Assembly (NCBI RefSeq): GCF_026571515.1
Contig: NW_026863843.1
Span: 310,001 to 374,000, forward strand
Source: Ruditapes philippinarum
Taxonomy: Eukaryota
Length of the DNA: 64,000 nucleotides
Reading direction: 5' to 3'
Below the pieces are notes generated by a model. The model searched no databases. It was given only the letters and a program-made list of their open reading frames with translations, and was not told the origin of the DNA. Each line of letters starts with the position of its first letter. The first letter of the stretch is position 1. Below are positions 1 through 64,000 of the stretch, one piece after another. The translations under genes and the position numbers were made by a program.

Positions 1-2720
1 ATAATAAAGATTTTATTTAAAGAGGAAACACAGTTGGGCAAGCCCAGACTCCCTATGAGCCTCTATCAAACATACAATCATCAGTGAGGATGCGAGTTTA
101 CGTGGGTGTGGGTTCAAGCTCTATTGGAGGCCATTTTTTAATACTTTTATGTTCTTTTTGTCTTGCCAGATTATGGTTTTCTTTTTGTTTGACATATCTT
201 GAATTAAGAAAAAATTTGCACATTTACAAGTACTTTTTAGTGTTAAATGAGTGAAAATGAGGTAGTTTTACTATTTACCATAGATGTGTTTACCTATTGT
301 ATATACTAAATACCCAGTTTGTAAATTCATGACATTTTTTTTTCACCTGTAAATTACCTACTGTGGAAAAAGTAAAATCTGCATAAATAATTGATTACAG
401 ATAGATGGTCGTTTTTTTAAACACATGTCTATGTACACATTATAAATTTATATAAAGGCAGATCCGTCGCCCATCAACCATCCTCACGCACATATATTTG
501 GATAAAAACACTCAATTGGAAAATATTTCAGATATTTTATATAGTCATACAAAATACATCAAAGTGTCAGATTATAAACATATTTTTCTTCTTTCTCTAA
601 CTTCATCGGCCACAACAATTTATAAAAGTTACCTCTGTGACTAATTATACATTAATACAGTAATCTGACAGACTTACTTGTGTACTTTACATAAATACTG
701 TCAACATACTGTTTTTAAAATGAGAATAATTCAATAAAATTTCAACACTGCCTATATAGGTTTATTATAGAGAAGAAAATTGCCTTATTTAGTATTTTCT
801 TTACTTTAATGTCTTACATCATTCACTGGCTGAATCTAAAAGTACTCATTAGACTTAGATGCCAACAACATAAGTGCCAAATCAGTCTTCACCTCTGTGC
901 TCTGTACAAAAGTAGCTTAATTTTTATTTTGATATTGAAATCCCTCTGGGCCCTAATAAGCAGTGGATACAGGAGCCTCACTGGGACCCTCAGGAAGAGG
1001 AATTTCACATTGTTTTGAAGATTGAAGAAACAGTGGTATATGTTTGTAAACAATAATACTTATTATGTCAAGTACTACACATATATGTAAGGGAAAAAAT
1101 GTAATATCCAAAGGGAATGGGAATAGTTCAACTAAAAAAAATCATGAAATGAGGGTCCTGCCCTTAATTGTTCCATATACAAAGAAGAGCAAGTCTAGAC
1201 AGAGTCAGGAAGACTGCTTAACATAAATTAAAATGAGTCATTGTTTTACAATATTTATTTTTAGTGTAATGCTCAAGTGCAGTTCAGCATTTTTTTGGTT
1301 CCAACTTCTTACATAGGTACTATATTAAAAGGCACCTGGGTCAATGAGTTAACTAAATATATACTTAAGAAATACAAATTTTCACATTCTTATTTATAAG
1401 ACACATGCAACAATATATAATATTTCATATAACTGAACTCTGGGTGCAAATATTTGACCTTGTGACACAATCAATTATTAATTATAAACTGGTAGACTGC
1501 TATAAACCAAACAATAAATTACAACTGGGTGTGAATTATAAAGACCCATTATGTTGATGATCAATAAATAAACGTTTTCTATTTAATAATTATAACCTGT
1601 ACAAAGTATTAAAAAATTAATGTATTTTCTTGCTATAAAGAAACAGAAAACTTTCATAACAGAATATTATTACAAGATTGTGTATGTTCAAAGTTGTCAA
1701 ATTATGTAGCCCTAAATTTTAGAATAATTAATGGCTTAAATAAATGACAACTGAGACCAACCGGTATATTGGTTATTGCCTCCATCTCTAGCCAGTGCAG
1801 TGTATCTCTAACACAGTGTCACATAGAATTGACCTTAAAATGTTACACAAGATTTTATGAAGATTGTCCTTAACATATCATATAAGATTGATTGGAAAAT
1901 TACCCATGCCTGACTTCTGTTTGATAACAAGGAGATATTTTCTTTTCTTAAATAAAATAGCTGCAGTATATCAAAACATAGGTAGTGTGGGCATTTGTTT
2001 TTGCCTTACAGATCAATAAATGCTGTGGCTTTAGCCCATCCCCCCATAATTCCCCACCAGTATTAAAACACCCCTGATCTGCGAAAGGTGCCAACTATTT
2101 AGTGGCTGTCTGAATGTATGAGATGGTATTAGGTTCAACCGAAACAATACCTTGTTCCATTGACCTCAGAGTTCCCTTGCCACTACCAGTGTTTCACAAT
2201 GATGTGAAGTCAGTAATTGGTCATATGCCCTAATTGGTCATCATTGTGTTTGTAACTGATGCTGATGAAAGGTCAACAACTTAAAAGGAGTACAACATAA
2301 AACATAACTTGATATTCTGTAGTATTGTTTTCAGGCAAACACTTTTATAAGGTACATGACATAAATAAATTACATGAAATACTGTTTAATACGGCTAAAC
2401 ACAATCACTTAAATAAAGACATTCAACTGATGGTAGATGCTGATAGATATCAGTCTAATGTGCCAGCATACCCTGCAGGTATATATTGTCATGCAAATCT
2501 GAACCATCTTAAAATAATACAGTCAATTAACCGTCCTCCTTGAGATACTAACCTATCCAATTTGATGCATATAGTTTTTTTGCAAATGGAATTCTACACT
2601 ACATTGTATTAAATTTCCTTTGATTAAATCATTAGACTTACTAAATATAGACGTATGAGCAATGAACAGGTAATTTACATACACACATTAAAACATGTTT
2701 TCAATGAATCTACCTGTATA

Positions 2721-2889
2721 CAGTCAAACCCTGAGCTCTTAGACCATCTCTGAATAAAGACCACCCTGAAAATAACGGCCACTCTTCAACAATCCTATAT
2801 TGATTAAAAAGAACAAAGTAACCTTCAAATAAAGCCCACTTGTGTATAAAGGCCATGCTTGGGTTCTCCCTTGTTAACAGTTATGACTG
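2721..2889. mobile_element. Degenerate Tc1/mariner(pogo)-type MITE
   Basis: TA-CAGTCAAAC...ATGACTG-TA ends, with internal GACCA/GGCCA repeats. Confidence 0.5.
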
Positions 2890-5159
2890 TACATGTAAAA
2901 ACAACACACTTGTTATGATACCAGACAAGGTGATCTACAGAACAATTATTACAACATTACATATAAAGGTAGGCTTTTATACGACAGGTTAAATCATGAA
3001 CAACCAAACCACAATCTGTACCACCAAATCATCAGGTTGAACCAGTCCCACCTATCTATAATTCAGGCACTTTTAATTAAATTAAATGGCAAATTGAAAA
3101 GAATCACATACATGAACCTTCTTAACAAAAGTAAAGGTAAAGGACAATAAAACTAATAAAATGCTGACTGTTGATCTGGAGCTGTCAAAGTATAGGACTA
3201 TAATAATGTATAAAAACACACATGGAATCATCCATACTGAATAAGTATCAAAATGACCTTTACTTTATAGGTTTTTGGAAACTGTACAGAAACTTGCAAA
3301 GTGCTGCTGAGTCATGGTTACATATGCACACTATGTCTTTGATACAAAAAAACAAAAAAAAAACCTCCCAACAACTGAAAAGATATAAACTTAAAACAAT
3401 ACATTACATTATTATCATGTCAGTTATTAACATGCTTTGCAATATCATTTTAATATATCATTATTCTACGTGAATATGCATGTTTTTATAAATAAACAAA
3501 ATAATAAGTCACCAATAGATCCATCATTTTCTCTCAATTTAAATGAATAAAAAGAACAACTATAAAAACTATAGACCTAATAAAACTTTGATTTTGAATG
3601 TGAAAAGATGAAACTGGTGTTATTATGTGCCTTAATCATCTTATACCTTCTAGGTTCTAGTATAAACACAAGATCAATCAGATTTTTACCAACTATTTCA
3701 CCCTTAGCACTCTAAATATCATAAATGGATTTGCCTATCTTTATATCTAGACAAAACCATTTATCATTTTTAGGGGAAATTTTAAAACATGTTTTGACTG
3801 AATAGCAAAGAGTGCAGATTTATTATTAGATGGTATGGCATAAATGGCATGGTTGATCTTGATCTACACTGGTCACATGGATATTAAGTTGCCACCAACA
3901 GGCTATAGTTACATTAAAAAGAACAAAGGCCAGACTTACATGCATATGAACTTAACTTATTTCATACATGAAAGCATTTTATATGTTTTTATTACAAGCT
4001 TTATTGCAGCTATTACTTTATATCTTTAAAAGCTTTATTTACTTTTACACTGTTGTCATTTCAGACATAATCTGACAAATGGAGCTATCTGAAATAGCTT
4101 AATAACCTCTAAATAAGCAGAACATATTTTTTAAATTATTTTTGGAAATAAAACTATATGTCTCAAGTGCTTCTTTAGGTTATAGAGATTACTTTCCAGT
4201 CATGCAAATATTTGACATACATTTTTTAGCAGTATGTTATCTATACTCTTGTTTTATATCCCAATAGTAATATTAATGATTATTCTTGCATAAAAACTGT
4301 GCAAGCAGGTATACATGTCATTTACTGAGAAGAAAACATACATAAATTGATAAAATAACACGAGAAGACACTGTTACTGCACTTCTTTAATAGGCGTGCC
4401 ATGTAAAAATAGCTTACAGCAATGACGGCCATGGGGTTTTTATTATCAAATGATATTCCACTTGCATGTAAAAAGCTTGATTTATAAAAAAAGCTTGATT
4501 TATAAGAAAAGAAAGTAACAAGACAAAGATTACAAAATCACATCTTGTAAAACTTTTTTGGCAAGACTGGTAGGCCTGGGCCCTCTTCAGATGTTAATAC
4601 ACAAAAAAAATTGCATCAACCCTTTATTTAAATTTACTGTGTCTTCACAATGCCAGATATTTGGAATGCCAGATATTTGAACCAAATATAACAAAACCAA
4701 CAGACAATGTTGTATATATATTTAAAAATACCCTTCATCTTTTAAATACTTTAACTAACAATTTGTCTCATTGCTAATATTAACAAAGTCTTTACTTCAA
4801 ATTCCTTTATTGAAAAATATTCAACTAATCCATTTCTATTTGTCCAAGTATTTAAATTAAGTGTTTATTTTCCCAATATACCAAACAATTTTACTGAAAT
4901 GTTAACAATGGATAAATTGTATAGTAATCATTTAAGCTTACTACTGGGTGAAATAACTACTGTATACAACTAAAAGCATAACACCCCATGTCTTATTGTA
5001 ACATATCATGTCTTGACGAAAACATACCTTTCTTGATGATGATACATCCTATTTTGATGATGAAATGATGATAATTCATCAAATTTGAATGACCTTATCT
5101 TGATTATTACAAACCATGTCTTGATGATGATGGAAACATATCCTATCATGAATATAATA

Positions 5160-6700
5160 CACCGTATCTAGTTTACAACAAACCCTGTCCTGATAGCAAC
5201 ACATCATGTCCTGATGACAACACACCATATCTTGTTAACAACAAGTCCTGTCCTGATGACAAAACAACATATCTTGTTCACAACAAACCCTGTCCTGATG
5301 ACAACACCCTGTCCTGATGACAACACAACCATGTCCTGATTACAACACACCCTGTCCTGATGACAACACCCTGTCCTGATGACAACACACCATATCTTGT
5401 TAACAACAAGTCATGTCCTGATGACAAAACAACATATCTTGTTCACAACAAACCATGTCCTGATAGCAACACACCATGTCTTGATGACAACACACCATGT
5501 CCTGGTGACAACACACCATGTCCTGATGACAACACAACATTTCTTGTTCACAAAAAAACTGATGACAACACAACCATGTCCTGATGACAACACACCATGT
5601 CCTGATGACAACACCCTGTCCTGATGACAACACACCATATCTTGTTACTAACAAGTCCTGTCCTGATGACAAAACAACATATCTTGTTCACAACAAACCA
5701 TGTCCTGATAGCAACACACTATGTCCTGATGACAACACACCATGTCCTGATGACAGCGCACTATGTCCTGATGACAACACAACATTTCTTGTTAACAAAA
5801 AACCTGATGACAACAGAACCATGTCCTGATTACAACACACCATGTCCTGATGACAACACACCATATCTTGTTAACAACAAGTCCTGTCATGATGACCAAA
5901 CAACATATCTTGTTCACAACAAACCATGTCCTGGTAGCAACACACCATGTCCTGATGACAACACACCATGTCCTGATGATAACACACCATGTCCTGATGA
6001 CAACACCCTGTCCTGATGACAACACACCATATCTTGTTACTAACAAGTCCTGTCCTGATGACCAAACAACATATCTTGTTCACAACAAACCATGTCCTGA
6101 TGACAACACACCTTGTCCTGATGACAACATACATTGTCCTGATGACAACACACCATGTCCTGATGACAATGCACTATGTCCTGATGACAACACAACATTT
6201 CTTGTTAACAACAAACCTGATGGCAACACAACCATGTCCTGACGACAACACACTGTCTCTTGTTAACATCAAGTCCTGTCCTGATTGCAACACACCATGT
6301 CCTGATGACAACACAACATTTCTTGTTCACAACAAACCCAGTCCTGATGACAACACACCATGTCCAGATAACAACACACCATGTCCTGATGACAACACAA
6401 CATTTCTTGTTCACAACAAACCCTGTCCTGATGACAACACACCATTTCTTGTTCACAACACACCATGTCCTGATAACAACACACCATGTCCTGATGACAA
6501 CACAACATATGTTGTTTACAATAAATCCTGTCCTGATGACAACACAACATTTCTTGTTCACAACAGACCCTGTCCTGATGGTAACAGACCATGTCCTGAT
6601 GACAACACACCATATATTGTTTACAACAAACCCTGTCTTGATGACAACACACCTTGTCCTGATGGTAACACACCATGTATTGATGACAACACAATCATTA
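5160..6700. repeat. Complex minisatellite: 21-bp core TGTCCTGATGACAACACACCA plus 39-bp variants
   Basis: Dozens of direct tandem copies, with degenerate copies back to about 4975. It generates overlapping repetitive ORFs on both strands. Confidence 0.97.
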
Positions 6701-9700
6701 CCTCTTAGTTTGAACTTCAGTGCTTCTAATCAGGCGCTAACTCAAGTTTGCTTTAATGCAAGAAGCTTTTCTAGCTTTACTGAAACTTTAAACCCAATTA
6801 ATGCAAAATGTGAAATGACTGATCACTTTTGAAATGTATACATACAAGCTTGTAGACTGCTCAGATAAAAAAACAAACAAATTTCTTACTTTAATTTGTC
6901 ATCCAATATTATGAACTCATTGTATAAGAAAATAAGAAATAAGTTATTTATCAATTAATCAAGAATTAATAGACTGCATTAATCTTTCTGTTGATGTGAA
7001 GGAGATATGGAAAGTAAACATATAGTAATACAGGATTGTACAAACTGTGTTGGGGGGAATTATCCCCTGATACTCAGAGATTAAATAATTAGTGCAGGAG
7101 TTTAAATTGACTTCTTTAAACAGCTGTGGTAACATATGGTTTACATTCATCATAATGTGGCTGCAACAACTGTTGATTCAACACATCCTTCACTATTACC
7201 ATCACATGAGCATGTTGAGCATGAAACTTATTATATCTGCAGATATCAATCTCATCATATCTCAAAGAGCCAGGACAACTCTATATGGTAGTTAAAAGCT
7301 GGTAGTGAAAACTGTATTTTTATATGTGACTTTGAGGTGTACATGTTAAGCTGTTAATCTAACAGATTGTATGTTTTTACTTTATTGTCGTCATGTCTAT
7401 TGTGTCATGGTACCAGGAAACAGATACATGAGTAATCTGAATCAGCTTTAAGTCCTGCCTTTGGACCAGTTTGGGTAATACAGGATTCTGTCAATAGCTC
7501 ATAGTTATAATTGCCTTCTTCTCTGAATGATCTGGAGCACAATATTAAAATGAACGACTTGGAGGACATATTAAATGAAGTTATCATACAGATTGAGAAT
7601 CACGGAAAATACAAACTAGGCCAAGCATTTACACCATATTTAGAAGTCTCCTTATTTAACTGGAAAAGGAAGGCACATTCCTTTATCAGTTTTTATCAGT
7701 TTCAGTATAACATCAAATAGATATAAAAATAAAGATATCTCTTCATACCTGTAAATTAATACTGATAGCCTTCAGATATGTTACATATAAAATTACAATG
7801 AAGATGCCTGCATGTATTGCATCAAGTTAATGATACAATTTAAACATTTGATAGAAATCATCTATTTCCACTATGAAGCAGCAGTTAGTGTCATCATTGT
7901 AATTAGTAACACAGAAGGCAACCTGCCCCTCCTTTGATTTCAGACCAACACTAGGCTAGCTCAATCTTGCAGGCACTAAAACAGTAATCACAGACTAAAA
8001 TGATGTATACATTAACAAAATAATTAAGTGAAATTTCCATAAAAATATTAATTTAAGCAGATACGCTGTTAAAATAACAAAATGCAAGTAAATGTTTACA
8101 TTTCAACCTCCTGCATGTTTTTAGGCTGTAGGCTAATACTCTTTTGGTGCATTTCCAGGCCATTTCCAGGCTATTTCCAGCCTATTTCCAGCCTTCTTTA
8201 TGCTGGACAGGTTATTTTAAGTGCTGTGCCATCTTTAACCATAGTTCTGCATTCATCATATAACACTAAGAAATTAACCAACATTGAACAGTTTAATGAG
8301 CAAGTATCTTCTCTACAGATACTTCTGTCTCTTGAATAATTACATTTTTCTATTCTCTATTTGAACAGTAGATCTACAGAATATATATTGAAAAAAAAGA
8401 AAAAAAAGAGAAACAACAAGTTTGACTTATATGGATCATGTTGTGTATTGATAATCAATGTATGGCTCTTACACAGCTATGAAACAAATTTGGTGATCAT
8501 CCAACCAATGATTCATAAGAAAATAAATGTTTCAAAGATTTTTCTGTATCTGGTTTTGATTACCCTGAAAAAAGGAGTCATTACTATTTTACTAACATAT
8601 ATTACACAGGCATAATTCATTTTTTTTTACATATTTCATTTATCTTTATTTAGGTGAATATACAGCATTTAGTCCTTCATTCTCAGTTGCCTTTTAAATT
8701 TTAGAAGGCATTCCACAGTTGCTACTTAAAAACAATTTAGCTCAATATTGAAATATCTTATGATAAGAAGTGGTCTAATACTAATCATAAATTACAAATA
8801 CTTCAAATATTTGTCAACGGAAACAAGAGACAACTTATTTACTTGTATAGTGTTAAAGTTTGTTTAAACTGAGACCTGTAAATGTCAAAATTTACTGATA
8901 CATCTAAACCCATGCCTCTTCCATATATATATATCAACACAATTCTGACACATATCTAGTATCTCCGTATTCTATACATGCAAATTAAGTTATCTTAAAA
9001 TTCTATAAACTTCCATCTAGCAATGGGTTGGAAGTGAATTAATGATGTCTAGTTCTTTTTAAAGTGATTGCCAAATTAAACTGCTAGATCAAACATTCTA
9101 TTATAGCTGATTTAAATATCTTCTCTATAAAGGAAGAAAACCTGAATTCTTGTTTTTTTTGTTCTAATATACAATGTATATCAGGAAGGTTCTTATAACC
9201 AAGAGACAGGCCATCAGAGTCTGGGAATGTGGCTTACATACATGTAATGTATCTACATGTAGCAGTTAGACATTGACAACCATCATGTTCAGCAGAACAA
9301 AATGATTTTAGCATTTTTGTAGAAGATTATTTCATGATGATGATTCCTGTAAAGTTTCATCAAAGTTCAGGCCAAAGGGTCAAGTAGGAAATGTCATTTG
9401 AATTGAAATGTTAAAGACCTACACCAGATGACAGATACCTGAAACAGGTAATCCCAACAGCTCGCCTTTAAGCATGCTGTGCTAAGATGAGCTAAAAGTA
9501 CATAAATTGAAATGGTATTTATCATTATTTTCAATGGTTAAGTATTGGATTGGCACAATCTAATGTTTAACTTTCAGGACATTCTTGTATACAAATATTT
9601 CAGTTTAATATGGAATATTTCAGGTGTATTACACTCTATAGGCTATACTTTCATTGATTCTGATGCTACAGTTAATTGTATAATTGTGTAGTAATTACCT

Positions 9701-11232
9701 CTCTAAAGTAGTATCTATACAATTGAAAGCATATAAATTCTCATAATGACAATTAAATACAAGAGCATTTGACAAGCCCATATACCATAGGTTGTAAAAT
9801 ATAAGCTGGTAAAAAGGCTCCAATCATAACATGTACATTGTATATGTTTAAGCTTCACAATGCATGTTCATAACTCACCTCCCGTAGATAATTGCGTTTC
9901 AAACCTCAATTTGTTTCAAAACGACTGCAAGGGGCCCTGACATGACCCCTTTGGTATCCTGGGTATTTGTGCATGCACACAGCATGCCTTTGATTGGTTA
10001 GATGTTTTACCTACTTAAACCTCCACATAACTTGAAATCTTCGGTTTGCCCCAATATAATACACATGCAGCACCAGATAAACTAAATATTTTCACTATCT
10101 TAAATATTTTACAATAATCACAATGTTATCAACCTCTAGATCTGCATTATCAACTATTACAGTCTTATCAAATGGGTGTAAACTTATTTTCAAAAAAAGA
10201 TATGACCCAAAATTTACTGAAAAGAAAGAAAACTAGAGCACCTACTTGACATGATAGATTGGGTATATCACACATGTATTATGTACATGTAGCATAACCA
10301 TATTTAATTAATTATAATAGTTTACACGAGTTTTGCAAATTGCAAATAGTGGATGCAAAAAAAAAGTATTACAGATCATTTAAAGTCAAACTCGATCACT
10401 GCTGTACCAGCTATGTTCCATACAAAATAAAGCATAAATCATTGTGCTGTTAACAATCATATCATCCTATTATAAATAATACTAACTAGATGCAGCAAGA
10501 GTAGAGAACTAAGAGGGGCTCAGACCTAGCCATTTCAACAGAGCCCAGAAAACTACCACAGGTACCCTACAGGTTATTATTATATGACTTCAATCAAAAT
10601 GGGTTCATAACTTAGCGACATATAGTCAACACAAAAATAAAATTTCTTTTTAATGATGAAAGAGAAAAATTAAACCAAACTTAAAATTTGCATGCTGTTA
10701 CACATCAAAACATCAAAGGCTGGTTTCAGTAAAGACATAAGCTGTATTTTATGTAGTACAGGGAAATGAACATGTTCATTACACATGGAGTAATAAAACG
10801 TCAAAACTTGAAATAAAACTTACATTAAGACATAAAAGTTTAAAGGGCTGTGAAACAACTCTAAGATTTGTTACAACTAGTTGCTGGAACAGATGTTTTT
10901 ATTGAACATGTATATTTTGATAGATAGATGCATTATAGTGCTTTTATGAGTTTTTGACAATGAGAGTGTAATAATCCTTAATTAGTCTTTAATGTCACTC
11001 TGTAATGATGTACATGTAGTGATTTACCTATACATGCTTCACATTTATATTGAAGAGAATAACAATAGGTGCAGTTTAATTAACCCTTACCCTGTTCCTG
11101 AAGGGAAAATTTCAAAATAAGTACTGACCAAATAACAATCAGTGCAGACCATGATTGTGCTGGCTGATGTTGGTTTGCATCATTCACATGGGTATATTTA
11201 GCTGGACCACTAGACTAAGGATTAATGTTATA

Positions 11233-11859
11233 CTGGTTGAGGACCACCAAAACCGGACAACCACCAAACCCGGACGGCCCCGAAAATGCTTAATTTAGTA
11301 TTTTCTTTCTTCAGTGGTTGTCAGTCACTTTTTTAATCAACAATAAGTGCATGTTTATTTTAAAATTATGTAAATAAATTTATTTCAACCTCCGTAAATG
11401 GTGATATTTTAATGTCTATTTCAAGAATGTTGACGTTGAAATTTGGGGGTCAAGAAAGCAATGCCTGACCTCATATACCAGCTACATGTATAATCATTTG
11501 CAGAGTGAATAATATATTATCCAAAACTTCAGCATTTGTTGCTGACATATTGTATATCATGTTAAAAATCAAAAATCAAAACACCCAAGCTTTTTTCTGA
11601 ATTAAATCATGTCATTTACATATCTGTCCGGACACATGGTACTTTAGTGTAGACAATTTAGGTAATTTTGATACCCTCCTTGCTGAGCCTCAGATATAAG
11701 TGTCAATAAAATCAGAAATAAACAAACTAGTTTGTTAGTTAGGAGAAGAACCTAGCTGAACTGTGAACTGTGTCAATTTTTTTGGTCTCTAGGTTAAAAA
11801 ATTATGAAATCTGTACGGAAAAATGTTCCAAAAGTGTCCGGTTGATGGTCTCCGACCAG
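11233..11859. mobile_element. Non-autonomous DNA transposon with TA target duplication (Tc1/mariner-like)
   Basis: Left end TA-CTGGTTGAGGACCACCAAAACCGGACA matches the reverse complement of the right end TGTCCGGTTGATGGTCTCCGACCAG-TA. Confidence 0.7.
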
Positions 11860-12882
11860 TATACATGTATAAGATCAGGTTTAACATGACATGGGGTATT
11901 CTCTTTCATAGAACATAGAAACTTTGTTCGGGGGGGGGGGGGGGGGTGCAAACCAGGCATTAAACATGTAAGTTTAGGCTAATGTTTCAAATATAAGATA
12001 CAATGTACAATTACATAGACAATTAGTATCTACCATTATTTCAAGATTATCTGGATATCATATAATTGGCAAGTGTATTGAAGGATGTTTGTACACAGGA
12101 GGTAGTAACTAAAGATATAACCTTAAATACTGTAAATAAATGAGGATATCCCTGCTCAACTTTCACCTGTCTATAAGATACCATACACATCACTATCAGT
12201 TAGCCGTGTGTCAAACTTATACCACCTTCCTGTCAGCAGATTATATTATCATAATATCTAGTATACCCTAATGGTCAACTATCACTTTAAATGTAATTTC
12301 TTTATCACTGCCCTGTATCATTCAGTAATTCACATGATATACATACTAAAATATGTGTAATCATGCAAATTACACTAACTGCATCAGGCATTATAATCTA
12401 GGAAAGGCTATGTTCCAATAGCTGAGCTTACAGTTCTCTGAAACTAACTTAAATATTTTCTGAAAAGCCATACTATGTCATACACTGTACATGTATAAAA
12501 TTACTATGTAAGGGCCTGACTCTTGAATACAAGTTGTTAAAAAAAATGCTTAACAACTGAAGTGAAATCCTATCCCTAACAAAAAAATCTAAAGTATTTA
12601 AAAGAAAGATAATATTTTCACGATATAAAGGGATTTTTTTTATAGAAGTTTCAAATAAACCGCAAACAGACAAAGCAGTTCTCCCAGTCAAGTATTTTTT
12701 GCATATTGCCTAATGTTATCATCCTGCCATGCATCAGTGAATTTTCATGAATACTATGGCAGCTAAAATCAAGTTCAACAAAAGTTAATTTGACCAAATG
12801 CCTTAACTACATTTTAGATGACATAACAGAATATCCTAACTTATAGTAATAGACCATTTATATCACCCTTCATAGTTTTATA

Positions 12883-13127
12883 TAATTGAGCCGCGTCACG
12901 ACAAAACCAACATAGTGGGTTTGCTACCAGCATGGATCCAGACAAGCCTGAGCATTTGCGCAGTCTGATCAGGGTCCATGCTGTTCGCTGTCAGTTTCTC
13001 CACTTGTAATAGAGTTGGTAAGCGAACAGCATGGATCCTGATGAGACTGCGCGGATGCGCAGGCTGGTCTGGATCCATGCTGGTCGCAAACCCACTATGT
13101 TGGTTTTGTTGTGATGCGGCTCAATTA
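12883..13127. mobile_element. Fold-back MITE, about 245 bp
   Basis: Inverted arms of about 110 bp (TAATTGAGCCGCGTCACGACAAAACCAACATAGTGGG... / ...CCCACTATGTTGGTTTTGTTGTGATGCGGCTCAATTA), GC-rich relative to the flanks. Confidence 0.9.
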
Positions 13128-14413
13128 TTAAGTATATATTATTATCTACATTTGTATCATTGTATCTAGGAAGTCAATATTAATATGTATGACAAGAGTT
13201 AATTTCCTAAGCGGAATCAACAAGCAATTTCCTACATGCAACAATATATTCAATTTCTCTCCAAAACTTTGATACATATATACTATAGATCAGGAACAAT
13301 TGTAACACAATCAAGTTTTCAAAACTTTTTGCTGCGTGTCACATTTGTATTTATTATAATTATACACATGAGCCAACAATGGGGTATATACCTGGCATGG
13401 CAAAAGGGGATCTGGGCACAGCACCCTCCCATTTCACACTTCCTGCCTGGTTACTACATGCATTATTTGTGTATTTATGTAAAGGACTCCGCATTTTTTT
13501 TATGTTATGCAATTTTCCTTAAATATCAAGTCTCATCAACTTAAACGAATATTTACAGCAACTTGATACATTTGTACAACAAGGAAAAAAACTTAGAGGA
13601 CTCAATTCAAACTTCAATTACCAGGAAATGGAAAACTCATTTAAAGCTCTGTATAAGCATATGTATAAGAACTACATGTAATGTACTACAAAAACCCCAT
13701 AGAGTAAGAAAAACCAACAATTAGTCTACTTTCGAAATTGTACCTGTGAAAATGATTGAATAATGCATTATGTAAGAAAACATAAAATTCATTATGTAGT
13801 TACACATCCTCAGGGCAATGCTGAAATGATCTTACCATCACTTCATGAAATATGTGTAAACAATAATAATTAGCAGGTACATTAAAATGTATTAATAAGA
13901 CACATGACATATTGACAGACTTAATGACAGATGGTGAATATATATATCAATATGGTTTATTTACAATGTAGTTTGCCAGCTGAAGATTTTATTATTGATT
14001 TATGTATCACTATGATCTTCTAAGGACATTTATTTAAATTATCATTCACAACCAAGGTACCCAAAGTCCAATATTCAGTGGTATCGTATGCATAATGATC
14101 TTAATTTTTAAAAAAAAAAACCTTTTGAAAATGTATATTAGCACCATTTCTTTAGGGTTAAATAGACTATCTACAATACATGAGACCTTCACAGTAATGC
14201 ATTTCAATTATTGTTAATATCAGAACATTGGAAATCTCTATACACATTGTACTTCAAGTTCAATGTTGTAACCACAAATTGGCTATCAACAATAAACCTG
14301 CATTATATCCTATGATAGCACAAAATAATAAAATACATTTAAATATCAAAAAGGAATATATTTCCATATTAATCTAACTAAATCTTATATTAAGAAAATA
14401 TGCAATGACATAC

Positions 14414-16990
14414 CTTTCCTTTTCTTGTCTTTTTGTATGGTGTTTTCTCAAAAGTGACTTCTGCACCATGAAATAGAAATGGGCAAGGTTTAATGATTGT
14501 TGGTATGTAGCCCTCTTGGTACTCACTCTCCTGTTTATCATCTGTTATACTTGATAAATCCAGCTTTGGCACATTTGTATCACTAACTGACTTGTCTGTT
14601 GCATTTATCTGATCTAAAGTTTTCCTTGGAGGTTTGCGTTTAGGCGGTTCTTTTCTCTTATTAGCTATCTTACTTGAATCAAACACCATTTTAGTAGCTG
14701 GTTGAGAAGTCTTTTTCTTTTGTCTGTTTAGAATGTCATCAATATTTGTTTTAGGTAACTGCGGTTCTTGTGAAGTTGGTAAAGGAGGCGCTGTATTACC
14801 CGGCTCAACATCAGAAATGTTGGAAGAACCGTTGCTAACTGGGCGTTCAGGTGCTTGTCGTTTACGCGGAATAGGTGATGGAGAAGAACCGTTTGCAAGA
14901 TGAACAGAAGAGGTTTTTAACTGATTCTGCTGATCAGGTTGAGTTTTTTTCAGGCGACTTGCAAGAAAAGATGACATTCCAGTCACAGGAGCCTCAGATT
15001 TCTCTCCTGAATTTTGAATAACTGGCTTCTCTACTTCATTCGCAATACTTTCAGCTTTTATAAAATTTTGCTCTTTTACTTTAAACTTTCTTGGTTTAGG
15101 TTTATTATCTTTTGCTTCAATAATATTTGGTTTTATTTCAGTTAATCCTTCACTTTTTCTTCCTTCCTGGTAAGTTTTGACAGGAGATATTTCCATAGGA
15201 ACTTCTTTTTCATTTTCATTGTTAGTTTTTGTGTCATCTATACTTTTTATCTCAATGGACACTGTTTTTGGCACATTATTTGATAAACTTTTATTTGATA
15301 CATCCCCATTTCTATTTTGTCCAACATCCCTATTCTTTTTCACCATATTATTGGAATCAAATATTTGTGTCTTCCTCGGAGAAATTTTCCCAGATTGTTT
15401 ACTAGAAGGTTTTATATTGGGCTCAACAGATACAGCTTCAGAAGCAACAGTCTCTGTCACTTCCTGTACATCACTTAAGGTCAAACTTTCTCTTTTCTTT
15501 TCCTGTTCCAATTCTTGCTGTTTTCGCTTGTCTGCTTCATGTTTAAGCTCAAGAGTATCTTTTGGGACTTGATGATGTTTTTTAGCAAGTACTGTAGGTT
15601 TCGACTTCTTTGGTTTTTCAGTTTTCTTAGAAACAGATTTAGAGTCAAAAACTTTTGACATGGGATGAACTGGTGTTAAAGTATGCTGAACACTGGGACT
15701 TAGTGGGCGTGTTGATGTTGTGTCAAGGTCTTTTTCAGAGTAACTGCTCCTATTTTGTGTCAGATTTGTGTCTGACTTCTTCCCCATATCTTCTGATCCT
15801 CTTCTTCTAAACATTTCTAGAGACTTTTGTAAGGATGTTGAAGTTGTGTCAACATTTTGTGCATAGTCTGTTGATGAACTATTCCTTGGAGAAGATAAAT
15901 TTGTGTCTAAATTGGATGAATTTCTAGGTGAATTTGACTTGCCTTGGTCTTTTAAAAGATTTATTTTTGATGTGTCATCAAAGACATTGTCATCATTCAT
16001 TTTTACAAGTGGTGAACGAGGGGTAGAAACAGGGGATGTTACTATTGGAGAATTTGTGTCAGATCCAGAAGATTTTCTTGGTGGCGAACTTTGACGCCAC
16101 ACACTTAATGAATCTGTAACTTTATTTGTTTTTTCAAATAAAGTCCTAAATTGAGAAACTGTGTTAGGTTTTGGTAATTCATTTTCATCATGAACACTTT
16201 CTTTTTCAACAAGTGGTTTCACTCTTCTAAAGCTATCTGAAAAGTCTTCATTTACATCACTTGATGATTTTATCTTCTCTTTCTTTGCAGGAATTGAGGA
16301 TTCCTTTGATTCTATAATTACTAAATTGTCCCTGCCAATTTTTTCCAAATCTGGAGCAACTTTCCAATCATGATGTTCCATCTTTGGAATAACAGTATCA
16401 GAATTAGAATTTCTTGAGTATAATTTCTTTCTGGAAGAGTCAGATGCGTTTTTCTTTGGCAAAGGAGGCTTAACACTGCGGATAACATTGTTTTGTTTCA
16501 GTATTTGAATCTCTTTCTTTTTGGCTGAAACAGACTTATTCGAATCTGTGCTTTCCAGGTCATAACTCCTAGGCCTGCCTTTTATTTGTGGTTTATAACC
16601 TACAGGTTTACGGAAATCTACCTTAGTGTTACTTTGTGAAACGGAAGAATCATCTCTTTGCCATGGAGGAAGTTTACTGACCGATTCTTTTGAGCTACTA
16701 CCAGATATACTCAAAAGATTTTCAACACTAGCAGACTTTCTTGAGAGTGTTACTTTGGTACTTTTATTCTCTAGCTGAGCAAACTTTGAGCGTAATTTGT
16801 TGACAAATCCTGAGTTAACATGGTACTCTTGTTCCGGATCATCGTCTCCTCTGTCACTACTTGCTGAACTTGGAATGGAGTACTCAGAATCTGCAGGCTC
16901 CTGACGAGCATTGTGTTGAGGCAATCCAAACTGGCGTATAAATGGATTGTTATGAACAGAAGACAGGTGTTCAACCTTGTCAGAACTCAT
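14414..16990 (-). CDS. Large coding exon (859 codons) of a taperin/phostensin (TPRN/PPP1R18)-like protein, C-terminal exons not found in window
   Basis: 2.6-kb open frame. First ATG at 16990 follows acceptor ttcagtttag (exon start 17019 or 17024), and the exon ends at phase-0 donor AAG|gtatgt at 14414. Motifs LSSVHNNPFIRQ, RDNLVIIE and terminal GAEVTFEKTPYKKTRKGK resemble recalled taperin/phostensin motifs. Coding status is near certain, family about 0.65. Confidence 0.8.
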
Positions 16991-17966
16991 TCTGTGATTG
17001 TCCAAGGTTGCAAAGGGACCTAAACTGAAACAAGAATTGATAAGTTAGATAATTATCACACAAAATTATTAGTCAAAAGAATCAGAAATATTTACATTTA
17101 TGTATGCAGGCAGGGGTTTTTCTTAACAACGGCGGGATGCAATCCTAACCTTTCAGGAGAAAAATAGAGTGCAAAAAAAAAAAAATTTAACAGGAATATA
17201 TTTACTCAAGGAGATTTGAATATATTTATAAATGGACTGGTTCTCAGATAAAAAATGAACATCTTAACATTTAAATTTTACATTAAAGAACATGAAATAT
17301 AAGGAAAACATTGCGGCATTGTGATTTTTTTTGTTAAGAGAAAAAGTTTCAGTCATAAAAATTTTATTTCTTGGGGAATTTTTAAGTATTTTATGAAGTT
17401 ATTAATAAAAATAATGGTCATTAAAAGATTTGACTTTTGTCAATTTTGATTTTGCTTGGGGCCATTTTAATTTTTTTGTTGTTCATTTGACTTGTTTTTA
17501 ACTTGGGGTGACTTATTTTAGCCCCATTTATGTGACCCCAGTATGATTAATGTATGTTTTAGTAATTTGCCTATATACATTTTGTATTAACTGTACTCAA
17601 TTAAGTTTTTTACAGCACTACATACAAATGTAATGCATCTATGTAACTTTGTATATTTTATGCAAATAACTTGACAACTAAACTAACTAATGCTTTACTA
17701 TTATTTGAATGTAACAGTCAATTAAGCAACCCGGGGCTCGAATCCTAGAATAGTAGGGACTTTGATTTTTGGATAACTATGGTAAATAATATTATAATCT
17801 GGGACTTAAAATGATGGGACATGCCCAGATATAATATGGTAAAATTATCTGCAATTCGAGTTGGGACTTTCATTTTAATATCCCATGCTTTTTTAAAAAC
17901 TTTTACAAAATGATTTTCTGTTAAAAAAGTATATATTCATAAATTGAGATTTCATATAATTATATG

Positions 17967-18157
17967 CAAAGGGGGTTGTAACGGTGCCTTGAGACTTGAC
18001 CCTATATTTGGGTTATTTGTGACCAAAACTAGGTCCAGACCAAAAAAACAGGTGACAATCCTTATTTAAGAATTGTCACCTGTTTTTTTGGTCTGGACCT
18101 AGTTTTGGTCACAAATCACCCTAATAGAGAGTCCAGGCACCGTTACAACCCCCTTTG
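17967..18157. mobile_element. 191-bp fold-back MITE with 8-bp TSD (P- or hAT-type)
   Basis: TIR CAAAGGGGGTTGTAACGGTGCC / GGCACCGTTACAACCCCCTTTG, long internal inverted arms, and ATTATATG on both sides (17959-17966 and 18158-18165). Confidence 0.92.
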
Positions 18158-18529
18158 ATTATATGTACATTTCTTAATTAAAAAGTTTTCACTATTACTT
18201 GGTGGTGTGCAGGCAGAGCTGGGGGAAACGAGGATAGCTTTATATGTCTTGTGTCTGCCAGAATTATGTGGTAGAGGCTAGTTTTATTTTGGCAAGCTAG
18301 TTTTATTATTGTCACCAAAAAGCAGTGGATATGACAAACTTACATGTTCCCACTGTCAAAAGTACCTAGTCACTACTGTTGGGGTTTGGGGAGGGCACTC
18401 ATGTAACTGAATATTGTAAGATTGTCCTATGTTTTACTCCTATGACTGTTCACAACATTTACTCACATAATTCCAGTTTGTCAATGCATTTAATACATTA
18501 TAGATCTATATAATATTCAATAATAATTA

Positions 18530-20230
18530 ATAGCGAGCTCGACGAGCTGGCCCGAAGGTCCTGCTCGCAAAGCGAGCTTTACGGTAACGCGAGTAACTTC
18601 TAAGTGATGGTTTTGAAAACTTTCGTCCGAGTTACCGAATTGGACACATCGCAACCTTTCGAATTTAAAGATAACGATAAAAACTGAGAAATTCTGACTG
18701 AAAACGGATGTGTAGACTGGTCACCCGCGCACGTCTATGGGAACCATAATTGGACAGGGAACCAGAATAACGGAAGCTGCCGATAAAATATCGAACGGAA
18801 ATGAAAATTGAAGGCGCCATTTTGTTTGAAAAATCTGATAAATAAAAACAATTTTTTGTCGAATTTTGTTGTGAAAACTATCTAGAATGAAAGAAAATGG
18901 TCTAACTAAGAAAATGAATCCGAACACCAATATCTTTTATTCAGTCGTTAACGCTGTACAGACGTTTAAAGTATTGTTTACATGACGTCACAATGTAGCG
19001 CCAAACAGCACGTGCAAAACAAACAAATCAAGTACGCTATTTTAATGTCGCAAACGTTTTAAGTTTTACATTTATTTCACTTTTAACAATCTTTATTTCG
19101 CTTGAAAAATTATAGATCTAGAGTGAAATAGAATAAACAAAGTTTTATCAACGTTTTCAAAACTCGTTATTCATTTAACGACAGGGGCTGAGCCATATTT
19201 AACACAGTACGTGTAACGTCACACGCACTCGTCAATAAAAATGAGCGATTATTTCATATTATTTCATGTTAAAAGTACATCGAGCTCGCTTTGAAGCTTT
19301 GCCTTTTTCATATTATGTATTGTCATAATTTGACATTTCAGTCCCATATATCTACTTTTCATAAGGTTTTTCTATGTTTAACATGCAATTTTACACATAC
19401 AAAATCAAAACTGAGATGTTGTCAGAAACATTATTTTGTCTCTTCATTTTATTGTTGATGACTCACAAGCTTCCTCGTTCCTTATTTTTATTTTTTTTTT
19501 GCAAAATTAATATCTATTTCAAGAAAAATCAATATTAACAATACTTAGGTCATTGCTATTAACATATTTCAATTAAAATTTGTATATTAAAACATTAATG
19601 ACAACAGAGTAAGGTAGTGAAACGAAAGAGAAAATTTACTCACAAACAGTACGAATTAACCAACTCGGGTGTCTCCAATATCCTCCATTACTATTTGTGA
19701 CGTCATTTATTGACAGGTGCGAGACTTCAATTTGATTGACAGATGCTACTTTCAGTTTCTTAATTTTGTTTTGAAACCGTTCATTGAAAATATATTAAAA
19801 CTGGCATCGGTGTATGGTGTTATTCTTTTATAACAAAGCAAATCAAGTCGTAATTTTCTTATTCTATCAGCTCACGCAATGTTTTTATCACATTTAAAAT
19901 TTTATGTCGCTGCAAAAATTAAATTTCATTAATTTAAACATTGGAAGCAATATAATGTATCTTATTTTGAATCAATTTTTTAAATGTATAAAAAGAATAT
20001 TTTTATTATGATTATTTCTAAATTATTGTTATAACAACTAATCTCAAAACGTGGTGTTCTTCACTGCGAGCCGTTTAAATATCTAACCGGAAGTATCTTA
20101 ATAGTGGTTACCAAGGGAGATATACGGGAAGACGACGCTATACCAGTAACAAAAAAATAGACGCGTATGTTTGATTAGGACGAGTTGTTTTATTTATTCT
20201 TGATTGTGGTGTAAGGTCGAAGGACCGAAG
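18530..20230. promoter_or_regulatory. CpG-enriched divergent promoter region between the taperin-like gene and TEKTL1
   Basis: CpG density rises sharply. YY1-like CGCCATTTT at 18815, CRE TGACGTCA at 18983 and 19698, ETS ACCGGAAGT at 20086, X-box-like GTTACCAAGGGAGAT at 20107. Confidence 0.7.
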
Positions 20231-20605
20231 ATGCTAGGAACGAAAGCAGCAACGTCGATTGGTCCTGAAGGATGGAGGAATTCAACTTTGAAAGGGATAA
20301 AATTGTCACAAACAATAGTACAAAAAAGTGACAAAAATTGTGATATTGGACGTTCAATGGACCCACTCCCACAATTAAGGGATACAGTCGCCCAATTAAG
20401 CAACGAAGAAATTCACCGTTATACACGTGAAGTTAGAGGTGTTGTCGCAAAACTCAGAGAGAGTCTTTTGGAAACAAATGAAGAAATAAAATCACTTACT
20501 AGAGGTAAAGAACAATTGGAAAAGGCTTTAGAACATACCAGGAAAGACATTCAGTTGAACAAAGACAGTCAGGAAAATCGTCTTTCAAGGCCAACTAAAG
20601 AGAGG
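20231..20605 (+). CDS. TEKTL1: CCDC105/tektin-like 1, exon 1
   Basis: ATG at 20231, MLGTKAATSIGPEGWR...RLSRPTKER coiled coil, donor AGG|gtatgg phase 0. Confidence 0.9.
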
Positions 20606-23241
20606 GTATGGAATGTGTGCCGTGTATTAGCTATTACACAAATAATTACATGCTCATATCTTTTATGACTTGCTTTTTTACCATCCTATTTACAGTAGTC
20701 AGTTCCTGCCCTGATGTTTCCTCCTAGATTGTTCTTCCCCAATTTTGTGGGAAAACTGTATGCATATGTGCAAATTGTTCCTCTCCATTTTTTCTTATAA
20801 TAAAATAATATTGATTGATTGAAATACAAATATGTGAATTATAAAGGAACTATCTTTTTAGAAGATTACCATACAATATCAGTTCATCATTAATTCTAAA
20901 CATTTTATTTCATTAATATTTTATTTAACTTTCCTTTACATAAATAGAATTGTGTAATTTATTGTATAATATATTGACAATGTTAAAAGATAATGAAATG
21001 AAATTCTTTTGTAAAAAATTGAAAAGAAATAAGTGATAAAAATCATTTAAGTGGAGAACTGTCTGTATATTTCAAATTTGGATAAGGAACTGGTAATAGG
21101 GAAAAAGTCTTTCATTCCTATGTACATGTGCTATAAAGAATTCACTGAAATTAATTAGCATTTGAATGTGATAAAAAAAAATCAATTCTAAAATGAAACA
21201 CATTTTTCCTGTTATTTTCTAAAGGTGAAATTTATCTAACATGTAAAAGAACTTGTTAAGAATCATTTTAATGTTGTAGATGAGTATAAATACAAAAATA
21301 TTTTAATTTTTTACTGCAAGTAAATGAAATATTTTGAAGCAGTTTCCTTTAAAAAGGGGACATTTGATATCTGACAAGTGATACTTTTATTTATCAATAC
21401 AGAACTATAATTCATTTAATGAATTATTAAATTTTCATACATTTTCAAATTATTTTCAGTGTCTTGTACATGTATATCATATAAAGTTGTCAGCAGTCAG
21501 ATTATTAAATTAAAAATTAAGACTAGGTAACCAAGCTAGATGTAGCATAAGTGAAGATCAGTTTAATGGAGCAAGAAATTTTGATTTAAAGACTCCATAA
21601 AATAAAGTAATCTGTATATATAATGTATAATAGTAATATTAAAGTATGTTCTTTTGAATAAAAAATTGTGTTACAAGTTAATAGAGATTACACAAATAAA
21701 ATATTTGATATTTTTAAATTCAAATTTTTCTTGAATAAAAAAATGTGTTACTGCTATTTAATAGATATTGCACAAATAAAAGATTTTGTGTTTAAAAAAA
21801 CAAGCTATTTTTTAGTTATTAATTTCTGTCTGTGCTATAGTCTCTGCTTTATGAAAATTGATATTTGATCTTCGATTTTTTAATTTTTTTATATTAAGCC
21901 TTTTACTTTATTGTGTTGAGAGAATAAAGAAGTTGTAGAACAGAGGGAGACTGTGTTTAAGAAACAAACAGTTGACAGCTATAGTTTCACATGCATGCCT
22001 TATAGAAATACATAGTGTTTATAAAGGAGATAATACTTAGACACCATAGAGATAGGAAAACAGAATAAAAAATTCATGACATAAGGTATAAATGTTGTGT
22101 TCCTCTATAGACTAATTTCATTCATTTTCAGATCAATCAATATTCTTTTATTGTGTTTGATTTACAGAAATAAATAATAAATTACACTTTTGCAACTACA
22201 TGCATATAGTTTCTAAACAATTTACTGATTATTTCAGTATTTAGGATGTTTCTCTAGGAATGATATGACCATTTTTTTTAAATTACATGATTCCTCTTTT
22301 TATGATTTTTTTATACATGTATCTCTCTGTATGTATCTCTCTGTATATAGTCAAGAAAAGAAATATTGGAGACTTTTTTCATTTTGCCTGTACAGAATTG
22401 AATCATTCATTTCTTTTGTAAAGTGTATCATATTATTTATGTTTTGCAAAACAGGTTAACCTTAAAGTCAGTTGTTCAATTTTTATCAAGTTTCTTTCCA
22501 TGCTACATTGTATTTGTTCGGAGTCTCATATTTACTTTTAAAATAAGCAATTTTGCTATATAAAGCAAATAATGGATTGCATGTAAATAGAAACTTTTAT
22601 TGAACCATTTTTATATTGTTAACAAATGTGTACTTTTCTTCTTTATCATTTTTTTAACATTAAAAATATGTTTGATTTATGTGACATATTGTATGTGTAA
22701 TGTGGACTATTTACCTTGTATCAATACAATGTGATATATTCTGAAGAAAATTAATACTGATACAAGTTGCTAACAGAGGCACGGATACTGCTCTTACAAA
22801 AAATTATTTAAGTTTATATTCAGGAGAATGCTCTAATTGTAAAATTATTCCCTAATTTTTCGTATTTTAGTTTATAATTTTCATAATGATAATATTAGGT
22901 TATCAAATGAGCTTTCTTTCAGCCTAAACCAACAGGAAGAAATGATGTTAATGTCTTGTATATTGTGAACATGTGCTTGCAAAAAATGCCAATTTACATT
23001 GTAACTATGTGATTTTTAAAGAAACTGGTTACAAAAATACAGTTATGTTTTTTTTTGTTTTTGTTTTTTTGTTATAATTTTCTTGTTCCAATATTCTGTT
23101 TCTTGCTATTAATGATTAAATCTACAAACAGTAAATTGTAATACAGTCCTGTATCATCTGTTTGAATCTGAAGGCTTTAACTGTTTAATTAAACTGTAAA
23201 ATAATTCTAAAGATATTTATGTTGTGTTTCTGTATTTTCAG

Positions 23242-23346
23242 GAACATGATGGTGCGGATGACTTGTTGAGTGCAGAAAGGTCACATCTTCTCAACTGTAA
23301 AAAAGCCCTGGAGGCTCAGCTGAAATCTGTACAGCAACAACTTCAT
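23242..23346 (+). CDS. TEKTL1: CCDC105/TEKTL1 exon 2
   Basis: tttcag|EHDGADDLLSAERSHL...QQQLH|gtagga, 105 nt. RP..E...D..D..L..E tektin-type motif spans the junction. Confidence 0.9.
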
Positions 23347-25086
23347 GTAGGAAATCATTCAATGAATTATTCTTTAATTTATCTGACAAGTTATTGCTTT
23401 CTGTTTGTTCTTTTTTTTTTAAGAATAATCTTCCAAACCTTTATCTACCCTTAAACACCAATTAGGAGGAATAGAGAATGTACCGGTTATGTTAATTTTC
23501 TGCTATAATGGCAACAAGTTAAAAATGTACAAGAATAAAAACATCATGAAATTGAAAAATACCTTACAGAATTATTGACTTTTTTCATGGACAAAATTTT
23601 ATGTTGTCATTTGAGCTCAAATTACATGAAGTTGGTTGTTAAAAAATCTCTACATTTCAAAATACTAGTCATGAAGATTATTTAAGTATTTTGTTGTTTA
23701 AAGTTCCTCCTCTATGCTCACATGTATACTTTTAACATAAATATTATTTTTACTATAGTTATAAACTTATAATCAAATATTTATAATATTCATTGTTTAT
23801 GATTTTATCTTATAATAGTAATAATTAGTGCTGACATTTGGAACATATTCAAAATTATTTACATACTGTAATTTTCAACAGGATGATATTTGTACAAAAT
23901 TATAAGCTGACATAATTTTGGCAACAGACTATACATGTATATTTTAACACAAACTGGGTTTTTTTCTTCAAAATCCCACAGAAAATAAGGGAAATAAATA
24001 AATTGAAATTGTAGACTTAATTCTTACATGATGCTTTAAACTTACTGTTCCAAATTTTAGTTATTTGGAAATTTGAGATAAGTTCTTTAACTTAAAAAAA
24101 GTCTTTAACAGTATTTCTTTTTTCATAGCATTATATTTGAATAGTACTAATGATTTATTTAGCAGTGCACATGATTGAATTTTATCTGGGATTATACATT
24201 TTCTGAATTGAATGAAGTAAGAAAAGTTGAGCTTAGTGCAAACATATACATTTAGGGGAAGGATTTATAATACAAGGGATTATGTATAGATTTGTGATAT
24301 TTGCTTGACTACAAGACTGATTGATTATTTTATTTCAATTTTACAACTTTGAATATGATTGAAAATCTAAAGTTTATACTAGGATTACTAAATCAGAGAT
24401 TACCAATATGTTTATACAGTTTCATTTACTCCTTTCATTTATTATTAATTTATAAATATCCGACCATTTCTCCTATAACTCTTTTAAGTCAGTAGCTTGT
24501 GGGATCTGGTATAATAATGTTTGCTAAGATAAGTTAAAAAGTAATGAAATGATTTATTTATTATTTAAAACAGATTTTCAGAGTTGTGATATTTATATAA
24601 GTGTTTCAATATATTGTAATCCTATCGTGATTCTGATATAACATGAACAAAATAAACTATAAAGATTTAAAACTCATTTGAAGAAATTAATACTAGAATA
24701 TATAAGCATTCACAGTATATTGTATTAAATGATAAAAACTTTTGAAAGATATAAAAAACATTCTATTATTGAATGACTGAATTAGAGCTGTCAGAAGTTG
24801 TGATACCTGAATGTTAACATCAATTCTCAACAGTTGATCAGATATTGTAAAGAAATTTAGAATACTGTGATGTATTACAAATTACAAATTAGCAGGAAAC
24901 AAAATAATCAAAACTTTACATCTATGCATTGTTAATTTTGCTGCTAAATATCATCAGCCCATTGCAAAGGAAGAGATCATTACTTTTTTTTTGTTTGCGT
25001 ATGTATCACAGTAAACTGTTGTTTCTATGTTGTAATGATTATGTATTTATATGAAGAATTAAGTCAGTGTCTTATTATATTTACAG

Positions 25087-25455
25087 GTATTAGATCAGGC
25101 AAGGAAGAGGTTATTTAATGTTCTACAGGAGCGATCTAGAGTCCTTGACCTTTTGTGTCATGCTCTCTCATCCATTGCAAACAGTGCTAAACATAGTGCA
25201 CGTCTTTCCCGCAGCCGTACATCACTGGATGGACGACTCTCTCGATTTGGTCCATCTGTCACAGATCCTCTTGGATCTTATACACCAGAGACTGATCAAG
25301 CTTTGGCAGATGCATATGATGCTCGAAACAGGTCGGCATATCTCCGTAGAGAACTTAAAGATGCAATTGAAAGAACAGATAAACTCACCAAGGCTGCACA
25401 TAAATCTGTCAATGATGGAATGACACAGAAATTTTCAGAAACAGTTACATTAAAG
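25087..25455 (+). CDS. TEKTL1: CCDC105/TEKTL1 exon 3
   Basis: ttacag|VLDQARKRLFNVLQERSRVLDL...ETVTLK|gtagtt, 369 nt. Confidence 0.9.
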
Positions 25456-25672
25456 GTAGTTCATTAGTTATGTTTTATATCTTTTTATATGTTAACCTAT
25501 TTGCTGAATCATCATATTTTCAGAAAAATGAGTTTTCAGATTTAAAGTACAATCTATTTAAACACAAAAGGGTTAGGGGAAATCAGAATATACAATTTTT
25601 ATTTGTTATTTTTTCTATTAAACAACTTATGTTACGACTAAGGTGAATAATTGTTGTTATGAATGATTACAG

Positions 25673-25768
25673 CAACATTTGACAGTGAGCCACGGAGAGA
25701 ATAGACATGCGATACAGAGGGCACAAAGATGGTACGATGCTACAGATAGAGCTAGAGGTTACTCTATG
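25673..25768 (+). CDS. TEKTL1: CCDC105/TEKTL1 exon 4
   Basis: ttacag|QHLTVSHGENRHAIQRAQRWYDATDRARGYSM|gtaatt, 96 nt. Confidence 0.88.
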
Positions 25769-26236
25769 GTAATTTTTTAACACTTATATTCTTCATGTTT
25801 AGAATTACCTTTATTAATGAATGGTTATTCTTGATATGATAGATTGATCCATCAAATATTTTATGAATTGTATGTTAAGCCTACTTTTAAAGTATAGATT
25901 TTCACCAAATAAGGCTCATGAATTAAGGGTAAGAATTTAGTGCTTATTTATAAAAGATGTATGCAGCTCATGTCTTTTCTGTGTAATTACATGATGCTGT
26001 AAAAGTTGTTTTTTTTCATTATTCAAGTTCATTTTATAACATTAAGCTATTCAAAGTACAACATAAAAGTTTGTTTGCTTGGTAAATCTTTTACCAACAA
26101 CTTCATGAGAGATATTACAGCTTTGAAAATTGTCTGTTATTATTTATGTTCATGAATAAAATGTTACTTATTGAACATGTTAAATAAGTGTTGTGAGATA
26201 AACTGTGTAAGGTTAAATTTCAGAGATAGCTGTTTA

Positions 26237-26523
26237 TCATATTTTGATTGTATATGTTTCTATAGGGCCCAGTTATGAGTGCTGACTTGTCATATTTTGA
26301 TTGTATATATTTCTATAGGGCTCAGTTATGAGTGCTGACTTATCATATTTTGATTGTACATGTTTCTATAGGGCCCAGTTATGAGTGCTGACTTGTCATA
26401 TTTTGATTGACTTATCATATTTTGATTGTATACGATTCTATAGGGCCCAGTTATGAGTGCTGACTTATCATATTTTGATTGTATATGTTTCTATAGGGCC
26501 CAGTTATGAGTGCTGACTTGTCA
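26237..26523 (+). repeat. Five tandem 53-bp copies of the intron 4 acceptor plus first ~27 nt of exon 5
   Basis: Unit TCATATTTTGATTGTATATGTTTCTATAG|GGCCCAGTTATGAGTGCTGACTTR, with AGs ending at 26265, 26318, 26371, 26443 and 26496. Confidence 0.97.
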
Positions 26524-26610
26524 ACAAGAGAGAGGCTTGACCGGCCAATGGTACGAGTGTTCCAGCGTCATCCAGGCACACAGTTACCTGAGGCACAGCA
26601 AATCATCGAG
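26497..26610 (+). CDS. TEKTL1: CCDC105/TEKTL1 exon 5
   Basis: [38 protein letters not shown]|gtaatt matches the recalled CCDC105 motif RExLDRPxVRxxQRHxGTQLPEA. Confidence 0.92.
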
Positions 26611-27102
26611 GTAATTTTCTTCACTTAAGATAGGCAACAAAAATTACTATTAATGAAGATAATAAAGAAATGATTATTGAAGATGTAATAACTGTTGAAA
26701 AATGCTCTAGTTACCTTTTAGCTGGACTAAAGATATTAAGCTATCCTACTCACCCAATCCTCACTGATTTCAGATTAAAGATTAACTGTTGATGTTTTTT
26801 TTATTTAGTTTGATTTATTTCAACAGTTATTCCTTTTCATGATCACATCACAAATAAAAATCTTCATCACAGAACTTTAAAGGATGATTCTCAATTTATT
26901 GAAATCTGTTTAATAACTTAAGGGATTTTCTTGAAGCTTTCATCATTTACACCACATTTGTAATGTGCATGAAATATTTGGTAGTTTTTTCCCAGATCTT
27001 ATAATAATGATTTGAAAAATTATGCTCAAACTGTAATTCATGGTTTGATATTGCAGTAAAGTGTTTATTTGTTTCTGTAAGTTTGTGTGATAAACATTAC
27101 AG

Positions 27103-27288
27103 GGTGGAGATGGATTATTACAATCACTTACTGCCACAAGTAGAAACATTGGTCTTCTTAAACTAGCCAGTCTACGCCTTGATGATGATATACGAAGCAA
27201 GAGTGCGGCCGCATCAATTGATGGTGGTATTATACGCCTCCGTAGACGCAAGTCTGATCACAGATGGACTCTCGGTGCTGCGTTCTAG
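27103..27288 (+). CDS. TEKTL1: CCDC105/TEKTL1 exon 6 (terminal)
   Basis: ttacag|GGDGLLQSL...IDGGIIRLRRRKSDHRWTLGAAF* (TAG), giving a 414-aa protein with all five introns in phase 0. Confidence 0.9.
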   Translation, partial: GGDGLLQSLTATSRNIGLLKLASLRLDDDIRSKSAAASIDGGIIRLRRRKSDHRWTLGAAF

Positions 27289-29659
27289 CAGTATAGGCAA
27301 CTCTGAAAAAACTTTTTTTGTATTATAAAACAAGTATTATATTGTTATCTTGCACTTGATGAAATCAAAATGTGGTTGTTTTTATACATTTCATGTGAAT
27401 CTGCACGCTTTCTGCATTAAATATTTATAGAGGTAATACGGTTGTATCAGTATTTTCTATTTTGTGATAAATTTTAAGCTTTTGATATCAGTATTACATG
27501 TTAAAGTTATAAATTAAGAAATGACGGGCATATATACTTTATACTGTAGTAGTATTATTGAGGCTGGAGGCACAATGAAAAGAACAGGTGGTTAAGATGT
27601 TTATATTTGACTTTGTTTCTTGTCAATGGTGGAAGGGTTTGTGATGCAAGTATTTTAATATAGATCTGATTTGTCAATTTTACAATTTGTTTATCATTGC
27701 ATGATCTGTTTATCATTGCATGATTTGTTTATCATTGATTAGTTTATCATTTAGGAATCATATCTGTGATCATTTTTAAATTGTGCTCATTTTTTCATAG
27801 ATGACTTTACACTTGTGCATTACTATAATATACTACAACTATACTTCTATCAGTTGAGAGGGAATAATCTAATCATTTACATTCAGACACCAGCTAGTAG
27901 TACACTGCAAAATATGTAATGAAATTCTCCATTTTTTTCTAATGCCAAAACAAATATGTTATGAAAAGTCAAAACTTTAAAAGAAAATAGTTATATTTAA
28001 CCACATACAATTTTTACATGTAAATATAAAAGTGTTATTAAAATTGATTAAGGTTACATGCACTGTCTGGTATTATTTATGTAGAAGTTATGTAATGATT
28101 ACATTACAGTATTTTTTTCCACAATGCAGTATTATTTATTTATTTGGATACACTTACTCCACATGTCTATAATATACATGATTATTTATTCAGAAGCTTA
28201 ATCAGTTACTACTGTAGCTCTCAGTAGTTTATTTATACATATAGGTTATACAACGTGAACAATGTTTATCGGTTATAATGTGACAGTACTTCATTAACTA
28301 AAACATTGTTACAGTGGAAGCATAGTATGTTGAATAAGGAGGAAAGAAATATCTTCTCATACTTTGATTGTTCAATCATGAATTTATTGCCTATCAATTT
28401 GTTCATCTATATATACATGTATTTTAATCTGAATATTTATTCAGTGCTCAATATAAAAATTAAAGTGCAGTTAGATTAAAAAAGAGCTCAGAAATTATCA
28501 ATCATATGTAAACAGTATAAAATATATGCACATATAAATAGATTTAATCATCTTTCTATAGATAATGTCAACTTATTTGAAATCAGCCACATTTTTTACT
28601 GTAAAACACACAAAAGTATGTAAAACACACAAAAGTATATTAACTGTCACACACTATATTTAAAATTTAGTCCATTAAATTAGAGTTGCAAATAATAAGA
28701 TACAAAGAAGCTAGTCATGTACATTAATCTGTTTGTTAATATCTAGGAATAACACACTTGTACATTATATCACAGTTAAATTGTCCCAGTATCATTGACA
28801 TGGGCTAATTAACACATTTCTGTGTGTTGTTGGAAATAAGCTAGAATATTTTCACATTTATGTTTCGTTTCAATACAAATGTAAAAGATTCTAGCATTTT
28901 TGATACCCAACTGACTGACCTTTATCTGTCAGAGGTCACAAAGGACCCAACAAATGTCAAGGACATCAATTATTGATTGGAAAACAGTCAATGTTGAAAA
29001 GGCAATGTAACAGTGATATAATTGTATTGTGCTGTAAATTTAAACAATTAACAATATAATCACTGCTCTGTACAAAGTTTAGATAGGCTACATTAAGGTA
29101 TTACATATATATAACTATACTAACTTTTTCTACAAACTAATGTTATAACATTATTACACCATTGAGGTATTACATTTTTTCTGTCAGTATTAGCTCACCG
29201 TTGACAAGGGTAGTATACAGTTTATCTTTAAACAATATACATGTACATGTATTCAACTGGGATTTCCAGTCTGTTTATAAAAGAGGAGAAACATATATTA
29301 GTACATTCTAGCTTATGATTTATTTAGAATGTAGATTTTATATCCTCATCAACAATTTGTTAACATAATTTATGTAAATTGGTTGTTTTACAACTTCATT
29401 TTCTATATTCTCAAAAAACAAGTCTATATTGGCTGTTACTGGAATGATTTAACAAATATGTTAAGTTTCTGAGGACTATGTCAAAGAGAAATTTTTTATC
29501 GTTGTTACATATTTTGTTGTTGTTTTTGTTGTTGATGATTTTTTGCACCAAGTTTATAAACAAACTGTCTGTGATACACACTCTATGCTTTATGTATTTT
29601 ATTAAGCAATCAACATTTATATAACATACCGGTACCATTGTCTGGTATTTATAAATTAA

Positions 29660-29873
29660 CACTTACCCTGCTGGAATTCTTGAATGGACTTGTCCAGTGT
29701 CCATAATGAAACTGTCCATTATCATTATTTTTGAGGATAATGAGTTCAAGATGAAAATTATTAGTTATCCACCGACAGTATAACACCTGGTCCGACTGCA
29801 GGGTTATACAGGCTGGCCTGGCTCTATACTGGTGGCAAAGGCACAAAGGCTTTTGGTTCCAGCAGGATAAGAG
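29660..29873. mobile_element. MITE flanked by TTAA (piggyBac-like)
   Basis: TTAA-CACTTACCCTGCTGGAA ... TTCCAGCAGGATAAGAG-TTAA. More decayed relatives lie near 3700-3905 and 11080-11225. Confidence 0.7.
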
Positions 29874-31748
29874 TTAAATGTTTTGATCAATCATCAATTG
29901 TCAATATTTTACAGGTACATGTACATTGAACCCATGCTTGTATCTGTATTGTTTGTATACCATCACCCAATTATACCAGGTTTTTATAACTCAATTTTAC
30001 ATCACTCAGATTTTTTTAAAAAGTTTTAAAATTAATATACATAAATTTATCTTATATTGTCAGTGACAAACCAGAATATGCCTTGCATATAACATGACCA
30101 TAGTACATAACAGCTCAATACTTCGCTCACTTTTCAGTATTAATACATAGGTATCCCTCATAGTAAGGAATGATACATTTTTGTTGATTTTTATAGCGAC
30201 ACATTTTTCTTATTGACTGTAATTATCAAATTCTATTAACATTATACAGAATTACACATATTTTATTTCTTATGACACAATCAGTTTCTTGTTCATTTGT
30301 TTCGTGGTCATCCAAGTTCATTTGTTAACTTGAGGTTTACTGTGCATGGGTTTATTATTGCTTTGAACTGCCTCCTCTTTCATGGGTGTATGTAACTTTT
30401 TGTGACAATAGATATAGGTATCAAATTGTTAACATAGTCATGAATTTGTTCATTCCTGAGCCTTAGGTTGACCCTTAACTTGCTAGATCTAAAGTTGATG
30501 ATTATTGATAAGTTACCCAGGAAAGTCGATCAGGTGTACTGACAGTCGAAAAAAATCTTCTTTAAAACAAAAAAGTTAGAATCAAATGTGATAATCCTTT
30601 TGCACATTTATAATGAAGTCTAACCAGGCACTTTATTGATGCCAGCTTATTTTTTTGTATTTTTTAAAGGAAATTCCTTACACTTCAACTAGACTGTTCC
30701 AAATTCAAAGCATGGCATGTCCAATATATAAATTTAGCAGGTTAATAGATTTAAGGCTGAAAACCAGTCTGAGCTCACATATGAAATTTACTTATAGAAG
30801 AGTTGTATTTCTTGACTGGTCTCTTTTCTACATAGATGTAACATTGAAGTGAGGACTAGCTGATTGTTATAGATTCACTTTGTTGCTGATGTATTATCAA
30901 ACATTATGAGTGCTTAATAAATACTGAAAAAAATATCGGGCTTGTTTTGCTTTTATTTTAAAGTTTATCTGAAAATGATACAGTGTATGTGTGCAGCATA
31001 CTAAAATGTTATTCTTTTGGTCTGAAAATTGTATGTACTGTATAGTCACAAATGAACCATAAAAAAATGTTTGTTAGCAATTTTAATATTTTTATAAATT
31101 AAAAGTAAAATGAATAAAGTCTTAAGCAGGAAATAATACACAGAAGTCACATGGCATTCAGCCAGTAATCAACCTCTGGAACACTGCTAACCACTACCCC
31201 CTACCCTTCTTTTTTAATTCTTAGTGGCCTATCTATATCTGATATTTTCCTATATATATCATAATAATATAAGAAAGATGCCCAGCTAATTATCAAGACT
31301 GTTAACTGGCATTATTAAATAACTATACGTTATAAGTCCTATAAAAAAAAACACCTGCCACGTTCAATAACACGATGACCTGCCTTAAAACAGGGCCAAT
31401 ATCTATATCACTTTTTCGGCCCCGGGCTGAAAAGTGATATAGATATTAAGCCCGCATTTGAAGTAATTTGATTGGCTAATAAAGCAGGGCCAAAAAATGA
31501 TATAGATATCTGCAAGAAACTAGGAAATGGCAGCCATTTTGTTTTAACTCGGTCTATGTGTAGACGCCGACAGGTTGCATAAATGAAACAAAATATTCTC
31601 AGTTTCTAAACATTCACAGTCACATTTTGTTGAACATGTACAATATAAGTTACAAAATGTAGGTTTTCCATACAAACTGATAAAATGTAGTTATTTTTAC
31701 AGTTGTTCTTTGTTATAATTAAAATATGTTAGAATTGAATTAAGAAGA

Positions 31749-33622
31749 ACTAGAACTATCACTAAATGTGATTAATACCCCCACAAGTCTGCTTCGGAAA
31801 TGAGGATGTTACTAGTAACAGAATACCTTGTAATAGAATTGAAACATAGAGTTATGGTTGTGGGCAATTAAAGATAATTGTGGTTCATGTATGTTATTTC
31901 CTTTCAATGTGGTTGGCCATTGATGAAGTTTAATTGAATTACTCTGTAATAAGTCCAGAAAGACAAAGAAAAAGAACAAAGGGCAATAACTCTATAAATA
32001 CTGAAGATAGAGTTATAGTTCTTGTGCACTGCACTTCCTCTTATTGTGCTTGACCATTGTATGAAGTTGTACTGAATTCCAAACAGTATTTTTCAAGTTA
32101 TGCTCTGGACAAGGAAAAGTAACAAAGGGCAATAACTTTGTAATTAGTCAAGATGGAGTTATGGTTCTTGTGCACTGCACTTCCCCTTATTGTGCTTGAC
32201 CATTGTATGAAGTTGTTTTGAATTCCAACCAGTAGTTTTCAAGTCATGCTCTGGACAAGGAAAAGTAACAAAGGGCAGTAACTCTGTAATTAGTCAAGAT
32301 GGAGTTATGGTTCTTATGCACTGCACTTCCTCTCAATGTGCTTGACCATTGTATGAAGTTATAATGAATTCCAACAATAAGTCTTCAAGTTATGGTCTGG
32401 ACAAAAGAAAGCAATGGAAAAGTAACAAAGGGCAATAACTATGTAATTAGTCAAGATGGAGTTATGGTTCTTGAGCACTGCACTTCCTCTCATTGTGCTT
32501 GGCCATTGTATGAAGCTGTTTTGAATTCCAACCAGTAGTTTTAAAGTCATGCTCTGGACAAGGAAAAGAAACAAAGGGCAGTTACTCTGTAATAAGTCAA
32601 AATGGAGTTATGGTTCTTGTGCACTGCACTTCCTCTCAATGTGCTGGACCATTGTATGAAGTTATAATGAATTGCAACAATTAGTCTTCAAGTTATGGTC
32701 CGGACAAAAGAAAGCAATGGAAAAGTAATAAAGGGCAATAACTGTGTAATTACTTTAGATAGAGTTATGGTTCTTATGCACTGCACTTCCTCTCAATGTG
32801 CTTGACCATTGTATGTAGTTATATTGAATTCCAACCATTAGTCTTCAAGTTATGGTCGGGACAAAAAAAAAAAAAGGCAATGGAAAAGCAACAAAGGGCA
32901 ATAACTCTGTAATTACTTTAGATAGAGTTATGGTTCTTGTGCACTGCACTTCCCCTTATTGTGTTTGACAATTGTATGAAGTTGTTTTGAATTCCAACCA
33001 GTAGTTTTCAAGTTATGCCACGGACAAGGAAACGTAACAAAGGGCAATAACTCTGTAATTAGTCAAGATAGAGTTATGTTTCTTACGCACTGCACTTCCT
33101 CTCAATGTGCTTGACCATTGTATGTAGTTATATTGAATTCTAACCATTAGTCTTCAAGTTATGCTCCGGACAAGGAAAATGCAACGGACAAAAAAAAAAG
33201 CAATGGAAAAGCAACAAAGGGCAATAACTATGTAATTACTTTAGATAGAGTTATGGTTCTTGTGCACTGCACTTCCCCTTATTGTGTTTGACAATTGTAT
33301 GAAGTTGTTTTGAATTCCAACCAGTAGTTTTCAAGTTATGCCCCGGACAAGGAAAAGTAACAAAGGGCAATAACTCTGTAATTAGTCAAGATAGAGTTAT
33401 GGTTCTTGTGCACTGCACTTCCTCTCAATGTGCTTGACTATTGTATGTAGTTATATTGAATTCCAACCAGTAGTTTTCAAGTTATGCTCCGGACAAGGAA
33501 AATGCAACGGACGTCTGGACCGACCGACAGACCGACCGCCCGACCGACCAACCGACCGACCGACCGACCGACCACCGGGTGACTCCTATATACCCCCCCA
33601 AACTTCGTTTTTGGGGGTATAA
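31749..33622 (+). mobile_element. Satellite-carrying non-autonomous element (pearl/DTC84/Helentron-associated type) with about 10 monomers of ~146-177 bp
   Basis: Head AATACCCCC, tandem monomers AAGGGCAATAACTCTG...GAGTTATGGTTCTTGTGCACTGCAC, (GACC)n microsatellite at about 33517-33573, terminal hairpin ATACCCCC...GGGGGTAT. Confidence 0.85.
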
Positions 33623-33682
33623 ATATCCGAGGATTAAATATGAAATATAATAAGTACATGTAGTTATTTAATAAAATTGTCA

Positions 33683-33816
33683 ATAAATAAGTGGTTTGAT
33701 ATTGGCCCTGTTATTTGTCCTCGGGTCAGTCGTAGTGGCCCTCGGCCTTCGGCCTTGGGCCAATACGACTGCCCTCGGACAAATAACAGGGCCAATATCA
33801 AATCACTTATTTATTA
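33683..33816. mobile_element. Long hairpin end of a non-autonomous element (Crypton-like, tentative)
   Basis: Inverted arms AATAAATAAGTGGTTTGATATTGGCCCTGTTATTTGTCC / GGACAAATAACAGGGCCAATATCAAATCACTTATTTATT. Motif CAGGGCCAATATC recurs at 31391. Confidence 0.65.
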
Positions 33817-34788
33817 ACATAAATTACGGTCATGATTACATTTTTTTTTAGTACAATTACCAATATTTACATAGCAAAAACATCTATAAGGCCACTACCC
33901 CAAAAGAATAGTAAATGTGAAATATGACTACTGCACTTAAAATCTTATGACTGCCCTGACCTTAATGACCAGAATGTCTAAATTACAGAGACACCAGCAG
34001 ATTTAATGGATTATAAGTGACACCACATCAAGGTGAAAACATTTGTTTTTTAACAGATGACAGGACCATTTATTTTAGGCAGTTATTGAATAAGTTGATA
34101 CCTAAAATCATTTAAAGCAGAAGATTGACTTTTTGCCTTTGTTCATTCTATTAAAATACATGCTACATTACATGAATGTCACATTGGCTTCATGTCTTAC
34201 TTAAAGCTGCAAATTCACTGTTCAGGCTTATATTAATGTATGATGTACTCACTTTGCCAGAATAAATTAGACTCCCACACACAAGCAGAAAATGTGAGTG
34301 GATACAACAAATAAATACCAAGGATGAGGGAACCTAATACCTCAATTTTTGTAAACAGCACTAAGTCTTTGAACAATGTAAATTACTGTTCTAAAGTTTC
34401 AAAGTTCATTTAGTTCTTATAAAAATATTTTTTCAGACAGTGTTATATATGAATTATTAATAGTAGTAAAATGGACATCACCTCTGTGCAACCCCATTTA
34501 AATAACAATCAAAATTATTTGAATAATCTTCATGGATCATTTCTGTGAAATAATATCAAAATAAACTAAACATTTTTTCTTAGTTTTTCTGTACATACAT
34601 TAAAAGGGAAAAATCTGACAAACACAGTTTTCAATAAGATCATTTTTTCTGTTGGGTTCTGCATTCAATGGAGTTTTTTTAACATTTGGTAAAATAAAGA
34701 ACATTAGTATATTCAGTTTTCAAGATACTGTTTTAGTGGTTTCGTTGACGAGTTTATGGATAAAATCATGAATACATGTATATGAGTT

Positions 34789-35101
34789 AATCACTGTTTC
34801 TCTAGAACATACCTAAATCACTGTTTCACTAGAACATACCTCAATCACTGTTTCTCTAGGACATACCTAAATCACTGTTTCTCTAGAACATACCTAAATC
34901 ACTGTTTCTCTAGAACATACCTCAATCACTGTTTCTCTAGAACATACCTCAATCACTGTTTCTCTAGAACATACCTCAATCACTGTTTCTCTAGAACATA
35001 CCTAAATCACTGTTTCACTAGAACATACCTCAATCACTGTTTCTCTAGGACATACCTAAATCACTGTTTCTCTAGAACATACCTAAATCACTGTTTCTCT
35101 A
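34789..35101. repeat. 27-bp minisatellite, about 11.5 copies
   Basis: Unit AATCACTGTTTCTCTAGAACATACCT(A/C). Confidence 0.97.
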
Positions 35102-36299
35102 AACAATACAAATAAGAGACAGACTTGAACACAGTTCATAGTTGTTTTATTTATTTCATATATCTTATACATCATTCATGCTACACAACATAAACTTGAA
35201 ATGTAAGAATAATAATTTATAACAATAAAATCATATTGCAACAAAAAATCATATCAACTGTAAATGTCACTTATCTACCTACACTGATATTCATAAAACA
35301 TTTGACACTAAATAAAATATACATACAAAGCTTTGGAAAGTGGTGCACATGAGTTACTTAACTTGTATTTCTTATTTTTGCAATAAATTTGAGAAATATG
35401 CCTGTTTCTAGTTTTTCCAATTCATGATATGATATCTACTTGTTAAAAATATTATATTTGTCTACTGCAGCATACCATTTGTAAAAGTTGTTATCTCTTG
35501 CTACAATATTTTATAATTCTTTCCAAAAATGTATCATAAAAATATAAATTTTCACCTTCTTATAAGTTTCAGATTTAATGAAAATCAAATGAAAATGTTA
35601 TAACGCATCTCATAGATGCATATGCCCCTGTAGAAATCATATCAATTAATATACATGTAGGTAAGTGACATATTTAACTTTTCCTATGGACATTTTGTTT
35701 TATCTGTGGTTAAAAATAACCATGATAGAAACAAATATGGCTTAATTTTTATGCCAAGATCTTTATAAATGCCAATTCAAACTGTAAGGATGCCAAGTTA
35801 CTAAAGTTATAATTTCTTTCTTTTGATTACAGTGTAGAGTTTTCCAGCACACCATTAAAATGCTGACAACCAGATGACTTTGAACAAGTTTACCATTTGT
35901 TCAAATGAACAACATATATTATATAGTGATGCCATAGAACTGTGCAATAATAAACCTAATAATGGTTAATTCTGGGATAAAAACACAATAAGAAATATAC
36001 ATAAAAGAAAATAATTTAAACATATTGTACATACACATTGTTGAATACACAAATTAATTTCAAACTAATACATATAGTCATTCAGTCGTAAACACTCAAT
36101 CTACATTATAAGCTAACCACAGTATGTGTTTTTTTAAGTTTATTTGCTGTGAAACAAGAAATTTTATAGATTTTTTTTACTCGGACATTGCTGTAAGTAA
36201 AAATATGTCTTTCTAATTCTTTTGATAGAAATATGTTAAGTTGTAGACTATCAAATATATTAGAAATTTCACTGCTGAGATGCATAGAAACAATATACT

Positions 36300-36622
36300 A
36301 AATAGAGGATATTAAATGAGTGTAAGTTCAATACTGAATTTATTGCACGAGTTGGATAATATTATTTTATTCAACGAGTGCAATAAATTCAGTAATGAAC
36401 ATACACGAATTTAATATTCTATTTATCACATACCCAAAATAAAGACCGTTTAAAGTGAAATAAGAGTCATTTTTCATTGACGCGCCTATAGTATAACGCT
36501 AACATTTAGCGCGTCTTTACTCTTTGTTTTTATAACGCTAATGACGTCACGTCAAAATATATGCACGGCCGTGCAATACCATATTTACGGAGTCGCAAAA
36601 TCGGCACGGGTGTGTGATAAAA
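36300..36622. mobile_element. Hairpin-bearing non-autonomous element (Crypton-like, tentative)
   Basis: Starts AATAGAGGATATT, has an internal inverted repeat (about 36301-36424) and a CpG-rich tail ending GTGTGATAAA. Same architecture as 53566-53968. Confidence 0.6.
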
Positions 36623-39600
36623 GTAAAGACACAGTATATGGGACAGAGACTTTGTTTATATCCCAAAATTCCAAGTTTTGTTTAACACTGTTAAACAGCT
36701 TACAAAAGATGGCCCGTTTCATTTTTTTAAAACAATGCTACAAAAAAGTTTCATTTGGCACAATATCTTTCATAATTGTTACTTACCCTTACCACCAAGA
36801 CCCTGTTCTAACATGTAAGGATATGATGGAAAGATGAATTTGTTCCAGTAAATAAACATGCCAACTTACTTTAGAAAACACCTTTATGTTTATGTAATTT
36901 ATTGTGAAGCAATAGATGGCAGATAGAAAACGCATGGTGCTCACAAATTTACACAGAAATTCACATAATTAAACAGACCAGTGAAGCCTTGTGCTAGCAC
37001 TTTTGTCAATATACTAGAATAATTCAGCATATCAATTATCATATAAGCATCTACAGGACACAGATGAGTGATAGTAAATTCAACAGAAGCTCATTAATTT
37101 TGAAACATAAACCTATGGTGAAGAAATAAACAAAACCTAAAGATAAATGTGGGAATCTGTGAGTACTGACAAAATACATTCCTCTTATTCCAGTTCAACA
37201 AGGTCAAAAAATTACCTACTTCAAAACATGTTATTAAAATAAAAGTGCTTCAGCAAAAACATACAATATCATGAAAGAGCTATTTAATGCCATACATTGT
37301 ATGACACTGTCCATAAAAAGATGACATTTTTATTAAATCATTATGTTGAAAATCAGTCTTGATTTTAGGTAGAGTTAAAAACAGCATGCCTCCAGATTTG
37401 TGTAAATTTTTATGTGATCTAATGAATTGTTGTTTGTACAAATAGTTATTTTACCAAACCTAAGACATCATCGACAAAAACACTTTAAATTGCCAAAAAA
37501 AATGCATAAGTTTCATATTTTGCATTATGCATTCAAATTTTTGCTTCCAACATGAATAATAAACATTTCTTAAAATTTTCCTCTGTTTTAAAATAATTTG
37601 CTCCTACCTTGTACAATATTGCACTTGAAAAATGCGTATAGTCTGTATTTATAAGGTTTTGTTGCATATTAACATTGAAGTATGGTTTTCACTTTAAATA
37701 TAATCATAATGTGTGATCAAGATCTTTTCTAGAATGAAATCGTAAAAATAACCAATATTTTTACAAGAAACATTTGCCTTCCACTGTAAACAAAGTTAAA
37801 GTTCACACTAACACTTCATGTGACATAAAACAGTCTTGTTCTCAAACCCAGAAATTATTTTTGTACAAAAAAGTACTAGGCATCAAATGATATAACTTAG
37901 ACTAAATTTATCCATTAGTATATACAAGTGGTCCCATATGAAAACACGTCTTGAAAAGCTTATTCTAACATGAAGGAAAACAATATTACTATCTTACATG
38001 TATGTAGTTAAAATGTTCTATGCAAAAATATCTGTCACAATTCAAATCTAACACTCACTAATATCACAAGCCCACAGTTGGCCTATCTGCTATGGATTTC
38101 TTGAAGAAAACATATTTTCTGAACAAACATGTAAGAGTTATAATATTCGAGTATAGACTTGACCAATGCTAGCTGCAGGCTTGATTATTTTAATGAAAGC
38201 TGTAAACTTGTCAAATCACTCTAACATTCCTATGATAAACAGTACTGTTGTTATATGATAATACAATACTATAACCTATGGCAGGTTGAAATACTCTTGA
38301 TAAAGAAGCCAACCTGTTTACATGATGTCTAGATCTCCTATAGCAACAACGATGCCTAGTTAAACACCTATCACCCTGTTTGTATACACTCTTGTTATCT
38401 TATATCATCTTAGGCTCTAGAACTTACTTAGTCTCCTACATAGTCACCATGTGACGAGGCTGTACCATCTTATGTTTTGTATAATTTGATCAGGTGACAA
38501 TATTTACTACAACCTTTCACAACACACATTATAGCAGCTCCAAACCTATATAATACACTGCTATAAGATGTGCACTAAGTTAAAAATATGCTCATTCAAA
38601 CACACACATACACGTACATTTACAACATGTTTTCTTTATCAGTCATAAATACAACACCTTATTTGTATGTACATTAATAATTAAACATATAAAATGCATA
38701 CCCTCAATTCAAAGCACACTTATATTCATCTAGAAACTATTATCAAAGTGACATTAACATGGAATGATGTAATCATAAATTCTCATTCTCAAGAATGAAA
38801 ATAAACCGTCAATACAGTTTTTTTGTCTTTAGAAACGAACCCCTTAACATAGTGTAATACGTTGGACATGTTCAGTTTTTTTAAAGTAAATATTTGTAGC
38901 ATATAAATTATATATGTGAACCCTAGGAATATATGTACCTACGTTTGGAGGACACATCAACAGATATAAATGATATTGCTGTTCTGAGATACCAAGGTCT
39001 TAATATGTAGATAAAATTCTATTTTACTTCCATTCAAATCATATATCATTAAAAAGTTCTAATCTAGAACATAGTATCTTGATGTCACTTGATGGTTTTA
39101 GTAATAAGTATATAGTGACTAGCCCAAACCTGTTGGTTTTAGCACAGAACACAAGAAATTGCAAGCGCTATTAAAACTATTCTATGAAAATAACCTGTAA
39201 GTAACTAGCACTTACATTAGTTACATACTAAAATAAAATAGTGTCGCACTGCACAAGAGTAAAAAGTATCTTTCCTATTGTTTTTTATACATTTTCATCA
39301 CATATTTCTATTCTAGCTACAATACCCCATTTCAATATCATAAAATCTTCATTATTTTCTAGTAACTTTTTAAGATGTTAGTATTTGAATAATCTTTTTC
39401 ATTTTAGTTTTTTGAATTGTTCACAATATCTCATCAACATCATTGTCTTACCAAATCTTTTAACAATGTAAATTAATTGTTCAAACAAGCCGTAATAAAT
39501 CAAATTCTTCTTAAAATAAAGTATAACAGAATACAGTCTACCACCTCTGTAACCTGTGTGTGAACAATTTTCCATATATGTCATAACTTGTACACAAGAG

Positions 39601-39666
39601 TTAGTGTGTAGACATATAGACTGTACAATGTTGAGTATAATGTAAGATAATGTTAGAAGTTTAACA

Positions 39667-39772
39667 TCAACACTGGCACTGTTTCTCCGTTGCCTGCTGG
39701 TCAGTATTGAGGGCATTACGAGGAGTGGCTGGTTTATGCTGGACACCGGACTCCGCAGCGTTTAAATCCAAA
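39667..39772 (-). CDS. RAB14: Rab14 coding exon 8 (terminal, CXC prenylation motif)
   Basis: (S)LDLNAAESGVQHKP...EKQCQC* after acceptor tttcag. Confidence 0.95.
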
Positions 39773-40453
39773 CTGAAATACAAAATGATCTTACATGTAA
39801 ATATCCCAGAGATCTTTTTTAACGTTTATTTAATTTCTAATGTATGAAGTGTTAAGCAAAGCAAAACTTTTTTGAGAAACGAGTGGTTAAGGTTGTTGAG
39901 TTATTTTAGTTCACAATTTTCTCATGGCATATTGTAACAATCAAACCTGTCTTAAGATTTGAACTTTTATTAAAATGCAAAAACAGTTTTGATGTCTTTA
40001 TCTCAGACAAATAAATTGACAATTTAGAAAAAAAATACTAAGAGTCCAACAAATACCCCCAAGAGTTTCAGATTAAAAAGATTATCAGTAATTTCGTTTG
40101 ATTACCTTTACTGATTATGAACTTAAGACATTAATCAAGCAAATATTCAAACCAAGTTTCATCACAACTTCTAATGTTGAAAGTGTTTCTCATGTAAACA
40201 TAATTATGACCATGTAAACTGACTATATATTTCATCAAGAAAAACAATTAGATTGTGTTTTATTTGATTTGCCTAACAACCTATTTCTTTAAAGATCATT
40301 ATATCTTCATAAATACTTTAAACTTAATTATTTTCATTAAAATAATCTACTTATATGAAAATGCCAACAAAATTCAAGAAATAAATGAGAATTGCAAAAA
40401 CAATATTCCTTTTTCTAAAGGTTAGAAGAATTAAGAAGCTGCAGACAGCTTAC

Positions 40454-40522
40454 CTGCCATCCTGTATATTTTGGTAAATTTTCTTGGCTGTGTCTAAAAA
40501 GGCGTCTTCAACATTGTCACCT
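40454..40522 (-). CDS. RAB14: Rab14 coding exon 7
   Basis: [22 protein letters not shown], bounded by ag/gtaagc. Confidence 0.95.
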
Positions 40523-40940
40523 CTGAAAATCACAACAAATTTTAATATATCTCACATAAGCAACATTTGTAAATCAACCAGAATAATTTTCAGCAATACA
40601 GTTATAGCAATATTTTGAACAGATGTTTGTAGCTCTTATGAAATTTTGAACTAAACATACATGGAAACATTAAAACGAATGATATGCGTCATTTTTATTT
40701 TGTTGGTTTATGTGACACTGACACTATAATGGTCATATGGCGACTCTAGAAGTATTGTACATGTACAGCTATTACCGTAACAACTAAAAGCATGAGAAAA
40801 TTATTGTCAATACCTTCTCTATAATATTTCTTATCATGAGAAAGAAAAAAAGTTCACTATTTTGTAAACAAATTCAAATCAATTTTATAGTTATATTTAT
40901 TACAATTTTCTTTGTGAATATTACAAATAGAAATACATAC

Positions 40941-40971
40941 GTTTTCGCACTGCACTCCAAAAACATCAAAC
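40941..40971 (-). CDS. RAB14: Rab14 coding exon 6 (31 nt, G5 box)
   Basis: (G)LMFLECSAK(T), bounded by ag/gtatgt. Confidence 0.93.
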
Positions 40972-41342
40972 CTGTAAAATTTAGATAGACTATAAAAGAG
41001 GATTCTAATAAATACCTTATACAATATTCTTGTTAGTAAAGGTAAATAAAACTTTAACTTGATTATTTTTTCTTCTACAATTAACTTACTGAAGTCAATA
41101 AATCTAAGAAAATAACACTCCTATATCACACCTGAGCAGAACCTTCTTTCCTGAGCTAGCTTGATAGCTTTCTGACATGAAGGAATCTACTATCCCAGAC
41201 AGAATTTAAAACCCTCAGGTTTGAGTGGCAAGTGACATGAGGTAAGAATCTAAAACCTAAAACTGACTAAATAATAAAGTAAATATGAACACCATAGATC
41301 TACTATAATGTAACATTCTGTTATTGAAACTACTTCCTCAAA

Positions 41343-42450
41343 GAACAAGCAAATTCGTTGAATTTATATCCCCCGCCGAGTACTGGTTATTATTAACACA
41401 ACAACTGAAGACATAAGGCTTTATTTATATATTAATCATGGCATAAACTGTAAAATTCTTTGAACTTGAAGCCTTGTACCTTCAAACAAGAAGAGATTTT
41501 AAGTTTTCACTATATACATATAAGGAAAATCTATGACCCCCTGGAGTGGGGCCAATTTTGACCCCAGGGCTAAAATTTGAACAATTTTGGCAGAAGACCT
41601 AAATGTTATATCATATACCAAATATCAAAGCTCTAGGCCTTGTACTGTCAGACAAGATTTTTTAATTTTGCATTTTTGAAACTCCTTTTCTGGCCCCGTG
41701 TGACTGATGATTGTGATTGAAAATTACAAAATTTTACTAAGTCAAGGGCAATAACTCTAAAAATACTAAAAATATCTAGACGAAAATACCCAGGTGCACA
41801 ACTGCACATGCTGATCAACATTCCCATAAAGTTTCGTTGAATTCTAGCCATTAGTTGCAGAGAACTACTCTGGAAACGAAATTCGGACAAAATTTTACTA
41901 AGTCAAGGGCAATAACTCTAAAATTACTAAAAATATCCAGACGAAAATACCCAGGTGCACAACTACACATACTGATCAACATTCCTGTAAAGTTTCATGA
42001 CTCTAGGTCAAATACTTTTTGAGTTACATGCGACACAAGTTGAAAATTACAAAATTTTACTAAGTCAAGGGCAATAACTCTAAAAATACTAAAAATATCC
42101 AGACGAAAATACCCAGGTGCACAACTTCACATGCTGATCAACATTCCCATAAAGTTTCGTTGAATTCCAGCCATTAGTTGCAGAGAACTACTCCGGAAAC
42201 GAAATTCTAAGTCAAGGGCAATAACTCTAAAAATACTAAAAATATCCAGACGAAAATACCCAGGTGCACAACTTCACATGCTGATCAACATTCCCATAAA
42301 GTTTCATTGAATTCCAGCCATTAGTTGCAGAGAACTACTCCAGAAACGAAATTCGGACGGACGGATGGACGGACGGACGGACAGACGGACGGACGGAAGG
42401 ACAACGCCAAAACTATATCCCCCTCCCGATTCCATCAGCGGGGGATAACA
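41343..42450 (+). mobile_element. Second family of satellite-carrying non-autonomous element, about 4 monomers plus (GGAC)n
   Basis: Head AACAAGCAAATTC...TATATCCCCCGCC, repeats CTAAGTCAAGGGCAATAACTCTAAAAATAC..., (GGAC)n at 42355-42402, terminal TATCCCCC...GGGGGATA hairpin. Confidence 0.85.
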
Positions 42451-42506
42451 AAAAACAAAATTTAAATACAAAATTATATCTTATTATTAATCTATTGATT
42501 ACAAAC

Positions 42507-42594
42507 CATTTTCATCAGCAAATTGTTTAGCTTCCTCATATGTAACATCTCTTTGTGCTTCTAAATCTGACTTGTTCCCAATCAAAAATATTAC
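42507..42594 (-). CDS. RAB14: Rab14 coding exon 5 (G4 box NKSD)
   Basis: [29 protein letters not shown]. Confidence 0.95.
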
Positions 42595-42681
42595 CTAAAA
42601 TCAACAAATAAATCAACTGTTGACATTCTGATATTGATGTCATGCAATGGAAATATTATATATGTATATCATTTAAAACTC

Positions 42682-43628
42682 CAGCTATCAATATATGTGA
42701 TAAATTCCCCCGCAAGACTGCTTCAGAAATGAGGAAGTCACTAGTAAAAGAATAACTTGTATAATTTAAATAGAGTTATAGTTGGCGGCAAATAAAGATA
42801 GTTGTAGTTCTTTTATGTTGCATTTCCTTCCCCTGTGGTTGACCATTGATGAAGTTTTATTGAATTACTCTGTAATAAGTCCAGATAGAGTTACGGTTCT
42901 TCAGCACTGCACTTTCTCTCATTGCGCTTTTTGACCATTGTATGAAGTTGCATTGAATTCCAAACATTAGTTTACAAGTTATGCACTGGACAAGAAAAAG
43001 TAACAAAGGGAAATAAATATGTAATTAGTCCAAATAGAGCTATGGTTCTTGCGCATTGCACTTCATCTTACTTCGCTTTACCATTGTATGAAGTTGTACT
43101 GAATTCCTAACATTAGTTTTGTTTTCAAGTAATGCACTGGACAAAAAAAAGTTACAAGGGCAATAACTATGTAATTAGTCCAAATAGAGTTATGGTTCTT
43201 GGGCACTGCACTTCATTTCACTGCGCTTGACCATTGTATTAAGTTGCAATGAATTCCAACTAGTTATGCTCCAGACAAGGAAAATGCAATGAAAAAGTAA
43301 CAAAGGAAAACAACTCTATAATTACTTAAGATAGAGTTATGGACCATGTGCACTGCATGTCCTCTTATTGTGCTTGAACATTGTATGAAGTTGGTTTGAA
43401 TTCCAACCAGTACTTTTCAAGTTATGCTCTGGACATGGAAAAGTATCAAAGGGCAATAAATTTGTAATTAGTTTAAATAGAGTTATGGTTCTTGCGCACT
43501 GCACTTCCTCTCAATGTGCTTGGCCATTGTATGAAGTTGTATTGTATTCCAACCATTAGTCTTCAAGTTATGCTCTGGACAAAACACAATGGAAAAGTAA
43601 CAAACTGCAATAAATCTGTAATTACTTA
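42682..43628 (+). mobile_element. Older, 3'-truncated copy of the 31749-33622 satellite element
   Basis: Same head (CCCCCGCAAGACTGCTTCAGAAATGAGG) and 5-6 diverged monomers. Confidence 0.85.
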
Positions 43629-43838
43629 TTATTTAAAAGTAATGTTAACCTTTTCTTTAGATTTACATATAACACACATATTAGAAAAACTTGAAATACT
43701 GCTGGTAGCCAAACTGCTGTATTTGATAATAAAATCCCTTCAAATTTTAATGAACTTTCCCAAATTCAAAAGTAGGACCAGTCAATTACACAAATTCAGC
43801 AGATTTAAGGTTAAAAAAATATATACATATCTACTTAC

Positions 43839-43905
43839 AGTATTTGGATTAGTTAAATTTCTCGCATCTGTTAACCAGCTACTTAAATGGTTATATGTAC
43901 TTCTC
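43839..43905 (-). CDS. RAB14: Rab14 coding exon 4
   Basis: [22 protein letters not shown], bounded by ag/gtaagt. Confidence 0.96.
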
Positions 43906-44866
43906 CTGAAAGAACAAGTTCTCAATTTTATGACAAAGCTAAAATAGGATAACACAAAATAACAATAAGTTGACTCAAAAGGGTCAACAAGGCAAAATAC
44001 AAATTATTCAGTTATTAATTTCTTTGCAACTGTTTGCCTTTTGGGGAAGTTGACTACTCAACAAAAAGGACACAGTTTCTATAACTTGATAGGGCCATGT
44101 GTAAAGATGGAGACAGCTGGGGGGAAATACATGCCACATTTATGTAAACTGTACAAATGAAGTATCAGTGTCTACAGCAGAGATAACTATGTAAAACTGA
44201 TGTCACAGTTAAGATTACTTACAAGTATCATGGAACTGATTTTGAAGCCAAGTGCTTCCAATATAAAGTCACAGGTTCTAGCAGAGAATGGTACAAATAC
44301 TGATCAAAATTTTAAATAGGTAACAACCTCAATTATCAAAATGTGTAAAAGGGGACATCTTGGTATAACAAATGCTACAGTTATTTAACTTTGGGAGGAT
44401 CAAGGTCTTTGTATTGGTATGTGGGTATAGCCTGAAGCCAATGGTACATGTAGAACACAAGTTACATCTAACAAGATGAAATAAGTAAACCATTCCAGTT
44501 TTTTAAACTGCATAAAGTTAGAGAAATGGTGAGAAATAGGGTAATGTATCTAAGAAATGTCCCAGGATCACTGTTCTACACTAACAATTGAACAATTGAT
44601 ATTGTTCCCAATTTGTAGTAAAGAATTTTTCTATCTGAAATATCGTTTGGAGAAATAAACCAAGAGAACTTTTTTTTCAATCTAGAATAAAGATGATGGT
44701 CTTTGTCATAGTAAGTAAGTAAAGTTTAAAGTCAATGGTAAAAGTAGAACTGAATATCCAACTTGCCAAAATAGATAAACTACCAATAATGAACAAACAA
44801 TCATGTAAGATGATGCTACATTTATGAAACTAAATGCTTTGAAACTTGTTATTTGATATTTTATTA

Positions 44867-45773
<907 letters not shown>

Positions 45774-46156
45774 CTAAAAAATGTGTCACACATTCTTAAA
45801 GCAACTGGGATAACTTTAACTTTCTTTTTATAATGTTTTAAATATTTGTAATTTAGTTATTTGCATTTTACATTTTCCTACTGAAGTTTGGTAATTATCT
45901 GCAAGTGAATAAGTCATTGCTTATATAGTGCTTATATGGAAGAAAGTGAATATAATATTATAGTATTAGTAGTGTATTACTTTTACACTAAAAATATGTA
46001 TATGGATATAGGTTTTTTCCTAAGCTAACTATTAAGCTTCCAATGGATAGTATTGTTTGGTTTCTTTCCTTTCTTTCACAATCGCACTACTTTATCTCCA
46101 AACATTTAATTTCACTGTGATGTTTTTGTCTACTGCAATTGTGACTGGAAACTTAC

Positions 46157-46202
46157 CTAGTACCAAATTCCACACCTATAGTATGAGGACAATCTGCCAT
46201 AA
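46157..46202 (-). CDS. RAB14: Rab14 coding exon 2 (switch I)
   Basis: (F)MADCPHTIGVEFGT(R), 46 nt. Confidence 0.96.
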
Positions 46203-46936
46203 CTGTAATATAAGTAAACTTATATCAATTATCAGGATTACAGGACATGAATAATTCAATTATATGTACATGATAAAATATGCAACAGTTTGCTATATAA
46301 TGGCATATAATGTCATTACAACAGTTCAAACCCATTACACTACTTTTTTTTTCTACTTCTTACTTAAGCAAGATATTCCTCTTAAATAAAATGTTTTAAA
46401 ATTCCTTGAGCAATTTGTTGGAACTTGTTTAGTTTCATACTACATGTTGTATGTTTAACATAAAATATTATGACATTATATATTATTTCAAAACTACAAA
46501 TATTGGACAAATTAAGTATTATCTTATTTTAACAAAATATCATGTTAATTTTATTTTTAGAGCCTTTCCTTCAATAACAAATACAGCAGTATTTGACTCT
46601 TGATTTTACCTCCTCATGCTGAGTCAATATAACATGCTTCCAACACCCCTCTAAAGAATATAATTATCCCCCTAAACTGATATCAAAAATGACCAAATGA
46701 TTTTTTTGTATTAAATATAAGAAAGACAAAAAGATAATTTATGGGTCTTGCCCAGCCACCTACATGATTGGGTCACTATGACCTTAAAGAAATAAGTAAA
46801 GTTTTAGGTGAATACATTCAAATGAAATGTTATTGAAGTTATAAACATATATCCATTGTACTTCAGTGATTGTTGTTGTGGTTTAATAAAACTGTAACAT
46901 GTATACATGTACCTGTTACAGTATTGATAAGAAAAT

Positions 46937-47726
46937 TGTAATGTCTATGTGACATATTTACATTGGACAAGGGACAATACTCTTGCTTTACTGTTGGATT
47001 TTATAATTTAGCAAAGGGAGACAAATCCGTCAGTCTTGTCTGATACCTTTCAAGGGAGACTACTCTATTGGTTTTAACTGATTTTATCTTGTGTTTACAT
47101 TGGTCAGTATTCTAAGAATTGGTTCACAGATCAATGGTTTTAAGCTATTTTTATGTCATGTGATTTCTTGGTGGGAAAAAGTCATTGTGTCTTTGTTATG
47201 TTGTAAAGGAGAGGTTAGAAAAATTAGTGTTTGTGGTCAAGTTCTTTATTACCTAAGTTGTTAACAGTCACTGGTGTGATAGTCAGAGAGGTAATAATTA
47301 GATTGATGTACTGCACTCATCCCTCAGATGGTAAGTTACATGTGTGATGTATTGTGTATTGTTTAAAAGGTAAAATATGTTAATTGTGTGTATAATTCCA
47401 TAAGCTATGATATTATATTTAAAGGACTGTTGTTGAGGGTAAAGAACTGAATTGGCCACTAGACATGTAATTGATTATGTAAGATATGATAATAATTAAT
47501 GCATTGTTTCTACTTTATTTTACTTTATATTTACATATTGTTATATACTTATTTCAGAGTGTTGTTGGTTTGTACCTACAGAATCTACTTGTTTGATGTG
47601 ATCAGTATATAAACAGGATAGAACTTTACAGCTGTTTGTTGATTTGATTTTAACAATCCCGAACTCATTTGACCCTTAGGGGCTCGGATAATTATATTTA
47701 TATTGCGCCGAACCACCCCTATTACA
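46937..47726. mobile_element. Possible solo LTR
   Basis: TGTAAT...ATTACA inverted termini, compositionally distinct TG-rich interior and CpG-containing end. No TSD found. Confidence 0.3.
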
Positions 47727-48227
47727 CATATGATACAGGAAATTATTGTACAATAGTATACCTAATATGACTAATGTCTTAACAGATAAAAATGTTCACA
47801 AAATGTTTACCCTGCAAACTGTTTTTAACTATTTACAAATGCTATCTTAGTCTATAGTGGCTATTCATATACAATTCAGCATGTAGGTTAGTGCTAGGAA
47901 CAGATCAATACTGTATGTTGTTAATTCATGACAATAATCTAATTAATTCAATGAGAGATTAAACAATTGTCTAAAAAGCTGTCACACTACAATGTTAACA
48001 GTTATTCCTTCAATACATGTATATCTACAATCCTTAATATTTAAAATGATTGAATTTTATCCTACTGATTAACTTCATTAAAACATGATATATATCAGTT
48101 TAACAACAACAACAACAACAACATGTAAGAATTATAGTTTTATCACTCTTTTTGGCATAACATTTCATGTATTATATTTACTAACATGTGCTGTTACGAC
48201 ATGCATGTACTTACATACATACTTACT

Positions 48228-48430
48228 GGGGGCATGGCTGAGTGGTTAACATGTTGCACAAATAATAAGCCTAAAGATTGTTGGCTGAGTTGGATCAAAC
48301 CCTGTTAGGGGCAAGACATTGTTTTCATGAGAAAGAACCTTAACACTCATTGCCAAGTAGTTGAAGTACTAGCTGGTTCCAGGAACAGATCTGAGAGTGT
48401 TTCAAAATAGCTTCCAACACAATCAAACTA
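48228..48430 (+). mobile_element. Decayed tRNA-derived SINE
   Basis: A box TGGCTGAGTGG, degenerate B box GGATCAAACC, A-rich tail. Confidence 0.55.
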
Positions 48431-48449
48431 AAACAAATTACTTAATTTA

Positions 48450-48578
<129 letters not shown>

Positions 48579-49374
48579 TCACACAACTACCTGAAATATA
48601 AAACAAAACAAAAATATAAAATTGATGAATTTAAAATTTTACTACAAGTCAGACTGTCTTCAAGTACAATTTCCTATTTTATTTTGAAATAAAATAATAC
48701 CAAGTTGAAGTAATGGTAACAACACCATGTAACTGTAGCTGGCCCAGGATCTAAATTAAAATAATATTGCAACTAGAAATGTGTCCCCCAACTTCATTTG
48801 CCAGTCACAGAACTTTGCATTTTACATACTTACATATATTTCATAAAGCACAAGTGATATATTAATAATTAAAATTTACAACTTTGTGACTTTATTTGTC
48901 AATGAATTCCTGACAAAGTACCAGTAAGTAAGAGTAACTGTTTTTTGATATGAAGATTACTGTTTCTAGTTTTTTCTCTTTATTTTAAAATGTCTGTATG
49001 AGAAGGATGAAAAGCAAAGTTGGGGAGGTAAGGTTGAGCATAAGCAGATTAAAAACAATGATGTTTTACTTTCTTGAGTCATTAGAGGCTGAGCATATTA
49101 AAGTGTTAATACTGCTAAATGCCGTAAATGGTGCTTCTTTGTATTTTTTAAAATGAACCTTTAAAGATCAGCCCATATTCAACTCCAAGTATTTTAGAGT
49201 ATCTTAATAAGTATCAAAGATACACATTCCTTTGGCTTCAAACAAAGTAAAAAACAAACAGCAATTACAAATCTCTCAAACTTCAGCATTGTCAGATAAA
49301 AGAAAAATCGCCAGATAGTGATACCTCAACAATGAATCATTACTGTATCATAGCAATAATCATGATTCAGAGAT

Positions 49375-49577
49375 TTTTTGTTTGATTTGGGTTTACGTCA
49401 CTCCGACACAGTGTAGGTCATATGGCGACGTTCCAGCTTTACTGGTGGAGGAATACCTCAGGTGCCCTTCTGTGCAGTATTCCAGGCACGAACGGGCACC
49501 TGAGTAGAACCACCGACGTTCCGTAAGCTAGCTTGATAGCTTCCTCACATGAAAGAATCCAAAGTCCCTGTCGGGAT
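49375..49577 (-). mobile_element. SINE-like interspersed repeat fragment
   Basis: GC/CpG-rich block with a T-rich end. Homologous pieces at about 40695-40746 (GGTCATATGGCGAC) and 41129-41250 (GCTAGCTTGATAGCTT). Confidence 0.6.
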
Positions 49578-50961
49578 CATGATTCAGAGATATATCAATA
49601 ATATATGACCATCTCAAGCAATTACGTGTTATCAAAATCATTGGACACTAAGACTTAAATATGATTTTTAGCCACGGGAGTCAATATGGCTAGTTGACTA
49701 TCCAGTATCCTTGACTTTCATTTTAGAGCTAGATTACACTTTGTAATTTTATTACATATAATTTCTGAAATCAGAATATGTACATATATGTAGAAAGTGT
49801 TGTATCAGTGACTGTGAATTTAGCATTATACAACCTACAGTACTATAGGTTTTCAGCGTCAGGAGTGATAACACATTTATATCTTTTTTCCTGCTGTCTT
49901 TTGGATTTCTTCACTGATTTATTAAACACCTGAATAATATCAAGTGCTTTCACCTAAGTGGGCGACTAAAGAACATCTTTATCATCTTATTTACTTTAGG
50001 CTCGTACACAAATATTTTTTTTAAATATTCTGCCGAGTTAACCTTTTATCAAGCAAAATTCTCTTCCTCTAGAGTATATACGGTATATACTCTAGAGGAA
50101 GAGGAAGGTATTACCCCCAAGCCCATTTCTTAAAAATATTCCCCTCAATGTTGTTTTGTTGAGATTCATTTTATGACGTCATAAACATTTCAATGTAGTT
50201 TGAAATAATATTGGTATTCTAATTTATATCATAATTTGACTTTTTTTAGCAATTAATTAGTAGCATGGGAGCAATCCCATTCCCATACATAGATATGTAC
50301 TTGGTAAGGATCATATGGTAAGCACAGATACTGATGTAAGTTATAACAGTAACGTTTAGATGAATAGCATCAGCACCCACTAAATATAGTTGTCATATAT
50401 GATGTATATGCTTGCCTTAGTGGTAATTATCTTGGTGGCAAGGGTACTGAGGTAATAATTTGAGAGAAAAGGAAAATAGATTTTATAATGACACAATTTT
50501 CCCTGCCACCATCCCCCTAAACGTGGGACAAAAACACTGGTCACTTATGATGAACCATCTTTTTATATTTTGGAATCTATACAAATGGATTATGAGTGAA
50601 ATAACAAGGGTTGAGGTGAATCATCTTGCCACTTTCTAGAAAATTAGGTTTTGATAGATCTACATTCAAAAATTTATTATTTACATTAAACAATGACACA
50701 CATGACATTATGAATACAATAAAGTTAATTTGTACTTTTATTCTATTAACGCCTTATCATGACAACTATTTCGGCTTTTCTCCTCACATGACGAATAAAT
50801 TTTTGGACGAAAATTTCTTAGACTTCCGTGTAAACATCAGGAATTTTATCAATTTAAACTAAGATATAAAAGGAATGAGCACAAGACAATTTTCATATAA
50901 GAAAGAAAATGTATTTCTATCGCTTTCGATTACTACGGCGGTATAATAACCACGTTTTTAC

Positions 50962-51090
50962 CTTCCAAAGTATTGAAATTTCTATTAGGTTTGTATTGGC
51001 CAGGTCAACCACCAATATGGCTGTCAAATGACGTCACTGGGGCGCTGCAAAGGGAGGTAATTATACGGTGTCGTCAAAATTACAACCTTA
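50962..51090 (-). promoter_or_regulatory. Probable Rab14 non-coding first exon and promoter
   Basis: Minus-strand donor GAAG|gtaaaa at 50962, CpG-rich context, CCAAT at 51011, CRE TGACGTCA at 51029. Confidence 0.6.
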
Positions 51091-51773
51091 GGCCTAAGGA
51101 CACTAAATTAATATTTTTTTTTATTTATTACAAATTTACGTCTCGATTGGACAGCCGGTTGTTAACAAAGTTACAAACAATATGAAAGTGCAACCATTTT
51201 GGTGAATTTCAGGTGACTAACATTTATAGTCTTTCATACGGGAACTGTGAATGGTATTAACAAGTTACTTGATGCCACATATACACCTGTACACATTTTA
51301 ATAATATCAATGCATATTGCCGGCTCGCCACGGCGAGCCGGTATTACGTTAGGATTTTACTGAGAAACAACCTAAAACTCCGAAACCATCCAAAAATTTA
51401 ATTGAAGCTTTGCTTCCAGCTTTCTACAAAATTTATCTATCAGGGCTAGGATCCAAAATTATTTAGCCAATCAAATTTGATCTCATATAGCGTCAAAAAA
51501 CCTTCAATTTTCACGCCATTTTTAAAAAGCAGCAAGTATTGTTTTGAGCGCAAAGATATAATGATGATTAAAATGTTTGTTTTCATGGATTCTTTTCAAT
51601 AAATCATATTTACATTGACTTTTGATTTAGCGATTTCACCAGTCCTGTTTACTTTGTAGTAAGTTTTCGTTTGGTTAATTAACATGAACGACATCTGGTT
51701 CTGTGCATTTTTTTCTTTTTCCTTTTTTTCCGGTCATTTCATCCCTTCCGGTATATAGTGTATGTATTTACTG

Positions 51774-52212
51774 GCCGGGATCCGGGACGCCCGGGATCCG
51801 GGATCGTATAAGATAATAGAAGAAAATACTAATAAACTATATATGTGTTGATAATAGTCGTAATGAAAGGCCATTAAACGTTAAGTTTTTTTTTATTGTA
51901 TGTAATGAAAGTTAAATTGATTTAACTTAGGATATAGATATATTTAGAGCTATTTATTAACAAAATCACAATACTTATAATTATATGCCTAATTAATTGG
52001 AAAAATCAAAGACTATATTCTTGAATTGGTCAAATCCCGGGATCCCTATATGTTTTAATACGATCCCAGCTTTTCTGAAAACAATATTCTTGAACTGTCC
52101 AATTCCTGGGATCTCTTTATTTTTTAATATGATCCCGGCTTTTCTGAAAACTATATTCTTAAACTGGTCAATTTCCGGGATCCTATTTTTTTAATAGGAT
52201 CCCGGCTTTTCT
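51774..52212. repeat. CCGGGATCC-rich repeats including about three ~63-bp tandem units
   Basis: Repeated AAACTATATTCTTGAA..GGTCAA..CCGGGATCC..GATCCCGGCTTTT, probably subterminal repeats of a DNA transposon. Confidence 0.7.
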
Positions 52213-53467
52213 GGCTGAATTGATTGACAACTTGTGTTTACTTTAGAACTATTATAGAAGTCGGTGTAAAAAGCTCATCAGAGCTTATGTTTATTGTTGA
52301 TGTATCCGACTTGTAAATAAAATTTACTTGACTTGACTTGTATTTGTCACTTATTCCAATACTAAATAACATATTACAACTTAACTTCGTATAAAGAGAC
52401 ATTTTTATGAATTCTACTTATCTATTTTTTTCTGGTCAAGGTCAACAGGCCATATAGTAAATGTGCATAGACATAGGGACTTCATTCTATCTGTTTACAT
52501 GCATCTTCATATATACTCATATTCCTCTTTGTTAAACTGAGAGAACTGGCTTCCTTAACTTTATATGTCACTTTTATTTTGATGTTCGCTGAAGTCTTTT
52601 CAGCTAACAGAACTGTCATTTTTACATTTAAACACGCCCCTGGAAAGAAATTACGAAGCGAGTCGCTACTAGCTTTTTTAAAAGCTAACCTTGTTTGATC
52701 TATGTTATAGGCCTAATCACAATACTGTTTGATATTTTACGACAACAATGAAATATTTGAATTTATGTCTTTCTTTCAATTTCATGTGTGAGATGTCAAT
52801 ATTCAAGTTGCGGACTATGGACGACCATTTATAAAAGTTTCTTTTATTGTTTTGTCATTTCATTGTTTACTTTATTTTTTTTATATAAATCTGAGAGAAT
52901 GAGATACATTTGCAATACCTATTTTCCCCGACAAAATCATCATCGATTGATACAGCAAAGACTATCTGGAATCATGGGAATACGCGTATTATCATTTGTA
53001 AATTTGCTTAAAGGTATAATCATATTTAAAAAAAAAAACATTGAGAAAGGATGGTCCCTCGAAAGCATTAATTTTATCATACCAAAATAACATGAAAATT
53101 GCAGACTCGGTTTGATTGAATCTGTACAAGTGGGTTAATGAAAAGTGCAACATTCCTCACGCCCGTCTTAAAACATGCAATTGATTTTGTTAAGTTTTGT
53201 TGAGTTTATAACTTTATATTATAATTATACATAGGTGTATAGGTATATAGGTGATATCTTGCATACATGATACATGTATATGTTTTTACATCAGAGGTGA
53301 ATTACGCATCATCCACCAGTATATGTATTATAAAGATTCGTCAGTAATAATAAAAAGAAGAGCCACTGGTGAATACTAGTATCCAATATATTTTTGACAA
53401 TCTTTTGTTTCATTAATAATTTACGACAGAATTTTACTCATCTGTAGTATCCATACAATATATGATG

Positions 53468-55205
53468 GACACTGTTATGTCGTACTATGATCCGAATAAA
53501 GAACTCGAACTCACCGTTGATGCAAGTGGTGTAGGAGTCGCTGGAATATTGAGCCAGGATAATAAGATATAGAGGATTTTCATGTTTTTTCTATAAATAC
53601 ATGATTTATTTTCATCGAGTGGTATGAAAATAAATATTTCATGAGTGGCGGTAGCCACGAGTGAAATATGATAATTTTCATGCCACAAGATGAAAATAAA
53701 TCATGCATTTATAGAAAAAACTTGAATTTTCTGTTTATTATATACATTTTTCTTTTTTTTTTTGCGATAAAATTTGAAAGACTTTCCATTAAATTTTGTG
53801 TACTGGCAGAATTTAAAAGAAAGTAGTTTTGCGAGACACCAGTGAAAATACGGAAAATATGTTTCACTGCAGTGAAAAATAAATTTTTACAGTGAAAATA
53901 CGGAAAATGAAAATATGCATTTTATTTCATCAATATTTCTCAATATTTCATTTATAAGTATATAATAAAATAGCTTACTCAAGCAATTAAAGATTTGACA
54001 CCAGTTCAACAACGTTATTCTCAGTCAGAAAGAGAATGCTATGGACTCGTTGTGTCGAATGTATCTGTATGGAAAACCGTTCAAACTGATTACAGATGCC
54101 AAGTGTCTTTGAAGCAATCTTCAATCATCCAAAATCGAATCAGCCACTGAGATTCGAAAGGTGGAGACTTCGACTTGTAGATTATGATTTCCATGTACAG
54201 TACAAGAAAGGTTCTGAAAACCCTGCAGATTTTATGAGTCGACATCCTCTTGAAAATACAGCAGAAGAAGACACTATTCAGTCAATTTTAGCTGAACAAT
54301 ACGTGCAATTTGTATCTGAATGTGCCGTACCCAAAGCTATGACGTTAAATGAAATAGCATCCGCGACAACAGAAGATAAATTGTTGCCTACAGTGATAGA
54401 ATCTGTTAAAACAAATAAATGGAATAAAGAAATGCGCAAGAAAAACAAAAACTATGAACTTTTCTTCAGAATTCAGTGGTCCATATTGGACACCATACAG
54501 TTCTTTTAAGTGGCACCTAAAAACATGCATCAGAAGGTCATTGACATTGCCCACGAGTCACATAGCGGATTAGTGAAAACAAAACAATTGTTTATTTTAC
54601 GCGAAAAAGTTTGGTTAACTCTTATTGAATACAGTGAAATCTTGTATGACTTGTATAAGCATTGATCCACGAAATACAACAGAACCAATGAAGTTGTGCA
54701 GCCTACCAACACGAATTTGGGATGAAATCAGCGTTGATTTCTATGGACCCATTCCAAACTCACACGTATATCTTATGGTAGTGATTGATGACTACAATAA
54801 GTATCCGTTTGTAGAAACATTGCAAAATATTACAGCCGCAACAGTCATACCGAGGCAGAGAAATATTTTCTCTATGTTTGGGACAGTATCAGTTGTAAGA
54901 ACCGATAACGGATCTCCATTCCAAGGACGCGAATTTGCCAATTTCGCCTCAAAAATGGGATGTAAACACAGATTACATCCTGAAGCAAATGGAATCGCAG
55001 AACGTTTCATGAAAACGCTGACAAAAAGTGTTCTTGCTTCACATGTTCAAGAAAGAACTCAATACGTTCCTAATGAATTATCGTTCCGTTCCACATAGTA
55101 GTACCGTTGTTCCGCCAAGTACTTGAATGTTTGGTAGAAATATTCACACCAAGTGACCAGAATTTCGACCAAAGAAACCAGACAAATACGTATACTAAGA
55201 ACACG
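53468..55205 (+). pseudogene. Decayed Ty3/Gypsy pol (RNase H and integrase)
   Basis: Motifs YDPNKELELTVDAS, YSQSERE, RWRLRLVDYDF, NPADFMSR, SVDFYGP, TDNGSPF and HPEANGIAERF, broken by frameshifts, stops and an insertion. Confidence 0.93.
53566..53968. mobile_element. Hairpin-bearing non-autonomous element inserted in the Gypsy RNase H (Crypton-like, tentative)
   Basis: Splits GILSQD from IAYSS, with ATAATAA on both sides and a ~150-bp internal fold-back at about 53580-53730. Confidence 0.8.
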
Positions 55206-55611
55206 CGACAAAATTTATCGTTAATCGTTAAATCGTTAATTTGGTCAAATACTGGAGTCGTAATTTTGTAGTACAGTATACTCTAGTGATTCATTCTGTG
55301 TTATTTCATTCATAAAACAATGGAATTGTTAACAACGTAATCAGAACATAATGGAAATTATATTAAAAGCAGACCAAATGGGAAATACCAATTAACTTAT
55401 AATTTGACAGCCAGAGACATTACAGACTTGTCACCCAGTGATAATTACACTTTGGATATCATATAACTTTGTTTTGCTTTGATAACTTTTCACATTAATA
55501 ACAGACCTACTTGATAACATTTTGTTTAGAGCATGAGAACTTTTAGAATTGATGACATAAACGAAATGACATTTTAATGTTTTATTATTTCAAGATGATT
55601 AGATTTTAAGT

Positions 55612-55717
55612 ATAGGTTAGTGTTTAATAATATGTATTAACAAAAATAAATGGTCAAGCCTGCCGCAGACAGGCGACCAATTATTTTTGTTAATGCATAT
55701 TATTAAACATTAACCTA
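55612..55717. mobile_element. Fold-back repeat, about 105 bp
   Basis: ATAGGTTAGTGTTTAATAATATGTATTAACAAAAATAA / TTATTTTTGTTAATGCATATTATTAAACATTAACCTAT arms around a GC-rich loop. Confidence 0.75.
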
Positions 55718-57482
55718 TTTAATGATCAACATTATTTTTTCAACCAAAAACAAGGCATTTCACTAAATCACCGATTGCTCCGCCCTTTCGCTCTACAAGC
55801 TGTCTACACCTTGTCAAGTTTCTAACATATCACATTAGATAAGCTAAATAAATGGCCCTATCAACAAATAATCAGGCACATTTTTTACTGAAATGTCACA
55901 GAATTTATACCTTTATCTACAGTAAGACTATCATGCTGGGAGTAAAATGATCCAATTCGGTAAAAACAATGGAGTTAATGAAATGTGTACATCCTTTATA
56001 AATAAATGGAAATGTGAGAAAATACATTAGATTAATAATTTATACAAATTCGTTATCAGCTTTAAGTTATTCACTAACATTTAAAATCCCTATTGATTTG
56101 CTCATTTGAAAAACAGTTTTTCTGTGTGTCAATCTAGGTTTACAGGTGGAGGGGGTCCATTTACAATGAGTTTTCCAGCACAAAAATGTAATCATTGTAT
56201 TCTTAATATCAATGATTGTTAATGCAGTTCATTCCTATCAAGTGAAAAAAAAAATGTTTTGGAAAGTATAAAGTTTAAAACACTCAGCAATTTATAACAG
56301 ACATTTTTCTTAGATTTAAAAGGATATAAAAAAGTTACTATGTTATCATTTGTCTCTGCGTGCCCAACATGTATTATCTATGTAATAAATTAATTGATTG
56401 TATCCTCACATTTAGAAACTAATTTTTTTCATGTTGGCATTGTTTTGCTAAGTTGACATTTTATAAATCATAGTGTAAACCATACCTCTCACTACTCCCT
56501 CATATAATGCGTTATTGAAATTTGTTAGACTGCGGTTAGACGACAGATTAAGTGAATTTTATTTAGTTAGTACACATTAACCAAAGTTAGACTAAGCAGA
56601 AATTTGAAAAATACTACAATGTGATTGGACAAAAAATAATGTTGATCATTAATACATGAAGAAAAGATGGGACTATCAAAGATTTTAATGTAGATTGATG
56701 AAACAGTTTTCATACAAATTTTATGTACTATCATCTATAAATTTCATAGTATTAATTTCAGAAATTGATTTTTAATTTTATGAAGAATAGATTCATACAA
56801 TATAATTATGAGGATGTAGATATATGTATCATGTTACACTGTATTAGCCTCTTAAAATACCAAGTAAAGTGTACAATAGTCGACATAATTATAAAACATA
56901 CACTGTATTACTCTCTGGGTTCTCGGGCCCCCAAGGACATATACAAATGTAGCAGATATTACATAATCATTCTTTCATGACATAGCATTTAATAGAAAGT
57001 TATATTAATTTATTAATAATTTACAGTCATTTAAAAACAGGTGCTTTAAAAGCTGTATACGAGACATTTGAAGCAAAACGCTAATACGTACTATACGACA
57101 GGAGTGAATGATATGATATTACAAATGACATATTTTTAGCAAAAACTGACGGGGATAACATTTTTATCATTTTTTGATCGTATCAAAATCGCACGGTCTG
57201 TCCTTCCTGGTCATGTAATGTCCTTTGCAATCAATTGAACACGGTTTGAAGAATTCTATTATTTCTCTTATTTACACCATATATATTAACACATTTAAAC
57301 CATAATTTTAAAACATATGTATATATTAATATATTTGTTGTAAACAACATTTATGATAATTATTGAAATGTTTCAAGTATTTCCATTTTGATGAATACGT
57401 AAATAATCGGCAGTGGAAGTCCTTTCCGATCAGGGATCAGGGAAGCTAAGAAATGAATGCAGACAAACATGTAGTTATAATG

Positions 57483-58948
57483 TGTAGTAAGCAAGTCTAC
57501 AAGATAGATTAAACCACGCCTTTAATATCAAATATCGTCATTGTTTACTTGATGTTTGGGAGTTTATGAGCAACACATACAATAAAATATATAAACCATC
57601 CTTCGGGTCTTGTTTAGTTTGTGTATATAGAAAATATAAATGTTACATTGGCGACGAGGATCTGATATAAAAAAAAAACACTGTGGATTAATCTAAACTG
57701 ACTCTGTGAAAAAAAGCAGATTTGAAAATGGAAAATTTACCAAATTCGATGTTTTTGCTGATGAAAATTCTCTGGGAGTACGATGGGAAAAGTATTTAGA
57801 TAAATTAGAAAACTTATTTGTTGGACTGGGAATAAACACTAGAAAAAGAAAAAAAGCACATTTGCTTCATTATGCAGGAGATGACGTTTACTATATCTAT
57901 GATACATTGAATTGAAAACTACGATGAAAGAAAAATTGGATTAGCAACATACTTTAAGCCAAGAAAAAACACACAATTCGAAATATTCGAATTTTGTAAT
58001 ATGAAGCAGTTGCATTGGGAATCTATCGACCAGTTTGCAACAAGATTACGTCAGAAAGCTAAGAATTGTGAATTTTCAGACTTTGACTCAGAAATTAGAA
58101 GCCAGATCATACAGGGTGTTGTTTGAAACAGCGTTTGACCCTACCCCCAGAATACTCATCCAAACATAGACGAAAAGAAATCACACGGGACGTTTCCAAG
58201 TTTAGATATGTTCATGAAGATCAGGAGCCGGTGCAGACGAAACCTGCAGATAATACATCTTTACCTAGAAATAGGCCACAGAGGAAACGCCGACCGCCGA
58301 GACGTTATGAAAATTAAAAAAAAAGAAAATGGTTTAATCAATGATACCGTTTCTCGTTACAGCTATAAGGGTTAATGACTCCAATGTTTGGGCCATTATA
58401 ATGCTGCTAGCTATCATAGCAGTGTATCATTTATATCCGCTTGCTGGATTTATTAATCTTAGGAGAAAATGACAGCGTATGTGAGAACATTCTTTTATTC
58501 GTTAAATTTATACTTTTGGTTTTTATTAAATTACCTTAATAATTGGTTCTTGTGCGGTGGAACGGAAAAACAAATTATTCTCTTGATAACAATGCTAGCT
58601 AGTTGTTTGAACAAATTTTGTGATTATAATGTAATTTGTTTGATATGTGACATTACGAAAAATAGAAAAAGATATGACAATAAACAATAAGATAATATTT
58701 ATCAAAGAGATGCCCAGTAAATCGCATTGGTTAACTTTTGCTGAAAAGGGAGAAGAGTTTATAACAATAGACTTGCTATATAGCTTATTTCATACCAAAA
58801 AAAATTTATTACCATATGTTGCACATTTAACTTTAAATTTTTGATGATTTAAGTTTATTGATTTAATTGATGAGTTCTAGGAGGATGTAGTGAGCAAGTC
58901 TACAAGATAGATTAAGCCACGCCTTTAATATCAAATATCGATATTGTT
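57483..58948 (+). mobile_element. Internally deleted Gypsy LTR retrotransposon
   Basis: 165-bp 5' LTR (57483-57647, TGTA...TACA), PBS TGGCGACGAGGAT at 57649-57661, decayed gag (RWEKYLDKLENLF...LLHYAG), pol C-terminal tail (RPQRKRRPPRRY), PPT AGGAGGA, and a 3' LTR from 58886 truncated at about 58948. Confidence 0.9.
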
Positions 58949-58961
58949 ATTGTCCAGCATG

Positions 58962-58974
58962 AAAATAAAAAAAA
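58962..58974 (-). terminator. Pol III oligo-T terminator of tRNA-Tyr
   Basis: TTTTTTTTATTTT 3 nt after the discriminator base. Confidence 0.8.
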
Positions 58975-58977
58975 GAG

Positions 58978-59063
58978 TCCCGCGAACCGGATTCGAACCA
59001 GTGACCTAAGGATAACAGCTCTACCACTACAGTCCTCCGCTCTACCAACTGAGCTATCACGGG
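58978..59063 (-). tRNA. trnY-GTA: tRNA-Tyr(GTA) with 13-nt intron (59014-59026)
   Basis: 73-nt cloverleaf: acceptor CCCGTGA/TCGCGGG plus A73, D arm GCTCAGTTGGTAGAGC, anticodon loop CTGTAG^A, T loop TTCGAAT, intron at 37/38. Confidence 0.96.
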
Positions 59064-59399
59064 AAGTTGCAATATAGGTTTTTATCATTATACATAACAT
59101 AATTATTAAATTGTGCAGACAAGGGGAACAACTCGAATAAAATCATTTACTTAAGTTGATACGGGGTATGTTACCTTACTTTGCCAGTTAGTTTAACAAT
59201 ATACAAAATGTTGTGTAAAATTTTTTGTAACATTCATCAGCTTGCCTAAGAGATTAATAGAATCATGTTAAAGGACTATTTAGGAACCTTAACAATAGTA
59301 AAACAGTATATGCCATCAGTCCTTATATCATGTTGTACATTTCATTCTGCAACTTTTCTATGTTGATGTATACAATTTTCAGTTTATTTTTATTCAAAA

Positions 59400-59489
59400 A
59401 GTAGGAATAGTAGGAATATTTGTAAAAACAGTAGAAGTATGGCAAAAAAAGTAGGAAAGTAGGCAAAAGTAGGACTACTTTCAAGCCTG
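59400..59489 (-). mobile_element. Possible hAT-like transposon terminus
   Basis: Minus strand begins CAGGCTTGAAAGTAG, next to repeated AGTAGG subterminal motifs on the plus strand. Partner end not found. Confidence 0.4.
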
Positions 59490-61952
59490 TATAATAAGTG
59501 TTACAATGGCTTTAATATTTGACCTAAAATGACATTAAATAAAAAGGGGTAATCTAAAAGGCTTTTGTCAATGTTTTTTTTTCTAAAAAATATATAACAT
59601 TCAATCCACAGAGGAAATCAAACCATTATCTTTTTCATAGAATTTCAAGTTCCATTAAAAAAAAAACCCCAAAAAAAAAAACAAAAAAAAAAACAAAAAC
59701 CTACAACACAATTTATTTCATCAGAGATGTAGATAACTATCTTACTATCTTGTATCTATGTCTCTGATTACATGAACTTTTCAAGGTATTGAATGAACAT
59801 AAGAACGGATGGGAGGCGTTTTTCCCGACCAGTGCATGTATTACAATAGTAGATCCACTTCTCATATGTTGCTGTTTTAATTAAAGTTATTTTTTTCTGA
59901 CAACATAAATATGTATAATATGTATATAATTAATAATAGAAAAAGCATATTATTAAATGATAAAACCTTTACTGAATGAATGGAATAAACCAAACGAATA
60001 TTATCGTTACTATTGGTTATTTGATAGAATTTCAAGTTTCTGTGCTATAACTTATCTAATTTTAATATTTCACCTTTGTGAAGAAAAGAATATTTAAATT
60101 ATTTATATCAGAGTATACTACATTAATTGACACTGTTGTTTTAATTGACACTGTGATTTACATATAATTAACATACACACACAAAACTTGATATTTCATC
60201 AATATTGAATAATGTACTTTAATGAGGAAGTCCACGTCGCTACAGAAAAACATACCAAAATTGTGCGTACAGTTGGTTTATCAAACCAAATATTAGGCGT
60301 TCAGTAAGAAAAATGGAAATATTGTATATATTGTCGGATAGATATGGAGAACTACTCTTGTATATCGTTTTGTTATAAAAAATAAACATGTTGGGACTTA
60401 AACTAATAGAACATCTCGTTTTAAAACTACTGATACATTATTCGTTTGTATGTGCATATCAGGTTGGCGGTTGAATTTGCAGCAACAAATACCGCGATAA
60501 CTTCCTGAATACTATAAAATTTAGTATTCTATTTTGACGATCATGCCTGATTAGCATGCACAATGCTATTCTTCAAGAAATTACAATAGACAACATATAT
60601 TTGGGGAAAACACATGCTCATACCAACTTTCGTTTTCGCTTTCGTCGGCCATTAGTCCGTATCGCATGATATCACATCGCTTAAAGGAGTATCGCACCGC
60701 TATACGTTCGACCCCCTAATCTCGGAAACCCTCCTTGTGACTTCTTAACTCTAAAGGTTATATAATAAAGCAAATATGCTAAAGTAATTACAATGTATCA
60801 TTTTTCAACTAAGAACAGTGGGGAAAATGTACCTGTAGATGATGAAAACCCTACTTAATTACTCACCACAGACAGACCAATTTACATGGAGGTACTATAA
60901 ATATTTCCCCACGATTTGTGTACCATTTGATGTAGGTCTGGGCCGATTACTTGTGTGTAAATTTTCACATCACTTTTTCCCTCGCTTCGTTTTTTTTCCT
61001 TCAGAATAATTATTTTTGATGTGTAAAATGACCCTAAAATGAAAAGCGTGGCAACGAACAAACATCAATATTCGATTTAATTTTTAGGATACTTTAATAG
61101 CCTCGGTGGAGCTACTTAAATGGTGATATGTTCGGGGTCCTTACTCGACAGCCAAATCTGCTTTTTGTGCTTCAAACTTTAATTTATGGACACTCATTTA
61201 ACATAAACTACATACATACAACACCTTGTGATGTAAGTAAATAATAAAAATAAATAGAAACGGTTTATGTTTCTTCGTCGCGTAGGTTAAAAGATAGTAC
61301 CGAGACCAAAAAGTTTCATACCCCTATTAATTCCCAAGGGGCATATATACATACTGCTAAAAAATAAACGTTATCTTGACTTTGCTTACAGTTGTAAGGA
61401 TGATAGACAAAATGAATTAGATCTACCAACTCTTGGTCATAATTATTTAGGAATTACCATCATGTATTCTGGATATATTTCACAAAATAAATATTTATTT
61501 ACAAGTAACACATTTCGTCGATCCATATGACCATATCTATTAATTTTAAAACATAAAGTTTCTGCTACATGAATATGTGCAATATTTAAGGCGATTTCAA
61601 TGATAGATATTAAGTATGGAACTCGATCAGCTAAAAGTGTCCCTCGAAACATGTGCATGTGGAATTTGTACTTGTAAAATAAATTATCCGGTGTGGCGGG
61701 TTTTTTTAAGAAGACCTATTTATAATACAATAACGGATTATCTTAAATCAGTATATATTTTAACTAGCAGAAAATACATCTTTTATGAATGTCATAGATA
61801 TGTCAAACAAATCTTTGTTCAGATTTTCTCTCAAAGTATTTATAAATTATTATATATTGTATGTATAGTTTATAATTTCATTTAAGAGCAGTATGACCAG
61901 TTTATACGTCATTAAAATTTCAGCTATATCAAATGGTCATGACATTCTTTAT

Positions 61953-62226
61953 TTAAACCACAAAATTTGGGTAATAGTCCTCTTCTTGTATGTCAGGAGA
62001 AGGATGTCGTCTGCCACAGGCTCCTGCAGGTTTCGTTAACCTCTTCAGAATCTTACGCATGGTTTTCCGGGATACTGGGTCACGTGGTGATTCGATGTCT
62101 TGCAGACCTTGTTCATACTCAGTGAAAACTCGTCGGTAATGACCACATCCTCGAGGATTGGATTTTGACCCAGGTGTCTGAGTTAATCTAGCGACCACCT
62201 CGTCTACATAACTTTTGTCAGCTACC
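61953..62226 (-). CDS. Uncharacterised 170-aa protein, exon 2 (terminal)
   Basis: Acceptor gtgttttttatgtttaag, in phase with exon 1, VADKSYVDEVVARLTQ...YYPNFVV*. GC-rich block, with AATAAA overlapping the stop. Confidence 0.72.
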
Positions 62227-62548
62227 CTTAAACATAAAAAACACGAAAACTGTTACACGTTTCATCGTCATCGTAAAAAGTTTAAATATTGTTTTTTAAT
62301 TGCAATTATATTCCATATAACCACCAAGTTATTTAATTATATGCATCTATTCGTTGGAATATTGATGATAGTCATACGTCACGTGACTCATGTACCATTT
62401 GAAATTGAATTAACAAAAGCTAAACTCGTACATGATGTATAGTATATTGCCTCATTAAAGTTATGATGAATTGTTATCACAATACAATCAACATTATTTA
62501 AGGTAAAATTGATGGAATTCTCGCAAAGGTCAAAGACAATCAACTCAC

Positions 62549-62787
62549 CTGAATGCAGGAGCCCGTGGTACGTCGATATCAAATTCTGGCACAAACTCCA
62601 TATTAGGGTTTCTTTTCCTTTCCCTACGTTTTTTAAAACGATCGCTTGCCTCAATTTCTAATGCCAGTAGCTCTGGTCTATATAACTTTTGTCTAGGCGT
62701 GTTTTTGTGCATGGTTTTCTCGCGAGTCGTGTATAAGTGATTAATGTTTTTATCCTGGAGATAGCCATACGTTATGTTAAAAGACAT
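62549..62787 (-). CDS. Uncharacterised 170-aa protein, exon 1
   Basis: ATG at 62787, MSFNITYGY...PRAPAF(R), consensus donor AG|gtgagt in phase 2. Confidence 0.72.
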
Positions 62788-64000
62788 GATTAAATAGTAA
62801 ATGTTACAATACACCACCAATTAACTCATTTATTACATATTGATCCTTTTTATCCCACTTTTTCACTTTTCTGAAATAAATTTGTCAAATACACTTTTAA
62901 ATTTATTGCATAAAATACTTTCACGATAAATTTGCAAATCAAACAATTATGAAATTTCAAGACGTTTTATGCCCCCACTCAAAGATCTAGAGTGCCCTTA
63001 ATCCTTCTCTATTCACGTAAAGCCGAAGTTCTGTCCTTTCGTGACATCACTTGATAATTTACAATTGAAAGTTTGTAGTTTGAGAGGCATTTAATGATTT
63101 TTCATTTAAAAAATATACAAATAAATCTTAAACACTCTTTATACAACAAAGTTAATAGATATAACTACATGTACATCAAGTTCTTCATTTTATTTTTTAT
63201 TGTATTGTTAATGATAAATGCAGAAAAGAAAATAAATAATTCAAGAATCTTTCATCTTATATCCAAAACATCACAACAGTTAGAGTAGCAAATGTTACTG
63301 AAGAAAAATTAAAGCCACATAATCGTAATCAAACTATAAAATACGTCCTGAAGTCTTTAAAAGATTATCAAAAGTGATAGACCTCTTAGATCAAATCTAT
63401 TTGTTCTGAGTGAAAGTTTTGAACTTTGTAAGGACAGTATGTTTACTTTATCTTTAAAATCATGTCTGGATATCGCAATGCATTCAGAAGTTTGTACATT
63501 CAGCAACTAGCTGTATTTACGGACCAATTCAACCCTGGTTTTTCAATTAAAACGTCTTCACCATTAACTGTATAAACAGTATTGAAATTTCCATATCTAT
63601 ATGAATAGTAATCTTCTATTAGAGTAAGAACGATTAATATTTGAATGTTTACTACTTGATGTACAAATGACCTTACAACTTTTATAATAATTCCTATACA
63701 ATCTGATGCAGAACTCATTCGCTGTATGTTTAATGTTAATACTTTATACAGTCGTGATTAAAATACCGATTTTAGATTTTAAATTGCATATTAATATCAT
63801 TAAATCATAACACTTGGGGTTGGTATAAAACTGTTATATTTCAGTATCAAATGTGGGCGGAGCTAACCGTTTTGCATCAAGGCAACAAGTCATGGTGTAC
63901 CGCTATATATCAACAGATTAATTCTGTAACATAAACTTGTTTTATAAACTGTCTTTTAAACTTCTTTCATGAACTATATAATTAATTAATTATTTTATGA

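Follow-up and report, generated by a model that had tools for sequence, protein, structure and literature searches.

How does a transcript that carries five nearly identical 3′ splice sites in a row come to be spliced at one of them, and does such an array act on the gene that bears it or is it merely tolerated? This question is raised by the intron 4/exon 5 boundary of a gene of the clam Ruditapes philippinarum, which we analyzed in a window of 64,000 nt (assembly GCF_026571515.1, contig NW_026863843.1, positions 310,001 to 374,000 of the forward strand); all positions below are those of the window.

The host gene and its repeated intron-exon boundary

The gene has six coding exons on the + strand, encodes a protein of 414 aa, and all of its introns are GT..AG and in phase 0. 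Matches to the Pfam Tektin domain are clear on exon 1 (20231..20605, 125 codons, E 9.4e-9) and exon 3 (25087..25455, E 7e-6), weak on exon 2 (23242..23346, whose product is that of the RefSeq protein) and on exon 6 (27103..27288, coding part including the stop codon), and absent from exon 4 (25673..25768) and exon 5 (26497..26610, 114 nt). Exon 4, which ends at the donor ATG/GTAATT (25768/25769), and exon 6 are supported by both the gene model and an RNA contig, which also displays the 3′ joint of exon 3. Exon 3, used as a protein query, retrieved 44 proteins; most of those that bear a name are molluscan CCDC105 or tektin-like protein 1. Over all 414 aa, the product equals RefSeq XP_060564195.1, annotated in Ruditapes philippinarum as “tektin-like protein 1 isoform X1,” and its best match among solved structures is CCDC105 (PDB 8SNB, E 1e-141), while a tektin reached only E 2e-4. 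Judged by its Tektin domain and best match, the host gene is TEKTL1/CCDC105 rather than a tektin. In the cited parts of its literature, CCDC105 is described as a protein that forms filaments inside the doublet microtubules of sperm (PDB 8SNB, 8OTZ and 8I7O; PMC12551952), a role that the clam product, given its match to the 8SNB chain, may share.

The boundary between intron 4 and exon 5 is present as five head-to-tail copies of a 53-bp unit made of 29 intron and 24 exon bases, with acceptor AGs that end at 26265, 26318, 26371, 26443 and 26496 (spacing 53, 53, 72 and 53). On the + strand, units 1 (26237..26289), 2 (26290..26342) and 3 (26343..26395) are followed by a 19-bp insert (26396..26414), which TRF and the unit alignment identify as a secondary duplication within the array, then by unit 4 (26415..26467) and by the intron part of unit 5 (26468..26496), which runs into exon 5 itself. 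Compared from −28 to +24 around each AG (53 positions), the units differ pairwise at 0–4 positions; relative to unit 5, units 2, 3 and 4 carry 3, 1 and 3 differences, respectively. No difference separates copies 1 and 5 over the 59 nt that surround the AG, of which 32 are intron and 27 exon bases, and the first 27 exon bases are common to copies 1, 3 and 5, after which exon 5 continues into a unique, purine-rich body. The splice signal is kept in 5/5 copies, the intron part always ending in CTATAG. The original prediction of five tandem near-identical acceptors, one copy having a 19-bp insert, is thus borne out in its coordinates, in its 53-bp unit and in the similarity of the copies. A chance repeat is excluded by the TRF scores of the array (318, 211 and 440) and by a 28-nt unit pattern that matches the 1.4-Gb genome five times, always in the array, as against 0 matches for the reversed control. 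A second locus or haplotig carrying the unit was considered and rejected: a DNA search of the same genome gave one match, at the array itself.

The copies differ in what they would encode. Joining donor 25768 to AG 26265, 26318 or 26443 gives 336-aa products that end in YRAQL before the stop, joining it to AG 26371 gives a 327-aa product that ends in SYFD, and AG 26496 is the only acceptor of the five that gives the full product of 414 aa. The frame read from AG 26265 agrees with that of the true exon 5, 231 nt further on, but a stop codon lies between them. On retranslation, the translations and stops previously given for all acceptors proved correct, as did the claim that AG 26496 alone preserves TEKTL1. 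As a rule, a premature stop is expected to trigger NMD when it lies more than about 50–55 nt upstream of the last junction. Between the premature stops of the four upstream acceptors and the last exon junction there are 279, 226, 200 and 101 nt, always more than that limit, so that, by stop position, messages spliced there would be candidates for NMD.

Local tandem duplication is common in the window. Arrays of a 146-bp satellite-like unit, presumably akin to bivalve MITE-linked satellites, occupy 31962–33512 and 41898–43582 and are followed by GACC/CGGA microsatellites, and other minisatellites, with units of 21, 27, 39 and 69 bp, lie at 5175–6693, 34789–35105, 45035–45773 and 52015–52213; by eye, their borders include no obvious exon start. 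On the − strand, 14390–17044 holds an 884-codon stop-free frame of low complexity, rich in Ser and Lys and with no Pfam match, which we take to be one exceptionally long exon, its gene likely lying head-to-head with TEKTL1. Further downstream are a broken retrotransposon pol remnant (54090–55098, + strand; integrase core PF00665, E 9e-14) and two short − strand frames of 99 and 91 codons (61953–62820), which look as if they were coding exons of a further gene and have no Pfam match.

Acceptor use and acceptor choice

The spliced message that we observed uses the last acceptor, AG 26496. An RNA contig of 740 nt from sample X15 (depth 11.1) carries exons 3–6 unbroken, with three GT..AG joints that include 25768 to 26497; this join creates two unique 31-mers, so the assembly can resolve it. 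The joint comes from one RNA contig of one run, and contigs drop rare branches, so exclusive use of the last acceptor is not implied. Logan contigs are a further source of recorded proteins, one of them exactly the 414-aa product and another a 413/414 variant. Both the RNA contig joint and these Logan-sourced full-length proteins represent regular mRNA made from the authentic site.

RefSeq nonetheless holds a second form, isoform X2 (XP_060564196.1, 336 aa), whose sequence agrees with the AG 26265 product at every residue (0 mismatches). The proposal that the last of the five acceptors is the one chosen agrees with the one RNA contig, and the annotated X2 speaks against it. Among the 14/14 members of its cluster, the 336-aa form has NCBI annotation as its sole source and no Logan source, and a weak search among short proteins for the read-through tail gave one candidate, with an unrelated tail. 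Because copies 1, 3 and 5 have their first 27 exon bases in common, short reads are ambiguous at this junction: an estimated 15–33% of junction reads of 150–75 nt cannot be assigned among AG 26265, 26371 and 26496. A mapping artefact is accordingly the more likely source of X2, with real leakage possible, and annotated isoforms at such repeats call for caution, as they may be artefacts of read mapping.

As to what singles out the last copy, the five acceptors are alike, with a pyrimidine share of 0.60–0.65 and TTGAT at −18, and since they are equal in sequence, the selector must sit in the downstream context. Two other candidates were rejected. RNA structure leaves the AGs without a clear difference in accessibility (0.38–0.65 unpaired, 0.51 in the last copy), and a branch-point gain, namely the CTGAC or TTGAC that copies 2–5 owe to duplicated exon sequence at −33, might put copy 1 at a disadvantage but cannot set copy 5 apart from copies 2–4. 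Downstream, between +25 and +60, the purine share is 0.64 after the last AG vs 0.36–0.42 after the others, and the T share is 0.14 vs 0.42–0.56, the others being followed by T-rich repeat. The exon 5 donor lies 114 nt from the last AG and 167–345 nt from the others, and the introns that flank exon 5 measure 728 and 492 nt. With its purine-rich body, its donor 114 nt off and flanking introns longer than 250 nt, the last AG may be chosen by exon definition aided by exon-body enhancers, and we infer that this combination is the likely selector. In human data, the cited part of PMC9225289 reports an overall preference for upstream 3′ sites, which exon-definition architecture with long flanking introns only reduces, so exon definition alone is no demonstrated cause. 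That copy 1 equals copy 5 over 59 nt places the determinant of spliceosome choice outside the acceptor, which makes the array useful as test material.

Copy number, origin and significance of the array

Three further samples bear on the array. In raw 150-nt reads of two of them, the array is covered over about 150 nt, or about three units, at an identity of at least 92% (about one read in X22 and about two in X23). These libraries are labelled RNA-seq, and we considered and rejected them as RNA: among 25 reads of X22 and 40 of X23, intron cover equals exon cover, splice joints are absent and 40–57% of the reads are chimeric. The loose ends of X23 lie at GATC sites in 4/4 cases; in three, the printed letters complete GATCGATC, which we take to be the Hi-C junction motif, and in one of these three they do so via a C>T variant at 26541. 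Both libraries look like ligated genomic DNA of the Hi-C kind and, owing to this behaviour, were used as DNA evidence only. Over 25300–27400, their RNA-seq label would mislead users who treat the reads as RNA.

In the third sample, X15, the array is represented by a contig of about 82 nt, as long as a single 53-bp unit should be when collapsed at k=31 (53+30), and two of its bases form a combination that none of the window's units has. Its depth is 71.4, compared with 4.35–6.2 for intron contigs (11.5–16.4x) and 11.1 for the contig of the mRNA; such depth does not amount to a copy number, and X15 may be a pooled sample. These depths hint at an allele in X15 that is longer and more uniform, of about 6–7 units if all the exon depth also ran through the array and about 12–16 otherwise; part of the depth of 71.4 could also be array-containing RNA.

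The unit is flanked by a near-match, GCTG-TTTATCA on the intron side and GCTGACTTGTCA on the exon side, and at the joints between units TTGTCA alternates with TTATCA. From this flanking near-match and these alternating joints, we infer an origin by slippage or unequal exchange, seeded at the flanking microhomology; the array would then have expanded, with the 19-bp insert arising as a small secondary duplication. Any message mis-spliced to an upstream copy would be an NMD candidate or encode a truncated protein, presumably at a small cost. The array is a real minisatellite of the type termed “mirage,” with the last acceptor used in the message seen, and in our assessment it is quite probably tolerated, slippage having produced it without its serving to control the gene.

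A message loss without a selected role is the alternative that survives best, although we regard it as unlikely. The array would leak, the first, donor-nearest acceptor being used to a measurable extent, longer alleles losing more TEKTL1 message, and the effect being mildly harmful or neutral. The exact agreement of X2 with the AG 26265 product speaks for such leakage, as do the 59-nt identity of copies 1 and 5, the general preference for upstream 3′ sites reported in the cited part of the human study (PMC9225289), and the depth of the collapsed unit contig relative to the intron contigs, which suggests longer alleles or array-containing RNA. Against it, the share of junction reads that cannot be assigned is large enough for tie-breaking to create the X2 model, and the 336-aa form lacks both a Logan source and, in the weak search, a short fragment bearing its tail. 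A stronger version, in which the array is a length-polymorphic acceptor VNTR of about 5 to more than 10 identical 3′ splice sites, its first copy is really used and copy number sets the loss of TEKTL1 message, seems improbable to us. If it were true, the clam, a broadcast spawner, would offer a graded set of natural alleles with which to study how 3′ splice sites compete, and possibly sperm motility as well.

The original prediction had also raised the idea of a copy-number-tunable sink. In its selected form, this would be a poison element that sets the dose of a sperm axoneme protein via NMD. In its favour, each of the four upstream acceptors brings in a stop more than 100 nt ahead of the last junction, and the depth of X15 hints at variation in length. 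Early stops arise by default, however, when a duplicated boundary includes intron sequence, a like structure occurs in unrelated amphioxus genes (cited part of PMC3087553), and loss of mouse Ccdc105 is reported, in the cited part of PMC12551952, to have no obvious reproductive effect. Beyond X2, which short-read ambiguity can explain, and the hint of longer alleles, we found no positive evidence for the sink and consider it very unlikely.

Equally doubtful is a reading of the array as a snapshot of intron gain or intron sliding. A hypothetical route from mirage to intron is in print (PMC3087553, legend of Fig. 7, the part cited here), and on paper 15 stop-free two-step routes lead through GT words in the array. 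Against this, the unit lacks AGGT, the sole AGGT within 26230–26612 being the real donor of exon 5, and none of the 9 distinct routes examined restores the normal exon, all of them needing micro-exons of 6–59 nt with poor donors. Moreover, 36 residues separate two anchors across the junction in 53/54 full-length homologs, a comparison of 54/58 proteins of at least 300 aa that takes in the clam's own two and leaves out the 336-aa isoform and three short ones. The spacing is unchanged in these 53, and the present sequence lends the snapshot idea no support. One Mytilus gene model differs, with 46 residues, the extra ones being unrelated. The sequence of a Mytilus galloprovincialis model (P0025) ceases to follow all other homologs precisely where exon 4 joins exon 5, which suggests that the intron position is shared and that the model is mis-called there.

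Assemblies are error-prone at short tandem repeats, and short reads leave the exact count of five to the assembly alone, but the units are set apart by specific substitutions, single 150-nt reads of two other samples cross about three of them and a third sample has a unit contig of circular size (82 nt), so that, exact count aside, the array is not an assembly error, a reading to which we give hardly any credence.

Relation to known repeated splice sites

The reading that we prefer, a tolerated minisatellite, places the clam array beside the mirages of amphioxus, a name and a precedent that the original prediction does not mention and which are described in the cited parts of two reports for Adh3 and the globins BflGb6 and BflGb9 (PMC3087553) and for troponin C and PGBD5 (PMC3902484), with a reported unit range of 10–160 bp (PMC3087553). 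As far as the cited parts of these reports go, the two resemble each other in repeating the end of an intron together with the start of the exon in tandem, as a minisatellite would, with intact AGs (unit of 53 bp in the clam), in giving normal mRNA from the authentic last copy, and in the turnover of their units. They differ in that the clam array lies in a bivalve gene, keeps its AG in all five copies and has a RefSeq isoform for its first copy; variation of length among haplotypes is only hinted at in the clam. Somatic instability is a feature of the amphioxus Adh3 case. Four mirage features are found in the clam: head-to-tail repeats that span the boundary, a unit of minisatellite size, a kept AG and a regular mRNA. 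Mirages would further be expected to yield no aberrant transcripts from their extra copies; in the clam, X2 corresponds to the product of such a copy, though the reads at this junction are ambiguous. A literature search that covered only a minority of subscription papers found no earlier paper on a bivalve minisatellite at a splice site.

In the human CBS gene, a base change linked to the upstream copy of a duplicated junction has a silencer role. The duplication itself, c.844_845ins68, spans 68 bp of an intron/exon junction and, according to the cited part of PMC2630376, favours the distal site and yields normal mRNA, as the clam array does. CBS has two copies and the linked base change in the upstream one, while the clam has five copies, the first of them unchanged within 59 nt. 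A further parallel is the gain of introns through tandem copying of an AG/GT proto-splice site, in which, in the cited part of PMC2891723, exon sequence with AGGT is duplicated and a new intron is made. In both cases a stretch that holds a splice signal was duplicated locally and in tandem; in the clam, it is an existing acceptor that was copied, with no AGGT and no new intron. By these comparisons, the TEKTL1 array belongs with the mirages on the four features named, is likely a tolerated repeat for which lancelets and humans offer precedents, and extends the kind to a bivalve sperm-tail gene.
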